This document shows positions 1-64,000 of a stretch of 64,000 nt of DNA, piece by piece; positions within the stretch are counted from its first letter, which is position 1; each line of letters starts with the position of its first letter. The notes beneath the pieces were generated by a model, which saw only the letters and a list, made by a program, of their open reading frames with translations, was not told the DNA's origin and did not search any database. Made by a program: the position numbers and the translations under genes. Location of the stretch: assembly GCA_043799675.1 (NCBI GenBank), contig JAZDNN010000024.1, positions 1 to 64,000 of the forward strand, written 5' to 3'. Origin of the DNA: Candidatus Aenigmatarchaeota archaeon (GTDB lineage Archaea > Aenigmatarchaeota > Aenigmatarchaeia > Aenigmatarchaeales > JACQIB01).

Positions 1-170
1 GCAACGTCCCCGACCATCTTCATCCGCTCCAGGTCGAACCCGTTTATCCTGACCGAGCCTGCATTCATGTTCTTCGCCAGCTGCAGGTGCTGCTTCACGT
101 TCTCCCTTGTCATCATCCAGGGCTGCTTCGGGTCCAGCCCGGTTCCGTAGTTCACGCCCAGAAACTGCAT
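1..170 (-). CDS. Partial gene (N-terminus; runs off window start), possible glycoside-hydrolase-like TIM barrel
   Basis: Manual translation MQFLGVNYGTGLDPKQPWMMTRENVKQHLQLAKNMNAGSVRINGFD..., resembling the GxNY...D(L)xxxxxxxxNxVR start of GH-A-like barrels. Confidence 0.4.
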   Translation of the reverse strand, partial: MQFLGVNYGTGLDPKQPWMMTRENVKQHLQLAKNMNAGSVRINGFDLERMKMVGDV

Positions 171-255
171 GCCTAGGATTGTCAGAGGTGCAATAAAAGT
201 ATGGTATGAAAGGGCAATTGTACCTGTTTAAATCCTTTCCCGGAAAACAGATGAT

Positions 256-534
256 GTGAAAATCACCCAAGCGATGTACCTTGCACATGACATGATAATG
301 AGGGCGAAAGCCGGCAATGCGGGTGTTGCAATTCTCGGTTCCGCAGGAGCACCTCCTTTCTACAGGCCCAATTTATCCAATTTGAAGAATTCCATGGAAG
401 GTGTAAAGAGACGCATACCCCATGAGCATCAATATCGCGGGGCAGTCGCTGCATTGAAAACCAACTCAAAGGAACCCGGCGTCGGCGAAATGCTGAACGA
501 ACTTTACGAGGAATATCCGGAACTGCAAAAATAA
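256..534 (+). CDS. Hypothetical protein
   Basis: 92-aa ORF filling the gap before tRNA-Leu. Confidence 0.45.
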   Translation: MKITQAMYLAHDMIMRAKAGNAGVAILGSAGAPPFYRPNLSNLKNSMEGVKRRIPHEHQYRGAVAALKTNSKEPGVGEMLNELYEEYPELQK

Positions 535-535
535 T

Positions 536-698
536 TGGTGCGGGGGGAGAGATTCTCATAGCACTACAACCCGAAGGTTGCCAAAACGCCTTTAGGCGCT
601 TCGCGCTCATTCGAACTCTCGAAGGGACTAACCCACAAGGCCCTCAACCATGTGCTCCTTTCGGATTTGCACCTTTAACCTGGCTTGGCGACCCCCGC
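536..698 (-). tRNA. tRNA-Leu(GAG) with two BHB introns: 17 nt at 29/30 (650-666) and 57 nt at 59/60 (553-609)
   Basis: GCGGGGG acceptor stem, long variable arm, encoded CCA. Removing the introns restores the CAAGG/CCTTG anticodon stem and the TTCGAAT T-loop (89 nt mature). Confidence 0.9.
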
Positions 699-748
699 AA
701 GGATGCTTGTGGGCTGCAGTTTAAATCTGTTCAAGCCGCATCCAGCGC

Positions 749-2218
749 ATGCGCATCGAAATCTCGAGCCTGGGGCCGACGCAATGGGCGGGAGAAGCGC
801 TGGCCACGGGCGTGTTCAAGGAGGACAGCGACAGGTTCGGCGCGATGGACATACGCATGGACGGGGAGATACGGAAGCTCTTTTCCAGGGGGATGTTCGA
901 GGGCGACTGGAAACAGACGTACATGCTGGACACGCACGGCAAGCTGGATTGCGAAAGGCTGCTCCTGATCGGGCTCGGAGAAAGGAGCAAGTTCGATCTG
1001 GCCAGGCTCAGGAAAGCCTCCGCACTCGTCACGCGCTTCCTGAAGGAAGCCGGCATAAGCAACTTCGCGACAGACCTGCACGGCACGGGCCCGGGCAGCA
1101 CCGAGGAAAGGGCGCAGGCGGTGACCGAGGGGATGATGCTCGGAAACTACAGGTTCACAAGAAAGCATGAAGAAAAACCGAAGGGCATCGTGTCGGCGGT
1201 GCTGCTCGAACGGAACGACATGAACAGGGTGAGACGCGGGATAGAATCGGGGGAGGTCATAGCGGAATCCGTGAACCGCACCCGCAACCTGGTCAACGGC
1301 CCGGCGGGCGAAGTGACGGCCGATTTCCTGGCGGGAGAAGCGGCGAAACTGGCCAACAGGTACGGCCTGAAGATAACGGTCATAGGGAAGTCGGAAATGG
1401 AACTGCTGGGAATGAACGCCATACTCGCGGTGAACAAGGGAAGCGCGAGCGACCCGAAGTTCGTGATACTGGAATGGGACGGCGGGGGAAGAACGGTTGC
1501 CGTGGTAGGGAAGGGGATAACGTTCGACAGCGGCGGCCTGAACCTGAAGAACACGCCGAACATCAAGGACATGAAGAGCGACATGGCCGGTGCCGCGGTC
1601 GTAATCGGGCTCATGGAAGCCGCCGCGAGGCTGAGGCTTCCGGTCAGGCTGATAGGGGCGTTTGTGGCGACCGACAACATGCCCGGACCGAACGCAACCA
1701 GGCCCGGAGACATAATCACCGCGTACAACGGGAAGACCATCGAAGTGGTCAACACCGATGCGGAAGGGAGGCTCATCCTTGCCGACGCGCTTAGCTACGT
1801 GGAAAAGAACTACAGGCCGTCGGCAATCATAGACATTGCGACACTGACCGCGGCATGCGTGGTCGCGCTGGGACATCATGCGGCCGGGATGCTGGGCACG
1901 GATGAGAAGCTGGCGGAAATGATGACCGCCGCAGGCAGGAAGACGGGGGAAAGGGTGTGGCAGCTGCCGTTGTGGGACGAATACAGGGAGATGGTAAAGG
2001 GGGACCTGACGGACATGGTCAACAGCGGCAAGGAAGACGTGCTGGGGCCCGGTGCCATAACCGGGGCGGCATTCCTGAGCAACTTCGTTGAAGGCACCCC
2101 GTGGGCGCACCTTGACATAGCCGGGACCGCATGGGTCCCGATGGTGACCGAACTTCATCCGAAAGGGGCGACAGGCTGGGGAGTAAGGCTGCTGATAGAA
2201 CTGCTCAGAAACTATTAG
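749..2218 (+). CDS. pepA: Leucyl aminopeptidase (M17)
   Basis: VGKGITFDSGG, MKSDMAGAA, NTDAEGRL, DIATLT, HLDIAG motifs. Confidence 0.95.
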   Translation: MRIEISSLGPTQWAGEALATGVFKEDSDRFGAMDIRMDGEIRKLFSRGMFEGDWKQTYMLDTHGKLDCERLLLIGLGERSKFDLARLRKASALVTRFLKEAGISNFATDLHGTGPGSTEERAQAVTEGMMLGNYRFTRKHEEKPKGIVSAVLLERNDMNRVRRGIESGEVIAESVNRTRNLVNGPAGEVTADFLAGEAAKLANRYGLKITVIGKSEMELLGMNAILAVNKGSASDPKFVILEWDGGGRTVAVVGKGITFDSGGLNLKNTPNIKDMKSDMAGAAVVIGLMEAAARLRLPVRLIGAFVATDNMPGPNATRPGDIITAYNGKTIEVVNTDAEGRLILADALSYVEKNYRPSAIIDIATLTAACVVALGHHAAGMLGTDEKLAEMMTAAGRKTGERVWQLPLWDEYREMVKGDLTDMVNSGKEDVLGPGAITGAAFLSNFVEGTPWAHLDIAGTAWVPMVTELHPKGATGWGVRLLIELLRNY

Positions 2219-2493
2219 GCCGCTTTCAGATGCTCGGGCCTTGCTATGGCCTTCTTCTTGGAATCCATGTCGTATACCTCGACAACATAGGCGCGGCCGC
2301 GCTTTTCCACAACGACACCCGTCTTGCCGTTGAGCCGCCTGAAGGGCATGCCCTTCTGCTGGTTGCTGGATATCCTGATAGCGACCTTCTGACCGATGTC
2401 AAAATTCTGGATTATCCTGTTTACCGTAAGCTTTTTCGGGCCGCGGAACCTGTCGCGCGTCCTCTTCCTTGCGCCGTGGGATTTGACTACCAT
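2215..2493 (-). CDS. rpl21e: 50S ribosomal protein L21e
   Basis: KSHGARKRTR...GMPFRRLNGKTG...RPEHLK. Confidence 0.95.
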   Translation of the reverse strand: MVVKSHGARKRTRDRFRGPKKLTVNRIIQNFDIGQKVAIRISSNQQKGMPFRRLNGKTGVVVEKRGRAYVVEVYDMDSKKKAIARPEHLKAA

Positions 2494-2540
2494 CCGAACA
2501 CCAATGAGACTTTTATGCTGCCGCATAGTATTTAAGGCTC

Positions 2541-3113
2541 ATGGAGAAGACGGTCGTCATAGGGCTCACGGGCATGGCCGGCAGCGGAAAAAGCACCGCC
2601 GGACGCTACCTGAAGGAGAAGTACGGTTTCGAATTCATCGTGATGTCCGACATAATCAGGGCGGAGGCTGAACGGAGGGGTTTTCTCAAGCACACGGACC
2701 TGGAAGCGCAGAAAGCGATTATATCAAAGTTCGGGGTCCTGTGGAGGGAAGAGACCGGCGAAGACCAGATAGTGGCCGAGAAGACGATAGAGATGATGAA
2801 AAAAGTGAAGCTGCACAAGGTGGCCGTTGACGGGTTCCGCTCGCCGGGCGAGGTCGAACTGTTCAGGAAAACGTTCGAAGGATTCAAGCTCATCTATGTG
2901 AGGGCGGACCCCGACGTCCGCTGGAAACGGAGGCTGGAGCAGGACCCGAAAGCCAAACGCAATGACTTCGATTCGCGGGACAAGCGGGATTCGCAGATGA
3001 TGGGCATGCGCGAGGTGCTGGAAATGGCCGACATGACGGTGGAAAACAGCGGCCCTGTCACGGAGCTGCACAAGAACATGGACAAGGCGATGCACAAGCT
3101 TCTCAGTATTTAG
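2541..3113 (+). CDS. P-loop nucleotide kinase (dephospho-CoA kinase-like/UPF0200)
   Basis: GLTGMAGSGKST, VDGFRSPGE. Confidence 0.85.
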   Translation: MEKTVVIGLTGMAGSGKSTAGRYLKEKYGFEFIVMSDIIRAEAERRGFLKHTDLEAQKAIISKFGVLWREETGEDQIVAEKTIEMMKKVKLHKVAVDGFRSPGEVELFRKTFEGFKLIYVRADPDVRWKRRLEQDPKAKRNDFDSRDKRDSQMMGMREVLEMADMTVENSGPVTELHKNMDKAMHKLLSI

Positions 3114-3570
3114 CGACCGTGTCGTTCAGGACCACGAGCTCGATTCCGGCCTGCCTGAACGCGTCCCTGGTTATTTCGCTGTCCTTGTATTGCATCTGGC
3201 AGACCACGCGCCTTATTCCGGCGCTAATCACCGCCTTCGCGCAATCCCAGCACGGTTCCATGCGGCAGTAAAGGGTGGAATCCTTGAGGGAAACGCCGTG
3301 CAAGGCGGCCTGGACTATGGCGTTCATCTCGGCATGGGTGGTACGTATGCAGTTCTGGGTCTCCGTCCCGTCGGGCTTTATGGACTTCTTGAACATGTGG
3401 CCCACCTCATCGCAGTGCGGGAGGCCCTTCGGGGCGCCAACATAACCGGTGGAAATTATCCGCCTGTCCCTCACGATGACGGCTCCGGAACGCGCACGCT
3501 CGCAGGTCGCCCTCGTGGAAACGGCCTCCATTATCCCCAAAAAATACTCGTCCCAGGACGGGCGTTGCAT
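3103..3570 (-). CDS. dCMP deaminase family protein
   Basis: RPSWDEYF, HAEMNAI, PCWDC zinc motifs. Confidence 0.92.
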   Translation of the reverse strand: MQRPSWDEYFLGIMEAVSTRATCERARSGAVIVRDRRIISTGYVGAPKGLPHCDEVGHMFKKSIKPDGTETQNCIRTTHAEMNAIVQAALHGVSLKDSTLYCRMEPCWDCAKAVISAGIRRVVCQMQYKDSEITRDAFRQAGIELVVLNDTVAKY

Positions 3571-3609
3571 GAAACAGACTTGGCGAACAGGAATAAATAG
3601 GTTCTACAA

Positions 3610-4845
3610 TTAGAGCGAAATCTTCCCTATCCTTACGACATCAAGCTCGGTGACCTTCGCTTCGACCCCCAGCAATTCGGCCACGCTCGGCTTGGTCCTG
3701 CCATTGTCCCCGCTGACCAGCTCCTTGATGTAAAGTCCCGAGCTGCCTGAAACGACAAGCTCTAGCTTTTTAGGGGCAAGCAATTTCCACTTCAACGTCT
3801 TCACGTCGCGCCTGCGCAACAGCTCGGCCCTTCGGTGGAGCACCCTCTGGGGGGTCTGCTGGTTGATGGTCCCCACGAGTTCCCTGAGCTTTGCCAGGTC
3901 CTTCTGTCTGATTGCGGACTTCAGGCTGACCAGCGCGCGGTACGACTTGTCCGGCGAGGCCTCCTTGATCTTCCGGACGGTGGCCATGTCGGATATCCTC
4001 AGCTTGCTTACGGCCACCTTCCTTCCCCTTGCAACCATCTTCTCGAGCTTCCTGAGGTCGATGGTCCTCTTCGAAGGCTTCTCGATCTCGATGACAAAGG
4101 CCCTCCAATCCAGGCAGCGGGCATCGATATCCTCACGCCCCGCGCCGTGGAACTTGGTGTCCTTCCCTCCCGCCAGTTTCACCAGAGGCCTTCCTATCTC
4201 CTCCTCGATGCTGGTCCTGTAATGCATCGGGGTCCCCCATTTGCTCTGCGGGAAACCGCGCTTGAGCTTCTTGTAGTAACCGAAAATGAAAAGCGGATGG
4301 ACGGTGATGTTGACCTTGCCGGTCCCGAGGTCAAGCAGGACCGCGATGTCGGGCTTCTTCAGTTCGGCATGCTTTCCCGTCAATATTTCGACCTTCTTCC
4401 CGACCTCCCTGTTCATCTCGGCGCGCAAGGGCTCGGCAAAATCTATCCCGACCTTGCTCCAGAGCTTCTCCTCCCTGTCAAGCAAATCCTGCGACAGCTG
4501 GGTGCCGACAAGGAAGGTGGAAAAACCGGTCTTTGAAACATGCTTTGCAATCTTTCCGGCCAGCTTCTCAAGCCCTCCCTGGAAAAACCCGTTGCAGACC
4601 TCGCAGACGCCCTCCTTCTTCTCGAGCTTCTGAAAATCATGGTTGGTCCTGAAAGTAAAATCAACAAAGTTTCCGGGATTGATGCCTTCGAACTTCGCTC
4701 CGCTGTCGATTGCAAGTGCCAGAGCCGTTCTTAGCGCATGCCCACGCTCGGCATTCGTGTAGCCTGAAAGAAGTTGAGAGAATTGCCTGCCGAGGCAATG
4801 GTCGCAGCAATACCAGTCCAGAACTTTCGCCACGCGGTCAAGCAT
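3610..4845 (-). CDS. pus10: tRNA pseudouridine(54/55) synthase Pus10
   Basis: CDHCLGRQF, FHGAGREDIDAR, QQTPQRVLHRRA, GLYIKELVSGD. Confidence 0.93.
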   Translation of the reverse strand: MLDRVAKVLDWYCCDHCLGRQFSQLLSGYTNAERGHALRTALALAIDSGAKFEGINPGNFVDFTFRTNHDFQKLEKKEGVCEVCNGFFQGGLEKLAGKIAKHVSKTGFSTFLVGTQLSQDLLDREEKLWSKVGIDFAEPLRAEMNREVGKKVEILTGKHAELKKPDIAVLLDLGTGKVNITVHPLFIFGYYKKLKRGFPQSKWGTPMHYRTSIEEEIGRPLVKLAGGKDTKFHGAGREDIDARCLDWRAFVIEIEKPSKRTIDLRKLEKMVARGRKVAVSKLRISDMATVRKIKEASPDKSYRALVSLKSAIRQKDLAKLRELVGTINQQTPQRVLHRRAELLRRRDVKTLKWKLLAPKKLELVVSGSSGLYIKELVSGDNGRTKPSVAELLGVEAKVTELDVVRIGKISL

Positions 4846-4868
4846 AACCCAGATTCACCGCCGTTCTT

Positions 4869-5462
4869 TTAAAGCCCGTTACGGTCGGCAATCCAATGGA
4901 GCACATTGATGACCGAGCTTGCGAGATATGGGGTCGAACCCAAACTGAGCTTCTTCTTCGCATAGCGCATCACGAACGCCTCATCGTTGGCAGGCATGCC
5001 GATATGATCACCAAGAACTAGGACAGGGTCATTTTCGAGCTTGACATCCTCAATCGGTTCTCCTTTTTCGTGCAGAACATAAATCGGCTTTTCCTTCAGT
5101 TCCCTGATTATTTCTTGGAAGCTCTTGGTGGAAACGTAAATGCCTTGCTGCTTTTCCTCCCAATCCTTTGAAACCGGACCTGACAACGCCGATTTTATCT
5201 GCCCGCCGATGCTCCGTTCATCGGGCCGCACGCCCGCAAGCTCGGAACTGATTATCTTCAACGTGACGGGAGAGTTGGGCGGACCGCACAATACCGCATA
5301 AAACACGACGTCCTTGCGCATCGCGTGGCTGATGAACAATGCCGAGGATATGCACCTTGCCACAACGTCCATCCTGCCGCCGCTGGAAGGCATATCGTCG
5401 AGGTTGAACTTGTCATCGGTCCTGGCCTTGCGGGCAAGCAAAACGAAGGTACGCATTTTCAA
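4869..5462 (-). CDS. trmY: tRNA pseudouridine(54) N1-methyltransferase (SPOUT)
   Basis: GRMDVVARC, RPDERS, VLGDHIG; adjacent to pus10. Confidence 0.9.
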   Translation of the reverse strand: MKMRTFVLLARKARTDDKFNLDDMPSSGGRMDVVARCISSALFISHAMRKDVVFYAVLCGPPNSPVTLKIISSELAGVRPDERSIGGQIKSALSGPVSKDWEEKQQGIYVSTKSFQEIIRELKEKPIYVLHEKGEPIEDVKLENDPVLVLGDHIGMPANDEAFVMRYAKKKLSLGSTPYLASSVINVLHWIADRNGL

Positions 5463-6790
5463 CCAAGCCCTTTGAAGCGCTTTGCCAGATTGGCCAGAGC
5501 GCCCCGCTTCATTCCTGCACCGCCGCCGAGCTGTTTCATCAGCCGCTTGGTCTGCTCGTAACCTTTCAGGAGCTCGCGGATGTCGGCTTCGGGGACACCG
5601 GAACCCTTTGAAATCCGCAGGATGCGGGACGGTGTAATAATGGACGGGTCTGCCCTTTCTGCGGGCGTCATGCTCTCAATCGCGTACTTCCACTTCTTCA
5701 TCTTTCCTTCCTGCTTGCTTACGTCCACGTTCTTGGGCAGCTTCATGCCGCCCGGCATCATCCCCAAAACATCGCCGAGCGGGCCCATGTTCTGCATCGC
5801 CTTTATCTGCTCGTAGAAATCATCGAGCGTGAACTTCGACTCCATCATCCGCTCCACCATCTTCTCGGCCTTTTCAGGGGCAATTGCCTCCTTCGCTTTT
5901 TCAACCAATGCCTGAATATCCCCCCAGCCGATAAGCCTGCTGACAAACCGGTCCGGCTCGAACACCTCGAGGGCATCGCTCTTCTCCCCGGTTCCTATCC
6001 ACTTTACCGGCGCACCCGTCACCGCTGCAGCAGTAAGGGCACCGCCGCCCTTTGCGGTGCCATCCAACTTTGTGATTATGACGCCGGTGATGTGGACGGC
6101 CTTCTGGAAAGCGTCCGCCTGGACCCTTGCGGCTTGACCGAGGTCTGCGGGTATCACCAAAATACGCTCATCGGGCTTGGCTATCTCATTCAGGGTCTTC
6201 AGCTCGTTTATCATGCTGCCGTCAAGCGCATCGCGGCCGGAGCTGTCTATGATTATCACGTCAGCCTTGAGCTTCTGCAGGGCGTTCCTCAGGACCTTTG
6301 CGCTGTCCTTCTCCCCCTTCTCGCCGTAGAAACCGGCATGCACCTGCTCGCTCAGCTGCTTTAGCTGTTCGTAAGCGGCGGGCCTCACCACATCGCATGC
6401 CACAAGGGCCGGCTTGAGACCTCTTTTCTGGTAGAAGCGGGCGAGCTTGCCTGCGGTGGTCGTTTTTCCGGAACCGAACAGGCCGCAAAGCAGGATTTTT
6501 CCGGGCTTTATCGCAACAGAGCCTCCGCTGCCGACCAGCCTGACAAGCTCCTCGTAAACCACGCGGACAACGTGCTCGCGGGCGGTCTGACCCGGCTTGG
6601 GCTTCTCGTCGAGACTTCTCTTCCGTATCCTGTCCGCCAGTTCCTGCGCCAGCCTGACATCGACGTCGCCCGAGAGCAATGCACGCTGGATGTCCTTCGC
6701 CAGCTCATCCACCGCGGCCTTGTCAATCGAGCCGGCACCGGCCAGTTTCTTCAGGGCGGAGCGCAGTCCCTCCCCAAGCTTATCGAGCAT
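5459..6790 (-). CDS. srp54: Signal recognition particle protein SRP54
   Basis: GLFGSGKTTT, DSSGR, TKLDGTAKGGGAL, Met-rich M domain; start placed at MLDKLG. Confidence 0.95.
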   Translation of the reverse strand: MLDKLGEGLRSALKKLAGAGSIDKAAVDELAKDIQRALLSGDVDVRLAQELADRIRKRSLDEKPKPGQTAREHVVRVVYEELVRLVGSGGSVAIKPGKILLCGLFGSGKTTTAGKLARFYQKRGLKPALVACDVVRPAAYEQLKQLSEQVHAGFYGEKGEKDSAKVLRNALQKLKADVIIIDSSGRDALDGSMINELKTLNEIAKPDERILVIPADLGQAARVQADAFQKAVHITGVIITKLDGTAKGGGALTAAAVTGAPVKWIGTGEKSDALEVFEPDRFVSRLIGWGDIQALVEKAKEAIAPEKAEKMVERMMESKFTLDDFYEQIKAMQNMGPLGDVLGMMPGGMKLPKNVDVSKQEGKMKKWKYAIESMTPAERADPSIITPSRILRISKGSGVPEADIRELLKGYEQTKRLMKQLGGGAGMKRGALANLAKRFKGLG

Positions 6791-6901
6791 CAAAACGCCT
6801 CCGCAGGCGTGCGGAATACGACAATTCGCTGCTTGCTCATACAATGCCTTCAGCCCCCAAGTTTAAAAAAAGGCTTTATACTCGAAGGTACAACACTATG
6901 T

Positions 6902-7405
6902 ATGCGGGCTATCGGGCTCGACCTCGCCGGGAGGGCGACAAACCCGACCGGCTTCTGCCTCCTGACGGAAGAGGGGGAGACCAAGACCAGCGATACGAAG
7001 CTGCTTTTTTCAGACGAAGAACTGGTGACCTCCATAGAGGCTGCCAAGCCGGACGTGATAGCCGTTGATGCGCCGTTCTGGTTCCCGCACGGCCCGATGG
7101 GAAAGGTGGTCCCGTTCAGGAATTCCGAGCTGCTTCTGATGAAAAGGGGCTTCAGGCCGCTTTCTCCTGCACTTCCGACCATGCAGGAACTGGCGATGAG
7201 GGCGGGCAGGCTGGTGAAGGTCCTGCGCGACCGCGGCTACAGGGTCATAGAGGTGTTCCCAAGGGCATCGGAACGTATCCTTGGTCTCAGCAAGGAGCCT
7301 AGGAAGAACCAGGATGAATACGATGCCTTGCTTGCAGCTTTGACAGGAAAATCATTTCTTGAAGGGAAGTTTGAGGACTTGGACGGAATCGTGATACCGA
7401 AGTGA
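6902..7405 (+). CDS. DUF429-like RNase H-fold protein
   Basis: IGLDLAG...AVDAP...IEVFP...DALLAA. Confidence 0.75.
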   Translation: MRAIGLDLAGRATNPTGFCLLTEEGETKTSDTKLLFSDEELVTSIEAAKPDVIAVDAPFWFPHGPMGKVVPFRNSELLLMKRGFRPLSPALPTMQELAMRAGRLVKVLRDRGYRVIEVFPRASERILGLSKEPRKNQDEYDALLAALTGKSFLEGKFEDLDGIVIPK

Positions 7406-7580
7406 GTGCATGCGCAAGTATGATGACGGTGTCGAGCAGCTGGGCGGGATTCCGCCTCATGCCTGGTACATAACCGGTCCGCAGGCAATCTACATGAAAC
7501 GGCAGGAAAAGAAACCGATCACTCCCGCGCAAAACAGGGAAGCGGTCAGAGAGATAAAGAAGATTTTCGGGATGAAATAA

Positions 7581-7871
7581 TCAAGCAACGTATCTCGCTC
7601 TCAACGGCCTGCAATCGAATTTGTTGTTGCGGTCATCCGACCAACTTGCTATTATATCGACTTCGGTAATCTGCTCGGGAAGATTCTGGGGAACAATCCT
7701 GACTTCGGCGGGCCGGAAGCCGCTCATCACATAAACATGATGCGCATCCTGTTGACCGAATATCGAATTCAGGTCTTCAAACGTCTTGCCGGCCGCATAT
7801 GTCGCTGCAATAAATTTCATATATGTTGGCAATCTGTCGAACTGATCCGTCTTCTCAACACGTACGGGCAT
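7581..7871 (-). CDS. Hypothetical protein
   Basis: ORF downstream of ftsY; start placed at MPVRVEK. Confidence 0.45.
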   Translation of the reverse strand: MPVRVEKTDQFDRLPTYMKFIAATYAAGKTFEDLNSIFGQQDAHHVYVMSGFRPAEVRIVPQNLPEQITEVDIIASWSDDRNNKFDCRPLRARYVA

Positions 7872-7902
7872 GAGAAATGTATGCAGGATAAAGAATAAAT
7901 AA

Positions 7903-9078
7903 TCAACCCAGCAAGCCGTCAGCGACCTTCTTGGCATCGAACTTCTGCAGGTCCTTGTAATCCTGGCCGACACCGATGTACAGGATGGGCTTCTTGATTG
8001 CCCAGGCGGTTGAAAGAACAGCACCTCCCTTCTCGTAAACGTCGGCCTTTGTGAGAATGACACCATCCACTCCAACAGCCGCGTTGAAGGTCCTTGCCTG
8101 CTCGACGGCATCGTTGCCTGTCAAACAATCGACCACCAGAATCTTCAGGTCGGGCTTGTTCACCCTGATTATCTTCTTCATCTCGTCCATCAGGCCCGCG
8201 TTGGAATGGCTCCTTCCGGCAGTATCGGCAAGCACAATGTCCAGCTTCCTGCTCTCCGCCGCCTTTACCGCATCAAAGATAACGGCGGCAGGGTCCGCGC
8301 CGTACTTGTGCTTCACCACCGGGATGCCCAGCTTCTCACCATGGATTTCTATCTGCTCCTGGGCTGCGGCGCGCCATGTATCGGCTGCAGCAAACAACGG
8401 GCTCAGGCCTTTCTCCTTGAGCATGTAACCCAAACGGGCAATCGTGGTCGTCTTGCCTGTCCCGTTGAAACCAAGAAAAATGACCTTCAGCGGCTTCTTT
8501 GTCTTGACCAGTTCGAAAATATCGACATCCGGCTGGTTAAGTATTTCATAGACGGACTTCCTCAGGCTCTCGCGGATGGTGCTTTCCACCTGCCCGCGGG
8601 AAATGCTCTTGCCAACAAGGGCACTCTTAAGATCATTAACAATCTTCTCAGCGACCTCCAAGGCGACATCGGATTCCAACAGGCCTGTCTGGATATCGCC
8701 CAGGACAGGAAGAACGTCCTTCTCCTCGATTTCCTTTTCGGTGATCGCTTTCTTCAGGCGCTCGAACAGGCCGCGCTTGGGCTTCTGCTCTGCCGCATGC
8801 TCAGCAACCGCCTCCTTGACGTCCTTGACAATCTCCTTCTTCACTTCGGGCGGGACTTCCTGAACAGTCTCCTCGGGAACGAGCTCCTCTTCTATCGGCA
8901 GTTCGGTCGCGCCCGCCTTGGCTTCAACTTCAACGGGGGCAGGTTCAACAGGAACGGGCTTCGCTTCCTCAATCTGCTCGGCCAGGTGCTCCTCGGCCTT
9001 CTGCCCATCCTCTCCCCTGATGGCCGAGGCTATCTTCTCGACAGATTCCTTCAACTTCTTCTTCAGGAAGCCGAACAT
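7903..9078 (-). CDS. ftsY: SRP receptor FtsY
   Basis: Acidic N-terminus, GFNGTGKTTT, DTAGR, TKAD..KGG. Confidence 0.95.
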   Translation of the reverse strand: MFGFLKKKLKESVEKIASAIRGEDGQKAEEHLAEQIEEAKPVPVEPAPVEVEAKAGATELPIEEELVPEETVQEVPPEVKKEIVKDVKEAVAEHAAEQKPKRGLFERLKKAITEKEIEEKDVLPVLGDIQTGLLESDVALEVAEKIVNDLKSALVGKSISRGQVESTIRESLRKSVYEILNQPDVDIFELVKTKKPLKVIFLGFNGTGKTTTIARLGYMLKEKGLSPLFAAADTWRAAAQEQIEIHGEKLGIPVVKHKYGADPAAVIFDAVKAAESRKLDIVLADTAGRSHSNAGLMDEMKKIIRVNKPDLKILVVDCLTGNDAVEQARTFNAAVGVDGVILTKADVYEKGGAVLSTAWAIKKPILYIGVGQDYKDLQKFDAKKVADGLLG

Positions 9079-9107
9079 AACCGGAAAAGAGCGCAGAACC
9101 TTTTAAA

Positions 9108-9533
9108 TCATCGTTCCTGCAGCATCGCTTCTATCTGGGGCTGGAGGCGGACCAGATCCGATTCAACGGCCGAGAGCTGCTGGCTGAGCTTGTTCACGTG
9201 CTTCTGCAGTTCCTCGAGCTTGCCGTCCAGAATCCTGATTGCCTCGGCGCGCGGCTTCTTCAGCACCGCACTGCCGCCTATGCTTATCACGACCTTGTCG
9301 GCCTTCTCTATCCTGCCCGGAACGAAGTTGTCGCAGCCTATGGGGAGCAAAGCATCTGCCGGCTTGATATCGCCCAACAGCTCAAGCGTGGATTTTGTCT
9401 GCGCAATCTCGTTGGCCTTCGTCACGGCCTGCTCCAGCTGCTGGCGCAGGTTCTGGTGGGTGTTCTGCAGGACCTGGAACTGCATCATCTTGGTCTGAAG
9501 CTGCTGCTCCCTCTCGGCCTTTTCATTAGCCAT
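9108..9533 (-). CDS. pfdA: Prefoldin alpha subunit
   Basis: Coiled coils flanking LLPIG...VVISIGG; conserved position between rpl31e and ftsY. Confidence 0.88.
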   Translation of the reverse strand: MANEKAEREQQLQTKMMQFQVLQNTHQNLRQQLEQAVTKANEIAQTKSTLELLGDIKPADALLPIGCDNFVPGRIEKADKVVISIGGSAVLKKPRAEAIRILDGKLEELQKHVNKLSQQLSAVESDLVRLQPQIEAMLQER

Positions 9534-9640
9534 ACGCATAGCAACTCCCGCCTTCGGCGGCAAAATTGTTATTGGCAGCTCTGCTGCTCATGCCACATTG
9601 CACCTGCAGCCTTCGGCTGCCAATCATCATTTGCGTATAA

Positions 9641-10093
9641 TCACTTCTTCTCTTCCATCTCGGACTTCTGTTTCACCGGCTCTGCCTGCTTTTCAGCGGC
9701 TCCCTTCTCTTCCTGTATCTCCTTCTCGAGCGTCATCTTCTTCCTCTCCTTCCTCTCTTCCTTTATCCGCTGCTTCTTCTCCGCCTTCTTTTCCTTCTTC
9801 TTCTTCTCGTCGGCTGCGGTGGGCGTCTTGATATCGATACCGACCAATTCGCTGTAAACTATGCCCTCATGCCTGCGGACATGAATCCTGACCTTGCGCG
9901 GCGGGTGCTGGATGCCGCGGGTCCAAAGCATGTCATTTATCGAAGTCCCTATCTTCACGTTGTCGCTCTTCATGTGCTTCTCCAGGAACTTGCGGACAAG
10001 CAACGCGGCCTTCTTGGCCCTGCGCGTCCTGGGAGCGAGCCAGGCGTCGCGAAGCGGCACCATGTAGATCCTTTCTTCGGTCTTTTCAGCCAT
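9641..10093 (-). CDS. rpl31e: 50S ribosomal protein L31e with charged C-terminal tail
   Basis: ERIYMVPLR...RRAKKA...WTRGIQHPPRKVRI. Confidence 0.93.
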   Translation of the reverse strand: MAEKTEERIYMVPLRDAWLAPRTRRAKKAALLVRKFLEKHMKSDNVKIGTSINDMLWTRGIQHPPRKVRIHVRRHEGIVYSELVGIDIKTPTAADEKKKKEKKAEKKQRIKEERKERKKMTLEKEIQEEKGAAEKQAEPVKQKSEMEEKK

Positions 10094-10162
10094 CTAGAAG
10101 CACCTGCCGCCTCTGGCGGCCAATTGTTCTTGGTTCAATTCATGAACATGCATACCATTCAC

Positions 10163-10330
10163 TTACCTTTGCAATCGTCCCTTCCTCCAATGCTTGGTCT
10201 CGCTGACACGTATGCGCCTGGTCTTCGCCCGCCTCCCGAACTTCTTCAGGTCGGCCCAGCGGGGGGCGCCCTTCTTCTTGCCCGCGGCTATGAGCCTGAG
10301 CTTTTTCTGCTTGAACTTTACCGGTCCCAC
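10163..10330 (-). CDS. rpl39e: 50S ribosomal protein L39e (not in the ORF track; GTG start)
   Basis: Manual translation ...KKLRLIAAGKKKGAPRWADLKKFGRR...KHWRKGRLQR*; conserved position upstream of rpl31e. Confidence 0.8.
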   Translation of the reverse strand: MGPVKFKQKKLRLIAAGKKKGAPRWADLKKFGRRAKTRRIRVSETKHWRKGRLQR

Positions 10331-10334
10331 AAAA

Positions 10335-10574
10335 TCACCCGTAATACTCCTTCAGTATCTTCTCCCTCACGCATGAACTTATGTCTTCACGCAGCCCGGG
10401 CATGTCCTCATCGTCCGCATACTTCCCGGCCTTGGAAGCTTCCGTTATTCCCATCAGAACGGCATACCTCACGGTCTGAATATGATCCGATTCCGCAAGG
10501 TCCGCGGGGGTGCATTCCGGAGCCTGGCGATGCCCGAATGCAGCCTGCCTGCCTTTTACTCCTGCTTGTGTCAT
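10335..10574 (-). CDS. Small hypothetical protein
   Basis: 79-aa ORF tightly packed within the operon. Confidence 0.35.
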   Translation of the reverse strand: MTQAGVKGRQAAFGHRQAPECTPADLAESDHIQTVRYAVLMGITEASKAGKYADDEDMPGLREDISSCVREKILKEYYG

Positions 10575-10575
10575 A

Positions 10576-10836
10576 TCAACGCCTGATTATCTTGGTCTCT
10601 CGCTTGGTCACGAGGGTGTCCAGTATCTGCCTCAGCTTCGCGTCGGTAATCGTTTCCTTCAACTGACCCGCCTGCATGAGCTGGAGCAGGTACAGTTCCA
10701 GCTGGCTTGCAAGCATCGGATTTGCCATCCTGACGCGGCCGAGCCTCTCGATGGCCGCATTGTCGAGTATCTTGCTGAGCATCATCTTCTTCGCGACCTC
10801 GAGGTGCATCTCATCCGCTTGGGATTCCATGTTCAT
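10576..10836 (-). CDS. PDCD5-like DNA-binding protein
   Basis: ILDNAAIERLGRVRMANP...ITDAKLRQIL...KIIRR; follows rps19e. Confidence 0.9.
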   Translation of the reverse strand: MNMESQADEMHLEVAKKMMLSKILDNAAIERLGRVRMANPMLASQLELYLLQLMQAGQLKETITDAKLRQILDTLVTKRETKIIRR

Positions 10837-11252
10837 GCCGAAGCACCCGCAAGCCTGTCGAGCAGCTTCTGCGCCTTCGGCGTGATTACCCTGCCCTTCC
10901 TCGGCTTCTCGACCTTTGTCACGAATCCGGCAGCCTCGAGCTGCTGCAACATGAGCCTGATGAATTTCCCGCCGGTCTTCGCATGATGGGCCGGCTTGTG
11001 GCCGCGCCTGTGCCTGCCGCCGAAAGCGGTCCTGAGCCTCTGGGTCCCGACCGGACCGGTGAGGTAGATCTTCCTCAGGATTGCGGCGCTCCTGATGTAC
11101 CAGAAATCGGCCTGCTCCGGCGGCCTTTCGTTGCTGACACCCGACTTCGTAAATCCGGCCGCCGGGTGCGGCTTGATGGTCTCGATCTTTTTCAGTTCAG
11201 CGGCAAGCGCCGGAATGAGCTTATCCGCCGAAACTTCCTTTGCACTTGGCAT
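10833..11252 (-). CDS. rps19e: 30S ribosomal protein S19e
   Basis: KSGVSNERPP..DFWYIRSAAILRKIY, LQQLEAAG. Confidence 0.95.
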   Translation of the reverse strand: MPSAKEVSADKLIPALAAELKKIETIKPHPAAGFTKSGVSNERPPEQADFWYIRSAAILRKIYLTGPVGTQRLRTAFGGRHRRGHKPAHHAKTGGKFIRLMLQQLEAAGFVTKVEKPRKGRVITPKAQKLLDRLAGASA

Positions 11253-11320
11253 AATAGTTCAGCCCAAATACGACGCCCAATCCTTTTTAAGGTTGTTCGG
11301 AGGGGTGCCGACCTCGAAAA

Positions 11321-11554
11321 TCAAACGTGCGGGGTGGTGGTCTGATAACCCTGCTTTTTGAGCGTGTCAATCAGCTTACCGTATTCGGATGAGTTTGCAA
11401 CCGAATCGTCAATCGGGTATATTTCCATCAGCTTGTGGGTCGGATGCGCCACGCAAACCAGACAGCCCTTTTTGTAAAAGCTGACGAACACGCTTTCCTC
11501 CGATTTGAATCCATGAGCCTCTCCGATATTCTGCAAATCCGTCGTATCTACCAT
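11321..11554 (-). CDS. Hypothetical protein
   Basis: 77-aa ORF. Confidence 0.4.
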   Translation of the reverse strand: MVDTTDLQNIGEAHGFKSEESVFVSFYKKGCLVCVAHPTHKLMEIYPIDDSVANSSEYGKLIDTLKKQGYQTTTPHV

Positions 11555-11640
11555 GGCAGATATCCGACAGAAAAGGATTAAAAGGGCATGGTGCGCCGAC
11601 CGCGCGGACTGATGTCCGCTGAGTCGACCTCAGGAAAATT

Positions 11641-11817
11641 TGGTGCGCCGACAGGGATTCTCATAGCACTGCAACCCGAAGGCTGCCAAAACGCCTCTTG
11701 GCGCTTCGCGCTCATTTGAACCCTGGTCATCAGCTATCCTCTTTCTGGTGCAGGTCTTTGCCGTCAGGCAAAGAAGTGCCATGGAAGGCTGAGGTCCTAC
11801 CACTAGACTATCGGCGC
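11641..11817 (-). tRNA. tRNA-Gly(TCC) with two introns: 46 nt at 37/38 (11736-11781) and 57 nt at 59/60 (11658-11714)
   Basis: GCGCCGA acceptor stem, CTTCCA anticodon loop, CCA end; 74 nt after intron removal. Confidence 0.9.
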
Positions 11818-11847
11818 AGAGAAGCTTTGCGCACGACCCTCAAAAGC

Positions 11848-12540
11848 TTATTGCTTGCGGTAGAAAAGGTACGAGCGGCTCCTGGAAACGTCGGCCCTGT
11901 ATTCGAGACCTATGTCCAGTTCCTTCATCGCGGCCTCGCTGACGATGACATTCATGTTGGTCCCGTCGTTGTCGGGCGCGGTCAGGCCGGCCCACTGGCT
12001 GTTCTTTATGTTGTCTATGACCATCAGCCCGCCGCGGTTCATGTTCTTCGCCATGTTGGCCACGGCAAGCAGCCTCTGGCCGTCGATATCAGTGTCCGAC
12101 CCGTTCCCTATGTGCTCGAAAACGTTGAGGCATTCGACATAATGGAAGGGGCCCAATCCGCTCAGGTCGGCGGTGACTATGTCACCCTGCACGCAATTGG
12201 TGCGAAGGCCGCCTCTTTCCCTGGCTTCCTCAAGCGCGGCGGCATCCACGTCCAAAACGTGTACCACGAAATCCTTCTCGTATTCCGCGAACTTCCTTGC
12301 AAGCTCCACGTGGCGGATTGCGCACGTCTTGTCCTGGGCGGACTTCTTACCGACCCCAACAAGGAGGGCGTTCATCTCTCCACCGACGTTGTGAAGGAAA
12401 CCGTCCAGATAGTCGTCCACCTTCAGATGTCTGTCCGGATATGAAACGTCAGAAATCATGTCAAGCGAATGGGGCCTGTAACTTCCCCTCACTTTCTCCT
12501 GCCACTCAGGCGTCAGAAGCGCTGCCATGCTTATATTCAC
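11848..12540 (-). CDS. Class I SAM-dependent methyltransferase-like protein
   Basis: VLDVDAAALEEA, QGDI, CLNVFEHI, GGLMVI. Confidence 0.65.
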   Translation of the reverse strand: MNISMAALLTPEWQEKVRGSYRPHSLDMISDVSYPDRHLKVDDYLDGFLHNVGGEMNALLVGVGKKSAQDKTCAIRHVELARKFAEYEKDFVVHVLDVDAAALEEARERGGLRTNCVQGDIVTADLSGLGPFHYVECLNVFEHIGNGSDTDIDGQRLLAVANMAKNMNRGGLMVIDNIKNSQWAGLTAPDNDGTNMNVIVSEAAMKELDIGLEYRADVSRSRSYLFYRKQ

Positions 12541-12565
12541 TGTGTAGTAGTATATAAAGTTATCC

Positions 12566-13003
12566 TTACTCGAGCGCTTTCCGTATCATGTCGGCGGCCT
12601 TCTCCATCTGCTCCTTGGACATCTGCTTGCGGGCGGTCCAATTGATGGCCTCCCCGTGGCCGTCATCTGCAAAGCGGGGGATGAGATTTATGTGAGCGTG
12701 CTGGACCAGCTGGCCGACCGCCGCCCCGACCACCCATTCTGTGCCCAGGCCCTTCTGCATCGCCTTCGCCACCTTCCTGGCAAACTCGAAATAGGATCCG
12801 GCATCCGGGATGTCCCAGACCCAGCGGCAGTGGTCCTTCGGAATGACAAGCACGTGGCCGGGATTCAGCGGGGTTATGTCAAGGAACGCTTCGAAATCCC
12901 CGTCCTTGCAGATGCTGAAGGACGGTACCTTGCCTTCCACGATCCTGCAGAAGACGCAGTTGGGGTCCCTCTTGGCGCTCGGATGTGGCTTGTATTCGGG
13001 CAT
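12566..13003 (-). CDS. HIT family protein
   Basis: CVFCRIV, AFLDITPLNPGHVLVIPK, HAHIN. Confidence 0.9.
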   Translation of the reverse strand: MPEYKPHPSAKRDPNCVFCRIVEGKVPSFSICKDGDFEAFLDITPLNPGHVLVIPKDHCRWVWDIPDAGSYFEFARKVAKAMQKGLGTEWVVGAAVGQLVQHAHINLIPRFADDGHGEAINWTARKQMSKEQMEKAADMIRKALE

Positions 13004-13007
13004 ACGC

Positions 13008-13298
13008 TCACTTCAGCAGATAGGCATAAAAATGCGTGCTATCCGGAAAGATCGAGAGAATGAACTTTTCGGCTTCTGCAACATCCTTGGACTGAGGGGA
13101 AATCTTCCGCCAATTGTTTTGGAAGAATTCGTCGCCAAGGTCAAAGGGGACGACACTGCCTATAGACTTTCGCAGAATACGGCGACCGCACTGGAAGACC
13201 GCATTTTCACCATGAAGCAGGCGGGTGCGGACCTCGATGGTCTTGCTGCCGGCCTCCAGCGTCTCGAACACCGGCTTGTACACGCGGAACAACGGCAT
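13008..13298 (-). CDS. ASCH/PUA-like domain protein
   Basis: FETLEAGSKTIEVR motif; start placed downstream of tRNA-Trp. Confidence 0.55.
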   Translation of the reverse strand: MPLFRVYKPVFETLEAGSKTIEVRTRLLHGENAVFQCGRRILRKSIGSVVPFDLGDEFFQNNWRKISPQSKDVAEAEKFILSIFPDSTHFYAYLLK

Positions 13299-13299
13299 A

Positions 13300-13463
13300 T
13301 GGTGGGGTCGGAGAGATTTGAACTCCCGTCCGCTGGTATCACCATCGGGCAATCATCACGGTCATATTTGGCCGCTCATCGCTCCAGCAACATTCTGGAG
13401 CCAGCTATCCTGCCTGGCTTTGTCAGACGCAAGACCTAACTTGCGCCTTTAGACTACGACCCC
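13300..13463 (-). tRNA. tRNA-Trp(CCA) with two introns: 31 nt at 14/15 (13419-13449) and 57 nt at 37/38 (13338-13394, C/D-box-guide-like)
   Basis: GGGGTCG acceptor stem, CTCCAGA loop; 76 nt mature. Confidence 0.9.
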
Positions 13464-13547
13464 ATTGCTTTCAGAGGACGGGAGTATAAAAAGCGGAGTG
13501 GAGCCTTTAGTCTCCACGCCACTTGCGAAACCCAAAAAAAGGTGGAG

Positions 13548-13635
13548 TGGAGCCTCGGGAGGGAATTGCACCCTCGACCTGCTGTTTGCTTGGTTGCTTA
13601 CAAGACAGCCGCTCTTCTGCCTGAGCCACCGAGGC
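13548..13635 (-). tRNA. tRNA-Thr(TGT) with a 12-nt intron at 37/38 (13587-13598)
   Basis: Cloverleaf of 76 nt after removal; central helix CTTG/CAAG with 3-nt bulges. Confidence 0.92.
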
Positions 13636-13670
13636 AAGAGATTTAATAGGCCGAGTCTTAAAAGCTTGGC

Positions 13671-14369
13671 ATGAAAGCAAGGGTCTCGGTCGTGGTTTGC
13701 GCAAGGAACGAGGAGAAGGTCATAGGAGCCTGCCTGGAAGCGCTCAAGAAACAGACGGCCTGCCCGGAGATAATCGTCATTGACGGACACTCGACGGACA
13801 GGACCAGGGAGATAGCCAAGAAGCATGCGGACAGGGTCATCCTGGACAACGGGAAGGGAATAGGGGATGCGAGGAACATCGGCTGGAAGGCGGCAACACA
13901 CGGAATAGTGGCCTTTTGCGATGCGGATGCGAGACCGCCGCCGGACTGGGTGGAGAACATAGGAAAGCTGATTGACGACAACGCGGCCGTCAACGGGCCC
14001 CTCGTGCCTTACGATGCGCACAGATTCAGGACAAAGCTCACGATGAAGATATGGACGGACATTTTTTTGAGGGCGGGCTCGGCTGTCAGATACCCTATAG
14101 TGTGCGCGGCCAATGTGGCTTTCAGGAAAAGCATGCTGGAAAAGTATCCGTTCAGGCTCAACGCGCCCACCGAAGACTTCGATGTGGGCAGGAGGATGAG
14201 GCACGCGGGCAGGATAAGGTTCTTCAGCGAACTCCGTATGCCCATATCCGGCAGGAGATTCGAGAACAAGTTCTACAGGCGGACGGCCGTGATTTACCTA
14301 AGGAACTATTTCAGGGTCACGGTAGGGAAGGAAGCGAAGGACTTCGGATATTTCGAAAACAAGGGCTAG
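13671..14369 (+). CDS. Glycosyltransferase family 2
   Basis: VVVCARNEE, IDGHSTDRT, FCDAD, EDFD. Confidence 0.9.
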   Translation: MKARVSVVVCARNEEKVIGACLEALKKQTACPEIIVIDGHSTDRTREIAKKHADRVILDNGKGIGDARNIGWKAATHGIVAFCDADARPPPDWVENIGKLIDDNAAVNGPLVPYDAHRFRTKLTMKIWTDIFLRAGSAVRYPIVCAANVAFRKSMLEKYPFRLNAPTEDFDVGRRMRHAGRIRFFSELRMPISGRRFENKFYRRTAVIYLRNYFRVTVGKEAKDFGYFENKG

Positions 14370-14743
14370 AACAGGAGAATTATCCATATCGTAAGGGCTA
14401 TCAGGAAGCCCGAACCGAACGCTATGCCGAGCGGTATCTCGATGGGGACGCGTCCGCAGACATCATAGAGACAGGACTTCTGATACTTCCACCAGCCCTT
14501 CCCTGTCCCCCAAAGCTCCCATAAAATGTCAACGATGAAGGCGATGACACCGAATTCTACCATCAGCACAGACCTCAGTACCGCAAATGCAAAAGAGAAG
14601 AAAATCACGGCGATGATCAGTCCCTTCAACAGGAAGGTCTGCTCGCTCTTCAGGAGCAGATATTCCGGTCTTTTCAACGCAAGCCTGTACTCGTGCCTGA
14701 GGGCGTCATACTTCCGCTTCAGCAACCGGTAATCCCGCATCAT
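14366..14743 (-). CDS. Small membrane protein (paralog of the adjacent gene)
   Basis: Hydrophobic segments; ELWGTGKGWWKY...GRVPIEIP. Confidence 0.7.
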   Translation of the reverse strand: MMRDYRLLKRKYDALRHEYRLALKRPEYLLLKSEQTFLLKGLIIAVIFFSFAFAVLRSVLMVEFGVIAFIVDILWELWGTGKGWWKYQKSCLYDVCGRVPIEIPLGIAFGSGFLIALTIWIILLF

Positions 14744-14744
14744 A

Positions 14745-15134
14745 TCACAACCCGAACATCCTGACAAGCACGAATGTGGCAAGGGAGGCCCCGGAGAAGA
14801 AATAGAAGACCGGTATCCCTATCGGCACCCTTCCGGCAATCATGTGCACTGAGTTCTCGTAGTTCCAGCGGCCGTTCTTGGTCGCGTACAACTCCATCAC
14901 GAGCTCGCCGGCGGATATCAGCGCACCCATTATGAAAATCACCGGATGATGATACCAGACGATGCCGAACACCGCGATTACCAGGAACGGGATGACCAGG
15001 GACCGCTTGCTCACAAGGGCGACCCTCTTTCTGGTAGGGAGGCGCCTTTCGTACCTTGCCCTCAGGTTCTTGTAGCGGATCTTCAGCTCCGCATATTTGC
15101 GCTCGAGCTTCCGGTATGCGGCATCCATCTCCAT
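14745..15134 (-). CDS. Small membrane protein (paralog of the adjacent gene)
   Basis: ELYATKNGRWNY...GRVPIGIP. Confidence 0.7.
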   Translation of the reverse strand: MEMDAAYRKLERKYAELKIRYKNLRARYERRLPTRKRVALVSKRSLVIPFLVIAVFGIVWYHHPVIFIMGALISAGELVMELYATKNGRWNYENSVHMIAGRVPIGIPVFYFFSGASLATFVLVRMFGL

Positions 15135-15224
15135 AAGAGACCTGTTTCGGCGGCGGGCTTATAAAAATAGCTGAACGGCCGGAAGGGTTATAAGAGTTCT
15201 GGCAGCGTTATTGAAGCGAAATGT

Positions 15225-16541
15225 ATGGGGTATGACCTGGTCATAGCGGGCTGCGGAACGGCCGGAGCGGCCGCGGCCCTGACTGCGGCAAAAGCGGGGC
15301 TGAAAGTCTGCGTCGTAGAACGGAAGGACAGGGCGGACATAGGAAGGAAGACCTGCGGGGACGCAATCCACGTGGACCACCTCGAATTCGCAAAAAAGCT
15401 CGGCGTGCAGTTCGGTGAGAAGGAGCTCCTTAACAAGATAACCGGAATGTACCTGATTGCGCCGAACAAGAAGGACATGATTTACGTCGAGGACGAGGGA
15501 TACTGCGTAAACAGGCGGTTGTTCGGGCAGAAGCTCGTTTCCGAGGTGGAAAAGGAAGCCAAGCTGCTGAAGGTCAGCGCGATGGGACCCATCGTCGACG
15601 GGGAGAAGGTCACCGGAATAATCACGGACAGGGGAAGGCTTGATGCGACCGTCACCATCGATGCGACCGGAGTGACGGGCATCCTGAGAAAGCAGATACC
15701 TTTCCAGACCGATTTCCCGAAGGAGATGCAGGTCAACGATTTTGCAAAGGCCTACAGGGGCATAGTGCAGATAGAAGGCGAGTTCGATACGCCGCAGGCG
15801 ATCAAGATAGAATTCAACAACGAAGTGGCTCCCGGAGGTTACATCTGGTATTTCCCGAAGGCAAAGAACGTCCTGAACATCGGAATAGGGCTGAAAGGAA
15901 ATTCTTCCGCACAGGAGAACTACAACAAGTTCGTGGCAAGCCAGTTCGGAATAATAAAAGTGCTGGACGCGTCCGCATGGGCGCTGCCGATAAGGCGGCC
16001 GCTGGACGGGTTCGTGGCCAACGGTTTCATGATAATAGGGGATACCGCCTCACAGGTCAACCCGCTGGACGGGGCGGGAATAGGCTATTCGATGCGCGGC
16101 GGGGCGATGGCGGCCGAAGCCGCAACAGAAGCGGGAGAGCAACCGACACGGGAGAGGCTGTGGAAATACAACCACCGGTTCCAGACCGAAATAGGGATCA
16201 AGCACGTGCAATCGGCGATATTCGTGGAAGCGCTTGCTTCTTTGAGCAACGAGGACCTGAACTTCGTTTTCGGTAAGAAACTGATAAACACGGACGACAT
16301 TAAGCGGTCCTACACCGGCAGCATGAAGCTCAGCACTGCGCAAAAACTGAAGAAGGTGATGGCCGGGGCGGGAAGGCCGGAAGTGCTGTCCAAGCTCTAC
16401 AAGGTGGTGAGCCTGGCCAACGAGGCCAAAGAACACTACAAACGGTATCCTGAAACGCCTGCAGACCTGCCGATGTGGGCCGCACTCTCCAAACGAATAT
16501 TCGAAAGGTCGGCACAGGCGTTCCCGGCTTTCGGCACGTGA
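15225..16541 (+). CDS. Geranylgeranyl reductase family flavoprotein
   Basis: IAGCGTAG, KTCGDA, GYIWYFPK, IGDTASQVNPLDGAGI. Confidence 0.9.
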   Translation: MGYDLVIAGCGTAGAAAALTAAKAGLKVCVVERKDRADIGRKTCGDAIHVDHLEFAKKLGVQFGEKELLNKITGMYLIAPNKKDMIYVEDEGYCVNRRLFGQKLVSEVEKEAKLLKVSAMGPIVDGEKVTGIITDRGRLDATVTIDATGVTGILRKQIPFQTDFPKEMQVNDFAKAYRGIVQIEGEFDTPQAIKIEFNNEVAPGGYIWYFPKAKNVLNIGIGLKGNSSAQENYNKFVASQFGIIKVLDASAWALPIRRPLDGFVANGFMIIGDTASQVNPLDGAGIGYSMRGGAMAAEAATEAGEQPTRERLWKYNHRFQTEIGIKHVQSAIFVEALASLSNEDLNFVFGKKLINTDDIKRSYTGSMKLSTAQKLKKVMAGAGRPEVLSKLYKVVSLANEAKEHYKRYPETPADLPMWAALSKRIFERSAQAFPAFGT

Positions 16542-16545
16542 TGAG

Positions 16546-17610
16546 ATGGAAAACGAACGGATGTGGTCGCTGGACACCTCGACCAAGGTAAAGGGCCTGA
16601 CCTGGTGGTGGTGGTGGTGGCTTTTCTTCATCGACAACCCTTCGAACCCAGCAAGGCCGAGGCAGTTGATGATACTGTGGTCGACCAAGAACTGCAAGAA
16701 AGTAAGGATTGACGATTATGATTGGAAACGGAAGCATGATGCGCAGAAAGAAGGCAATAACCTGAAGTTCAACGGGATGGCCGCGGCCTGGTACTTCGAT
16801 GGGAAGCAGATGCACGACCCCCTGCTGCTGGACGAGCACGAGCTAAAGGCAGAATGGTCTGACAATGCCGGAAAACTACATACTGATGGGGCAACAAGGC
16901 TGTTCGAGGGCAATGACAAGGAATACAAGGTCAAGATAGAGCACAACGGACAGAACTTCGACTTCAAGCTGTTGCCGTGGACAAATTTCCAGTCGGAGCC
17001 GCATTATTCCGGGCGGAAATATGTAGGCAAGCTGGGCTACGACATCCTGAAAGTCCGCGGAGTAAAACTTGATGGAAAGATAAACGGAGAGCATGTGACA
17101 GGCACTGCATACTTCCAGAAGGTGATGGTGAACGCCCCTGCGGTGCCGTGGTACTGGGGCATGTTCCATTTCGAGGACGGCTCCTACTTCGATTATTTCA
17201 TGCCACACGTGGGACTGCAGTGCCTCAGGAGGTCTGATAAACCGAAGAGCGCGTGGGACCGCGGGCATGTGTTCATGGCACGGAATGCACAATTTTTCCA
17301 TGAGCCGACCGGGAAGCATTACACGTTCAAGAAAGCGGGAATCAAAAAACTGGTCGAGAACGGCCTGCCGATATTCCAGCTGACTGCCAAAGAGAACGGA
17401 GTCAGCATCAAGGCAAACATGGCGGCATACAGCCGCGCATGCTGGAGGTTCGAGCAGAAAGCCTTGGGGCTCAAGACGAAGCTGTTCTACAACGAATATC
17501 CCACGGAGATGCTGGAATTCGAGCTGAAGGATAAGGAAAGGACAATTACCAAGAAAGAACTTGGTCAGAGCAAAGGCAACACGGAGCATGCATGGGGGAC
17601 GCTGGCGTAA
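16546..17610 (+). CDS. Conserved hypothetical protein, tocopherol-cyclase/AttH-like lipocalin fold suspected
   Basis: Trp-rich N-terminal motif, GTAYFQKV...PWYWG. Confidence 0.6.
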   Translation: MENERMWSLDTSTKVKGLTWWWWWWLFFIDNPSNPARPRQLMILWSTKNCKKVRIDDYDWKRKHDAQKEGNNLKFNGMAAAWYFDGKQMHDPLLLDEHELKAEWSDNAGKLHTDGATRLFEGNDKEYKVKIEHNGQNFDFKLLPWTNFQSEPHYSGRKYVGKLGYDILKVRGVKLDGKINGEHVTGTAYFQKVMVNAPAVPWYWGMFHFEDGSYFDYFMPHVGLQCLRRSDKPKSAWDRGHVFMARNAQFFHEPTGKHYTFKKAGIKKLVENGLPIFQLTAKENGVSIKANMAAYSRACWRFEQKALGLKTKLFYNEYPTEMLEFELKDKERTITKKELGQSKGNTEHAWGTLA

Positions 17611-17649
17611 GTCATAGAGCATAAATACTCTTCGGCAGCTAATCTTTCC

Positions 17650-18306
17650 ATGATAAAATTCATCATCAACGGCGACGACTTCTGTGCAAGCAAGGTGTTC
17701 AACGGGAAAATACTGAATCTCCTCGAAAAGGGCTACATCAAATCGACCACCGTCATGGTCAACAGGGTCACCGAGGAACAGGAAGGGCAGATAAGGCAGC
17801 TATCCAGGCTATACAATGAAAGAATAGTAGGTGTCGGACTTCACCTTGAGTACGACGAAAAACTACCGGTCCGCAAAGCCGTCGAATCGCAATACGGGAG
17901 ATTCGTCAGAATTTTCGACTGCCCGCCTAGCCACATCGATTTTCATAAGGGAAGGGGCATGCCGGAGGCCCAATTCATTAAGATGTTCACGGCCGGCGAC
18001 AAGTTCGCAAAGGAGCACGGCCTTCCCGCAAGGAATCGCGGGACGGCAATGACGGCAAGACACACCGCCTATCCGGCATTCATGTGCAAGGACATAACCC
18101 TGGATTTCGAGGAAGTGACGGGATTTCTCCTTGGCGTGAAGGACGGCAGCAGCTGTGAGCTGATAACCCATCCGGGCGAATATGACCCCTTCAGCAAATC
18201 CAGCCGGAACAGGGAAAGGAAAGTGGACTATGACGTCATAGTCAGGCTGCAGGACTTCCTCAAGACGCACCCGAATTTCAGGAACATCAGCTATCTTGAG
18301 CTGTAG
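17650..18306 (+). CDS. ChbG/YdjC family deacetylase
   Basis: IINGDDF, GVGLHL, PSHIDFH, ELITHPG. Confidence 0.88.
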   Translation: MIKFIINGDDFCASKVFNGKILNLLEKGYIKSTTVMVNRVTEEQEGQIRQLSRLYNERIVGVGLHLEYDEKLPVRKAVESQYGRFVRIFDCPPSHIDFHKGRGMPEAQFIKMFTAGDKFAKEHGLPARNRGTAMTARHTAYPAFMCKDITLDFEEVTGFLLGVKDGSSCELITHPGEYDPFSKSSRNRERKVDYDVIVRLQDFLKTHPNFRNISYLEL

Positions 18307-18315
18307 AGAATTAGA

Positions 18316-18568
18316 TGGTGTCGGGGATGGGGTTTCCAGTGAACTTCGTTCACAGTCAAGCGAACGGAGTTCCGCTTTGAACCCACGACCTCGCGATCTC
18401 TCACAGACTCATAGCTCCGCCGCAAGCGGCAAATTGCTTTTGCCACCTTCGGTGGTTAAGCGAGTCTCAAATCTCATAATCTTGTTATGAGTCGCGCGCT
18501 TTTGGTTATCGAATCTACCAGGCTTTGCCGGCTGCATGACGCATCATGCGACCATGAGCCACCCCGAC
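18316..18568 (-). tRNA. tRNA-Met(CAT), probably elongator, with four introns: 14/15 (18524-18554, 31 nt), 22/23 (18501-18514, 14 nt), 37/38 (18398-18485, 88 nt), 59/60 (18333-18375, 43 nt)
   Basis: 253 nt minus 176 nt of introns gives a 77-nt cloverleaf with CCA; each junction has BHB/BHL geometry. Confidence 0.85.
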
Positions 18569-18599
18569 TGTTCTGATTGAATGCAAGAATTCAAATAGG

Positions 18600-19040
18600 T
18601 TAGCCAAAGCTCTCGAGGGGCGGCATTACCCGGGTGTTTCCGTCCCACAGGCCGAAATAGTTCCGGAAGAGCGGGTCATGAACCTTTGGCCTCAGTTTTC
18701 CATAATTGGTATGTCTGAATATCTTTTCGATTGCAGCAGCCTTCGCCGCCCTTTCTTTTATTTTATCCCTGCTGACGTCGAACCCGCAGACGAAGCATTT
18801 CAGGTAATAATCCGTCCCGATGGAATCCTTCCCGGTGAACACCTTCACCATGCCCAGCGGGAATTCCGACGACGGGATGCCCTCGTCCGGCCACCCGTTG
18901 GAAGGCTCCGCTTCCAGCTCGGCGGAAATCGCGTTCTTGACCATGTCGTAAACGATGCCGTTCTTTTCGTGCTTCTTGCCAACGGGCGTCAACGAGCCGC
19001 ATCTCATGCAGGGGTCCTTGGTCAGCCAGTACATCAACAT
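18600..19040 (-). CDS. Hypothetical zinc-ribbon protein
   Basis: CMRC and CFVC pairs; start moved downstream of tRNA-Lys. Confidence 0.5.
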   Translation of the reverse strand: MLMYWLTKDPCMRCGSLTPVGKKHEKNGIVYDMVKNAISAELEAEPSNGWPDEGIPSSEFPLGMVKVFTGKDSIGTDYYLKCFVCGFDVSRDKIKERAAKAAAIEKIFRHTNYGKLRPKVHDPLFRNYFGLWDGNTRVMPPLESFG

Positions 19041-19070
19041 CGTTGTGTGAGAAAGGGATAAATCGACGAG

Positions 19071-19267
19071 TGGTGGGCCCAACGGGACTCTCGTAGCACT
19101 GCCGCGCTGGCGGCAAAAGCGCTTTTGGCGCTTCGCGCTCATTCGAACCCGCGACCTACCGGTTTCTCCAGTCACCGAACCAAAATGATGGTTCTCTTTT
19201 GGCTCCATTAAGAGCCGGTCGCTGATGGCTTGGTTTTAACCAATCTACCAGACTGAGCTATGAGCCC
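19071..19267 (-). tRNA. tRNA-Lys(CTT) with three introns: 22/23 (19224-19244, 21 nt), 37/38 (19164-19208, 45 nt), 59/60 (19088-19141, 54 nt)
   Basis: 197 nt minus 120 nt gives a 77-nt cloverleaf with CCA. Confidence 0.88.
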
Positions 19268-19301
19268 GAACTATTCAGAAGTCGCGGAGTATTAAAAGCC
19301 T

Positions 19302-19589
19302 CTACTTCTTTTTCTTTTCTTCAGCCTTCTTTGCCAAGCTGTCCGCAACTTTCGGTTCCTTGTAATCGCAGTCCTTGCATAACTTAAGCAGTTGCGGCTC
19401 TTCGGGCCCGGTTCTGACCCCTTCGTACCATCCCTCCAGCGCGCCCATGACTTCGGCGGTCGCCTGATCCCTGGCGATGATGGCCAGATATTTTATGTCC
19501 ATAGCACCGAGACACACGCCAGATGTATCTTTGTCATATGCATGGCACAGCCTGCAGAATTTTTCCGCCCTCGCAAGTGAACATGGCAT
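19302..19589 (-). CDS. Hypothetical Cys-containing protein
   Basis: CRLC and CKDC pairs. Confidence 0.45.
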   Translation of the reverse strand: MPCSLARAEKFCRLCHAYDKDTSGVCLGAMDIKYLAIIARDQATAEVMGALEGWYEGVRTGPEEPQLLKLCKDCDYKEPKVADSLAKKAEEKKKK

Positions 19590-19621
19590 GAGAGCAATAC
19601 AGGAGAAAAGGATAAATAGAA

Positions 19622-19807
19622 CTATCTGGTGCGTTGCCTGCTGACCGTGCCCTTCCACTGCCACTTGAATGAGCGGGTCCTGGCCGCGGGGAAGCCGCAG
19701 GAGGCGCAAGTCTTCTTATTGATATGGTAGGCGTTCCTGCCGCAGCGACGGCAGCGTATGTGGGATACTTTGTTGTGTTTGCCGAAACTGGGGGTTCCTT
19801 TTGACAT
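19622..19807 (-). CDS. rpl37e: 50S ribosomal protein L37e
   Basis: [10 protein letters not shown]...CRRCG...CASCGF. Confidence 0.97.
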
Positions 19808-19883
19808 CTATATCACATCACAGCATGCCAGCGAAGCTGGGCAAAACTGTTAACCAGAGCATGCTTGGCGGACTATTTGAACC

Positions 19884-20105
19884 TTACTCTGCGGGGCTTG
19901 CGTAGATTATCGTGTCGCCCCTGACCAGCGTCGCGCCGAGCTTCACGGTCTTGTCATCCTTCCTGTCCTCGGCGTCGTCCAGCCAGATATTCAGGTGCAG
20001 ATCAAATGCTTGAAGCACACCGTTTATCTCCGAGCCGTTCTTCAGCTTCAGGATTACCCGTTTGCCCTTCGCGCGGTCCAAAACATCCAAAGGCCGCGAA
20101 TTCAT
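19884..20105 (-). CDS. Sm-like (Lsm) archaeal protein
   Basis: RPLDVL, GVLQAFDLHLN, VRGDTI; upstream of rpl37e. Confidence 0.95.
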   Translation of the reverse strand: MNSRPLDVLDRAKGKRVILKLKNGSEINGVLQAFDLHLNIWLDDAEDRKDDKTVKLGATLVRGDTIIYASPAE

Positions 20106-20181
20106 ATCAATCGATTGCTATAGAACTGGGTTGGATATAAAGATGCCGCCAAGGCAAAGCATTCTTAAGGTTTTGTTTCCT

Positions 20182-20463
20182 ATGCCTATCATGGACAGAT
20201 GCAGAGGCTGCGGCGACATGGGCCGCTTTTACAATGACCCTATCGGCGAATTGGAAAATCCGTCCCAGCCCCCGTCGTTTTATCTCAGGCTGGCGATGGA
20301 GCATTTCGACGATATGGAGCTGAGGCATATCAATTTCTTCATTGCCAAAATGGCCGTCAAAAAGCATTTTCCCAAAGACTATCCCAGCGTTCAACCTCTG
20401 AAGAGCGAACGTTTGTCAATGGAACAACTGGACCGATTGATCAAGAAATATCCTTCTTCCTAG
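20182..20463 (+). CDS. Hypothetical protein
   Basis: ORF with CRGC motif. Confidence 0.4.
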   Translation: MPIMDRCRGCGDMGRFYNDPIGELENPSQPPSFYLRLAMEHFDDMELRHINFFIAKMAVKKHFPKDYPSVQPLKSERLSMEQLDRLIKKYPSS

Positions 20464-20503
20464 ACTCCGATTAGTTTAAAAGGGCTAAAGGGGAACAGCA
20501 CGC

Positions 20504-20887
20504 ATGCAGAAGCAGTTCAGGTCGCAGAGAAAGCCCACAGGCGGGCTTTACCACAAGCTGCGCAAGATGAAGAAGAGGGACCTTGGAAGGGACTTCGTGG
20601 CTGTGCACATGGCCCCGGCCAAGACCAAGAAGATCTGGGCTTACGGCGGAAACGTGAAGATGGCCATGCTGTCCGCCGATTATGCGAACGTTCTGGACCC
20701 GGCAACGCACACGGTCAGGAAAGCAAAGATAATCACGGTCAAGGAGAATCCGGCGAACCCGCACTTCGTCCGAATGAACGTCATCACCAAGGGAGCCGTG
20801 ATTGACACCGAGGCCGGGATGGCAAGAGTCACTTCAAGGCCAGGGCAGCACGGGATCGTCAACGCCGTTTTAATTAAGAAGGCTTAA
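20504..20887 (+). CDS. rps8e: 30S ribosomal protein S8e
   Basis: RKPTGG, GGNVK, NVITKGAVI, TSRPGQHG. Confidence 0.96.
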   Translation: MQKQFRSQRKPTGGLYHKLRKMKKRDLGRDFVAVHMAPAKTKKIWAYGGNVKMAMLSADYANVLDPATHTVRKAKIITVKENPANPHFVRMNVITKGAVIDTEAGMARVTSRPGQHGIVNAVLIKKA

Positions 20888-20964
20888 TTAGTCGGCCGGG
20901 CCGACACGTCGGATATTAAATGTATGCCAGACACTACGAATCGTTAAATTTATAGCCGACATAT

Positions 20965-22191
20965 ATGTACAGTATGAAAAACCCGAATTTGGTTGAGGCG
21001 GCCACCAAACCCGATATAAGGTTCAACCCGAAGCGCTACACGTATAGTGTAGACCATCATTACTTCAAGATGTGGACGCCTCAAATGGCGTATATTTTAG
21101 GGTTCGTGTTTGCGGACGGCGGAATAGAAAGGAACAATACGACCCTTGCCTTTGAGTTGCAGATGCGGGATAAAGAGATTTTACGAAAAATAAGAGCGGC
21201 TCTAAAATCTACCCATCCGATTTCAGCGACCAAAGCAGGCGAGTATGTACGATTACGGATCAATAGCCGTCAAATAGTTGACGATTTGAAGAAGCTTGGA
21301 GTAACGCATAATAAAAGCAAAGATTGCACATGTCCAGATATCCCTCAGCGGCTGTTGCCGCACTTCGTGAGAGGGTTCGTGGACGGTGATGGCTGGATTA
21401 TTCAAAGAACCGGCAATAACAGACATGAAATAAGCGCGGGTTTCTGCCATGGTTCTAAGGGGTTCCTTAGATCGCTGGTAAATCAGATTCGAGCGGCGCT
21501 TGATATCAAGGCATTTAATCTACGGGCTAAGTATAAGGCAACTAGCAGCGGCAAGAGGTCGTGCACATATAGCATAGAATGGTATTCACACAACGCGTCG
21601 AAATTTTTAGATTGGACATACAAAGACGCAGACATCTTCTTGAAAAGAAAATACCAAAGCTATCTGAGAAGCAAACGGCTTTTTGAGGAGTTTTCTTCAA
21701 AAACGCGGCTTTGGAGAAAGGTCGAAACCAAACACAGAATGCCGCTAAGAGCCATCCTCGACGGCATGTTGGCCCGGGGTTCGAGCACCTGTCAGATTTC
21801 GGGGAATGTCGGAGTTTCATCGGCTACGATTTACAGGTGGTTAGACAAAACTGACATAAGGAAACCGGTGAAGAGGGTGTCCAAAGCGCCTGTTCTCATG
21901 AAGTGCCAGACCTGCGGTGACATTTTCAGAAAGTTTAAAGAAAACGCCAGCTATTGCTCACTTTCCTGTGCGGCGAAACATATGGCAGTTTCTAGATTGT
22001 CTGGGAACAACGTCACGTGCGCTGCATGCGGTAAACGTGTTTATAGGCCGAACTGGTGGTTTGCGATAAACAGTCGCGCCTTCTGTTCCAATAGTTGTCA
22101 CGGGAAATGGCAAGAGACCCGTTTGGCGACCAATTCGCTGCAACGCTGCAGGACCGATGGCCGCTTCCTTCCTGCTTCAGGGAGGCTATAG
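20965..22191 (+). CDS. Free-standing LAGLIDADG endonuclease-like protein with HTH and C-terminal CxxC/YCS-FCS zinc repeats
   Basis: AYILGFVFADG and HFVRGFVDGDG motifs; VSSATIYRWL; CQTC..YCSLSC, CAAC..FCSNSC; AT-richer than neighbours. Confidence 0.85.
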   Translation: MYSMKNPNLVEAATKPDIRFNPKRYTYSVDHHYFKMWTPQMAYILGFVFADGGIERNNTTLAFELQMRDKEILRKIRAALKSTHPISATKAGEYVRLRINSRQIVDDLKKLGVTHNKSKDCTCPDIPQRLLPHFVRGFVDGDGWIIQRTGNNRHEISAGFCHGSKGFLRSLVNQIRAALDIKAFNLRAKYKATSSGKRSCTYSIEWYSHNASKFLDWTYKDADIFLKRKYQSYLRSKRLFEEFSSKTRLWRKVETKHRMPLRAILDGMLARGSSTCQISGNVGVSSATIYRWLDKTDIRKPVKRVSKAPVLMKCQTCGDIFRKFKENASYCSLSCAAKHMAVSRLSGNNVTCAACGKRVYRPNWWFAINSRAFCSNSCHGKWQETRLATNSLQRCRTDGRFLPASGRL

Positions 22192-22193
22192 AA

Positions 22194-22733
22194 ATGAGCA
22201 GTTTTTCACTCAAACGAATCACGGATTCGGTCATAAGATTCGGTGAAATACACAACAAGAAGGTCATACCCGGCGAGGGCCCCTCTAACGCAAAATTGGT
22301 AATGGTCGGTGAAGCCGGCGGAAGGGAGGAAGAGAAATTGGGTCGGCCATTTGTTGGCAGAGCTGGGCGCTTTCTAAACAAAAGCCTCTCCGAGGTCGGT
22401 ATCGACAGAAACAAGATTTACATAACCAATGTGGTTAAGATGCGCTGGCAGGGTCGGCCACCTCCATCTGCTATCGAGGAGTGGCTACCGCTGCTTAAGG
22501 AAGAACTGGAGGCGGTAAAACCGCGGATAGTGGTATTACTAGGCGACGTCGCCGTCAAGGCAGTGCTGGACAAGAGCTACACTATAGGCAACAATCATGG
22601 CCAGTTGATACGGAAGGATGGTCAGGGCTTTCTGGTGATGCCGCATCCGAGCGCGGCGATGAGGTTCAACAGGATGCGGCTGATGTTCAAGTCGGACATG
22701 GACGGACTCAGGCAGTTGCTGGGTGAAAAATAA
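22194..22733 (+). CDS. Uracil-DNA glycosylase (family 4-like)
   Basis: VGEAGG.EE..GRPFVGRAG, YITNVVK, HPSAA. Confidence 0.88.
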   Translation: MSSFSLKRITDSVIRFGEIHNKKVIPGEGPSNAKLVMVGEAGGREEEKLGRPFVGRAGRFLNKSLSEVGIDRNKIYITNVVKMRWQGRPPPSAIEEWLPLLKEELEAVKPRIVVLLGDVAVKAVLDKSYTIGNNHGQLIRKDGQGFLVMPHPSAAMRFNRMRLMFKSDMDGLRQLLGEK

Positions 22734-22980
22734 ATAAAACGCTTTAATAGCTTTGCCGGCATGCATAGAATCGTGTCCACGACAAAATCCTGCAGGAGCC
22801 GGAACAGCCCGTATTTTGGAATGATTGTGGATGCGAGTGCAAACGGAGTTTGCCTTAACAAAGAATGCCCCATATACAAAATACGTTGCGAACAGCTATA
22901 CACAAGTTCTTGACCGTGATGCCGTTCTGGAGACCTGACAGGCTTTTAAGCTGGCCTCACGAAAAGCAGTCAGTGAAAAT

Positions 22981-23646
22981 ATGATCGGACAACTATTGAA
23001 AGGACTCATAGCCGATCCCGGAAACGCAATCGTTTCAGGCAAGCACGAACACAACATGAAGCAGACATGGACGTTGCTGGGCATAGAATGGGCAATTGCG
23101 GCAATATCCGTGCTGATAGCCGGAGATGCCGTTGGCAATGCGCTAGGATCGTTTAAAAGCCTGGCCACAATGCTCGGCGGCATAGCGGCAATCGCGGTGC
23201 TGATCGGAGGCATCCTGGTGACCGTGTTCATCGCCTTCCTGCTGAAGGTCACGGTGAACGCGCTCGGAGGCAAGGGAACATACTTCGACGGACTGAGCGT
23301 CCTGGCATACATGATATGGCCCCTGGCACTCGGCGGCCTGTTGGCATCGGTACTGCTGATGATACCCGCGCTCGGTGCCTTCCTCGCAGGATTGTCACTG
23401 GCATTCCTCGGCGTGCTCGCAGGTGCAATTGCGTTCCGCAGCATAAAGGAAATGTTCGGCGTCGATTACATAACCGCATTGATAGCGCTGGCGGTCCTAG
23501 GAATAGGACTGAACCTGGCGGCAGCCGCCGCCACTTCAGTTGCCGCGGCAACGCTCGCACTCAACTTCGTGCAAATGTTGAAATCGATGCTGGGAACGTT
23601 CCAGCTGCCGACAGGCATGACGCTGCCTGGGATAATTCCGGGTTGA
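22981..23646 (+). CDS. Yip1-like multi-pass membrane protein
   Basis: About five TM segments; LGGKGTY motif. Confidence 0.7.
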   Translation: MIGQLLKGLIADPGNAIVSGKHEHNMKQTWTLLGIEWAIAAISVLIAGDAVGNALGSFKSLATMLGGIAAIAVLIGGILVTVFIAFLLKVTVNALGGKGTYFDGLSVLAYMIWPLALGGLLASVLLMIPALGAFLAGLSLAFLGVLAGAIAFRSIKEMFGVDYITALIALAVLGIGLNLAAAAATSVAAATLALNFVQMLKSMLGTFQLPTGMTLPGIIPG

Positions 23647-23691
23647 ACAGAAATTCATTTTCTTTTCTTTTTCGCGGCCTAGCGGGAGCCG

Positions 23692-25008
23692 TCACTTCTT
23701 CCTTGCGCCGCCCGGACTGGAAAACCGCCCGTCCAGCAACCGGTACCTTTTCACCACCGCATACACCGCGATTATCGTGATCAGATAGACCGCCACTGTC
23801 AGGGGCCCGATCGGGAACTCAAGCGGCTGCTCCTGCACCGGTCCGATGGCATAGGTATGGGATGCCGTACTTGCGAATATCTTCTGTGAATCTATGGCGA
23901 ATGATGCAATCAACGGCTCGCCCGTATCATAACTCCACAGAACCTCACCGTTGGAGACCGACAAACCGTAAATGTTACCGTCCTGAGAACCGGCCAGTAT
24001 GAACGCATCCGTTATCGCTGGAGATGCCGTCACTGCATCGCCGGTCAGGTGACTCCATGTGATGTCGCCGTTGTCCCCGTCGAGCGCGTAAACGTAACCG
24101 TCATTGGAACCCACGTAAATCACTCCCGTCCTGTTGTCAAGAGCGATAGTCGATTCAACGGCGGAAGACATCGTCCTGCTCCATTCTACGTTACCGTTGT
24201 CCCCGTCCAGGCTGTAAATCGCCCCTGTTCCGTCGCTTCTAACCACGCCAAAAAAAAGCATGTTCTGGGAAGACACCGTCGGCGAGGACCTTATCCGGCC
24301 GACAGCCTGCGTCCTCCAAACCAGGTCGCCGCCGGTTGCGGAGAGGGCATACATGTAGCCGTCGTCCGAGCCCGCATAGACCGTCCCGCTGTCCAGTGCG
24401 GGCGAAGACTTCACCGCGCCGCCGGTCTGGTAGGTCCATTCAACACTGCCCGCCTGCGCATCAAATGCGTACACGTTGCCGTCGTCCGAACCGATGTAGA
24501 ACATGCTCCCGTCAGGCAAAGCTGACGGGTTTGAGTTGAACTGGGCGGTCGCACTTCCGGTATAATCCCAAAGCTGCTGGCCTGTATACACGTCAAGGGC
24601 CACCACGTGGGAACCTGAGCCGAAAATAAGCCTGCCGTCCAACTGCAACGGCGTGGTCTTTGTTCCTGAATAAGCGTCGCTCTGCCACACGGTCGACCAG
24701 TCGGTGTCGCTGAGCGCATACACCCTTCCGTCGTTCGATGCCACAAAGACGTTGCCTTCGTAGACGGTATCATCGACGGTGTACCTGTACGCCGGGGAGG
24801 CCTTTTCGACGCCCACGTCCCATGTGTTCAGGTTCACGATATTACCGGACATATCGCATGTCGAGCGGCCGCTGTGGTGCCAGTTGTGCTGGAAGGAATA
24901 CCACACTCCGCCGCCTCCGGCGCACGCGAACGCCTCCACTGCGCCGAAAATTACGAACGAAACGACCAGCGCAGAGAGCAAAGTTGCAATTCGAGCTGCT
25001 GACTTCAT
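23692..25008 (-). CDS. Secreted/anchored PQQ-like (BamB-type) beta-propeller protein
   Basis: Signal peptide, repeated YxGSxDGxVYALDxxxGxxxW, C-terminal TM; start at MKSAARI. Confidence 0.88.
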   Translation of the reverse strand: MKSAARIATLLSALVVSFVIFGAVEAFACAGGGGVWYSFQHNWHHSGRSTCDMSGNIVNLNTWDVGVEKASPAYRYTVDDTVYEGNVFVASNDGRVYALSDTDWSTVWQSDAYSGTKTTPLQLDGRLIFGSGSHVVALDVYTGQQLWDYTGSATAQFNSNPSALPDGSMFYIGSDDGNVYAFDAQAGSVEWTYQTGGAVKSSPALDSGTVYAGSDDGYMYALSATGGDLVWRTQAVGRIRSSPTVSSQNMLFFGVVRSDGTGAIYSLDGDNGNVEWSRTMSSAVESTIALDNRTGVIYVGSNDGYVYALDGDNGDITWSHLTGDAVTASPAITDAFILAGSQDGNIYGLSVSNGEVLWSYDTGEPLIASFAIDSQKIFASTASHTYAIGPVQEQPLEFPIGPLTVAVYLITIIAVYAVVKRYRLLDGRFSSPGGARKK

Positions 25009-25105
25009 GGTCAGAATACGGACATTCTTACTTAAAAAACAATCGGTAATTTCTGCCTTAAAAATGTCCGACTTTTTTTTAAAGGTTGCGGTACCAATCA
25101 GAAGC

Positions 25106-26344
25106 ATGGTTTTAACCAAGTACGACCGCGGACTGCTGGAAATGATGTACCTGCTCACGAGGAAGCAGAGCCACATGAACCCTTCGGGGGTGGCAAGATA
25201 CCTTTCCGAGCAGGGCATACGGGTGACGGACAGGACAGTGAGGAGATGGTTCAACTACCTCCAGACGCACCGTTTCGACTACTTCCCGTACCCGAAATTC
25301 AAGGCGATGGGCCTCACTCCCGTGTGGGTTTTCACGGATTTCAACGAAAAAATACTTGAAGCGATTCCACACAAGGTGGCAATAGTAAGCGGATTCGACC
25401 TCAGGAACCTCGAGAAACGCCTGCTGGGCCTTTACTTGGTTCCGACGGAGCGGCTGAAGGATTTCAGTAAATTGTGGGCGGATGCCGTGGACGCAAAGGC
25501 GTTGAGCTTCTGCCAGCTGCTTGAAGTGGGCTCAATCAACTCCTTCTATTCGCCCTTCCACAAGCTGGTTGACCGTAACGGCATCGCCGACTTCGTGGAT
25601 GACCACGAGCCGGACAATTCCTACTTCACGGACATGCTGCGGAAGAGCACCGGCACGGAAAGCAGTGCCGGGATGAGCCCGCGCATATGCAAAAACCCGC
25701 TGATAATCCCGGTAATATGGGAATCGTTCAGGAAGAACGCGTCGTCGCAGAAGATATGGAACTCGTTCGAAAGGAGGGCGGGTAAAGCCGCATGGGATTA
25801 CATAAACAACCCGAAGGTGAGGAGAGAAAAGAAGACCGGATGCGGGATAAGGCACGTGCAGAACACCATGAGGGAGATGCAGGACAATTTCGGCGAGTTC
25901 TTCCAGCAGATGAGAGTGTCATACAATCCCCTGTACACGCACCACAACAGCATGTTCTATATGCTGCTGAAGCTGAAAAGAAGGGAAGACATCGTGCCGC
26001 TCTCGGAACTGCTCTCCAAACAGGCAATCTCAATCGTGGCGTACCCGCCCAGGGACGCGAAGAGCAGCCTGATGATGTACTACATCCTCACCAATGCCAA
26101 GGAAAGCGTCAATATCATCAGCGACCTCATACAACCGTACATCGACAAGTCGTTCGACAACAGGATAATCACGGAGGACTTCAAGGGAACGGCGAAATAC
26201 AGGAACCCGAACATGCGTCACTGGAAGGAGAACTACATGATGTCCTGCTACCACAAGCTGTTTGACCCCGTGACATGCACGTGGAAGTTCGATACCAAGG
26301 CGTACGCCAAAAAGCTGAACGCTGCCGGCATCAGACAGGGCTGA
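25106..26344 (+). CDS. Hypothetical protein with N-terminal HTH, putative regulator
   Basis: VARYLSEQGIRVTDRTVRRW; divergent from the beta-propeller gene. Confidence 0.6.
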   Translation: MVLTKYDRGLLEMMYLLTRKQSHMNPSGVARYLSEQGIRVTDRTVRRWFNYLQTHRFDYFPYPKFKAMGLTPVWVFTDFNEKILEAIPHKVAIVSGFDLRNLEKRLLGLYLVPTERLKDFSKLWADAVDAKALSFCQLLEVGSINSFYSPFHKLVDRNGIADFVDDHEPDNSYFTDMLRKSTGTESSAGMSPRICKNPLIIPVIWESFRKNASSQKIWNSFERRAGKAAWDYINNPKVRREKKTGCGIRHVQNTMREMQDNFGEFFQQMRVSYNPLYTHHNSMFYMLLKLKRREDIVPLSELLSKQAISIVAYPPRDAKSSLMMYYILTNAKESVNIISDLIQPYIDKSFDNRIITEDFKGTAKYRNPNMRHWKENYMMSCYHKLFDPVTCTWKFDTKAYAKKLNAAGIRQG

Positions 26345-27752
26345 TGTTCTTCTCCAGCAGCTTGCAGATGAAGACGCGGAAATCCGGAGGAAGTTTTGAT
26401 AGCATTGTGATAACCGGGGCACCGCTGGCAACGGTTGATTTCAAAAGGGCAGATGCTATGTGGCTCGGCATTCCTTTGCCCAAAAGAACATGCTCGGGCT
26501 GCGCAAAGAACGATTTCAGGTAATCCAGGGCGACCGTGTGTTCCCTCTCCGTTTCGGTGACCCAGCAGTCCTTCTCTATCCAGCACTTCTTCTCCCTGTA
26601 ATGCTCCAAAAAGGCCTTTGCCTGCTTGTGCGACCAGATGGTCGGGCCGACGTGCTTCACCACCCGAGGAACCTGCCACACCTCGAGCTCGAACAGCAGG
26701 ATGCAATCCTTTCCGTCCGCCCACACGTCCCTCCTGAGCACGCGGAATCCGCCGTCCGCCAGGAGACCTTCCAGGGAAGCGGAGGCCTTCCGCATCTGCG
26801 GCCACAGGGTATCATCCACCAGATTCATCGGACGGTCGAACCTGACAAGGTACCAGCGGGTGCGCCTCCTTGCTATGGCTGCAGCCACTTCCTTCACGCT
26901 GTACGGCCTGGCGCGGGGAGGGAAGAACCACTTCTGATGGGGCAACAAAATGAAATCCCTGCACGCCCTGGCAAAAGCAAAGAAGCTGTCTGCCGAGACC
27001 GCCGCGGCAACGTTGCGGTTCGGGTCCACCGGATCTATCACCATCATGGGGGCGCGGAACTTCTCCAAAGCGGCCTGATAATCAACGGCCTTCCGCTCAA
27101 GGTCTATCAGGAGGCCTGCCTCCCATTTCTGCGCCTCGGCCGCGCAGCGGGCAAAACTGCCGTAATGAATGGCAAGCAACTCGCAAAGGTAGCCGGAGAA
27201 GCCCTGCGTCTTCACGTCGGCGCCATAAGCTCCTGCAGCTTTTGCGAAAGCCTTGATGAGCCTCGCGGTGTCGGACAGGTCCGGAGTGAAACGCTTCTTG
27301 ATATAGGAAACGTGGTGCGGGGTCCTATCGACCGCGGACTTTATCCTCGACGGATCGGGAACGTCATACGCGGGCACGACGTCTATCGCATAATCCAGCT
27401 TTCCCGACTTCATCGAGCCGCGGAGGTAGGGATGCTCGGCATAGGCTATCTCCCACTTGCCGTTGAGGGTGGAAATTATCTTCTTCGCGAGGTCAAGCCC
27501 CTTCTTCTCAAACTCTTCCCGGCTGACGGCGGGATTGAAAAGCAGGAACAGGTCGAACTCGCGCTTTCCGGCAAGCCAGGTGCCCTTCTCCACCGAGCCG
27601 CACATCACGGGCACGGCCGTGTTTCCCGCTATCTTTGAGGCGACCTGCATCACGGCATTCACGGCCGATTGCATGGCTGACTGGTCGGAAGCGGAGGGGC
27701 GTATTTTCTTCAGAACGGAAGTAAGGACCTTCTCAACCGGCTGCGCTGGCAT
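26331..27752 (-). CDS. cca: CCA-adding enzyme (archaeal class I)
   Basis: GSVEKGTWL..EFDLF, AEHPY, SAVDRTPHH, GFSGYLCELL, DPVDPNRNVAAA. Confidence 0.95.
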   Translation of the reverse strand: MPAQPVEKVLTSVLKKIRPSASDQSAMQSAVNAVMQVASKIAGNTAVPVMCGSVEKGTWLAGKREFDLFLLFNPAVSREEFEKKGLDLAKKIISTLNGKWEIAYAEHPYLRGSMKSGKLDYAIDVVPAYDVPDPSRIKSAVDRTPHHVSYIKKRFTPDLSDTARLIKAFAKAAGAYGADVKTQGFSGYLCELLAIHYGSFARCAAEAQKWEAGLLIDLERKAVDYQAALEKFRAPMMVIDPVDPNRNVAAAVSADSFFAFARACRDFILLPHQKWFFPPRARPYSVKEVAAAIARRRTRWYLVRFDRPMNLVDDTLWPQMRKASASLEGLLADGGFRVLRRDVWADGKDCILLFELEVWQVPRVVKHVGPTIWSHKQAKAFLEHYREKKCWIEKDCWVTETEREHTVALDYLKSFFAQPEHVLLGKGMPSHIASALLKSTVASGAPVITMLSKLPPDFRVFICKLLEKNISPV

Positions 27753-27798
27753 ACCTTTAATTGACAGCCTATAAATAAAGGCTAAGGAAAGATTCGGT

Positions 27799-28230
27799 AT
27801 GCTGGTCTCGGAAGTGATGAACAAGCGGGTCAGGACCTGCCGGAAGGACGACACTGTCCGCCAGGCAGCGCAGGAAATGAACAAGTGGCACATAGGGAGC
27901 CTGATCGTGGTGGACGGCCCGGGAAAGGTCATAGGAATAATAACGGAGAGGGACATCCTGACCGAAGTGGTGGCCAAAGGCCTGCGGAGCGATGACGTGG
28001 ATGTCAAGGAAATAATGACCGGAGACGTGATAGAGGTCGAGTCCAGTGCCACCCTTGAGGATGCGGCCGAGATAATGACACTTAAAAAAATAAAGAAGCT
28101 GCCGGTGGTGAGGAAGGGGCAACTGGTCGGCATCGTGACGGCGACCGACCTGATAATGTACGAGCATTCGCTGATAGAAAAAGTGTCAACCCTGCTGCAG
28201 ACCGGAAAAAAGGCCGCTGTGTGCGGCTAA
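27799..28230 (+). CDS. CBS-domain protein
   Basis: Tandem CBS domains: GIITERDI, LPVV..LVGIVT. Confidence 0.92.
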   Translation: MLVSEVMNKRVRTCRKDDTVRQAAQEMNKWHIGSLIVVDGPGKVIGIITERDILTEVVAKGLRSDDVDVKEIMTGDVIEVESSATLEDAAEIMTLKKIKKLPVVRKGQLVGIVTATDLIMYEHSLIEKVSTLLQTGKKAAVCG

Positions 28231-28928
28231 GCTGAAATCACTTTCTCGTCCGGATAGACCTCGATGCCCCTGCTGGTGATTTCCGCGGCGACTATGCTCC
28301 TGTCATGGCTTGTCCCGCGCATCTTCCTGACGGCGATCGCGTGGCGGAAGTAATTTTCAAACCGTATCTCCATGATGCTTATGACCCCGTCGGCAACGAA
28401 CTCCTCGAACCCCCACGTGCTCAGTTCGTCGCGGCCGTGCGATTCGCTGGTGAGGATGCCGGTGCAGCCCAGGCTGCTTATCGCATTGGAAAGATCGAGC
28501 AGAGCCTCGCGGCGCTGTGCGGGCGTTTCTATCATGGAAAGCATTCCGTTTATGCTGTCGAAGGCGACGCGCTTGGCCCTGTTCGCCCTCACCACTTCCC
28601 CTATCTCCGCGATTATGTCCTGCCAGTTGGCCTTCACCTTCCGCCTCCAGTGCTCGAGTTCGGCGGCGTTGCCGCCGAGCATGGTGAAGCCCCTCAGGTC
28701 TATTCCCACGCCCTGAAGGTCGGCCTTGAGCTTCTCCCTGTCCTCCTCCATCGTTATGAAGACGCCCGGTTCGCCGTGCCTGACGCCGGCCTCGATGAAA
28801 TGCGCGGCAAGCGTGGTCTTTCCGGTGCCCGCGGGCCCGGTAACAAGGACTATCTTCCCGGCCGGTATTCCGCCATTAAGCATCTTGTCCAAACCGCGGA
28901 CTCCCGTGCTCACTCTTTGCATGCTCAT
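28227..28928 (-). CDS. KaiC/RAD55-like ATPase
   Basis: STGVRGLD, GPAGTGKT, FDSI, RKMRG. Confidence 0.9.
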   Translation of the reverse strand: MSMQRVSTGVRGLDKMLNGGIPAGKIVLVTGPAGTGKTTLAAHFIEAGVRHGEPGVFITMEEDREKLKADLQGVGIDLRGFTMLGGNAAELEHWRRKVKANWQDIIAEIGEVVRANRAKRVAFDSINGMLSMIETPAQRREALLDLSNAISSLGCTGILTSESHGRDELSTWGFEEFVADGVISIMEIRFENYFRHAIAVRKMRGTSHDRSIVAAEITSRGIEVYPDEKVISA

Positions 28929-29458
28929 ACATGTATCTTCCTATTTGTAAAGGTTGCGCTTGCCCCCGCAATGAAGCCCGCAAGGTGAAAAACGTCGGAC
29001 CTGACCGCAATCATCCGGCCCGCCTCGAAGCTGTTCACCACCGAAACGCCGAAGATGAACATCACGACCATGGGATATGAGAACTTGACAGGTATCATCC
29101 CCCTTGCGCGGTCCAGCGAGACCGCAAGTGCGCCGAATATCGCGGTGCTGTTTCCGGCTATCACCGCCCCGGGGAAGAAGAACAGCAGCGGGACTGCTAT
29201 GAAAGCGCCCAGCGCATAGGCTGTCATGAACCTTGTCGGATTGATATCGAGTTCGATTGCGAGGGCGGCGGTGAGCAGGAGACCCATCAGATTCTCAATC
29301 AGGTGATAGACGTTGAAGTGGGCGAACGGGAACAGCAGGAGGGCCTGCGGATGAAAGTTGGTGAACGAAAGGGATATATCGTCAATGGGTATGGTCAGGA
29401 AGGCGAAAACGTTCATTACCGCCATGGCTGCTGCGAAAAGGGCTATCAGATTCACCAC
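28925..29458 (-). CDS. Rhomboid-family intramembrane protease
   Basis: HLIEN, GNSTAIFG, HLAG. Confidence 0.75.
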   Translation of the reverse strand: MVNLIALFAAAMAVMNVFAFLTIPIDDISLSFTNFHPQALLLFPFAHFNVYHLIENLMGLLLTAALAIELDINPTRFMTAYALGAFIAVPLLFFFPGAVIAGNSTAIFGALAVSLDRARGMIPVKFSYPMVVMFIFGVSVVNSFEAGRMIAVRSDVFHLAGFIAGASATFTNRKIHV

Positions 29459-29462
29459 GGGT

Positions 29463-29606
29463 TCAATCCTCCAGCGCCTTCTTTATCCGTTCATAACGCA
29501 GGACGGAGTGGCGGAGCTTGTTCTTCTGATACCTGATGAACAGAAGAAGCACCATCGCCAGGACCGCACCGCCGAGACCGAATTCAAGCAGCATGGGTGA
29601 TATCAT
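29463..29606 (-). CDS. Small membrane protein
   Basis: MISPMLLEFG... with one TM; overlaps the stop of the upstream gene. Confidence 0.45.
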   Translation of the reverse strand: MISPMLLEFGLGGAVLAMVLLLFIRYQKNKLRHSVLRYERIKKALED

Positions 29607-29836
29607 CGCATCTTCCTCCTCTTCACAAACAGGAAAATCATGAGCAGCATACCCAGCAGCGGGATTCCCGCCGCCCCGATACCCAGTTCCACGGTCTGGC
29701 CGTTGGCGGTCACCACCGGTATGAGCGGGACGTTGAAGGCCGCAGCGTTTATCACGAATACAGCAAGAATTGCGGCAAGCCCTGTCAGGAACGGACTGTC
29801 GAACGCCCTTGACTTTGAGCGCTTTTGCATCCTCAT
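29603..29836 (-). CDS. Small membrane protein
   Basis: Two TM segments. Confidence 0.55.
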   Translation of the reverse strand: MRMQKRSKSRAFDSPFLTGLAAILAVFVINAAAFNVPLIPVVTANGQTVELGIGAAGIPLLGMLLMIFLFVKRRKMR

Positions 29837-29935
29837 CCTTGTCAGAAATCATATTTAAACCTAGACCAATGGGCTCCGGACTATCCTTCCTGACGTTAAC
29901 GTATCGGATAAATCCAGCATCGTATAACAGGTTGC

Positions 29936-30328
29936 ATGCAGATTGCGTGGAGGATAGCTCTCATCCTCCTGACCGGGTTCAGCTTCATCCTGATGCACGA
30001 GCTCGGACACTGGACGGTCGCGGAAGCGTTCTCACTCGACCCCCAATTCGTGCTCGGAGGGGCCAACAGCGGCATACTCGGACTGGCGGTGGGAGTGATG
30101 CACAATCCCGCATCGGCGGGGGAACAAACGATGATAATCCTGGGCGCGACCCTGCTGCCGATGCTGGTGGTGGTTGCGGCCGCCGGGGCGGCCCATTTCA
30201 CCGGAAGCGAGACAGCCGTGATGGTCGCCGAGATATACCTCCTCCTTATAGTGGTAAACCTCGTACCGATACCGGGCGTCGGGCAGCTTGATTCGAACAG
30301 GCTGATGGCCGCGGTACTGCCGCCCTGA
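29936..30328 (+). CDS. M50-like membrane metallopeptidase
   Basis: HELGH and NLVP....D motifs. Confidence 0.75.
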   Translation: MQIAWRIALILLTGFSFILMHELGHWTVAEAFSLDPQFVLGGANSGILGLAVGVMHNPASAGEQTMIILGATLLPMLVVVAAAGAAHFTGSETAVMVAEIYLLLIVVNLVPIPGVGQLDSNRLMAAVLPP

Positions 30329-30363
30329 AGCATAAATAAATGTGCATGATGCTAGTGATTGTC

Positions 30364-30813
30364 ATGCGAATCGTTTTGCCTTTGGCTTTACTGCTGATGG
30401 TCCCGGCGGCCGCATTTGCCGGTGCCGGCGCGCAGGCGACGGCAACTGTGTACGTGTACACCCCTCCGCAGATGATGGTGCAGATAAGCGAGAATTCTTC
30501 CGGCCTCACGTGCGGCTGGACCATCACCGACCCCGATGTAGGCGACACGTTCAGCTCTACTGCGGAATGGTCCGTTGACGGGAAGCAGATGCCCGAGCTG
30601 AGCTCCGAAGTCAACGACTGCGTTGCAGGAAAGGCGTGTCATTCTCCCTTGCTTTCACCCGCAAAGGAGGATGAGGAATGGACATGCAAGGTAAAGGTGA
30701 CCGACAGCTACGGGGCCGTCGGAAACGGGGAAACGAGTTACACCATCGTCCCGCTGGGATTCTTCGGCGGACTTTTCAAGGAAATCGCATGCAACTGGTT
30801 CAAGTGGTGCTGA
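30364..30813 (+). CDS. Secreted hypothetical protein, Ig-like
   Basis: Signal peptide; DPDVGD, WTCKVKVTDSYG. Confidence 0.6.
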   Translation: MRIVLPLALLLMVPAAAFAGAGAQATATVYVYTPPQMMVQISENSSGLTCGWTITDPDVGDTFSSTAEWSVDGKQMPELSSEVNDCVAGKACHSPLLSPAKEDEEWTCKVKVTDSYGAVGNGETSYTIVPLGFFGGLFKEIACNWFKWC

Positions 30814-30883
30814 AATAATCCGGCAACAAGGACCGGCGGCAAAAACGAAAGTATATATTCAACCTCTCCACTCTTTGCCCTAT

Positions 30884-31285
30884 ATGGCGACGACCAAGGT
30901 GGCAATCAAGACCCTGAAGAACGGGAAGTTCTGCATGATTGACGGGGAGCCGTGCAAGGTCCAGAACCTTTCCACGTCGGTCCCGGGCAAGCACGGCGGA
31001 GCGAAGGCCAGGCTGGATGCTGTCGGTCTCTTTGACAACCGGCACCGCTCGATAGTCAAACCGGCGGACACGGAGATAGAGGTCCCCATCGTTGAGAAGA
31101 AGACGGCGCAGGTGGTGGCCGTCAACCCGCCGAACGTCCAGCTGATGGACCTGGAGACCTACGAGACGTTCGATGCAATAATCACCGATGAGCTGAAGGA
31201 CAAGCTCCAGACCGGGATGGAAATCAACTACTGGGACATCGAAGGCAGGAAGATGCTCATCGGAATCCGCGCGGAAAAGGAATGA
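30884..31285 (+). CDS. eif5a: Translation factor aIF5A
   Basis: PGKHGGAKAR hypusine motif; VQLMDLETYE. Confidence 0.96.
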   Translation: MATTKVAIKTLKNGKFCMIDGEPCKVQNLSTSVPGKHGGAKARLDAVGLFDNRHRSIVKPADTEIEVPIVEKKTAQVVAVNPPNVQLMDLETYETFDAIITDELKDKLQTGMEINYWDIEGRKMLIGIRAEKE

Positions 31286-31294
31286 TTACAGACC

Positions 31295-31582
31295 TCAATC
31301 GATCGTTCTCTGGACGGGACCTTTCTTCAGCCTTCCGTAAAGCGTGCCAAGGCCGCCCTCACTGAACATGTATTCCCATCTGCCTTCGCACGGGACCATC
31401 TCCGCCTCGCTGCCCTTTATCATTTCCTTCAGCAGGTCCCTGACGATGCGCGGGGGCGCCCGGAGCGTCAGAACGACCTGCTCAAAGGAGTAAGGACCGG
31501 ACTGCGGAAGCTCCCCTGTCGGGTCCTCGGCGAAGGCGTATATGCACCTGAGGGCGTTCGTGATGTCGATTGGTCCGGTCAT
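31295..31582 (-). CDS. Hypothetical protein
   Basis: 95-aa ORF. Confidence 0.45.
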   Translation of the reverse strand: MTGPIDITNALRCIYAFAEDPTGELPQSGPYSFEQVVLTLRAPPRIVRDLLKEMIKGSEAEMVPCEGRWEYMFSEGGLGTLYGRLKKGPVQRTID

Positions 31583-31612
31583 TCAATCGCTGGGAATTGC
31601 CCGAAAACGGAT

Positions 31613-31822
31613 TTAAGCCTTCTGCTTGCCGCTGGCTGAGAAGACGTCTTCTGCTGTGATCGTCTTTCGGCCTGCGCGTCTGGCTGCCAATGCCGCATCC
31701 AACGCAAGCTCAAAACCTATCTCATCGACCGCTTTCTGGAGCGCCTTTAATGCTTCGGGGGAAATCTTCTCCACCCCGGCGTTCTTCACGATTTTTTCCA
31801 TGGATTCGACCGGCAGAGGCAT
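31613..31822 (-). CDS. Archaeal histone
   Basis: LPVESMEKIVKNAG..ISPEA...AGRKTITAED. Confidence 0.9.
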   Translation of the reverse strand: MPLPVESMEKIVKNAGVEKISPEALKALQKAVDEIGFELALDAALAARRAGRKTITAEDVFSASGKQKA

Positions 31823-31857
31823 TCGGTTTATAAGCCGCTTAACTAAATAAAGACACT

Positions 31858-32259
31858 ATGGCACGTGCGAAGCGCAAGGCAAGGCATGCCGGGAGAACTG
31901 TGCAGGGGAAGCGGAAGGCTGCCGTCAGGGAGCCGACCGTGCAAAGGGTCTCGTTTTCAACCGCGGGGCGGGACGCGCAACTGCGCATGCTGAGGGAGAA
32001 GTTCAAGGAAGAGCTTGGGGAGATAATGAACACGGCGGCGCAAAAACGGAAGAAGGCAAAATCCAAGCAGCTCCAGCAGATAATCCTTTGGGAAATGGAC
32101 CAGATACGGCACGCGGACGCGAAGTACAGGACCGCCATTGACAGGTTGACAAAGGACGTGCCGGCAGGCGACGAGGAGCAGCGGAAGAACGCCCCGATGT
32201 TCAACGAATCTAAGACGGACAAGAGGCCCGCCCCGAAGGAACAGAAGATGGCCGACTAG
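31858..32259 (+). CDS. Hypothetical basic protein
   Basis: 133-aa ORF. Confidence 0.5.
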   Translation: MARAKRKARHAGRTVQGKRKAAVREPTVQRVSFSTAGRDAQLRMLREKFKEELGEIMNTAAQKRKKAKSKQLQQIILWEMDQIRHADAKYRTAIDRLTKDVPAGDEEQRKNAPMFNESKTDKRPAPKEQKMAD

Positions 32260-32366
32260 CTGAAAACAATTGCCTTTTGGCGGGAAAGCATAAGCTTAAA
32301 AGGGTTAACGGAGGATAGCGTTTTATAAGTTTGTATTTTCGCTTCACTACATTAGGGTAGCTAACT

Positions 32367-33362
32367 ATGCCAACCAAAAAGAAGCCTTCGAAACCCGCCA
32401 AGGAGGCCAAGCCGGTCAAGCCGGCAGGAAAGGCCGGCAAGGGCGTCAGTAAATGCCCCGAGTGCGGGACGATGCAGTTCTTCGAGGACGAATCGCGGGG
32501 TGAAAGGGTCTGCGCGCGGTGCGGACTGGTGCTTGAGGAAAGCATGGTCGATACCAGCCCCGAATGGCGTGCTTTTGACGAGGACCAGAGAGGAAAACGG
32601 ACCAGGACGGGAGCACCCCTCACAAGGACCAAGCACGACATGGGAATGACCACCGAGATAGGGAGGGGCAAAGGGGAATTGTTCAGGGTCACGCCGGAGA
32701 AGAGGGCGCAATACCACAGGCTCAAGATATGGCAGAAGAGACTGGTCGAGAGCAAGGACAGGAACCTTTCGTTCGCATTGTCGGAGCTTCAACGGCTCGT
32801 GAGCTTCCTGGGGTTGCCGAAGGGAGTGCACGAGGAAGTGGCAAAGAAGTACGAGCAGGCGGTCGACCGCGGCTTGGTCAGGGGCAGGTCGATGGAATCG
32901 GTCATTGCTTCATTATTGTACGCGGTCACCAGGGAACTGGGGACGCCAAGGACGCTCGAGGAAATTGCCGAAGCAAGCGGCGTGGAAAAGAGGGAAATCG
33001 GAAGGACCTACCGTTACATCGCAAGGGAACTGCATATCAGGATACTGCCGGCTCCGCCGGAAGACTATGTGCCAAGATTTGCCAGCATGCTCGGCCTTTC
33101 CGACAAGGTGCAGGCAAGGGCGATACAATTCTTGAGGAGCGCCAAGCGCGATGAGGTGACGGCAGGCAAGGGCCCTACCGGAGTGGCTGCGGCCGCCCTT
33201 TACATCGCGGCTGTGCTTGAGGGCGAGAAGAGGACGCAGAGGGAGATAGCGGATGCGATAGGCGTGACTGAAGTGACAATCCGCAACAGGTTCAAGGAGC
33301 TCGTTGAGAAGCTCGGAATAGAGAAGGAAGTCGAGGCAAAAGTAAGGGAAATCGGCGGATGA
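32367..33362 (+). CDS. tfb: Transcription initiation factor IIB
   Basis: CPECG zinc ribbon, PEWRAF, two cyclin repeats, GVTEVTIRNR. Confidence 0.97.
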   Translation: MPTKKKPSKPAKEAKPVKPAGKAGKGVSKCPECGTMQFFEDESRGERVCARCGLVLEESMVDTSPEWRAFDEDQRGKRTRTGAPLTRTKHDMGMTTEIGRGKGELFRVTPEKRAQYHRLKIWQKRLVESKDRNLSFALSELQRLVSFLGLPKGVHEEVAKKYEQAVDRGLVRGRSMESVIASLLYAVTRELGTPRTLEEIAEASGVEKREIGRTYRYIARELHIRILPAPPEDYVPRFASMLGLSDKVQARAIQFLRSAKRDEVTAGKGPTGVAAAALYIAAVLEGEKRTQREIADAIGVTEVTIRNRFKELVEKLGIEKEVEAKVREIGG

Positions 33363-33368
33363 AAGGAA

Positions 33369-33602
33369 ATGATTGGAATGAATCTTAACAAGGCCGCGGA
33401 AATAGAGAAATTCAGGCAGGCACTTTCGGAACGAACCAAAAGGCCCGTTGTTTACGACGCCCAGATAGACGCGTACAGGTCCGGGCCTGACGGGAGCGTC
33501 CTGAAAATAACGAGGGATGCGCAAGGCACCGCGGGCAGGATTGAAATAGACGGGGAGACCTTCCCGTTCGAATACGATCCGCAGACCGGACGTTACACAT
33601 AA
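33369..33602 (+). CDS. Hypothetical protein
   Basis: 77-aa ORF after tfb. Confidence 0.45.
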   Translation: MIGMNLNKAAEIEKFRQALSERTKRPVVYDAQIDAYRSGPDGSVLKITRDAQGTAGRIEIDGETFPFEYDPQTGRYT

Positions 33603-33622
33603 TTTTACATATAAAAGCTTAA

Positions 33623-33955
33623 TCAGAACCGCTTCAGCTTTTCCTCGATGAATTTCAGCCTGGCATCAATCGTGTCCAGCTTGCTGAGAATCAGCTCAAG
33701 CCTGTCATTCTCGGCGTGGGCATGCCTGGGCTCTTCCTTCGGCTTCTCGCGCTCGGGCGGGGGCTCGGGATGCTTGCGGGGTATGGTGATATCGAAGCCG
33801 CCTATCTCCGGCTCGTGCCTGACCAGCGGGTCGCCCAGCTCGTCTTCCGGAACGTCCTCGGGACCGGGCAGTCTGAGTTCCCTCTTTACCCTTTCCAGCC
33901 CTCCGGGCAAGTCGTCGTCAAGGGAGCCCTTCTTCCTCTTCAGGCGTTCGAACAT
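33623..33955 (-). CDS. Hypothetical protein with C-terminal coiled coil
   Basis: LELILSKLDTIDARL; start at MFERLK. Confidence 0.6.
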   Translation of the reverse strand: MFERLKRKKGSLDDDLPGGLERVKRELRLPGPEDVPEDELGDPLVRHEPEIGGFDITIPRKHPEPPPEREKPKEEPRHAHAENDRLELILSKLDTIDARLKFIEEKLKRF

Positions 33956-34476
33956 CAGCCTGGCCTCCTGTTGACGGATTCGCGGACATGCGCGTGGGTT
34001 ATCCCGAACCTTTCGCGGAGCTCCGCATCGAAGCTGCGCACCTTCGCCTGGGAGTCGGCCAGGTACCTGCGCAGGACGGGCTTGTAGAACGTGTTGAAAT
34101 ACATATAGTAAAGCATGCCCGTGAACGGATTGTGCCATTCCAGCTCGGTGGTCATGGTAGGCTTCACCCTGACGACTATGTTGCCCGTCTTGGTCTTCTT
34201 GTCATACGTGCCCTGGCATGCGACCTTTATCCAGATTGTCGTCCAGACGTCCTTCTTGTCCTTGTAGCGCCACTCGCCGTACCAGTGGACAGGGTCGCCG
34301 GTCACGTCCCATTCCAGCCGGTCGGTGAAGGTGCATGAGCTGGAGACGCGCCAGTTCCATTTTGCAATATCATTCATCTCGGCAATCACGAAAGTGGGCT
34401 TCGGGACGTTCTTGAACTCGCCCGACCAGTCGCGGTTCGGTGCCAGCACGTCCTGCTGGAACTGTATCTTCGACAT
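33955..34476 (-). CDS. Conserved hypothetical protein (paralog of the adjacent gene)
   Basis: Shares QDVL/QDDLL, KKD.W/DKD.D and TE motifs with 34478-34987. Confidence 0.65.
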   Translation of the reverse strand: MSKIQFQQDVLAPNRDWSGEFKNVPKPTFVIAEMNDIAKWNWRVSSSCTFTDRLEWDVTGDPVHWYGEWRYKDKKDVWTTIWIKVACQGTYDKKTKTGNIVVRVKPTMTTELEWHNPFTGMLYYMYFNTFYKPVLRRYLADSQAKVRSFDAELRERFGITHAHVRESVNRRPG

Positions 34477-34477
34477 C

Positions 34478-34987
34478 TCAATCTTCCTTCCGCTCGTTCG
34501 TGATTTTCTTTACCTCGTCAACGAAGTTCGCTATCATCCGCCGCCCGTTGCGTATCCACTGCTCGCGCTTCCTCTCGTAGAACATGGAATGCCAGACCAT
34601 CCTCAGCACCTCGTACAGCAGGCTCCTCTCCCAGACGGTGTCCTGCGGGTATTCGGTCCTCAGGTTTGCCTCCTTGACCGCTATCTTGACGGTGCCGTAG
34701 CCCTTGTTCTCGCTCCCGCTCAATTCCACCTCAATATAATAATAGCTGAAGTTGTCGAGGTCCTTGTCGGCCTCCCAAAGGACGCTGAACTTCTCGGTCT
34801 CCCCTTTCGTCCAGCTTATCTTCTTCTCCTGAATCTGCCCGGTGTGCACCTTGAACGCGGTGGCCATCAGGTTCGGTATTTCCTTGTAAAGCTTCGACGG
34901 TTCCGGGCCCGTATAGGTTATCTGGACCATCGGCCGCGGGCGCAGCAGATCGTCCTGAAGCATCAGTTTGGTCCGCGCAATTGTCAT
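34478..34987 (-). CDS. Conserved hypothetical protein (paralog of the adjacent gene)
   Basis: Tandem paralog; start at MTIARTKL. Confidence 0.65.
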   Translation of the reverse strand: MTIARTKLMLQDDLLRPRPMVQITYTGPEPSKLYKEIPNLMATAFKVHTGQIQEKKISWTKGETEKFSVLWEADKDLDNFSYYYIEVELSGSENKGYGTVKIAVKEANLRTEYPQDTVWERSLLYEVLRMVWHSMFYERKREQWIRNGRRMIANFVDEVKKITNERKED

Positions 34988-35167
34988 CAGCAAACCTCCG
35001 TGCAATTGTCATGTTTGCGGGACTGCAAGCATGCCTGCTTGCGTCCAGGAACGAAGTTCCTTGATGCCGAAACATTGAGGATGTTTCTCATACGGAGAGA
35101 TTGCTTAGTCGGAATATAAGTATTCGCATGAGGGTAACGCTTTAAGTATCGGCTGCCATCTTATGGC

Positions 35168-35431
35168 ATGTCCTCTCTTTTCGAGCGGATGGAAACCAAC
35201 ATGCAGACCGGACGGGTGTTCCTGGTGTTCGTTGCGATCGTCCTGTTCGCATGGGGACTGGCCAGCATAAGCCTCAAAATCCTGGGGGTCGCGGTCGCGA
35301 CGCTCGGGTTCGCATTCCTGATATGGTTCCCGGGAAGAATCGAGCACCAGAGGAAGCTCTACACAAACGCGATAATAAAACTGGGAGTGCTCTTGGTGGC
35401 TGCCGGGCTGCTGATGCTGATATTCGGGTGA
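35168..35431 (+). CDS. Small three-TM membrane protein
   Basis: Hydrophobic ORF. Confidence 0.6.
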   Translation: MSSLFERMETNMQTGRVFLVFVAIVLFAWGLASISLKILGVAVATLGFAFLIWFPGRIEHQRKLYTNAIIKLGVLLVAAGLLMLIFG

Positions 35432-37246
35432 ATGAATGACAAGCAAAAACCGGGGAATGATGGGATGAGCGACGGAGAAAAACCGTTCTTTCCGCTGCTT
35501 GCGTCAGGCACGAAAGGCAAGTTTGAGACGCCGATGAAGGCCGACCTCAGCAACCAGGACAAGCCGGGAATAATCACAAGTGCCGGCAACAGTCCCTGGT
35601 CGAGCAGGCTGTTGTGGGCCGGCGAAACACTGCCGCCAAGGAGGGAGATCGGAGGCAACCAGTTCATAGCCCTGGACTACACAGGGCCGCCAGGCGAGGG
35701 AAGCGGGATCTACTACAGCCTCATGTTCCAGATGCTCAAGTGGAGATGGAACATCGTGAAGGTGGACGAGAGCATAGAGGTCAGCCCGACCCACCGCGAA
35801 TACTACGAAAGGACCATAGCCACGAAGGGGGCGCTGGAAGGGACCATCAAGGAGGGATTGCGCAGCGCGGCCCAGGCGGTGGCGGATTACGAACTCATAC
35901 TGCACGACATCCGAAAATACAAGGAGATAATGGACTACTTCGAGGCGGTCGCAAAAGCCAGGCAGACCAAGGACAAGGAGGAAAGGAAGAAGAAGGTCGC
36001 TTCGGCGGAGCATGTGCTGAAAGCAATGTACGCGGATCAGGTGGACATCCACACCGGAAACAGCAGCATCGTCCAGATGGCGCAGACGCGGTGGCCGACC
36101 ATCCTTTCGGACTTCATGCGGCTGACCGAAGACATGGACACCATGGACAGGATAAAAGGGGACCTGAAAATCAGCGGCGCGGAAGCTTTGGTGCTCAAGA
36201 CCAAGAACGACCTGTTCAGGGAGTGGCTGAAAATATTCGGCCGGGCCGTCCAGGAAAGGTACGAAAGGCTGACCGGGATAACGATCGCAAGGAAGCGGTG
36301 CGTCGAGGAGTACAGGGAATGGATCAAGCCTTACGTTACCAGGTTCAAGGCGATGAAGACCGGGTCGAACCGGGAGGCGTTCAAGTCGTTCATCGACATA
36401 ACCGGCCAGGCGCTGTACAGCAACGAGATAAAGCTGTGGGCGTGGCAGCCGTACAGGGCGGTCGAGATACACAAGGCGCCGATGGTAAAATCGGGCGACT
36501 TCACTGTCGAACCCGCGGACCCGTGGACGGTTGAGCACTACATAAAATCGCAGGTCACCGGTCTCGCCCACAAGGATTATTATCCGTGGCTGCTGCAGGA
36601 GGAATCCCCGACGTTCAAGAAGGCGTCGGATTATCCGTGGCTCGCCGGATTCAGCACCGAAAAGAAGGTGACCATGGCCGACAACATGATAGCCAGGATA
36701 CGGAACAACTGGAAGAAGGGGGAGATACCGTGCACGGACCCCAACGACAACTACTACCTCTTCATCACCATGGACATCGACCGGGCGGGGAGCCGGCTGC
36801 CCGTAGGAGAGCTTGAGGACATATTGTTCGACATGCGCATGCACGTCATCTCGCACAACGCGCTGCTGATAAAGATGGTGGAGCTCGACTGCCGGGAAAA
36901 GGAGATTGACAGGTACATAGAGGAAATACTGGGCATCAAGAAGGACGACAAGAGCATAGAAGAGCTCGTCAAGAAGGAGTTCCCGGACCTGTTCGGGGTA
37001 CAAAAACCGAAGGAACCGACTCAGTTCGAACTGTTCAAGAAGGAATGGAGCGACACCATAAACGGTTTCATGGCGCCGTTCAAGAGCGCGAACAAGACGC
37101 TCACGAAATCACGCCCGTGGCTGGTCAAGACCGGCCCGTACGAGACCGACTGGGACGAAAGGATAACCAAGCACTACCTCATCCCGTCCGGGCAGGTGTT
37201 CGGCATGGTCACCGGATACCTTATGTCGAAGATGGGCATCGAATAA
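35432..37246 (+). CDS. Large hypothetical helical protein
   Basis: 604-aa ORF with genome-typical codon usage. Confidence 0.7.
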   Translation: MNDKQKPGNDGMSDGEKPFFPLLASGTKGKFETPMKADLSNQDKPGIITSAGNSPWSSRLLWAGETLPPRREIGGNQFIALDYTGPPGEGSGIYYSLMFQMLKWRWNIVKVDESIEVSPTHREYYERTIATKGALEGTIKEGLRSAAQAVADYELILHDIRKYKEIMDYFEAVAKARQTKDKEERKKKVASAEHVLKAMYADQVDIHTGNSSIVQMAQTRWPTILSDFMRLTEDMDTMDRIKGDLKISGAEALVLKTKNDLFREWLKIFGRAVQERYERLTGITIARKRCVEEYREWIKPYVTRFKAMKTGSNREAFKSFIDITGQALYSNEIKLWAWQPYRAVEIHKAPMVKSGDFTVEPADPWTVEHYIKSQVTGLAHKDYYPWLLQEESPTFKKASDYPWLAGFSTEKKVTMADNMIARIRNNWKKGEIPCTDPNDNYYLFITMDIDRAGSRLPVGELEDILFDMRMHVISHNALLIKMVELDCREKEIDRYIEEILGIKKDDKSIEELVKKEFPDLFGVQKPKEPTQFELFKKEWSDTINGFMAPFKSANKTLTKSRPWLVKTGPYETDWDERITKHYLIPSGQVFGMVTGYLMSKMGIE

Positions 37247-37344
37247 CCTTTTGCTCGCTGCTTACCGCAGCTCCAAAAGGTTAATCAAAACATTTACTGA
37301 GCCTGTTTCATAAAAGCTAAATACCAGACAGACGAACCCATGTC

Positions 37345-38976
37345 ATGGCTTATGTTTTGGGCGTGAGCACGGGAACCTTCGGGATAGCCCGGTCCGCCGA
37401 CCCGGAGACCAGGCACGAATACATCGGAATCCCGAAGAAGGCGCTCTGGAGCATCACCAAGGGGGTGAACTTCGCCCAGGTGGACATGGAGAGCGTGTCC
37501 GAGTTCATCGAGCCGGACCTTGAGAAGCAGATAGCCGCGCTTGAGAGGATAGGCATCGACGTCGGCATACACGGGGAGGCGAAGGAATACACGAGCGTGA
37601 TGCCGTACCTGGACAGCGCCCTGTTCGAAGAGTGGCACCGGAGCCATGACAGGCTGATAAAGTCCCTCACCGGCGCCGGAAAGGACATCCATGCGAAATA
37701 CTTTTTGCTTCACAGCTCGGCGAGCACCAGCTGGCAGACGCTCTGGCACGAGTTCCAGCCTACTAATCTGGCCGACATCTGGGGGCGCAGGCTGGACAAG
37801 TTCCTTGAGGACAATCCGGACGTGCAGGAATGGGCGATATCCTCGGAAAGGGTGATGGAGGTCGCCGGCCACCGGACAACCATCATGCCGAAAATTGAGG
37901 ACCAGAAGAAGGAAGCGTTCGAGAACTACGTGGAAAGATGGAAACAAGGGCACGAGGGGAAGGAGCTCAGCTCCGATGAGCTTTCAAAAATGAAGAAGGA
38001 AGCGGAAGAGGCGACGGTGGAACAGTTCAAGCGGATACTGGAAAAATTTGTCACCACCTCCGAGCAGACCTACGGAAGCGAAAGGGTGGCCTACTATTGC
38101 ATCGGGTACTGGATGCAGGAAGGAAGGAGATGCCCGGTACAGCTGAGGGAAATCTGGAAGAGCATCTGCGGAAGGGGAAATGTATCAGATCATAAATGGG
38201 CGGAGGCGGCGGGAGGGAACAACTGGGTCCCGGCGGTGACTTGCGCTTATACCTGGGGTCACTTCAACCCGGACAAGTGCCCGTCATGGCCGAGCGACCT
38301 GAAGAGGCCGGAAGACCCGAAGCCCATCCTCGAAAAATACAACCTGCTGTTCGTACTTGAAACCCCGGTCGCGGGGGCGGGCGAGGAGGAGCTGCTGAGG
38401 CTTGCCAAGCCCACTCACATCTACGCACTGGTCAAGAATATGGGCTCGCCGAATGTCGGGGTGGCGTGGGACTCTGAACACCAGCTCTGCGGGGGGATAG
38501 ACCCGATGAAGGAGGCGGACAGCCTGCCCGACGGGGCGGGAAAGATGGTAAGGGTGATACACGTCGGGTATCCGGCGGTCCTTGGGCCGGCGCACGTCCC
38601 GATACCGCTGGGGAGCGAGGCGCAGGAATACATCTACAGGATGCTGTGGAAGCTCCGCAAGAAGGGTTTCAAGGACGGGTGGATAATATTCGAACGGGGC
38701 GCCGGGCAGGAACCTGTCAAAGAAAGCGTTATCTCCCTGAGAAAGATAATCGAGTTCCTGGACAAGGAAATCGTTCCTGAAAAGCTGCCTGACGAATTCT
38801 ACGGGATGGAGAAGGGCGGGGTGAGGCTGACCAGGCAGGAAGTGGCCATAAAGGACCACGCGATGGACCCGCTGAAAGGGCTGCTGGTGATACCGGAGGA
38901 GGAATACGGGTTCCTTTCAACCGCAGCGGCGGCCAAGGGCAAACTTGAGGAATGGAAGAAGGCCGAGCTGAAGTGA
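37345..38976 (+). CDS. TIM-barrel protein (xylose isomerase/AP-endonuclease-2-like) with helical insertion
   Basis: GIHG, LLHSS, LET, WDSEH, IHV, AHVPIPLG, IFERG metal-site-like motifs. Confidence 0.65.
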   Translation: MAYVLGVSTGTFGIARSADPETRHEYIGIPKKALWSITKGVNFAQVDMESVSEFIEPDLEKQIAALERIGIDVGIHGEAKEYTSVMPYLDSALFEEWHRSHDRLIKSLTGAGKDIHAKYFLLHSSASTSWQTLWHEFQPTNLADIWGRRLDKFLEDNPDVQEWAISSERVMEVAGHRTTIMPKIEDQKKEAFENYVERWKQGHEGKELSSDELSKMKKEAEEATVEQFKRILEKFVTTSEQTYGSERVAYYCIGYWMQEGRRCPVQLREIWKSICGRGNVSDHKWAEAAGGNNWVPAVTCAYTWGHFNPDKCPSWPSDLKRPEDPKPILEKYNLLFVLETPVAGAGEEELLRLAKPTHIYALVKNMGSPNVGVAWDSEHQLCGGIDPMKEADSLPDGAGKMVRVIHVGYPAVLGPAHVPIPLGSEAQEYIYRMLWKLRKKGFKDGWIIFERGAGQEPVKESVISLRKIIEFLDKEIVPEKLPDEFYGMEKGGVRLTRQEVAIKDHAMDPLKGLLVIPEEEYGFLSTAAAAKGKLEEWKKAELK

Positions 38977-38988
38977 TCCGCGCTCTAT

Positions 38989-39453
38989 CTATGTGAAGAG
39001 ACTAATGATATCAACGAGCTGGATCGCCCACCAGAAAAACAGTCCCGTATTTATCAACGCACCGATGCCGCAGACAGCCACGTCCCTTTTCGAAAAGACG
39101 TTGAGATTATTACTTGCCTTGGTAACGGCGCTGTAGCCCAGGATGGCACCCAGCCCCCAACATACGGGCGGGAAGATGAACAGGCCGATGATGGCAAGGA
39201 ACCATGCGGCAGATGATGTTCCCAGCACGCCATTTCTCATCGCGGGAGACGGCTTCTGCGGCGCATTAGTGGCAGCAGGAGCCGCCTGAGCCTGCGCCTT
39301 CGACGTCCCGAACACCTTGTCAGCGTCGCCCTTGCAATAAAGTTTGCCCCCGATCTCTACCGAGCATTTCTTGCAGATTCCTTCTCCGCATTCGCGGCAG
39401 ACGCCGACGGCATTGACCTTGGGATGCTTGTAACACTTCATGTTGCCACACAC
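38989..39453 (-). CDS. B-box-type zinc finger membrane protein
   Basis: CYKHP..AVGVCRECGEGICKKC...YC plus TM helices. Confidence 0.75.
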   Translation of the reverse strand: MCGNMKCYKHPKVNAVGVCRECGEGICKKCSVEIGGKLYCKGDADKVFGTSKAQAQAAPAATNAPQKPSPAMRNGVLGTSSAAWFLAIIGLFIFPPVCWGLGAILGYSAVTKASNNLNVFSKRDVAVCGIGALINTGLFFWWAIQLVDIISLFT

Positions 39454-39509
39454 TTAATGGCGAAAGCCCGCTTAAATATCTTATTTTACATTCACACCCG
39501 CAATAATCT

Positions 39510-40430
39510 TCACTTTTGTGCCGTAAGGTTCAGGCAGATTCCTTTCATGCCGTATTCCGTGCTCTTTATTTCGTTACAGAGAGCTGTGTCCCTGTTTTCG
39601 ATTGCGTACCATTGGATGCACAGGTCCTGCTGGATATCGATATTCTCCATGGCGCAGGAAATGTCGCATGTGATTTTCCGGCATTGCGTCCAATCCCTGG
39701 TCGCCTTGGCCTTGCAAAAGCCCTTGGTCTTCGGCATGCCGGTAAGGTCGCATACGGAAACATCCCCCGTGGCGAGCGCATAGGCCCTGATGCAATCCTC
39801 CTCGCCAAACGTGGTCGAGTTGAACAGTTGGTATACCAGATTGCAGGCGCCTGGGTTCCTGAATTCGGCTGCAATCTTTGCCACGCATCCGGCAATCTTG
39901 CCTTCGCGCGACCATCCGTTCACATCAACAACCGGCTCGGCCATCAGGCGGCTGCAATTGCTCCTGACCGCCTGCTCGAGCTTTGCCTTCTCCAACATCG
40001 TGTCGAGTATGGAAATGCTGGTCCTCGCAACCACGGTCCCGCTGCCGCCCCTTATTGTAAGAAGCTCGACCGTGTATTTTCCCGGCCCAAGGTCGCGATA
40101 ATATTTGTTTGCTTCCACCCAATCGACCGCCTTTGCAGTGAACGTTTCATACACCGGCATGGTCACAAATCCGTTCGCATCGATGACCCTGAACCCGTAG
40201 GTTGTCCCTTCAGGAAGCCCTTTTTGCTGGAGAAAGAACCATTCGCCCGTTCCGAGGGATGTCACCGCATTATGGTCGTTGTTCAGGACGAACACCCCGA
40301 CGCCGGGTGAGATGCCATCGGAAACGGTCAGGTTCAATCCCGGCGGTAGCGTGGCGGGTATCATGCCGTTGAGGATGAACAACGCCAGAGGTATGAAAAC
40401 AACGCACAGAAGCAGATACTTCTTTTTCAC
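39510..40430 (-). CDS. Membrane-anchored protein with Cys-rich C-terminal repeats
   Basis: N-terminal TM; repeated C...A....D...C. Confidence 0.65.
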   Translation of the reverse strand: MKKKYLLLCVVFIPLALFILNGMIPATLPPGLNLTVSDGISPGVGVFVLNNDHNAVTSLGTGEWFFLQQKGLPEGTTYGFRVIDANGFVTMPVYETFTAKAVDWVEANKYYRDLGPGKYTVELLTIRGGSGTVVARTSISILDTMLEKAKLEQAVRSNCSRLMAEPVVDVNGWSREGKIAGCVAKIAAEFRNPGACNLVYQLFNSTTFGEEDCIRAYALATGDVSVCDLTGMPKTKGFCKAKATRDWTQCRKITCDISCAMENIDIQQDLCIQWYAIENRDTALCNEIKSTEYGMKGICLNLTAQK

Positions 40431-40539
40431 ATGCCTGATTTACAGATGCCGGCTTAAAAATGCGGCCACCGCTAAAGCGTGTGATAAAGCAGGACCGATG
40501 TAAAAGCCATTTAAAAGGATAGCTGCCATATTTGGTTCG

Positions 40540-42021
40540 ATGAGCAGACCAAAAAAGAAAACGGTGAAAAAGCAGAAAACGATGCTCCCCAACGTGCCGG
40601 CCGAGCTGGCGGAAAAGGCGAACATAGGATTCAGTGATATGGGCAGCGAAGCTGCCAAGGACGGCATTGCCGCCAAGGGCGGACATGCCATGAAGGGCAA
40701 GCAGCCGGTCGGGCAGAAGCTCAGGAAGTTCTCGCTGGAGACGAGGCTGAAAAGCTCGAACGAGTTCACGGACAAGGTCGTCAAGACGTTCAAGGACTAC
40801 ATCAAATCCGTGGTGGTTTGGGGTTCAATAACGAGAGGGGACTTCACCGGCAAGAGCGACGTCGATTTGTACGTGATATTTGATGATACCAAAATGCCGC
40901 TGAAAAAGTTTGATGAACTGAGGGAGAAGATAGACAAGGACCTGTACAAGATGGCTTCCGATACCGACCCGAGGCTGCACGTACAGCCTGTGCTTGCCCT
41001 TACCGAGTTCTGGGACGGAATAAGAACCTGCCATCCCCTGTTCTACAACATCGTCAGGGAAGGGTATGCACTTCATGATACCGGATTCTTCATCCCGATG
41101 AGGAAACTGCTTGAGTGGGGCAAGTTCCCCGCGACCATGGAAGCGGCCGAAATCAGGATGGAAGGGGTGCCGAAGAGGATAAGCAGAGTCCAATCGGTCA
41201 AGCTGTACATGATTGCCGAGGACCTGTACTATGCAATCACCGATGCCGCGCAGAGCGTGCTGATGTACGTCGGGGTCGGGCCGCCGGCACCGAAGGTCCT
41301 GGCGAAGGAAGTGAGGAAGCACCTGGTCGAGACCAAGCTGCTGGAAGAGGAATGGGCGAAGCTGATTGAGGATGTCATGAGCTTCAGGAAGGCGGTGGAG
41401 CACAAGGAAATCAAGGAAATCACCGGGCAGGAGCTGGACAATTGGATAGCAAGGACGGACAAGTACGTCAAGAGGATGGGGGGGCTGCTGGACAACCTGG
41501 AGATCGAAAGAAAGGCATATGACATCAAGAAGAATTACGAGGTCATGATAAAGGCGAGCGTGGCGGCATTGAAGGCAATCAACAAGCTACCGCCTGAGCC
41601 GGAAAAGCTGCCCGCAGCGTTCAAGAAATACCTGATCGAACCCGGGCTGGTGGCTCCATGGTATTCGGAGGTTTTCGGAAAGGTCATCGAGATGCGGAAG
41701 ATGCTCGAGGACAAGAAGATGACGGACATCCCCGAAAGGGACGTCTACATGAGCAAGGAGTACGTGAGACGTTTCATCATGGACGTCAGGCGGGTGGTGG
41801 AGAGCAAACGACCCGAGCAAAAGCAGATGGAGATACCTTCAGAGCCGATTGACAAGATGTCCGAGGCCGGCGCAATGATCAACACGGCCAGGGAAATCGG
41901 CATGCAGCAGGAGGCGGTCGCGGGCATGAAACTTCCTTCTTCCGCCGACAGCAAGGTCAGGAAGATAGCGGAAAAGATTGAGAAAGGCAAGAAGGAAGCG
42001 CACAAGAAGCGCGGGGAGTGA
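40540..42021 (+). CDS. Minimal nucleotidyltransferase domain fused to HEPN-like helical domains
   Basis: VWGSITRGD..KSDVDLYVIFDD; YYAITDAAQSVLM. Confidence 0.75.
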   Translation: MSRPKKKTVKKQKTMLPNVPAELAEKANIGFSDMGSEAAKDGIAAKGGHAMKGKQPVGQKLRKFSLETRLKSSNEFTDKVVKTFKDYIKSVVVWGSITRGDFTGKSDVDLYVIFDDTKMPLKKFDELREKIDKDLYKMASDTDPRLHVQPVLALTEFWDGIRTCHPLFYNIVREGYALHDTGFFIPMRKLLEWGKFPATMEAAEIRMEGVPKRISRVQSVKLYMIAEDLYYAITDAAQSVLMYVGVGPPAPKVLAKEVRKHLVETKLLEEEWAKLIEDVMSFRKAVEHKEIKEITGQELDNWIARTDKYVKRMGGLLDNLEIERKAYDIKKNYEVMIKASVAALKAINKLPPEPEKLPAAFKKYLIEPGLVAPWYSEVFGKVIEMRKMLEDKKMTDIPERDVYMSKEYVRRFIMDVRRVVESKRPEQKQMEIPSEPIDKMSEAGAMINTAREIGMQQEAVAGMKLPSSADSKVRKIAEKIEKGKKEAHKKRGE

Positions 42022-42836
42022 ATCCGTTGCGCATCCTGGTGATGGGGGACTTCGAGGGAAGCGTCCCGAATGGTTTGAAGAACTTTGTTAAGAGAGAGAA
42101 AATAGACTGCATGATAAGCCCCGGGGATTTCTCGGACACGGCGGAAATAAAGAAAATCGAGTTCGGCAACTGGGGCAAGAGATGGGCCGGGATTGTCGGT
42201 AAGGAAAAGGCGGAGAAACTGATTGAAAAGTCGTTCAGGAACGGGATTGCAACGCTTAAGGTGCTTGATAATATCGGCATTCCGGTTTATTGCGTCTACG
42301 GGAACAATGACGTGTATAGAATCGGAAATAAAAAACACCCGTTAAGCAGGAAAGTTTCAAGCATGAAAAACGTCAGGATGATCGGAGGCAAAACGGTGAT
42401 GCTCGACGGCTTCACACTGGCCGCGCACGGCGGCTACAGGGGGTTCGGGCAGAAAAAAGACAGGTTTGAGAAAGTGGATGCGAAGACCGCAAGGAAAATC
42501 GAAGACATCAGGAAAAAATGGCGCATGCAACTGAGGAAACTGCTGGAAGGAAAGAGAAATGTCATGCTGCTCACGCACGACGTGCCGTACATGTGCAAGC
42601 TGGATATGATCCGGAACAAGAAATCGCCGCTGGACGGCAAGCACATCGGCGACGAGCTCATCCGGGAAGCCATACTCAGGTACAAACCTGTGATTCACTT
42701 GTGCGGGCACATGCACGAGAACCAGGGAACATGCAGGGTAGGGAAAACAACGATAATCAACGGCGGTTTTGGTCGGTTGGGGCAGGCTGCAATCCTGGAA
42801 CTGCCGGAAAAATCGGTAAAGTTCGTCAGTATCTGA
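42018..42836 (+). CDS. Metallophosphoesterase
   Basis: GDF, PGDF, GNND, THDVP, CGHMHE. Confidence 0.9.
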   Translation: MNPLRILVMGDFEGSVPNGLKNFVKREKIDCMISPGDFSDTAEIKKIEFGNWGKRWAGIVGKEKAEKLIEKSFRNGIATLKVLDNIGIPVYCVYGNNDVYRIGNKKHPLSRKVSSMKNVRMIGGKTVMLDGFTLAAHGGYRGFGQKKDRFEKVDAKTARKIEDIRKKWRMQLRKLLEGKRNVMLLTHDVPYMCKLDMIRNKKSPLDGKHIGDELIREAILRYKPVIHLCGHMHENQGTCRVGKTTIINGGFGRLGQAAILELPEKSVKFVSI

Positions 42837-43075
42837 ATTGCCTGTCAAAAGTTTTGGAAAAACCGCGCCAAGCTTTTATAACGATGTTATAAGAACCCGC
42901 CGATGATAGTAAAAATAGTTTTAAAAGGGGTTAAATGTGGCCGTGGGCCGATAATCTTATATGCTAATCGGTAGATTACTAAAGGATTAAGAAAAGCTGA
43001 TAAGACCAGAAGTGATCATATGCAAGTCAACAAAGTTGACCAAACAACAATTGGCTGCCAGAGGCAGCAGGTGCT

Positions 43076-43339
43076 ATGAGTATGGGAGACACAAAAGGCA
43101 TTATCGTCACCTACCACATCGCCTATACCAAGGAGGTGCTGGTGCGGGTGCCCGGAATCAACAGCCGCAGGGACGCGGCGAAGCTAGTGGGCAAAAGGGC
43201 GACATGGTCCGACCCTAAAGGGGAGAAATATACGGGCATGGTCAATGGATTGCACGGGACCGCAGGGACGGTGAAGGTCAAGTTCAAGAGCCCGCTTCCT
43301 CCGACAGCCTTGGCGAAGCCCATTGACATAGCGGGCTGA
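43076..43339 (+). CDS. rpl35ae: 50S ribosomal protein L35Ae
   Basis: AAKLVGK, LHGTAGTVKVKF..PLPP.A. Confidence 0.88.
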   Translation: MSMGDTKGIIVTYHIAYTKEVLVRVPGINSRRDAAKLVGKRATWSDPKGEKYTGMVNGLHGTAGTVKVKFKSPLPPTALAKPIDIAG

Positions 43340-43394
43340 CAAAAACACGCCCAATACGCCGAAGCTATTTATGTAAACGGCTTTATTCTTGTCC

Positions 43395-46085
43395 ATGAAA
43401 AACGGCATTGACAAAGGAAGGCTGTTTTTGTCTCTCATGGTTATAGCCGGAACGTTTCTGCTGACCGGCGTCGGGGGAGTCAGCGGTTATCTAGTCATGA
43501 CCGACACCATCCAGCCTGACAGCGGCGGGAAGGACGCCCATATGATATCGGGTTCCCCAAATTTCAATTACGGTGCGGATACAGGGATGGACATAAGAGG
43601 CGACGATAACAGGCGCGCCCTGATAGAGTTCAACCTTTCGAACGCATCGGCGTACACCAACATGATTTCCGCCACCATGAGGCTTTACGCGACCGCAAAG
43701 GGGTCCGCAGACCCGGTAGTGTACGTACACAGGGTGACCAATCCGTGGGTCGAAGGCAGCGGCACGGGTTCCAAAACGGGTGACGGCGTCACATGGAACA
43801 ACCGGTCCGGCTCGCAGGCATGGACTTCGTCGGGCGGCGACTACGATCAGAACATCATTACGAACACCACGGTAACGGGCACGAACGCGTGGTTCAGCTG
43901 GGACGTGACCGACCTGGTACGAGGCTGGGCAAACGGGACGTATTCCAACTACGGCCTGCTCATCAGGACGAACACCACCAGCAGCGCCACGACCACCTTT
44001 TCCACCAGCGACAACGCGAATTCGAGCAGGCGGCCCGTCCTTGAAATAAGGTATTTCATACCCCTCAATATCGGTTTTGTGAGCCCGACCCCCGACAGCG
44101 GGAGCACGGTGAACCAGACATGGGTGTATGTCAACGTGACCCTGTCCAACGGCAACGCCACTGCGGCAAAACTGGAGTTCAACGGGACAAACTACACGAT
44201 GAGCAACGCCTCCGCAACACCCGGCGTCAGGTGGTTCTACAACAAGACAAACATGGCCAACGGGAACTACACGTACAGGGTCTATGCCAATGACACCGAT
44301 AACAGGGTTTTCTATAATTCCTCGGTCAGGACCGTCACCGTCAATGTCTATACGGATTCCACACCGCCGCAATGGAGCAATGCAAACAGTTCAACACCGG
44401 CAACATATTCGACAACTTCATCATCGTTCAACGTCGCATGGACAGACAATGCAGGCATCTCCATTGCGCTGTTCGAATCGAACTACAGCGGAACGGCAAC
44501 GAATTACACCATGTCCGGCTCCGGCACCTACAGCTATAGCGCCGTATTGCCGGCCGGGACGTTCTACTGGAAGAGCTATGCGAACGATACCAGCGGTAAC
44601 CGGAACAGCACGGGCATTCGGTACTTCACAATAGGCAGGGCAGACAACCCCGTCAACCTTTACCTGAACGGAAACAGGAACAGCAATATTACGATCGCTT
44701 ACGGAACGCAATCCAACGCCACGGGAACTGCCCAAGCAGGAACCGCGACCATGTTCAGAAACGATGCTTCAATCGGCAACCCTGAAACGGCCATATTCGG
44801 TGTCAACGCTGCCGGACATGCATACAAGGTCAACGCCACCGGAAACGCCAACTACTCAGATAACACCACCGGCATCACATATTACCTGATTATCAGCAAG
44901 GCGGCCTCGGCAGCTTCGTTGACGTTTTCACCGGCCTCGCCGGTCTCATATGGCACCGCGACAACTGCAAGATGTTCTTCAACAAATCCGGAAGGTGCGG
45001 CCAGGCTTTACAGGGACGGCACGGATGTGACGACCGAGAACAATACCGCAATAATCCTTGGCGCAGGCACTTACGGGTATGTGTGCAACGCCAGTGCAAC
45101 GCAGAACTACACGGCTGCAAACAGCAACAGCAGCTACGTTGTGAACAAGGCGGCCACAACTACAGCCTTGTTAATAGACGGGACACAGGCCGACAAGACC
45201 GTGACCTACGGCACGCAAACCAACGTGACGGCAACGACGTCCACCGGATCGTTGACACTTTACAGGAACGGGCTGGTCGTATCCAATCCTGACATCACAA
45301 ACCTCGGGAACGGAACGTACAACTACACGGCATACAACTACGGAAATGCCAACTTTTCCGGCAGCTCGGTGACACGATGGGTGACCGTGGGCAGCATGAC
45401 CTCATCCGTCCTGCTCATGCTCGACGGGCAGCAGGCCGACCTGTCCGTGACCGCGGGGGATTCGGTCAACATAACCGCGGTTCTGGTCTCGCCTGCGGCA
45501 GGGAACCTGAACCTGGCCATGGACGGCACGACCATCGATTCCGGCCCGTCGCCGCTGCAGAACATCACACTCTTTGCTAATGCAGGCACGTTTTTCATCA
45601 ATGCGAGCTATGCGGGCAACGCCAACTATACCCCGGCCAACGCGGGCCTGTACGTGACGGTGCAGAACTCAAAAGCACCCTCCAAAAAAGCGCTAGTGGT
45701 CCAGGCGGGCCCGGACGCGTGCCTGAGATGCCCGCCCCTGACCGACTGGTCCGCATGCGCTGACGGGAAGCAGACAAGGACCGCCTATGATTGCGCCAGC
45801 ACCACCGCCTATCGCTGCATCCCGAGGACCGAGGAAAACGCCTGCACCAATCCTGCGCCCCCGATAGTCCAGGAAAACCGGCCGGCCCAGACCGCGCAAG
45901 GGGCAGCCGGAAATGCCAACAATCCGGCGGGCGGGACCGCCCCGCTGGCCGCAGTGACGGGCGCGGCAGGCGCCATGCCGGGCCTGGAACTGATTGCCGG
46001 CCTGGCAATCCTGGCCGGAGGCATAGGGCTGGTCTGGATGAGGCGTACACGGCATCCGCACAGACCGTCAAAAAGGCCCCGCTGA
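43395..46085 (+). CDS. Large surface glycoprotein: DNRLRE-like N-terminal domain, Ig-like repeats, TSP-like Cys motif, C-terminal TM
   Basis: Signal peptide, RALIEFNLS...WDVTDLVRGW..NYGLLI...RPVLEI, many NxS/T sequons. Confidence 0.85.
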   Translation: MKNGIDKGRLFLSLMVIAGTFLLTGVGGVSGYLVMTDTIQPDSGGKDAHMISGSPNFNYGADTGMDIRGDDNRRALIEFNLSNASAYTNMISATMRLYATAKGSADPVVYVHRVTNPWVEGSGTGSKTGDGVTWNNRSGSQAWTSSGGDYDQNIITNTTVTGTNAWFSWDVTDLVRGWANGTYSNYGLLIRTNTTSSATTTFSTSDNANSSRRPVLEIRYFIPLNIGFVSPTPDSGSTVNQTWVYVNVTLSNGNATAAKLEFNGTNYTMSNASATPGVRWFYNKTNMANGNYTYRVYANDTDNRVFYNSSVRTVTVNVYTDSTPPQWSNANSSTPATYSTTSSSFNVAWTDNAGISIALFESNYSGTATNYTMSGSGTYSYSAVLPAGTFYWKSYANDTSGNRNSTGIRYFTIGRADNPVNLYLNGNRNSNITIAYGTQSNATGTAQAGTATMFRNDASIGNPETAIFGVNAAGHAYKVNATGNANYSDNTTGITYYLIISKAASAASLTFSPASPVSYGTATTARCSSTNPEGAARLYRDGTDVTTENNTAIILGAGTYGYVCNASATQNYTAANSNSSYVVNKAATTTALLIDGTQADKTVTYGTQTNVTATTSTGSLTLYRNGLVVSNPDITNLGNGTYNYTAYNYGNANFSGSSVTRWVTVGSMTSSVLLMLDGQQADLSVTAGDSVNITAVLVSPAAGNLNLAMDGTTIDSGPSPLQNITLFANAGTFFINASYAGNANYTPANAGLYVTVQNSKAPSKKALVVQAGPDACLRCPPLTDWSACADGKQTRTAYDCASTTAYRCIPRTEENACTNPAPPIVQENRPAQTAQGAAGNANNPAGGTAPLAAVTGAAGAMPGLELIAGLAILAGGIGLVWMRRTRHPHRPSKRPR

Positions 46086-46129
46086 CATAACCGCCAACGG
46101 AAGAAGGCAACGCATTTTATAAGCCAGCT

Positions 46130-46852
46130 TTGTTAAAATTACATGTGGTAAAGAAAGCCGGAAAAACCGAGGAACGCCCGACACTTCAGCGGGTGACGAC
46201 AGGCATCACGGGGCTTGACAAGCTTCTGGAAGGCGGCCTGGTGAAAGGCAGCACCGTCCTGCTCGCCGGCGGACCCGGCACCGGAAAGACCATTTTCTGC
46301 GCCCAGTTCCTGATGGAGGGGCTGAAAAGGGGCGAAAAGTGCCTTTACATAACGCTTGAAGAAAGTCCCGAGGACATAATCGACGACTGCATGCGGTTCG
46401 GGTGGGACCTTTCCAAATACCTGGCCAACTGCCAGCTGAAAATCGAATTCAAGGACCCGCTGGAAATGGTCGACGTCAAAAGGGAGTTTCTGGACAACCT
46501 GTGCCGGCTGAAAATGGACAGGGTGGTCATAGACAGCACATCGGTGATGGGGCTCTACTTCAAGAACCCGTCCGACATCAGGAAGAACCTGTACCAGACC
46601 CTGCAGGCCATCAAACGGAGCGGCGCGACCACGGTAGTAACAGCGGAAGCGCCGGAAGAAGGGAAGACCATAACGCGATTTGGGGTGGAGGAATACGTGA
46701 CGGACGGCGTGATAACCATGCATTTTGTCGGATTCGGTGGCGCTTCCTACCACAGCCTCCAGATACGGAAGATGAGACGGACCGACCACGGCAAGGACAT
46801 CTACCCGATGTTCATCAACAGGAACGGTATCGAAATAAAGAAACTGGAATAA
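46130..46852 (+). CDS. KaiC/RAD55-like ATPase
   Basis: TGITGLD, GGPGTGKT, IDS, RKMR. Confidence 0.9.
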   Translation: MLKLHVVKKAGKTEERPTLQRVTTGITGLDKLLEGGLVKGSTVLLAGGPGTGKTIFCAQFLMEGLKRGEKCLYITLEESPEDIIDDCMRFGWDLSKYLANCQLKIEFKDPLEMVDVKREFLDNLCRLKMDRVVIDSTSVMGLYFKNPSDIRKNLYQTLQAIKRSGATTVVTAEAPEEGKTITRFGVEEYVTDGVITMHFVGFGGASYHSLQIRKMRRTDHGKDIYPMFINRNGIEIKKLE

Positions 46853-46854
46853 AA

Positions 46855-48228
46855 TTAGAACTTCTTGACTATACGAAGGCGCTTGGGGGTGCCGTTTACC
46901 ACAAGCATCTTCTGGAATTCGTCATGCGGGACGGGATGAACGTTAACGTTCAGTATTCCCGCTTCATACGCCTGGAACAGCTGCTCCGTACGCTGGTCCT
47001 TTGAGAGGCTATCCAGGATGGCATCGGTTATCCGCCCCTTGTCAAGCCCGCCATTGTCAATCAGTATGTCGAACTTGTGGGTCTTGCCTTCGGAATCCTT
47101 GCTCCAATGTATCTGCCAGTCGGGTATCAAATACTCCTGTCCGACCTCCTCGAACCTGCGCTCTATGTGATTCTCATAGGTCTTGGCCCCGCCTATGTTC
47201 AGCACCTTGTCTGTCCTCGATATCACGCGGGCGTTCGGCGCGGTTATGCCGCACGGGCATTCGGTATCAATGATCTCGATGACGTCCCCTATATCATAGT
47301 TGATGAGCGCAAAGGCCTCCCTGTTCGGGGTTGTGGCACGCAAGGGCCCGATGTCCCCTTTCTTGCATTCCCACAGCCACTTGGGTCCCTCGTCGGTCAT
47401 GAGCTGGTAGATGTTATCATCGAGAAACATGTGTGAACCTCGATGATGCTTGCATTCGACCGCCGGGGACGAAAGCTCGGCGGAGCCGTACATCTCGTAT
47501 GCCTCGACTCCGAACCTTCCGAACGCTTCCCTCTGCTTCCCGTTCATCGCCTCGCCTGCCATCACGGCCATCCTCAATTTCGGGAACACCTTCTTCAGCG
47601 GGGCGGGAATCTTTTCGGCCATCGTATCCAAGAAGCGTATGCCTATCGGGGGCACCCCGGTCAGCCCGACTATGCTGCCCGCGTTCTTCATCAGGCTGCC
47701 CATAAGCTCCTGGGGTCTTGCCATGATTCCCCTTGTCACCGGTATGCTGCCGAGACCGTACGCGTCGGACGTCCAGCCGGACATTATCTGGGAACAATGG
47801 GGTGGCTCCGCTCCGATGTTGATGACCACGTCGCCCTTTGAAAGCTCCGACATGAATGCATACCTTGACCCATAGGCCCCCAGCCTCCTGGTATCATACT
47901 CGCTGAACGGATAGAACTTCATCTTCCTGCTGCCGGTGGAACATAACCAACCGTCATTGGCCTGTTTCACCGGTCCGGATGGGATGAGAGGGTCGCGTTC
48001 CTTGAAGCCCGTGTAGAAATCCGGCGTAAGAACCGGAACCTCCTGAAGGACGGCGAGCTCGGCAGAATAGCTTTTCCCGCCCCAGAGAAGCCTGTAGACC
48101 TCGGATTTCTTCGCACGCTCCATGACTTCCGATTCGGCGAGCATCGTCTCCGCCTGCTCCCTGAACTTGGAGCGCGGCATGTACATCGCTTCTTTCACTT
48201 CATCCAAAGAGGGTATCGGTCTCATCAT
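46855..48228 (-). CDS. Phenylacetate-CoA ligase-like (ANL superfamily) protein
   Basis: MAGEA, EMYGSAE, LINYDIGD, CPCG, SRTD. Confidence 0.8.
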   Translation of the reverse strand: MMRPIPSLDEVKEAMYMPRSKFREQAETMLAESEVMERAKKSEVYRLLWGGKSYSAELAVLQEVPVLTPDFYTGFKERDPLIPSGPVKQANDGWLCSTGSRKMKFYPFSEYDTRRLGAYGSRYAFMSELSKGDVVINIGAEPPHCSQIMSGWTSDAYGLGSIPVTRGIMARPQELMGSLMKNAGSIVGLTGVPPIGIRFLDTMAEKIPAPLKKVFPKLRMAVMAGEAMNGKQREAFGRFGVEAYEMYGSAELSSPAVECKHHRGSHMFLDDNIYQLMTDEGPKWLWECKKGDIGPLRATTPNREAFALINYDIGDVIEIIDTECPCGITAPNARVISRTDKVLNIGGAKTYENHIERRFEEVGQEYLIPDWQIHWSKDSEGKTHKFDILIDNGGLDKGRITDAILDSLSKDQRTEQLFQAYEAGILNVNVHPVPHDEFQKMLVVNGTPKRLRIVKKF

Positions 48229-48230
48229 AA

Positions 48231-48764
48231 TCACTTCACTTTCAGCACGAACTCGCAGTAAGGCGCGCCCATCGCGAGGCACCTGGTCTCCTCGCACCCG
48301 AACTTCTTGCCCTTGAAGGCGCTCTCGAACACGCCGACCATGGTGCCGCAGAAGAACCAGTCGACGGGGAACCTGGTCTTCCCGTTCAGCTTCAGCACCT
48401 CGCGCGCCATGGTGGAATCCCTTATGTGCACCGTGGCTTCGCCGCTGAACGGGTCGTACTTGGTGACCTCCATCAGGCCGATGCCCATCATGTTGCTGCT
48501 GTCGGCCATCTGGTCGGAGAACTTCTGCTTGTCGACGCCGAAGTGCTCCATGGAGACCTTGCCTATGAGACGGCCGTGGTTCATGCCCGCTTCGTAGAAC
48601 ATGTCGAACGCTTTCTTGCCCTCCGTCTTGTAAATCTTCAGGAATATTTCCGCAAGGACGGGCGAGGAAACTATCACGGCACCGACGCCCATTATCTCTA
48701 TCTTGCCCTCATCGAAGCTGGCGAGGTTGGCGAAAATCATCTTGTTCATGAACTTGGAAAACAT
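48231..48764 (-). CDS. V4R (4-vinyl reductase) domain protein
   Basis: EETRCLAMGAPYCEF. Confidence 0.88.
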   Translation of the reverse strand: MFSKFMNKMIFANLASFDEGKIEIMGVGAVIVSSPVLAEIFLKIYKTEGKKAFDMFYEAGMNHGRLIGKVSMEHFGVDKQKFSDQMADSSNMMGIGLMEVTKYDPFSGEATVHIRDSTMAREVLKLNGKTRFPVDWFFCGTMVGVFESAFKGKKFGCEETRCLAMGAPYCEFVLKVK

Positions 48765-48856
48765 ACGATACCAGTCTTACGATACCTATTTTCACAAATA
48801 AAGGTTCCTCCCGACAAAAGTTAACGGGATTTATCCTTTGCGCCTGAAGTATCCGC

Positions 48857-50482
48857 ATGGCGAGAGTGTTCCTGAGCCCGATATACGGCGACAAGAAAAC
48901 GCAGACGTTCGACTGCCTGACGCCGAATCCGGGTCCGGCAATGCTGGCAGCCTCGCTGCTGAAGGAAGGCCAAACCGTCCGCATCTACGACCCGAACCTT
49001 CCGCGCAACAGCATGAAGGGGCTTGAGACTTGCATAGACGGGTACGACCCCGACCTGCTTGCCCTCAGCGTCTACCAGAACGGCTTCTTCGACACGATAG
49101 ACCTGGCAAAGAGGGTCAAGAAAAAACACCCGGAAATCAAGATAGCCGCCGGCGGACCGCAGATAACCACATGGGACTCCTACGTCTACAACGTGACCGA
49201 TGCGTTCGACGTCCTCGGCATCGGGGAAGGCGAATACACGATAACCGGCCTGGCGGATTGGGCGGACGGCGGTAAGCTGGGCGAAGTTCCCGGAATAATC
49301 TACAAGGAAGGGGGAGAAATCAGAAGGAACCCGCCGAAGGTGTTCACGAACCTTGATGAGCTTCCCTCACCCGCATGGCAGCTGTTCGAGCTGGACAAGT
49401 ACCTGCCGATGTTCCCTCTCGAGCTCGGAAGGAGCTGCCCATGGGCCAAGTGCGCATTCTGCGTGCACGGAAAGCTCTCGGGAAAGAGGAGGGAACGCTC
49501 GCCAAAAATCTCTGTCGACGAAATGGAGAGAGACATAAAGGAATACGGAATGACCAACTTCAGGATAACCGACTCATCGCCCACACATCGCACGCTGGAA
49601 GGCTTTTCGGACGAGATTCTCAACAGAAAACTGAAGGAGAAGTATGACGTCAAGTGGTGCACCCTGGTAAGGGCCAAGGAAACGGATTTCCCTTTATCGA
49701 AGAAGATGCATGCGGCCGGATGCGTTGCCGAATTCATCGGTGCGGAGTCCGGGGACGACCAGATGCTCCGGCGCATGAACAAGGGCGAAACAGCTGACGA
49801 AAATCGCAAGGCAATCATGGCGGCAAAAGATGCCGGGGTGAAGGCGTCTGTCAGCACCATAATCGGCTTCCCGGGGGAGACCGAGGAGAGCATCCAGAAG
49901 ACGGTCAATCTCATTTACGAGACCATGCCGGACTCTGTCATGATATACCCGCTGGGCGTGATGCCCAGCACGCCGCTGTCGGGAAACCCCGAAAAATACG
50001 GAATCAAGCTGCATGAAGACTGGAAAGAAAAGTTCATGAAAACCAGTGTCAAGCTGATAGGCGGAAGGATGAAGGTGCCCCATTATTTCGATTACGCGGA
50101 CGGGAAGCCGAACACTTATTACGGCAAGAAAGTTGGCAAGCTCCTCATGAAGAACGCGAAGGCGCTGGTCCGGAAGGGGGTGCTCATCCAGGTACCGGAG
50201 CACCTGTTCCTGTTCGCGGAAATGCTGGAAAAGGAGAAGGCCGGAAGGCTCATCAACAATCCGGAGGCGGCATACGAATCCAAAATCAAGAATGCCTGGA
50301 CCACCGTGAAAAAGAAGGCCGTGAAAGCGATGGGCAAACCGGATTTCCCGTACGAGATGAAAATGATGAACGGCTTCCACAGCTGGCTGAGGAACGGGTA
50401 TGCCGAGGGCGTTGAAGAGATTGTCGGCATGATGTGGGAAAACAGCAGGGCCCGGGCCGGGGGCAAAGCGAAGGCATTATAA
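48857..50482 (+). CDS. B12-binding radical SAM protein
   Basis: AGGPQIT, GEGE, RSCPWAKCAFC, GAESG, IIGFPGET. Confidence 0.9.
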   Translation: MARVFLSPIYGDKKTQTFDCLTPNPGPAMLAASLLKEGQTVRIYDPNLPRNSMKGLETCIDGYDPDLLALSVYQNGFFDTIDLAKRVKKKHPEIKIAAGGPQITTWDSYVYNVTDAFDVLGIGEGEYTITGLADWADGGKLGEVPGIIYKEGGEIRRNPPKVFTNLDELPSPAWQLFELDKYLPMFPLELGRSCPWAKCAFCVHGKLSGKRRERSPKISVDEMERDIKEYGMTNFRITDSSPTHRTLEGFSDEILNRKLKEKYDVKWCTLVRAKETDFPLSKKMHAAGCVAEFIGAESGDDQMLRRMNKGETADENRKAIMAAKDAGVKASVSTIIGFPGETEESIQKTVNLIYETMPDSVMIYPLGVMPSTPLSGNPEKYGIKLHEDWKEKFMKTSVKLIGGRMKVPHYFDYADGKPNTYYGKKVGKLLMKNAKALVRKGVLIQVPEHLFLFAEMLEKEKAGRLINNPEAAYESKIKNAWTTVKKKAVKAMGKPDFPYEMKMMNGFHSWLRNGYAEGVEEIVGMMWENSRARAGGKAKAL

Positions 50483-50504
50483 GCGGCAGAATGCTTTTTC
50501 TCTG

Positions 50505-52160
50505 ATGTCGTGGCACGAGCTGAAGGCGGAAATTGCGAAGCATCTTGATGTGCCGGAGCAGGAAATAGAAGAGCCCGGCAAGGAAGGTTTCGGGGACTTT
50601 GCGTGGCCGGCATTCTCGAAAGCAAAGGCAGAAAAGAAGAACCCGGTCGAGATTGCAAAGGCACTTGCAGCCAAGCTCAAGGTGAAAGGGATAAAGGAAA
50701 TCAAGGCGGTCGGGCCGTACGTCAACTTCTTTGTCGACTGGGCTGCGCTTGGGAACGACATTCTGAAAGAGGCCGGATCCGGCTACGGAAAAGGGAAGGA
50801 AAAGAAAAGAGCGGTCATAGACCTGAGCAGCCCGAACCCCGCACACCCGTTCCACATGGGGACGGTGAGGAGCACGGTGATAGGCGAGGCGGTAGCAAGG
50901 ACACTTGAAAGCAGGGGATGGAAGGTCGACAGGCTGTGCTATGTCAACGACCTTGGAAAGCAGGCAGCCACTTTGCTTACAGGATACCTGCGCTATGCGA
51001 ACGGGCAGAAACCGGAAGGAAAGCCGGACGTCTGGCTCGGCAAGCTTTACATGAAAATCAACGAGGAGAGCGAACAGATAGAGGACGAGGTGTTCCAGAA
51101 CCTGCACAAGTACGAGCTCGGCGACAAGACGATGAGGGAGCTCGGAAGGAAGGTTTTCGGCTGGTGCCTTGAAGGGTTCGGGCAGAACTGGAAGCTGCTC
51201 GGGGTTAAGTTCGACCACATGTTCTGGGAATCCGACCTGGTCGGGGAGAGCAAACTGATAATCAAGGAGCTCGAGAAGAAGAAACTCACGTTCGAATCGG
51301 AGGGGGCGATGGTGCTGAATCTTGAGCCGCACGGCCTTCCGAACACCATAATCCAGCGGAAGGACGGCTCCGGTCTCTACCTCTCAAGGGACATACCGCA
51401 GGCGATATGGAGATGGAAGAACATGAAGCCCGACCTGAACCTGTACGTGGTCGCGGAGGGGCAGAGCACCCACTTCAACCAGCTGTTCAAGACGCTGGAG
51501 CTGCTCGGCCACGGGGAGCTGGCAAAGAGGAGCAGGCATCTCGCTTACGGGACGGTGCTACTTGAGGGGGAGAAGATGTCCTCAAGGAAGGGCATCACGG
51601 TCCTGTGGGACCAGCTGCTTGAAGAGGGGATAAAGCGGGCCAAAGAGGAGATAATCGGGCGCTGGCCCGACCTGAGCGAGAAGGAAAGGAATGAAAGGGC
51701 GGAACAGATAGCGGTCGGCGCAATCGTATATTACATCCTAAAATATTCACCGGAGAAGACGGTCAACTTCACCTGGAGCGAGGCAATGAGGTTCGAAGGG
51801 GACACCGGACCATACCTGCAATACACCCATGCAAGGGCCAAGAGCATACTCGCAAAGGAGAAGGCAAAATCGTTCGATGCCAAGCACCTCACGGATGAAA
51901 AGGAGAAAAACCTGCTGAGGATGCTTGCCCAGTGGCCTTCCGTGCTGAAAAAATCGGCAGCGGACCTCCAGCCTCATCAGGTCGCCGAATACCTCCACAG
52001 GCTTGCCGATTCATTCAACGAGTTCTACCAGACGGTAAGGGTGATACAGGCGGAAAAGAACGAGCAGAAGCAGGCGAGGCTGAAACTGGTCGAGGCGGTC
52101 TCCGAGGTCCTCAAGACGGCGATGACACTGCTGGCAGTTCCTTCACCTGACAAGATGTGA
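50505..52160 (+). CDS. argS: Arginine--tRNA ligase
   Basis: SSPNPAHPFHMG, KMSSRKG, GDTGPYLQYTHAR. Confidence 0.97.
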   Translation: MSWHELKAEIAKHLDVPEQEIEEPGKEGFGDFAWPAFSKAKAEKKNPVEIAKALAAKLKVKGIKEIKAVGPYVNFFVDWAALGNDILKEAGSGYGKGKEKKRAVIDLSSPNPAHPFHMGTVRSTVIGEAVARTLESRGWKVDRLCYVNDLGKQAATLLTGYLRYANGQKPEGKPDVWLGKLYMKINEESEQIEDEVFQNLHKYELGDKTMRELGRKVFGWCLEGFGQNWKLLGVKFDHMFWESDLVGESKLIIKELEKKKLTFESEGAMVLNLEPHGLPNTIIQRKDGSGLYLSRDIPQAIWRWKNMKPDLNLYVVAEGQSTHFNQLFKTLELLGHGELAKRSRHLAYGTVLLEGEKMSSRKGITVLWDQLLEEGIKRAKEEIIGRWPDLSEKERNERAEQIAVGAIVYYILKYSPEKTVNFTWSEAMRFEGDTGPYLQYTHARAKSILAKEKAKSFDAKHLTDEKEKNLLRMLAQWPSVLKKSAADLQPHQVAEYLHRLADSFNEFYQTVRVIQAEKNEQKQARLKLVEAVSEVLKTAMTLLAVPSPDKM

Positions 52161-52231
52161 GCCCCGAGAGAACCTAGGTTCCCTTAAGGGTTTATTCCTC
52201 CTAAATTGGCTGCGGCCATAATGAGAAAATA

Positions 52232-52618
52232 TTATTTCTTTTTTCCGGCGCGCAATATCCTGTAGACATCCTTGTCGACAAGGCACGGGCATTTGTCGCA
52301 GGTTTCGTTCCTGCACTTGTAGCCGACAATCTTTTCTTCCGATTTCACTATCTTGGGGTCTCTTGAATCCGGGAGCTCGGCCTCAAGGTCTTCAACCTCT
52401 GAAATGGAGTCTTCGTTCTCAGGCCTCCTTTCATACGTGAGCGTCATGGTGATGGACGCTTCGCGCACGGAAAGTATCGGAGAGGTCGTATCTTTAAAGT
52501 ATTTTATCAGGGCCTTCTTGCCCAGATAAGCCGGCAACGCGCTGACAACCTCATTGTCGTCCCTTGAGTCGCCCGTCTTAAAACCGAAAACACACCTGCA
52601 GTCCTCGTATTCAGCCAT
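52232..52618 (-). CDS. Hypothetical protein
   Basis: ORF with terminal Cys motifs. Confidence 0.5.
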   Translation of the reverse strand: MAEYEDCRCVFGFKTGDSRDDNEVVSALPAYLGKKALIKYFKDTTSPILSVREASITMTLTYERRPENEDSISEVEDLEAELPDSRDPKIVKSEEKIVGYKCRNETCDKCPCLVDKDVYRILRAGKKK

Positions 52619-52804
52619 ATTGTTGCCTGAAATCAGTTGCATGGAAAAGGATTTAAACGGGCATCATCCGCTTGCAGAAAACACCGCTTCCGTCGGAAAT
52701 GATTCCTTCCTATTTCCGCTTGTGCTTCGCCTTGAGCTTACCCATGAACGTATTTCCGGCATTCAGCTCATTCGATGCATCATCGAAATCGTTTATCATC
52801 ATGA

Positions 52805-53308
52805 TCACGAGCAGCTCAGCAGGGCCTGCAGCTTCTCGGCCGAGCTGAAAATGTTGTTGAGATTGACGCCCACGATGGGAATCTGGTAGCGCTTGCCGTG
52901 CATCGCCGTTTCCAGCTCCTCGATCAGGACCCCCTTGCCCGGAACGTTCCTTGTGCCGTTGGCGAGCTGATGGACCGCCCAGGTCGGGTTGAACTCGACC
53001 CCTAACACCCCAACTATCTGGTATTTTGATTTCATGTAACTCTCAATCTGCCTGACAATATCGTCGGCGTGCTTCTTGCAGGTGCCCCTGTAGGCCTTGG
53101 TGTCGAGCGCCTCCTTCCCTTTCGACTTGCGGTCAAGGCCGAAGCACTCGAGCTCGGGATCAGGAAGCTGTATTATGCCTATTCCGGATTCCCCCAGCAG
53201 TTCAAGCAGTTCCTTGACGGCACCCGGAGCGCGTTCGCAACCGGCGGCAGCCGCGTTCTGGTTCAGAAGCAAGTGCGAAACAAATATTACTTTTCTGCTC
53301 CTTTCCAT
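52805..53308 (-). CDS. DUF523/TudS-related protein lacking the usual cysteines
   Basis: SHLLLNQNA, QLPDPELECFGL, GKGVLIEEL. Confidence 0.65.
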   Translation of the reverse strand: MERSRKVIFVSHLLLNQNAAAAGCERAPGAVKELLELLGESGIGIIQLPDPELECFGLDRKSKGKEALDTKAYRGTCKKHADDIVRQIESYMKSKYQIVGVLGVEFNPTWAVHQLANGTRNVPGKGVLIEELETAMHGKRYQIPIVGVNLNNIFSSAEKLQALLSCS

Positions 53309-53516
53309 GATCAAACCACTCAATAGGGGGGTCCGTTTTGCAAAACCCCAGAACCGCCCTGACATATACTGTGGCCAACACGTATTTAAAGTTTACTCGG
53401 ATTGTGTAGTGAACAGAACAACCGTTCGGCAATGGTCGAAGCGATACGACGAGCTTTTATCCATTGTGACGGAACAACATAATCCGGATTGAAGCTGCCG
53501 AAAGAAGGAATGAAAA

Positions 53517-54380
53517 ATGCCAAAGGAAACGGATGAAGAACTGCTGGACGACATGACAGCGGCGGAAATAGACTTCATACGCTACAGCGAGATTGTGGAC
53601 TGCCTGAAGGACGTGAACGGACCGAGAGGTCCGCCGCTGAAGAACGCGAACGACATGTACACTTTCTTCATGCGATATGCGCGCGACCATACGGATGATC
53701 CTTACAACAAATTCTCATGGTATCCCGAAAGGGACGGGCCGAACGGATACGTGCGCCGCCTGGATGATTCCATAGAGAAGGCGGAAAAGAGCGTGTTCGA
53801 AATAAGCGGTGACGGGGACTTCGCAAAGAGCGATGAACGGATGGCGATGTACAAACGGAAAATAGCCGGCGAGGTCGTTTCGACGGTAAGGAAGGCGGAA
53901 GACGGCAGGGACGAAACCGTACAGACGGAAAAGAAAGGGATACAGATGCGCTTCATGCTCGATGTCGAGGAGGGCTGGCTTAAATCGCTTGACAACTTCG
54001 AGCGGTTGGTGGAAGCCGGCGCGGAGATAAGAAATTTCATACCCGGCACGCCCTATGGAAAGTCCCATTTCGGCGTAATCGACGATAAAATGTTCTTCAG
54101 CATAACCAGGCAGCAGACGCCGGAATCCACCATATCAAAGACCGTCGGGGAACCGCAGATGGAAAAAAGCATCAAGGAGAGCACCGGCGAGACCATACAG
54201 GAAATGAGATACGCCATGTTCACAACCGAGCATCCTGTCGTCGTGAAGACGGCGAAAGGCGTGCTCAAACGCTGGTGGGCAAACGCCGAAGAGTACGAGC
54301 CTGCCGTGAAAAGACTCGGAGGTTTTCACGAGGAGCATTCGGTAATCAACGGCGCCAACGGCAACGGAAAGCGATATTAA
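53517..54380 (+). CDS. Hypothetical protein, TrmB-sensor/PLD-like fold suspected
   Basis: IQMRFMLD, GAEIR, HFGVIDD; convergent with the TrmB gene. Confidence 0.55.
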   Translation: MPKETDEELLDDMTAAEIDFIRYSEIVDCLKDVNGPRGPPLKNANDMYTFFMRYARDHTDDPYNKFSWYPERDGPNGYVRRLDDSIEKAEKSVFEISGDGDFAKSDERMAMYKRKIAGEVVSTVRKAEDGRDETVQTEKKGIQMRFMLDVEEGWLKSLDNFERLVEAGAEIRNFIPGTPYGKSHFGVIDDKMFFSITRQQTPESTISKTVGEPQMEKSIKESTGETIQEMRYAMFTTEHPVVVKTAKGVLKRWWANAEEYEPAVKRLGGFHEEHSVINGANGNGKRY

Positions 54381-54390
54381 ATTCTGAAAA

Positions 54391-55218
54391 TCATTTCAGC
54401 TGCTTCCAGCAATTCTCGAAATTCTCGCGCAGGGCCGTAACAAGCGGCTGGCTATCGATGGTCATGAACTCGTAGCGGAACTCGGAATCGGTCCCGGGCT
54501 CGCCGGATGAGATTTCGGCCCCCTTCACCAACGGTATCTTGCTTATCACTATCGCCATGCAGCTGTCGGCGACATGCGCGCGGAGGTCGCCTGCATAGCC
54601 CGAGCGGACGGACAGGCCGAGCTGCTTCGCCTTCCGTATGTTCTCGGCTATCTTTTTGTTGCCTGTCGGGTCCTTCAAAATGACACGGACATGGATGCCC
54701 TTGCGGACCATGCTGCGAAGGACATCAGAGGACTCCCATATCCAGGACATGTCACCGGCGAAAATCGCGACGTCCTTCCTTGCGCACTTTTTTATCTCGT
54801 CAAGGAGCTTGCTGACGTTCGCCCTTTTCTGGGTCGACCAGATGTTCGAGCTGTCATCACCGACCACGAGCTCCGGCTCTATGTGCGAAAGGACCTCGGC
54901 GGCATCCTTCACGCGCGCCTTCATGGTCTCGAGCTGGGCGGTCAGATGCTTGTTTCTGGTCTCGGTGTAACGCTCAAGGGCGGTTGCAGCCGGGACGGCC
55001 TTGAACACCTTCGGCCTGGTCTTGCTGACCAGAACAAATCCTTTCCGCTGGAGCTCGGTTATGGTATCATAAACACGCGGAAGCGGGATGTGAGCCATCT
55101 CGCTTATCTTCTCGGCAGTAAGGGTGCCGTAACGCAAAAGAGACACGAACGCCTTCGCCTCGTACTCCGTGAGGCCTATCGACTTGAGCACCGCTTCCGG
55201 CTGTTCCATTTCCCCCAT
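54391..55218 (-). CDS. TrmB family transcriptional regulator
   Basis: IGLTEYEAKAF, IPLPRVYD..L..KGFV. Confidence 0.9.
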   Translation of the reverse strand: MGEMEQPEAVLKSIGLTEYEAKAFVSLLRYGTLTAEKISEMAHIPLPRVYDTITELQRKGFVLVSKTRPKVFKAVPAATALERYTETRNKHLTAQLETMKARVKDAAEVLSHIEPELVVGDDSSNIWSTQKRANVSKLLDEIKKCARKDVAIFAGDMSWIWESSDVLRSMVRKGIHVRVILKDPTGNKKIAENIRKAKQLGLSVRSGYAGDLRAHVADSCMAIVISKIPLVKGAEISSGEPGTDSEFRYEFMTIDSQPLVTALRENFENCWKQLK

Positions 55219-55338
55219 TAACCCACCATCAGTTTAATTCGCTGCGGCGTAATAGCTCCATAAAAGGTTATAAAGCTATTGGACTGGCGCAAGGCATTTC
55301 ACGACCGGTCATTTAAGAGCCGGAAAACAAAGCTGCTC

Positions 55339-55770
55339 ATGCCGAAGTTCAGGTTCATTCCCGAGATAGCGATAGCTGATGTAGCCTTCGAAGCGGAAGG
55401 TAAGGACATCAATGAGCTGTTTGTGAACTGCGCCCTTGCAACCGAGGAATCCATGGTCAACACAAAGAAGGTGAAGCCGAAGGTCAGCAAGACCATAAAG
55501 CTGGAAGCGGATGCGCTGGACAGACTGATGATTGACTGGCTGAACGAGGTGATTTACTACAAGGACGCGGAGGGGCTGCTGTTTTGTGAATTCATCGTCA
55601 AGGTATTGCAAAAGGGAAAGAACTGGACGCTTGAAGCCACGGCAAAGGGCGAAAAGAGGGACCCGAAGAAGCACGAGCTCAGGGCGGATGTGAAGGCGGC
55701 GACTTGGCACCTTTTTGAACTGAAGCAGGAAAAGGGCAAGTGGAAAGCGAGGATTGTAGAGGATATCTGA
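55339..55770 (+). CDS. Archease (RtcB activator)
   Basis: ADVAFEAEG, DWLNE, DVKAATWH, C-terminal DI. Confidence 0.92.
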   Translation: MPKFRFIPEIAIADVAFEAEGKDINELFVNCALATEESMVNTKKVKPKVSKTIKLEADALDRLMIDWLNEVIYYKDAEGLLFCEFIVKVLQKGKNWTLEATAKGEKRDPKKHELRADVKAATWHLFELKQEKGKWKARIVEDI

Positions 55771-55779
55771 TTACAACGC

Positions 55780-56613
55780 TTAGCTGCGTATTCCGCGGAT
55801 TGTCCCTGTCGTGAACACATTGTTGCCCTGGTCGACGTAATCTATCCGCACCGACACGCTGTACGGGTCCCCTGCGTTGCCGTTATTTCCCCGGCCGACA
55901 TACCATGCGCTGTAATCGGGTTCCAGAGTTGGCGCGTTGATGTTGCTCAATAACGTTCCGTTCAGGGATACCAAGGCAATAGTTATAGCGTAATTGAAAT
56001 GGGAATTCAGCAGGAGCATCCTGAAAGTGCCGTTATGCGAGTAATCTGCATCGATCACGTCTATGCTGCCGAAATCGGATATCATCTTCGGCGTGCATGC
56101 CTGCGATTCCTGCGGTTTTGTATTATTCAGACCGCACGAAGCGGCATCAACACACGTACGCGTCTGCATCGCATTGGCGCCGCAAACCGACCACGCGCTG
56201 CACTGCCATACCGGGGCGCACGTGCATGCATCGCTTTCGGATGGCTTGCCTACGGTCGTCCCGCAGTGGTTCGAATCGCTGCACGTCCTTGTCTGGGTTC
56301 CCCCGACGCACAGGGACCACGCACCGCAATACCAGTTCGGCGTACAATGGGTCACCTGCGCACAGCCGTTGGTTTCCTCCGGCCTGCCCGTGTTCGTACC
56401 GCAGGAGTTCTCATCAACGCACGTCCTGGTCTGGACTCCGGAGACCGAGCATGCGCTCCATGCGCCGCACTGCCAGTCCGGCGTGCATACAGCTGGTGTC
56501 GGTTCGGGTTCAATCGGCCTTACAATAAACTGCATGACGAATACCAACGCAAGCGCGATGAGCATCAGGGACAATATCAGGATGACGGCGTTTTTGCTTC
56601 CGAATTTCAGCAC
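55780..56613 (-). CDS. Membrane-anchored protein with three thrombospondin-like CxPxWxCxxWxxC...QTRTC repeats
   Basis: N-terminal TM plus three Cys/Trp repeats. Confidence 0.8.
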   Translation of the reverse strand: MLKFGSKNAVILILSLMLIALALVFVMQFIVRPIEPEPTPAVCTPDWQCGAWSACSVSGVQTRTCVDENSCGTNTGRPEETNGCAQVTHCTPNWYCGAWSLCVGGTQTRTCSDSNHCGTTVGKPSESDACTCAPVWQCSAWSVCGANAMQTRTCVDAASCGLNNTKPQESQACTPKMISDFGSIDVIDADYSHNGTFRMLLLNSHFNYAITIALVSLNGTLLSNINAPTLEPDYSAWYVGRGNNGNAGDPYSVSVRIDYVDQGNNVFTTGTIRGIRS

Positions 56614-56677
56614 AACTGAAATGGTGATTATCGCTTAATAAAGAAAAATTTCGGCTTTGCTATCTGATTGCAGGCGC

Positions 56678-57544
56678 TTAGCTGCGCTCTCCGGAAACCG
56701 TTCCGGTAACTGAAAACCCGTTACTGCCGCTATCCAAGTATGTCATCGTTACAGCGAGGGTATATGGATCTCCAACGTGGCCATTCACTCCCATGGTATT
56801 TGTGCCTGTCAGCCATACCCTTTCCAGAGGGAATAAGTTCATGGGCACGTTCATGGATGGTATTTGTAAACCGTTGACGCTTACAGACGTAATGCTGATG
56901 GTATCGCCAACCCTGTCCTCCACCCACAATTTTAACGTACCATTTGCAGCGTAATCGACATCCAGCACACCTATGTTCGTGAAGCCGCTGATTGTCTTGG
57001 GAGTGCAGGTCTGTGATTCCTGCGGTTTGCTTGTCGTTGTCCCGCAAGAATTCGTGTCAATGCATGTTCGCATCCGCGTTCCGCCGGCACCGCACGCGGA
57101 CCATGCATCGCATTGCCAGTTAGGAGTACATGTACATGGTTGTGTTTCCAAAGGCCTGTCGCTAAACAGATTGCATCTGTTTGCATCCGTGCATACCCTG
57201 CTCTGATTTCCCGAATTACTGCAATTGGTCCATGCACTGCACTGCCAGTCAGGCACGCAGGGTGGCGTGCAGAACTGGGTTTCAACAGGCTTGTTATAAT
57301 TCACGCTGCAGGAATTCGCATCTATGCATGTCCTTGTCTGCGTTCCTGAAGCGGAGCATGCATTCCACGCCCCGCACTGCCAATCAGGCGTGCATACTGG
57401 GGGCATCAGAGGCCCACTTGGCTTAATCAGGGATTGCACAATATACAACGATGCAAGCGCAACGATTATTACAGCCAGAACCAAGATAATGACGTTTTTC
57501 TTTTCGGATTTAGGCACACCTATTTTCTTTTCTGACTTAGGCAC
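56678..57544 (-). CDS. Tandem paralog of 55780-56613 with three TSP-like repeats
   Basis: Same architecture; upstream region also duplicated (CGCTTAATAAAGA...TGGCTTTGC-like). Confidence 0.8.
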   Translation of the reverse strand: MPKSEKKIGVPKSEKKNVIILVLAVIIVALASLYIVQSLIKPSGPLMPPVCTPDWQCGAWNACSASGTQTRTCIDANSCSVNYNKPVETQFCTPPCVPDWQCSAWTNCSNSGNQSRVCTDANRCNLFSDRPLETQPCTCTPNWQCDAWSACGAGGTRMRTCIDTNSCGTTTSKPQESQTCTPKTISGFTNIGVLDVDYAANGTLKLWVEDRVGDTISITSVSVNGLQIPSMNVPMNLFPLERVWLTGTNTMGVNGHVGDPYTLAVTMTYLDSGSNGFSVTGTVSGERS

Positions 57545-57627
57545 ACCAAAAATGACTATTACCGCTTAATAAAGATGAATTTTGGCTTTGCTGCTTGATT
57601 TATTAGCGGCGCAAACGATTAGCTGGC

Positions 57628-59212
57628 ATGGAGCAGGAACCTGAAAAGCAGACAGGCAGTCTGCCGAAGGAAATCAAGAAAATCAGCGAGGTCGTCTGGG
57701 AACTGCCCACCAGCTACAAGAAAGGCATGCGCGTGCCGGCAAGAATATATGCGACCAAGAAGCTGCTCGATGCGATGGACGCGGGAGTGTTCGAGCAGGT
57801 CACCAACGTCGCGACCCTGCCGGGAATCGTCAAGCATGCGTTCTGTATGCCGGATGGGCACTGGGGTATGGGTCAAGTCGCGGCTTGATTCACTCAAATA
57901 TGGGTTCCCAATCGGCGGCGTGGCTGCATTCGACCCGAAGGTCGGCGTGATCAGCCCGGGCGGCATCGGGTTCGACATCAACTGCGGCATGAGGTTCGTC
58001 ACTACCAACCTTACTGTCAAGGACGTCAAACCCAAGCTGAAAGAACTGGTGGATATCCTGTTCAGGACGGTTCCCGCGGGCGTGGGCGGGGAAGGGTTTG
58101 TAAAATTAAGCCGCAGCCAATTCGACGAAATAATGGTCCAAGGGGCCAATTGGGTCATCGAGCACGGCTACGGTTGGAAAGAGGACACGGAAAGAATAGA
58201 GGAGTACGGCTGCATCAAAGGTGCTGATCCGTCAAAGGTCAGCGACAAGGCAAGGACCAGAGGCATCACGCAGATGGGGACGCTCGGCTCAGGGAACCAT
58301 TACCTGGAAATCCAGACTGCCGAGAAAATTTTCCTTCCCGAAGTCGCAGAGGCATTCGGCGTGAACGAACAGGGGCAGATAGGGGTGATGGTGCACTGCG
58401 GCTCGAGGGGGTTCGGCCACCAAATCGGAACGGATTATCTCAGGATATTCGACATGGCAATGAAGAAGTACAACATCACGGTGCCTGACAGGGAGCTTGC
58501 CTGTGCGCCTTTTGCGAGCCAGGAAGGACAGGATTATTATCACGCGATGGCCTGCGCGGCAAACATGGCTTTTGCCAACAGGCAGGTGATTTTGCACAGG
58601 ATACGCGAGGCTTTTGCAAAGGTGTTCAGGAAATCCCCCGAAGACATGGAAATGCACCTGGTGTACGATGTCGCGCACAACGTGGCCAAGGTGGAGAAAC
58701 ACCTGGTCGACGGTCATGAAAAGGAACTGGTGATGCACCGGAAGGGGAGCACGCGCTGCTTCGGTCCGGGTAGGCCGGAGATTCCTGAAGCTTACCGCAA
58801 GGTCGGCCAGCCGGTGATTGTGGGCGGCAGCATGGAAACGGGCAGCTTTTTGTGCGTGGGCACGGACAAGGCTCTGACAGAAACATGGGGAAGCACCATG
58901 CACGGCGCGGGCAGAACCATGAGCAGGACTTCAGCGAGGAACCAGGGCTCGGGCTTGGCGTTGCAGAAGAAGATGGCCAAGGAAGGGATACTGGTGGAAG
59001 CCACGAGCATGAGCGGGCTTGCAGAGGAAGCGGGCTTTGCCTACAAGGACCTGAACGAAGTGGTCGAGACCATGGAAATCGCGGGCGTGAGCAGGAAGGT
59101 CGTTCTGCTGAGGCCTTTGGGTAATATTAAAGGCACCGCCCGGGCCTCATACAGCCTTTTAGCTTTCCCCATACTTGTCATGGTCTTGGCCTTGATTTCG
59201 TCCCTTATCTGA
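57628..59212 (+). CDS. rtcB: RtcB tRNA-splicing ligase, join(57628..57867,57899..59212), interrupted by a putative 31-nt BHB intron
   Basis: MPDGHWG|YGFPIGG after joining; GFDINCG, GTLGSGNHYLE, HCGSRG, HRKG, HGAGR. Confidence 0.9.
57868..57898 (+). other. Putative BHB mRNA intron in rtcB
   Basis: Central helix TGGG/CTCA, bulges GT^A and AA^T, 10-bp intron hairpin; removal restores the frame. Confidence 0.8.
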
Positions 59213-60276
59213 ACGATAAGCGGTTCGACCTGTTTCCACCTCGTGATGTTCTTGCCGATTATTTCGAGAATCAATTCCTTTTTGGCCGTTTTCTCGGGAT
59301 GCCTCAACGGCAGCAATTCGAGCATCCGACGGACATCGGCCTTCCTGAAGATTTCTAAGGCGAAATAATCCTTGCTGTATCTTATACTGACCCCATGAGT
59401 GTCTCTGCCGTCCCCGCGCCTGAAAATCCTGTATAGAATTGGATTAAAGCCCTGTTCCCTTAGTTGCCGTTTTATCCTACCAAGCAAGGTTTTATTTTCG
59501 GTGCCTATCCGCATACAACACTGCAAATTTTCCCTGATTTTCTTGACCAGAAGCGACCCTTCCGCATCGAAGTAGCCGGCCAGGAACGACAGGAAAACAT
59601 TCCGTTCGGATTCGACCAACTCTGAAATCAATCGTTTCCTGTTTTCCAGCAAGAGGAAGTCGAAGCTGTTGTCGAGGTCTGCGGATGTCGTCCACATGTA
59701 ATTTCCAAAAGTTCTGTTCTTCGCAGGATATGTCCTTACCTTCGCATATCCTTTGAACAGGCTCTCGAAGACATCCAGGAATCCTTCATGAGTCGTGTTG
59801 GTTATGGCCCGAATGGTATGCTTCGATCTTCTGAAGGCTGTCACATCACCCTCCACGAAACCAACCATGTAAGCCTTTTCTTCATCCTTTCCATCAAAAC
59901 TTTGCCGTTCATGTTTCCTGTTTGTCAGCAGGATAGCCTCATCGTTTCCACGCACCCGAAAGCCGTTTTCTTCCAGCACCTTATGCAACGTGCCTTTGGA
60001 AGAACCAAATTTCTTGGCCAGCTTTTTCAACGATATTTTCTCCGTGTCATAAAGTCTCAGAATTTCCGTCACAGGCAGGTGTTTCCTGTGAGACAACGAA
60101 TGTGCCTGACTGAGATTCCTTATCGGTATGTCAAGTTTGATGAACCGTTTTCTTACGGCCGACCACGATATATCGTCTCCGAGCTTAACACTCAATATCG
60201 CCGCCACTTCTTTGAACGTCTTACCGGACGAATAGAGACTCTCGGCTTCCTTCAGGAGTTCGCTGTTCAGCTTCAT
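59041..60276 (-). CDS. LAGLIDADG endonuclease-like protein with N-terminal HTHs
   Basis: AYMVGFVEGD and SFLAGYFDAEGS; ISLKKLAKKFGSSKGTL; its 3' end overlaps rtcB. Confidence 0.85.
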   Translation of the reverse strand: MKLNSELLKEAESLYSSGKTFKEVAAILSVKLGDDISWSAVRKRFIKLDIPIRNLSQAHSLSHRKHLPVTEILRLYDTEKISLKKLAKKFGSSKGTLHKVLEENGFRVRGNDEAILLTNRKHERQSFDGKDEEKAYMVGFVEGDVTAFRRSKHTIRAITNTTHEGFLDVFESLFKGYAKVRTYPAKNRTFGNYMWTTSADLDNSFDFLLLENRKRLISELVESERNVFLSFLAGYFDAEGSLLVKKIRENLQCCMRIGTENKTLLGRIKRQLREQGFNPILYRIFRRGDGRDTHGVSIRYSKDYFALEIFRKADVRRMLELLPLRHPEKTAKKELILEIIGKNITRWKQVEPLIVQIRDEIKAKTMTSMGKAKRLYEARAVPLILPKGLSRTTFLLTPAISMVSTTSFRSL

Positions 60277-60331
60277 GGTCGTCTATTATATCCCGTTAGG
60301 CACTATAAATTGATATATATTCTCGAGCACA

Positions 60332-61408
60332 CTAATCATGCAGAATACATCCAAAAATATTATTATACCTTCCAGCGAGCGCATTTCTCAACCTGAACGT
60401 GTCGCCCTGCGCCGCATAGGCCATCCAGCCCTCAAGGCTTTTCGCAGCCTGTTCTGCCGAAATCTCACCGGATTCGTACTGCAGTCTGAGTGCCGTCATC
60501 CTTTTTTCGAGCTTCAGCAGGTTCCTCCTTTTTGGAATCCTGTAGTGGTAGAACACCCTGAAGCCGAGCAACGATATCCCCTTATGCAAAGGGTAGACCT
60601 GCGATTTTTCCTCATGCAACTCTAGCTTTAACCGTTGTTTGAGGAACCCGTTTATCCCGCTCCTGAACTGCATCAGCGCGGCCTCAGACCTGTCCAGAAT
60701 CACGAAGTCATCTACATACCGGAGATAGAACCTTGCCTTAAGCACGTGCTTCACGAAATGGTCCAGCTCATTCAGGTAGACGTTCGCGAAGAACTGGCTC
60801 GTCTGATTGCCTATCGGCATCCCCTTCGGCAGGGCAGGGTCGTTGTTCGACAGGATTTTCCGTACCAGCCAGAGCACGCTTTCGTCCCTTATTTTTCTCC
60901 GTATGATGCCAATCAGGACATCGTGGTCGACGCTCGGGAAATAGTGCCTTATGTCGGCCTTCAGTGCATAGCCGACCACCATGTTGTTGTCCTTCGCGCC
61001 GTGCACCAAACGGCCGTTCCCGGAAACCTTTCGCTTGAAGCAATCAAACCTGTCCAATGCTGCCAGGCCGCCCTTTCCCTTCCTGTTGGCGTAGCTGTCG
61101 TGGATGAACGTTTTGTCGAAAATCGGTTCGAGCACGTTGCATAACGCATGATGGACAACACGGTCCCTGAAATGCGAGGCATGAATTACCCGTGTCTTGG
61201 GGTCGCGGATGATGAACCGTTTCAACGGGCGCGGCGAATACGTACGATTTTCAAGCTCAGTTTTCAAATCTGCCAATTCGCCATCAAGATTAGCTTCGAA
61301 TCTTTTGACATACCATTTCTTCGACTTGCCCTTCCTCGCCTTTCTGAATGCCAGCAAAAGGTTCTCTGGCGAGCAGACCTTTCCGTAAAGGTTGTCAAAT
61401 GTTTTCAA
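60332..61408 (-). CDS. DGR reverse transcriptase
   Basis: RDRVVHHAL, KADIRHYFPS, GMPIGNQTSQFFAN, RYVDDF, LLGFR; 358 aa with no maturase extension. Confidence 0.95.
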   Translation of the reverse strand: MKTFDNLYGKVCSPENLLLAFRKARKGKSKKWYVKRFEANLDGELADLKTELENRTYSPRPLKRFIIRDPKTRVIHASHFRDRVVHHALCNVLEPIFDKTFIHDSYANRKGKGGLAALDRFDCFKRKVSGNGRLVHGAKDNNMVVGYALKADIRHYFPSVDHDVLIGIIRRKIRDESVLWLVRKILSNNDPALPKGMPIGNQTSQFFANVYLNELDHFVKHVLKARFYLRYVDDFVILDRSEAALMQFRSGINGFLKQRLKLELHEEKSQVYPLHKGISLLGFRVFYHYRIPKRRNLLKLEKRMTALRLQYESGEISAEQAAKSLEGWMAYAAQGDTFRLRNALAGRYNNIFGCILHD

Positions 61409-61457
61409 AAATATCCCCTATCGGCGGCCCGTGCTATTGGCGCAGACCCCGTTGTCA

Positions 61458-61490
61458 TTCAGGCTTCCCGCCAAAAGGCAATGAGGAAGT
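61458..61490 (-). other. Putative TR intron 3 (33 nt)
   Basis: Central helix CAGG/CCTG, bulges AA^A and AA^T, intron stem CTTCC/GGAAG; absent from the VRs. Confidence 0.8.
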
Positions 61491-61515
61491 TTCCTGTTCG
61501 AGGGCCTGTTCGCAT

Positions 61516-61546
61516 TTATGCCGGCGGAACGTTTCCTTCCAACCGT
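61516..61546 (-). other. Putative TR intron 2 (31 nt)
   Basis: Central helix ATGC/GCAT, bulges GA^A and AA^A, intron stem CGG..GGAA/TTCC..CCG; absent from the VRs. Confidence 0.8.
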
Positions 61547-61562
61547 TCGCATTGAAGCACCC

Positions 61563-61579
61563 TTGACGGCCCGAAGGCT
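61563..61579 (-). other. Putative TR intron 1 (17 nt)
   Basis: Central helix GACG/CGTC, bulges AG^A and AA^G, GCC-TTCG-GGC hairpin; absent from the VRs. Confidence 0.8.
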
Positions 61580-61853
61580 CTCGTCCGTGTTCCAATCCGA
61601 CCTGACGGAAGGGTTTCGGTAGCCTCTCCACCGACATGACACCGCGGCTTCAATCTTCGGGAACCTACCAACTGAAACCGCTGAATTTAATGGCACAAGC
61701 ATTCGGACGGCATGAAATGCCATCGCACCATCTTGCGCTCTATGGAAAGGCGTATAGCGCGGGCCTTTGCCGGGAGAATGAAATACCCGCCCCCCGATTG
61801 GGAAGGAAAGAACTCTGTCATGCAAAAATTGAGGGACGAAACGATTTATGCGC

Positions 61854-62600
61854 CTATTTTGAGGTCTTAACCGCTTTTTTTGCGGCGCAGACCCCGAGGT
61901 CATGCCTGAGCGAGGGCCCGCCCGCATCCGCATCGAAGCACCCCCCGTCGGAGTGCCAAGTCGACCTGACGGAAGCCACTTCAACCGGGATTAAGGCTTC
62001 TGTTTCGATTTCTACTATATCCAGTTTGTTGTCTTTCATCCTGTAAGAAGCCGCTTTCTGTTTGGCCAGCTTTTGGATGACCTCAAGATTATGATTCCAG
62101 TAATCGTCCATCGTTGCCTTGTATTCCTTGTCGGAATTCATCAGTTCAGCCGACTCCTGTGCCTTGAAGTGTCTTACTCCAAAGTCCAGCTTGAACTCCT
62201 CGGGTATTCTCTGATAGACCAGTTCCTGGATTATCCTGTCCGCATTGGCGATGAACCCTTTGCGTTTATAGTCCCTGAACTTTCCTGCGTCCCCTTTGGC
62301 CATCAGGAGCGCATAGCCTTTCTTTTCAAGGTCCTTTTCCAGCCTCTTTCCGTCAATTATGGCCAATATTTCATCGACCTCTCCCAACCTTTCTTTTACA
62401 GAAAAATCATCATCAAATATTACAGAGCCATTGTAAGCGGCCAGCTTCGAATCATACGCGCCTGCTGCACGCAGATAATCGAGAACACAGCCTTCAACAG
62501 TTACAGGCACGGCTTTTCCCGTGAACCTGAATTCCCCGTCGATAATCCTCACTTCAGGCTCGGGCATCACGACCGTTGTTATTTTGCTCATGATAATCAT
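61854..62600 (-). CDS. DGR target protein 1 (C-terminal VR, CLec-like fold inferred)
   Basis: Contains VR1 encoding SVRSTWHSDGGCFDADAGGPSLRHDLGVCA. Confidence 0.88.
   Translation of the reverse strand: MIIMSKITTVVMPEPEVRIIDGEFRFTGKAVPVTVEGCVLDYLRAAGAYDSKLAAYNGSVIFDDDFSVKERLGEVDEILAIIDGKRLEKDLEKKGYALLMAKGDAGKFRDYKRKGFIANADRIIQELVYQRIPEEFKLDFGVRHFKAQESAELMNSDKEYKATMDDYWNHNLEVIQKLAKQKAASYRMKDNKLDIVEIETEALIPVEVASVRSTWHSDGGCFDADAGGPSLRHDLGVCAAKKAVKTSK
61884..61975 (-). repeat. Variable repeat VR1 (92 nt)
   Basis: 16 mismatches to the joined TR, 14 of them at TR adenines. Confidence 0.9.
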
Positions 62601-62603
62601 TCT

Positions 62604-63329
62604 TCAGAAGTGCTTCTTCACGACTTCGAGGTCTTTCATCAAAGCGTCATATTTCTTTGACTTTTCCAGAAGCTCCCGGTATTCGCTCTCCGCGACCTCG
62701 CACATCTTCGGAAGCTCGGCCTTCTCGTCCGTTTTAAGGAGGGCGCAGACCCCGTCGTCAGCCCAGTGCGAGGGCCTGCCCGCAGTCGCATTGAAGCACC
62801 CCTCGCCCGTGGTCCAAGCCGACCTGACGGAAGCTTCACCGTTTTCAAACGAGATGCTTCCCCTCCAGACCTTCTTTTTCGGTTTCTTGAACAGCCCGGC
62901 ATTCACGAGTGTATCAAAGACGTCCGATTTGCTTATCCCGGCCCTTGTTCTTTTGCCGTCATATTTGAGTTCACCGTTCACTTCCTTCACGACGGGGTCG
63001 GCTATTATCTCGCCCTTCTCAAGGGCGACTTCCCTGTTGTGCAACCAATAATCAATATTCATTTTCTTGAACGACTTGTCCTCGTGCACCAAATCGTAAG
63101 AAACCTGCAACGGCAGGAGCGTGTAGCGCTCGCCGACCTTCTTTGATACTTCCTGACCGAGAAGCGTCATCTGCCTGTGGTCGAGGTTCGCCACGAGGCC
63201 ATTGCCTTTGTAGTCGTTGTGCCCTTCGGCAGGACTTCCCTTCCATTTCGGGAAATACACCGTTTCCTTGCCCGTGGGCGGCACTATCTTTCCCGCTATC
63301 TCATGGACGATTTCGGCCTGTGTTACCAT
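62604..63329 (-). CDS. DGR target protein 2 (VR followed by a helical tail)
   Basis: Contains VR2 encoding SVRSAWTTGEGCFNATAGRPSHWADDGVCA. Confidence 0.9.
   Translation of the reverse strand: MVTQAEIVHEIAGKIVPPTGKETVYFPKWKGSPAEGHNDYKGNGLVANLDHRQMTLLGQEVSKKVGERYTLLPLQVSYDLVHEDKSFKKMNIDYWLHNREVALEKGEIIADPVVKEVNGELKYDGKRTRAGISKSDVFDTLVNAGLFKKPKKKVWRGSISFENGEASVRSAWTTGEGCFNATAGRPSHWADDGVCALLKTDEKAELPKMCEVAESEYRELLEKSKKYDALMKDLEVVKKHF
62742..62833 (-). repeat. Variable repeat VR2 (92 nt)
   Basis: 11 mismatches to the joined TR, all at TR adenines. Confidence 0.92.
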
Positions 63330-63389
63330 GAGGACAATACCACCGCAAAGGATTTAAGCGGAAGACTGAACGTAAACGGCTTGAACTAC

Positions 63390-64000
63390 TCAATCGCCGC
63401 ATTCGTCCAAAGCCGCTTTCCTAAAATCCAACGATTTAGGAGGGTCCTTCAGAAACTGTTGATATTCGCTCTCCGCAATCTTGCGCACCTTCGGCTTCTC
63501 AACGGCCTTGCCCGTTTTCACGAAGGCGACAACCCCGCGGTCAGGCCCGGAGGAGGGCCAAGACGCACCCACAGCGAAGCACCCAAAACGGTTTCCCGAC
63601 TTGACGGAAGAAATGCCGTCATTCTCGTAAATGATGCCCCAATCACAGACGTTGTGATTGAGCTGCTTGAACAGTTTTGCGCTGGCAAGCGTCTTTATCA
63701 CGGACTCTGCGTCAATGTTCGCCTTTACGCTCCTGCAACCATCATTGAGCCTGAGCTCGCCGTCGACTTCGCTGACAATCGGGACGGAAATAACATCCCC
63801 GTTTCTCCGTATGACTTCCCTGTTGATTATCTTATAATCGGCCATCATTTTCTTGAAACTTCTGTCATTATGCACCAAATCATAACTCGTCTGAAACGGA
63901 AGTTCGGCATAACGCTCGCCCACTTTCTCGGATATCATCTGACCCAAGAACACGGACTGCCACTTATCGAGAGTCGCAACAAAACCCTTACCGTAACGAT
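63390..64000 (-). CDS. Paralog of target 2 with a degenerate VR (63525-63610); N-terminus lies beyond the window
   Basis: Frame stays open to the window edge (...RYGKGFVATLDKWQSVFLGQ...); KVGERY.ELPFQTSYDLVH matches target 2. Confidence 0.8.
   Translation of the reverse strand, partial: RYGKGFVATLDKWQSVFLGQMISEKVGERYAELPFQTSYDLVHNDRSFKKMMADYKIINREVIRRNGDVISVPIVSEVDGELRLNDGCRSVKANIDAESVIKTLASAKLFKQLNHNVCDWGIIYENDGISSVKSGNRFGCFAVGASWPSSGPDRGVVAFVKTGKAVEKPKVRKIAESEYQQFLKDPPKSLDFRKAALDECGD

Follow-up and report, generated by a model that had tools for sequence, protein, structure and literature searches.

The locus analyzed here raises a simple question: how can an archaeon make the RNA ligase RtcB from a gene whose reading frame is broken? 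The window, a stretch of 64,000 nt, comes from the genome of a Candidatus Aenigmatarchaeota archaeon, a metagenome-type, DPANN-sized assembly of 748,753 nt in 45 contigs that is 83% complete. Two open reading frames (ORFs) cover rtcB, one from 57628 to 57888 (86 aa), which ends in ..MPDGHWGMGQVAA ahead of its stop codon, and one in the +1 frame from 57749 to 59212, which contains ..YGFPIGGVAAFDP.. and carries the exon-2 reading from 57899 onward. Positions 1-27 of the Pfam RtcB profile fall in the first ORF and positions 25-426 in the second (E 4e-157); since the profile is divided between the two in this way, the break is a clean insertion. Namely, 31 nt (57868-57898) interrupt the conserved motif MPDGHWG^YGFPIGG (the caret marks the break), adding a TGA stop at 57886-57888 to the exon-1 frame and shifting the frame by +1. 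In an alignment with Pyrococcus horikoshii RtcB, the insert lies between the codons for Gly69 and Tyr70, 26 residues ahead of Asp95 and Cys98, which are described as metal ligands of RtcB (PMC10630183). Exon 2 is open over 437 codons and shares 76% identity with the RtcB of the nearest relative. The ORFs and the Pfam coverage agree with the first-pass annotation of this DNA, which had placed rtcB in two frames split within a conserved motif, and the 86-aa length of the first ORF matches its claim that the unspliced message stops after 86 codons. It had also named an intact second rtcB, together with the lack of a spliced transcript, as a finding that would speak against splicing, and the assembly, 83% complete, contains one rtcB only.

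Several readings may account for this interruption. The one that we favor, and consider very likely from the sequence comparisons below, is that the 31-nt insert represents an intron of the bulge-helix-bulge (BHB, or tRNA) type, predicted to be excised by the splicing endonuclease EndA, with RtcB resealing its own mRNA. In a canonical BHB, the bulges lie on opposite strands and each is cut after its second base. At the rtcB insert, two bulges of 3 nt each, GUA and AAU, lie on opposite strands with a 4-bp helix between them, which makes the structure a BHB. This central helix (UGGG/CUCA) includes one G.U pair, and directly after the 5' bulge comes a 10-bp inner helix that has 3 G.U pairs and the loop CGCG (Table 1). 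The canonical cuts excise exactly 31 nt, with a predicted junction of CACTGGGGT and TATGGGTTC that joins 57867 to 57899; the joined exons read MPDGHWGYGFPIGGVAAFDP, and excision restores MPDGHWGYGFPIGG and, exactly, the residues H-W-G-Y-G-F. Direct reading of the sequence and scripted pairing gave the same layout of helix, bulges, and 10-bp hairpin that had been proposed for this site, and scripted excision confirmed both the size of the removed piece and the restored residues. The outer helix is essentially absent, with a C.A mismatch followed only by A-U and C-G. The insert thus lies outside the strict hBHBh' class, which has an outer h besides the inner h' found here, and because the outer helix is missing we assign it to the relaxed HBh' form. 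An Rfam search of the window at the gathering score returned tRNA and RT-16 matches only and no group I or group II intron; such introns were rejected, 31 nt also being far too small for either.

Table 1. Features of the rtcB locus in the window (the caret marks a predicted cut).
Feature	Position	Strand	Remarks
Archease (RtcB activation factor)	55372..55767	+	PF01951, 133.7 bits; 1.9 kb upstream of rtcB
rtcB exon 1	57628..57867	+	80 codons, ending in ..MPDGHWG; Pfam RtcB 1-27
Exon side of the central helix (5' strand, UGGG)	57862..57865	+	4/4 pairs with 57893-57896
5' bulge GU^A	57866..57868	+	Predicted cut after 57867, canonical BHB rule
Predicted BHB (HBh'-type) intron, 31 nt	57868..57898	+	From sequence; identical in an independent DNA contig
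Inner helix h'	57869..57892	+	Arms 57869-57878 and 57883-57892, loop 57879-57882; pair probabilities 0.67-0.94
Intron side of the central helix (3' strand, CUCA)	57893..57896	+	Pairs with UGGG
3' bulge AA^U	57897..57899	+	Predicted cut after 57898
rtcB exon 2	57899..59212	+	YGFPIGG... to the stop codon; Pfam RtcB 25-426

The minimum free energy (MFE) fold contains the 10-bp inner hairpin and leaves out the central helix, whose pairs make up 6-12% of the ensemble. The BHB fold has an energy of -12.6 kcal/mol versus -17.5 kcal/mol for the MFE fold, and the regional folding z-scores (-0.71 and -1.62) are unremarkable against shuffled sequences. Because the region folds no better than its shuffles and the BHB fold is suboptimal, we did not count folding energy as evidence. 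The expectation by chance was counted over both strands of the whole 748,753-nt assembly for intron lengths of 14-120. Among about 1.6e8 cut pairs, 137 combine a 4/4 central helix with an inner helix of at least 10 bp, a rate of about 9e-7 per cut pair that is an upper bound, since genuine introns are included in the count, and the protein is restored by one pair only. A genome-wide search for other BHB introns in coding sequences, based on structure and open frames, returned 25,343 loosely defined motifs, and 972 candidates passed as joining ORFs, under a filter that excluded the true rtcB phase. This search was too noisy, and only the base rate was kept from it; the most striking candidate in the window, at 50474-50513, proved to be the 22-nt spacer between the genes at 48857-50482 and 50505-52160.

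Within the order, 36 of 42 genomes have an N-terminal RtcB match, and seven carry an insert of 28-33 nt at the same place (G000, which is the genome studied here, G005, G006, G016, G021, G023, and G024); in all seven, the rtcB matches lie on one contig only. Across the class, the N-terminal region of RtcB is present in 323/371 genomes, and a pattern that requires the His codon and GFPIG to be separated by 15-45 additional bases identifies an insert in the same motif in 45/371 genomes and 35/170 genera, about one-seventh of the rtcB-bearing genomes of the class. The reversed-pattern control gave 5 matches (by our count), versus 45 genomes for the true pattern. These inserts are 16-36 nt long. 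A canonical in-frame cut pair that restores PD.H.GYG exists in 45/45 and, by a simple contiguous-pair score, is structurally the best of the region in 28 of them and not the best in 17. The cut follows the His codon at an offset of 0 in 19 genomes, 7 in 14, and 9 in 11, while an offset of 6 occurs in this window only.

Anchored on the cuts, the central-helix positions are paired in 21 (H1, with a further 23 G.A), 44 (H2), 44 (H3), and 39 (H4) of the 45 inserts, and the inner-helix positions are paired in 45 (I1), 44 (I2), 44 (I3), 41 (I4), and 36 (fifth); each of the positions H2-H4 and I1-I4 shows four to six pair types. When the partner is shifted by 1-3 bases as a control, mostly 5-30 of 45 remain paired. 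Pairing at the outer helix is found in 16/45 (O1), 25/45 (O2), and 1/45 (O3). These counts are favored by the choice of the in-frame register, made partly by structure score, and come from related genomes. Judged from these counts, the helices are kept by covariation in the homologous inserts. The genus of G016, G021, and G024 has a weak central helix, GGGG/ACCA, with two G-C and two G.A pairs; the same register in G219 and G299 has 3 and 4 Watson-Crick central pairs, respectively. Left unspliced, 43/45 of these rtcB genes are broken. After in silico splicing, 13/45 stay open for 409-437 codons, as far as the usual terminal ...KG, 13/45 break again 23-33 codons downstream, at a second site described below, and 19/45 reach the end of the available DNA.

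We also fetched 80 named contigs with the RtcB protein; the site was readable in 65, and 15 of these have an insert. All 15 form an in-frame BHB, which ranks first in 9/15, and in 2/15 the cut falls 2 bases past the His codon, which adds a fifth position, so that the inserts of the first site occupy five positions within 10 nt (offsets 0, 2, 6, 7, and 9). Twelve of the 15 contigs are labeled Woesearchaeota, Nanoarchaeota, or Nanoarchaeia, and the remaining three are labeled Aenigmatarchaeota, uncultured archaeon, and uncultured Methanosarcinales. Readable contigs labeled Methanoperedens, Kryptonia, Scalindua, or Thaumarchaeota have no insert. Among named relatives, Woesearchaeota and Nanoarchaeota come nearest. 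A comparison of orthologs for inserts with covarying helices had been suggested in the first-pass annotation, and it turned up such inserts in the same motif in both the class genomes and the named contigs.

Neither this insert nor the set of 45 homologous inserts as a whole has an outer helix, and such a noncanonical motif therefore needs an endonuclease of broad specificity. Contig C10 encodes, in the region of 51469-52295, two adjacent, tandem EndA paralogs of 170 and ~189 aa, each with an N-terminal and a catalytic domain, and this gene content leads us to infer that they form a broad-specificity heterotetramer. In archaea, EndA of the (alpha-beta)2, epsilon2, or loop-bearing type is described as coupled to relaxed BHB motifs (PMC5829648). 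The tandem paralogs would then accept the relaxed HBh' motif without an outer helix and leave exon halves carrying a 2',3'-cyclic phosphate and a 5'-OH, which preexisting RtcB and archease would join, and the excised intron would leave as a small circle. ARAGORN detected just 10 tRNA genes across the assembly and called an intron in 9. These counts are consistent with the earlier description of the genome as intron rich and compatible with tRNA genes being heavily disrupted and the ligase being strongly needed.

Without splicing, the mRNA would yield only the 86-residue fragment; new RtcB would therefore arise only where RtcB is already present, in a self-dependent positive loop that would be handed down via the protein at cell division. 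This predicted loop, in which RtcB needs RtcB, depends on RtcB being the only ligase. It would not exist if EndA cuts a genuine intron here while a ligase other than RtcB joins the exons, an alternative that we consider improbable. It gains some room from the assembly, which is only 83% complete, and from the search, which covered one alternative ligase family (PF09414). Yet the sole PF09414 match in the assembly is a 566-aa ATP-dependent DNA ligase and no other RNA ligase was found in that search; in archaea, RtcB with archease is described as established in the role of ligating what the endonuclease produces (PMC10630183), and the archease gene lies 1.9 kb upstream of rtcB. The loop may serve as regulatory feedback, or it may simply be tolerated, with a possibly mobile or selfish insert persisting where imprecise loss cannot be borne.

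Could rtcB instead be a pseudogene, or have been freshly disabled by a 31-bp insertion, such as a short mobile element that duplicated its target site? The insert does break the frame and add a stop, and a 7-nt direct repeat, TATGGGT, flanks it (57867-57873 and 57899-57905). However, deleting one copy of the repeat together with the spacer removes 32 nt and leaves the frame broken, whereas the 31-nt BHB excision mends it; TATGGGT is therefore not a target-site duplication. Nor was another copy of the insert found in the genome by blastn-short, and we rejected a repeated element on this ground. The 517 codons contain no further defect, and the exons cover the Pfam profile fully. Furthermore, rtcB is single copy, most of the few tRNA genes that can be detected in the genome have introns, and 45/371 genomes retain inserts of this kind in genes that are otherwise intact.

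The evolution of the gene in independent populations also argues against its loss. We aligned Logan contigs of four public runs (two RNA and two DNA) to 57600-58400. Record 13 of DNA run X2 covers 57780-57938 without gaps and contains the 31-nt insert, identical letter for letter; its 7 differences in exon 1 are all synonymous (7/7, codons checked by hand). Record 1 of DNA run X1 (395 nt), from a relative, shows 32 differences and 5 gaps, with 10 substitutions and 4 indels in or at the intron and conserved exons, and by hand reading its intron still forms a hairpin, with the cut register one base downstream. The insert therefore exists independently of this assembly and evolves faster than the exons, and the host gene is under purifying selection. 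With all of this weighed, disablement of rtcB appears very improbable. In the run search, no run proved to contain this organism, the best share of words being 0.17; the RNA contigs aligned were from relatives, and no junction for this organism was among them. Record 10 of RNA run X12 has 28 fewer letters across the site and is only ~86% alike; it may represent an intronless relative or spliced RNA.

Translational bypassing is known from phage T4 gene 60 and from the yeast mitochondrial "byp" elements. A ribosome that skips the insert in this manner, or by a programmed +1 frameshift, could also yield an intact protein, and the combination of a short insert, a hairpin, and an early stop superficially resembles gene 60. 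Yet in none of the inserts (0/45) does the take-off codon match the one that precedes exon 2, a +1 shift would put about 10 foreign residues into an invariant motif, and the helices that covary are those of the BHB, pairs between exon and intron included. We regard either form of recoding as a slight chance. Slighter still is a split gene, in which the 86-aa polypeptide and a C-terminal polypeptide would assemble as in the split genes of Nanoarchaeum. DPANN archaea are known to have split genes, but the exon-2 frame has no start codon between 57749 and 57899, so that the second piece would open with 50 out-of-frame residues; the break also falls in the middle of an invariant motif, and the in-frame inserts of 18-36 nt that relatives have at four other positions within 10 nt fit excision from RNA rather than separate genes. 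Finally, an assembly or sequencing artefact, which a metagenome-type assembly in 45 contigs might invite and against which a check of reads had been proposed, has a negligible chance, since the public X2 contig has the identical insert, the X1 contig has a diverged version, and dozens of independent assemblies show such an insert as well. The insert is neither an artefact nor the mark of a pseudogene, and we return to the BHB intron as the preferred reading.

Insertions in rtcB are not confined to this motif. A second site, GFD^INCG, lies 26 codons downstream of the first; the corresponding GGIGFD...INCG insert pattern was found in 8/371 genomes and in none (0) of the control, and 5 of these 8 genomes also carry the first insert. 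In G006, the second insert forms a perfect BHB (UUCG/CGAA) whose excision restores GFD^INCG. At this same hot spot, G003 and G004 have an in-frame insertion of intein size (~1.5 kb).

Watanabe reportedly described in 2002 a BHB intron in the pre-mRNA of cbf5, a pseudouridine synthase gene, in Crenarchaeota. According to PMC7714728, this was the only mRNA intron of its kind reported beyond tRNA and rRNA by 2020, to which a 5'-UTR intron of Haloferax was then added. Our full-text literature searches, with most subscription journals outside their scope, found no published account of an rtcB intron. As far as the cbf5 intron is described in the sources consulted, both are short BHB introns within an archaeal coding frame, destined for the tRNA-splicing endonuclease and ligase, both have a patchy distribution with gains and losses, and the cbf5 intron occurs in lineages with hetero-oligomeric or broad-specificity endonucleases, as is predicted here for the rtcB intron. 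They differ in that splicing of the cbf5 intron is described as demonstrated experimentally (Yokobori 2009, PMC2738675), whereas splicing of the rtcB intron is predicted here from DNA sequence. In addition, the rtcB host gene (by Pfam) encodes the ligase of the pathway itself; its lineage is DPANN, Woesearchaeota/Nanoarchaeota-like rather than crenarchaeal; and the rtcB introns are 16-36 nt long, of the relaxed HBh' form, and spread over five positions within 10 nt plus a second hot spot. In HVO_1309 of Haloferax volcanii, too, the archaeal splicing endonuclease has a substrate that is mRNA instead of tRNA or rRNA; as described, this intron lies in the 5' UTR, where it breaks no reading frame, and has been shown in vivo and in vitro (PMC7714728).

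The XBP1/HAC1 system offers another parallel, for there too, according to PMC10630183 and PMC4687415, a short frame-shifting mRNA intron (26 nt in human XBP1, sealed by RtcB) is excised with no spliceosome involved, and the change of frame that splicing brings about yields a functional protein. In contrast, IRE1 cuts twin stem-loops and RtcB or Trl1 ligates in that system, as those accounts have it, while EndA would act on a BHB in rtcB mRNA, and its target is a transcription factor in a regulated stress response rather than a ligase. The motif class is shared with noncanonical and multiple archaeal tRNA introns of the relaxed BHB forms (HBh', hBH), which are described as having a well-formed 5' bulge, H and h', and no outer helix, and which would be processed by the same predicted enzymes; tRNA genes of DPANN are described as strongly disrupted (PMC5829648). 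Unlike these introns, rtcB offers an mRNA coding region as the substrate, so that the exon-side half of its motif is constrained by codons.

Inteins and introns with homing endonucleases sit at conserved catalytic motifs. The rtcB inserts resemble inteins in clustering within invariant active-site motifs and differ from them in that the 31-nt insert encodes nothing and is predicted to be removed at the RNA level. A broader scenario, possible but doubtful in our judgment, is that rtcB mini-introns form a widespread autocatalytic circuit in Woesearchaeota-like DPANN that reports free splicing capacity, as mobile BHB elements homing to the two most invariant motifs of the gene (Gly69/Tyr70 and Asp95-Cys98 in P. 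horikoshii numbering, the latter shared with intein-sized insertions). If so, the tRNA-splicing machinery would be impossible to lose.

The interrupted gene encodes the ligase that completes the same kind of splicing. If spliced as predicted, rtcB would provide a natural circuit where the synthesis of an RNA-processing enzyme relies on that same enzyme, and archaeal mRNA splicing would be no curiosity but a common process among ultra-small archaea. It would also explain why annotation pipelines would call rtcB broken or missing in these genomes, distorting metabolic and completeness inferences, and would provide natural substrates of 16-36 nt for studies of relaxed BHB recognition and intron mobility.

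Two further observations concern the 3' end of rtcB. A LAGLIDADG gene abuts it in this genome and in G034, and homologs were found in 5/42 genomes of the order, at 6 places. We considered collaborative homing, in which the LAGLIDADG gene would target the intronless site and travel with the intron, and rejected it: G034 has no insert at the first site, and the other six insert-bearing genomes of the order have no LAGLIDADG homolog (E<=1e-5). Across the order, presence of the LAGLIDADG gene was not tied to presence of the intron, and at this depth such homing is not supported. Lastly, the conserved rtcB end, ..LGNIKG at 59134, is followed here by a 25-codon hydrophobic tail (59135-59209) that its relatives do not have.

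In relatives, rtcB has, besides the insert within the MPDGHWG/YGFPIGG motif, a second hot spot for introns, which falls between the Asp95 and Ile96 codons (Pyrococcus horikoshii RtcB numbering) in the sequence GFD/INCG. The reading frame is broken again at this point in 13 of the 45 genomes that carry the first insert. Two relatives (G003 and G004) have an in-frame, intein-sized insertion of about 1.5 kb at the same motif.

The window rtcB also differs from its relatives at its 3′ end. Nearly all of them stop after the conserved ...KG terminus, whereas the window gene lacks a stop codon there and its frame runs on into a tail of 25 mostly hydrophobic residues, TARASYSLLAFPILVMVLALISSLI; the RtcB frame of G053 (on the stretch L014) likewise continues beyond KG. 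The tail could serve to anchor the protein in a membrane, could have arisen as a by-product of the neighboring insertion, or may not be translated at all.

A LAGLIDADG-type ORF lies in convergent orientation to rtcB, and the two share the final ~170 nt of rtcB (59041 to 59212). About 95 nt of this overlap correspond to the conserved coding end of rtcB, and the final ~30 residues of the LAGLIDADG ORF are antisense to conserved rtcB sequence. In the relative G034, a homolog with 40% identity is also convergent with and overlapping rtcB, which in that genome has no intron; a weaker homolog is located downstream of rtcB in G119. On the other side of the gene, the ORF that separates it from archease encodes a hydrophobic N-terminal segment and three cysteine-rich repeats (TP.WQC.AW..C...G.Q.R.C.D.N.C), and a Pfam search with it gave no match.

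Features of the window, the source assembly (G000), and related genomes
Feature	Location	Strand	Remarks
288-aa ORF	window 56678-57544	-	between archease and rtcB
Hydrophobic tail of rtcB	window 59135-59212	+	reading frame continues beyond conserved ...KG end
LAGLIDADG-type ORF, 411 aa	window 59041-60276	-	Pfam LAGLIDADG_3, weak HTH_58
RT-16 RNA	window 61614-61790	-	Rfam, gathering score met, 57.2 bits
Second-site rtcB inserts	L020 635-669 (G006)		also G114, G127, G152, G191, G208, G211, G053
Two splicing-endonuclease paralogues	G000 contig C10:51469-52295 (L071 1474-2552)	-	adjacent genes

The source assembly (749 kb) yielded only 10 tRNA genes, nine of them with an intron call (ARAGORN with intron search), and only one was detected in the 64-kb window; the majority of the tRNA genes are presumably too disrupted for recognition. 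The ORFs of the two splicing-endonuclease paralogues overlap by ~60 nt, and both are full length, containing the N-terminal domain as well as the catalytic one.

Among the RNA contigs of the public metatranscriptome run X12, one of 156 nt from a relative (record 9) matches window positions 57669 to 57800 and 57841 to 57864 in permuted order, with a sequence similar to the exon 1 end (...CACTGG) joined to the upstream position 57669. Possible origins of this junction are circularization of an exon 1 piece, a template switch, and a gene order that differs in that relative.

Follow-up and report, generated by a model that had tools for sequence, protein, structure and literature searches.

The template repeat (TR) of a diversity-generating retroelement (DGR) in an Aenigmatarchaeota-type DPANN archaeon is in all probability a gene split by three bulge-helix-bulge (BHB) introns, which would be spliced out of its RNA before reverse transcription. 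The window, i.e. the stretch of 64,000 nt that was analysed, carries the TR at positions 61439–61611 on the minus strand. As DNA the TR is not collinear with its variable repeats (VRs): it measures 173 nt compared to 92 nt, and the longest uninterrupted TR/VR block is 32 nt. Once three inserts are removed 92 nt are left, and the collinearity of TR and VR would thus be restored at the RNA level. An earlier note on this DNA had proposed that the host enzymes EndA and RtcB process the DGR RNA before it is reverse transcribed. Every computational test that we ran supports this proposal, with splicing as the step that we infer from the sequence.

On the minus strand three tandem target genes are followed by the RT-16 RNA, the TR and the reverse transcriptase (RT). 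The RT gene (60332–61408, minus strand) starts with TTG, encodes 358 aa and matches Pfam RVT_1 with 60.1 bits. Its frame is intact and its translation contains IGNQTSQ, which is of the IGxxxSQ type, together with YVDD, a combination that we take to be the DGR signature. The RT, which is the sole RT match in the assembly, falls among DGR RTs from DPANN archaea and CPR bacteria whose TR/VR pairs are A-biased. The RT-16 RNA (Rfam RF03019; 61614–61790, minus strand) stops 2 nt short of the TR and scores 57.2 bits compared to a gathering score of 50, covering model positions 1–158. Of the 20 related loci searched, 19 have it upstream of their TR. As intron-free loci are among these, the RT-16 RNA belongs to the archaeal DGR RNA, of which it is the conserved 5′ part, and not to the introns.

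All target genes are located on the minus strand. Target gene 1 (61854–62600) encodes 248 aa and its VR at 61884–61975 corresponds to aa 209–239. For target gene 2 (62604–63329, 241 aa) the VR lies at 62742–62833 and covers aa 166–196. Both VRs therefore sit toward the 3′ ends of protein-coding genes. The third target paralog (63390–64000, 240 aa) continues to 64112 past the end of the window and has a decayed VR without inserts at 63532–63584. Aligned to TR positions 33–85 this VR shows 17 mismatches, 14 of them at A, along with an upstream deletion of 6 nt and an altered 3′ end. None of the three target proteins has a match to a Pfam family, and a Pfam scan of the neighbouring ORFs of at least 60 aa detected no Avd gene.

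The 173-nt sequence quoted in the earlier note was found at 61439–61611 on the minus strand, and each of the three strings that were bracketed there as inserts occurs once. The four exons between them, all on the minus strand, are located at 61580–61611 (exon 1, spliced positions 1–32), 61547–61562 (exon 2, positions 33–48), 61491–61515 (exon 3, positions 49–73) and 61439–61457 (exon 4, positions 74–92). Exon 4 has a G+C-rich 3′ end, GGGGTCTGCGCC, common to both VRs, after which no IMH*-like partial homology follows. We aligned the spliced 92-nt TR with the VRs and obtained the gap-free matches that had been claimed. For the VR at 62742–62833 (minus strand) 81 of 92 positions are identical and all 11 mismatches fall on adenines of the TR. 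For the VR at 61884–61975 (minus strand) we observed 76 identical positions out of 92, with 14 of the 16 mismatches at A and two elsewhere. The next-best ungapped matches to the 92-nt TR do not exceed chance level, with 48/92 in the window and 47–48/92 across all 749 kb of the assembly. Mutated adenines occur in all four exons, including positions 48, 49, 72 and 73, which directly abut junctions 2 and 3. We also searched the assembly for an uninterrupted TR that would match the VRs better, the finding that the earlier note had named as speaking against splicing. There is none in these 749 kb; the assembly is 83% complete, and a second TR might still lie outside it.

The inserts are absent from the VRs, and their central helices, 3-nt bulges and inner hairpins are all as described before. 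Intron 1 (61563–61579, minus strand, 17 nt) has the central helix GACG/CGTC, the bulges AG-A and AA-G (hyphens mark the intron boundary) and a helix B of 3 bp closed by a UUCG loop. In close relatives this loop is replaced by GCAA or GUAA and the stem is kept. Intron 2 (61516–61546, minus strand, 31 nt) has the central helix ATGC/GCAT, the bulges GA-A and AA-A, a helix B and an outer helix of 2 bp. For intron 3 (61458–61490, minus strand, 33 nt) the central helix is CAGG/CCTG and the bulges are AA-A and AA-T. Its helix B of 5–6 bp contains the inner hairpin and there is no outer helix, which makes it a relaxed form. In all three inserts the central helix is fully paired (4/4) and flanked by the two 3-nt bulges in a register that the VR alignment allows. 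The alignment leaves 1, 3 and 4 equivalent boundary registers for inserts 1–3, respectively, and the BHB register is among them each time. The structures deviate from the strict hBHBh′ form, with 0, 2 and 0 contiguous outer pairs for introns 1–3, and the outer helices are thus as imperfect as the earlier note had stated. Intron 1 has three outer pairs beyond a G.G mismatch. MFE and centroid folds alike show the BHB of intron 3, and the local MFE fold of intron 2 contains the central helix, one 3-nt bulge and helix B. Folding as such is not distinctive: the energies of the whole TR (z-score −0.74) and of the single introns are unremarkable, and the local MFE structure of intron 1 differs from the BHB. 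We also considered a repeated intron family and found no second copy of the TR introns in the assembly.

The archaeal splicing endonuclease cuts after the second nucleotide of each bulge, and two introns in the window are consistent with this rule. The intron of tRNA-Thr, at the canonical 37/38 site, is removed by the same BHB register. The second calibration is provided by the gene of the RNA-splicing ligase, rtcB (57628–59212, plus strand), which has a 31-nt BHB intron at 57868–57898, again in the register of the TR inserts. The match to Pfam RtcB positions 1–24 stops at 57867 and that to positions 25–426 begins at 57899; joining the two parts yields a stop-free frame of 518 aa. This rtcB is the only copy in the assembly. 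An archease, of the RtcB cofactor family, is encoded at 55279–55770 on the plus strand (Pfam PF01951, 133.7 bits), and the host has two full-length EndA paralogs, each with N- and C-terminal domains. As in this genome, rtcB lies at most 8 kb from the RT in 2 of 20 relatives; these genomes are kin and the adjacency is suggestive at most. Infernal reported 16 tRNA matches, 15 of which span 85–161 nt, as expected for intron-rich tRNA genes. In the window ARAGORN and Infernal called only tRNA-Thr and one unassigned tRNA-like gene of 161–164 nt. The earlier note had compared insert 1 with a 17-nt intron at position 29/30 of a tRNA-Leu in this window. Neither program found such a tRNA-Leu there and 11600–19300 contains no convincing 17-nt BHB, and this detail was thus not confirmed. 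A brute-force combination of BHB candidates with ARAGORN over the 16 Infernal matches gave unreliable calls, which were not used.

EndA could also cut the TR RNA without any subsequent ligation. The RT would then copy the fragments discontinuously, or the cut would serve another purpose, for example to generate a primer or to define a 3′ end. RNA ends do matter in DGRs, since the cDNA of the Bordetella DGR is primed from nicked template RNA (PMC5703328). Here the exon pieces are only 16–32 nt long with 0–2 outer pairs to hold them together, and the VRs reproduce the four exons seamlessly and in order. RtcB and archease are moreover both present, with their genes 2–6 kb from the DGR. We therefore regard cutting without ligation as very improbable.

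Interrupted TRs recur in related archaea. The survey started from 153 loci. A repeat pair was obtained for 111 of them, and 75 remained as clean and unique. For these counts we used a stricter spliced TR/VR aligner, as a looser version (intron penalty −7, wide windows) had produced spurious short blocks. Loci whose RT is at least 55% identical to the one described here contain inserts in 29 of 37 clean cases. Among their 61 unique inserts we counted 46 perfect BHBs, 9 with 3/4 of the central helix and 6 without a BHB, a perfect BHB being one with a 4/4 central helix and a helix B whose register agrees with the VR alignment. For RTs with 46–55% identity only 3 of 17 loci have an insert, and one of the three inserts is a BHB. 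Below 46% identity, i.e. in bacteria, there is a single insert in 21 loci and it is not a BHB. Apart from this one case the bacterial TRs examined with the same pipeline are uninterrupted, as are those of relatives labelled Woese-, Pace- or Nanoarchaeota. None of the 65 inserts is accompanied by a gap on the VR side, and where relatives have an intron-less TR, it is collinear with the spliced ones. In the RT tree the intron-bearing DGRs cluster, with 3 label changes compared to 18.8 in shuffles. The inserts occupy three homologous positions that are conserved across the clade, the site of intron 3 being the most widely conserved, and they vary in length (15–58 nt) and in sequence. Hence the introns look old.

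To judge these numbers we used a first set of 42 inserts from 19 loci, 33 of which form a perfect BHB at a register that the VR alignment allows. The same structure was observed in 1 of 168 displaced registers and in 24 of 8400 shuffled inserts (0.29%). The first nucleotide of the insert is A in 42 of 42 cases in this set and in 58 of the 61 unique inserts. The earlier note had named covarying helices in related genomes as a check, and the helices do covary: all eight anchored base pairs show 4–6 pair types each and are paired in 82–98% of the cases. Among the five closest relatives 95.5% of the pairs are kept compared to 22–47% when the structure is slid along the sequence; the shuffle control for these five is not significant (318/500) because there are too few changes. 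A structure-only scan recovers 42 of the 65 inserts at ∼14 hits/kb in control DNA and is too unspecific to predict introns. The BHB definition is loose, and the statistical force thus rests on the coincidence with boundaries defined by the VRs, where the BHB register was taken as the best of 1–5 permitted ones. Furthermore, the loci are kin and binomial P values therefore overstate their independence. Three of the 6 failing inserts out of 61 pass, as judged by inspection, if the boundary is shifted by 1 nt across a mutable A.

The same data bear on the possibility that unspliced RNA is the template and that the RT skips the inserts, jumping at the bases of their hairpin stems without any host splicing. 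Each hairpin does bring the flanking exon nucleotides together. Such skipping needs neither a 4-bp helix in a fixed register between two 3-nt bulges nor an A as the first nucleotide. For many inserts only one register is permitted, i.e. no boundary nucleotide is repeated, which leaves a jump without microhomology. Geometry and register are those of the tRNA intron and the mRNA intron in the window, and the related RTs of bacteria and of genomes labelled Woese- or Nanoarchaeota use uninterrupted TRs. We consider skipping by the RT itself very improbable.

Another question is whether the DGR is dead, the inserts having entered the TR after loss of function and the TR/VR similarity being a relic. 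The decayed VR of the third target paralog and the two non-A mismatches in the VR at 61884–61975 fit this explanation. They are set against an intact RT frame, a VR with 11 of 11 mismatches at A and a clade in which the same three sites are occupied in loci with RTs that are 57–83% identical. Across lineages sharing intron sites the VR matches the TR of its own lineage at 100% of the 15–34 non-A differences, from which it follows that homing continued from intron-bearing TRs. Between close relatives the TR exons are nearly invariant, whereas the introns vary. We consider a dead element extremely unlikely.

The reading that we prefer, splicing of the template before reverse transcription, comprises the following steps. 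A transcript containing the RT-16 RNA and the TR, and possibly the RT, would be made. The conserved geometry suggests that host EndA would cut it in the 3-nt bulges flanking each 4-bp helix, and RtcB with archease would then join the exons. The resulting 92-nt template would be reverse transcribed with adenine-specific errors, and the cDNA would take the place of the VR in target genes 1 and 2. This last step is indirectly shown, as the VRs equal the intron-less TR and, to either side of each junction, differ from it almost exclusively at A.

The simplest explanation of the introns is that they are BHB introns of a selfish or neutral kind, which are impossible to lose imprecisely. Nor can the retroelement erase them through its own cDNA, since the flow of information is one-way, from TR to VR. 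A function for the introns is conceivable and in our view rather doubtful: they might guard the master template from overwriting by, or recombination with, mutagenised copies, as cDNA made from spliced RNA would be collinear with the VRs and not with the TR gene. Splicing might also make hypermutation depend on the condition of the RNA-splicing machinery in the cell. The RtcB ligase gene, 2 kb away, itself needs splicing.

If the splicing reading is true, no earlier natural retroelement template would be known that has to be spliced by protein enzymes of its host, and no earlier BHB-intron substrate that returns to DNA in its spliced form. This TR would extend the substrate range of the archaeal splicing endonuclease. 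It would also represent a natural, built-in proof of an RNA intermediate in archaeal DGRs, for which an engineered intron was required in bacteria. Programs that search for contiguous repeats would see only fragments of 15–47 nt in this lineage. With no uninterrupted TR/VR block longer than 32 nt at the locus described here, it is plausible that such DGRs escape TR/VR repeat finders. Counts of Aenigmatarchaeota-type DGRs may therefore be too low, or the limits of their TRs wrongly drawn. With their conserved positions and free sequence, the introns would also provide a clean system for studying the gain and retention of BHB introns.

DGRs of DPANN archaea and CPR bacteria were reportedly also treated by Paul et al. 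in Nat Microbiol in 2017. Such DGRs are described in Paul et al. 2015 (PMC4372165). Like them, the element presented here combines an RT of the DGR type with a non-coding TR immediately upstream of it, and it has several target paralogs with VRs near the 3′ ends of the genes as well as A-specific TR/VR differences. Its RT is 48–60% identical to the RTs of loci labelled Woese- or Nanoarchaeota, including a record labelled SCGC AAA011-D5. In that record a 44-nt 'insert' without BHB and with a flank of 24 nt was dismissed as an alignment artefact. Unlike in those DGRs, the TR gene is discontinuous here, with up to three inserts of 15–58 nt that are absent from every VR. Differences in TR/VR length are reported for 25 of 372 DGRs and ascribed to slippage at AAC repeats in the survey of Wu et al. 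2018 (PMC5758913); its supplement has no 'Aenigm' entries. The RT-16 motif (RF03019), which is matched over its full model directly upstream of the TR, excludes the introns. We found no description of an intron-containing TR in the literature searched, and the present case appears to be a new combination of two known things, a DGR and BHB introns.

Archaeal BHB introns occur in pre-tRNA, pre-rRNA and a few pre-mRNAs (cbf5), where EndA cuts and RtcB joins, and relaxed BHB forms have been described together with enzymes that accept them (PMC5829648). The TR introns resemble them in the 4-bp helix between two 3-nt bulges, in relaxed forms without one outer helix and in being short. They are likewise absent from the mature product, as judged indirectly from the VRs as DNA copies of the processed template. 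The substrate differs from the known ones in being a retroelement template RNA, which does not undergo translation and is no stable structural RNA either, and the spliced product would be read by an RT, so that its sequence ends in DNA. A precedent is the td group I intron that was engineered into the TR of the Bordetella phage BPP-1, where it splices and the RNA freed of the intron acts as the template (PMC5703328). In both systems a TR intron is removed, or here would be removed, as RNA and only ligated exons are turned into cDNA with mutagenesis at A. The td intron, as presented there, is an artificial, self-splicing tag used in bacteria, whereas the introns of the archaeal TR are natural, multiple, conserved in position across the lineage and predicted to be spliced by proteins and hence to depend on host enzymes.

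The template repeat (TR) of the diversity-generating retroelement (DGR) occupies 61439-61611 on the minus strand, and the string proposed for it in the earlier note agrees exactly with the sequence. As DNA it measures 173 nt, and 92 nt without three inserts of 17, 31 and 33 nt, each of which has a single occurrence. The relationship between this 92-nt spliced TR and the variable repeats (VRs) is seen directly in the DNA and bears out the arithmetic of that note. Against 62742-62833(-) the alignment is ungapped with 81/92 identities and all 11 mismatches at template A; against 61884-61975(-) it is again ungapped with 76/92 identities and 14 of the 16 mismatches at adenine. The runner-up ungapped matches were at chance level, 48/92 within the window and 47-48/92 across the entire 748,753-base assembly. 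Mutations at A were present in every one of the four TR exon blocks and also directly at junctions 2 and 3 (spliced positions 48, 49, 72 and 73). We consider very improbable a rival explanation in which the transcript is cleaved and its exons are never ligated. The earlier note had named a better matching, uninterrupted TR elsewhere as something that would speak against splicing; none was found in the rest of the assembly, which is estimated to be 83% complete. Just one TR intron sequence has a notable second occurrence in the assembly: 18 nt from the inner hairpin region of intron 3 recur exactly at 32269-32286 (+) (E 2e-4).

The splicing endonuclease EndA cuts after the second bulge nucleotide of a bulge-helix-bulge (BHB) motif. 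In the register test the last six nucleotides of the 5' exon are four of the helix and then two of the bulge; the third bulge nucleotide opens the intron, inner helix B follows, and the intron closes with the four complementary helix nucleotides and then two of the other bulge. All three inserts have the BHB layout that had been claimed for them, each with 4/4 central pairs in a register permitted by the VR alignment, which allows one, three and four registers for introns 1, 2 and 3. These introns have weak outer helices, of 0, 2 and 0 contiguous pairs respectively, and are thus relaxed BHB forms. As described in PMC5829648, the BHB is a 4-bp helix separating two 3-nt bulges, relaxed forms exist, and such introns also occur in pre-mRNA and pre-rRNA.

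The cut rule was calibrated on other RNAs in the window. The gene for tRNA-Thr(UGU) (13548-13635, minus strand) carries a 12-nt BHB mini-intron (13587-13598), which the rule excises at the canonical 37/38 position. ARAGORN calls a 76-nt tRNA from the spliced sequence and, from the unspliced one, an 88-nt gene with no intron reported. The gene for the RNA-splicing ligase, rtcB (57628-59212, plus strand), contains a 31-nt BHB insert at 57868-57898. Positions 1-24 of the Pfam RtcB profile end at 57867 and positions 25-426 start at 57899, and the frame joined across the insert has 518 codons and no stop. Judging from the sequence, the mRNA encoding the ligase for BHB exons would itself need splicing. 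A tRNA-like gene of 161-164 nt at 13300-13463 (-) scored 37 bits as an Infernal tRNA in the genome search and gave a weak tmRNA-clan hit. Its acceptor and T-arm are recognisable and several hairpins lie inside; the gene probably contains more than one intron and may be the gene previously called "tRNA-Leu".

Genes for the splicing enzymes are present. The assembly encodes two EndA paralogs of 209 and 170 aa (contig C10:51469-52295, minus strand); both are full-length, with N- and C-terminal domains, and they are adjacent and overlap slightly, which suggests a two-subunit endonuclease in the lineage. The assembly has one rtcB copy, and archease, the RtcB cofactor family, is encoded at 55279-55770 on the plus strand, with ~2 kb separating it from rtcB and 4.6 kb from the reverse transcriptase (RT) of the DGR. 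Among the Infernal tRNA matches 15 of 16 span 85-161 nt, compared to a model of 71 positions. The distance of rtcB and archease from the RT is 2-6 kb. Of 20 relatives, just two (loci L035 and L038) have RtcB within 8 kb of the RT and the other 18 do not, so we regard the adjacency as a curiosity. Between RT and rtcB there is a 411-aa ORF with HTH and LAGLIDADG_3 domains (59041-60276, minus strand), and a homolog with 39% identity adjoins rtcB and the DGR in L035 in a different arrangement.

On the minus strand the order of the locus is three tandem paralogous target genes, the RT-16 RNA, the TR, a 30-nt spacer and the RT. Target gene 2 (62604-63329) has its VR at aa 166-196 of 241 and target gene 1 (61854-62600) at aa 209-239 of 248. 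Paralog 3 (63390-64112 of the contig, minus strand, running past the window end at 64000) retains a decayed VR at 63532-63584 that likewise lacks the inserts: 14 of its 17 mismatches are at A, 6 nt are deleted and the 3' end has changed. This paralog looks like a target that the DGR once rewrote and has ceased to rewrite. No Pfam family was found for the target proteins and no Avd among the neighbouring ORFs scanned. The Rfam model RT-16 matches over its full length at 61614-61790(-) with 57.2 bits. Of 20 loci searched, 19 have this RNA upstream of the TR, intron-free loci among them, and it is therefore part of the archaeal DGR RNA as such. The RT (60332-61408, minus strand, 358 aa, Pfam RVT_1) is the only one in the assembly. 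In several relatives its match falls into two adjacent overlapping pieces (G242:C68:5379-6462, G286:C25:678-1723 and G212:C103:12631-13637) and in G099 it is interrupted by an in-frame TGA; frameshifts or decay may account for these cases, or possibly BHB inserts in the RT mRNA. An AATA(G)-like motif is conserved at or just past the TR 3' end in nearly all archaeal loci (61434-61438 here; L059, L065, L145), where the VRs read GGTA or GGGTA, and a G+C-rich hairpin often lies downstream of the VR. No IMH*-like partial homology was seen after the TR.

A protein search found the RT in 54 of 371 same-phylum genomes. We collected 20 loci with 8-kb flanks, 59 from genome contigs and 80 from metagenome contigs, and processed each by tblastn of the RT, a blastn-short seed and a local aligner in which long gaps can open on just one side and mismatches at A cost little. 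From 153 loci entered, 42 gave no repeat pair (20 without seed, 22 with too little upstream sequence); the remaining 111 were reduced by 26 that were not cleanly A-biased and by 10 duplicates to 75 clean unique loci. A perfect BHB was defined as 4/4 central pairs and at least two helix B pairs. The gapped search proposed in the earlier note recovered inserts in 29 of the 37 clean loci with RT identity of at least 55% to the window RT. Their 61 unique inserts comprise 46 perfect BHBs, nine with 3/4 pairs and six failing, and the first nucleotide is A in 58/61. Three of the failing inserts (two in L037, one in L137) become BHBs after a 1-nt boundary shift across a mutable A, as seen on inspection; the others are insert 1 of L070 and those of L074 and L187. 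At 46-55% identity three of 17 clean loci have an insert (one BHB, two not), and below 46% (bacteria, mostly CPR) one of 21, not a BHB. The gap on the VR side is zero at 65/65 inserts, and intron lengths range from 15 to 58 nt. The TR is a single block in loci labelled Woese-, Pace- or Nanoarchaeota. These include the record labelled SCGC AAA011-D5, whose 44-nt "insert" was treated as an alignment artefact.

In the first set (42 inserts, 19 loci) the perfect motif stood in a permitted register in 33 cases, compared to 1 of 168 sets with displaced registers and 24 of 8400 shuffled inserts (0.29%); the loci are kin, so that binomial P values (~1e-46 and below) overstate independence. The covariation anticipated for the BHB helices was observed: for every one of the eight anchored pairs, of which four are central and four in helix B, 82-98% of 50-61 inserts pair, with 4-6 standard pair types, and shuffled partners pair at 40-52%. 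This variation in sequence argues for structure. Among the five closest relatives (RT 82-85% identical) 95.5% of cells pair versus 22-47% with partners slid; their shuffle control (318/500) is not significant because there are too few changes. Exons are almost invariant here and the changes fall in intron loops and stems, such as the intron 1 loop, UUCG in the window and GCAA or GUAA in the relatives. Structure prediction adds nothing to the case: folding energies are ordinary, the local MFE fold of intron 1 differs from the BHB, and a structure-only BHB scan is unspecific (14 hits per kb in control DNA, 42/65 inserts recovered). We rate as highly unlikely the rival that the RT simply skips the inserts.

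When spliced TRs are aligned, the inserts fall at three homologous sites, ~27-35, 47-48 and 70-76 of the window's spliced TR, ranges that partly reflect boundary ambiguity; TRs without a given intron are collinear at its site. The RT tree has 60 rows, as 15 of the 75 clean loci gave RT matches below 250 aa and were left out; on it the intron-bearing label changes three times, versus 18.8 for shuffled labels. Introns are absent from a 14-row group with Woese- and Nanoarchaeota labels and from all 20 bacterial rows. The root is a midpoint root only and hence we claim no direction. Lineages sharing the three sites differ at 15-34 non-A positions of their TR exons, and at every such difference each VR agrees with its own TR. 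It follows that homing from TRs with introns at these same sites went on after the lineages had separated, unless these sites were invaded many times over, each time independently. That the element is dead, a rival for which the decayed VR of paralog 3 has to be considered alongside this continued homing, seems scarcely credible to us.

Very probably, EndA cuts the TR transcript and RtcB with archease ligates it into a 92-nt template for mutagenic reverse transcription and VR homing. We infer the individual steps as follows: the RT-16/TR transcript would be made, EndA would cleave it within the bulges, RtcB and archease would join the exons, and only after splicing would the RT copy the product with A-specific errors, the copies then homing into the VRs. 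Full-text searches, in which subscription journals are largely uncovered, yielded no published link between DGRs and BHB motifs, and nothing relevant joining DGRs with splicing endonuclease, RtcB or "Aenigma-", or retroelements with bulge-helix-bulge. Wu et al. 2018 (PMC5758913) attribute TR/VR length differences in 25 of 372 DGRs to slippage at AAC, and their supplement has no "Aenigm" entry. The same behaviour is described in PMC5703328 for a Bordetella TR into which a group I intron was engineered, so the DGR mechanism tolerates a spliced template. As far as the sequences go, the finding is a DGR whose template appears to be a substrate of the archaeal tRNA-splicing pathway.
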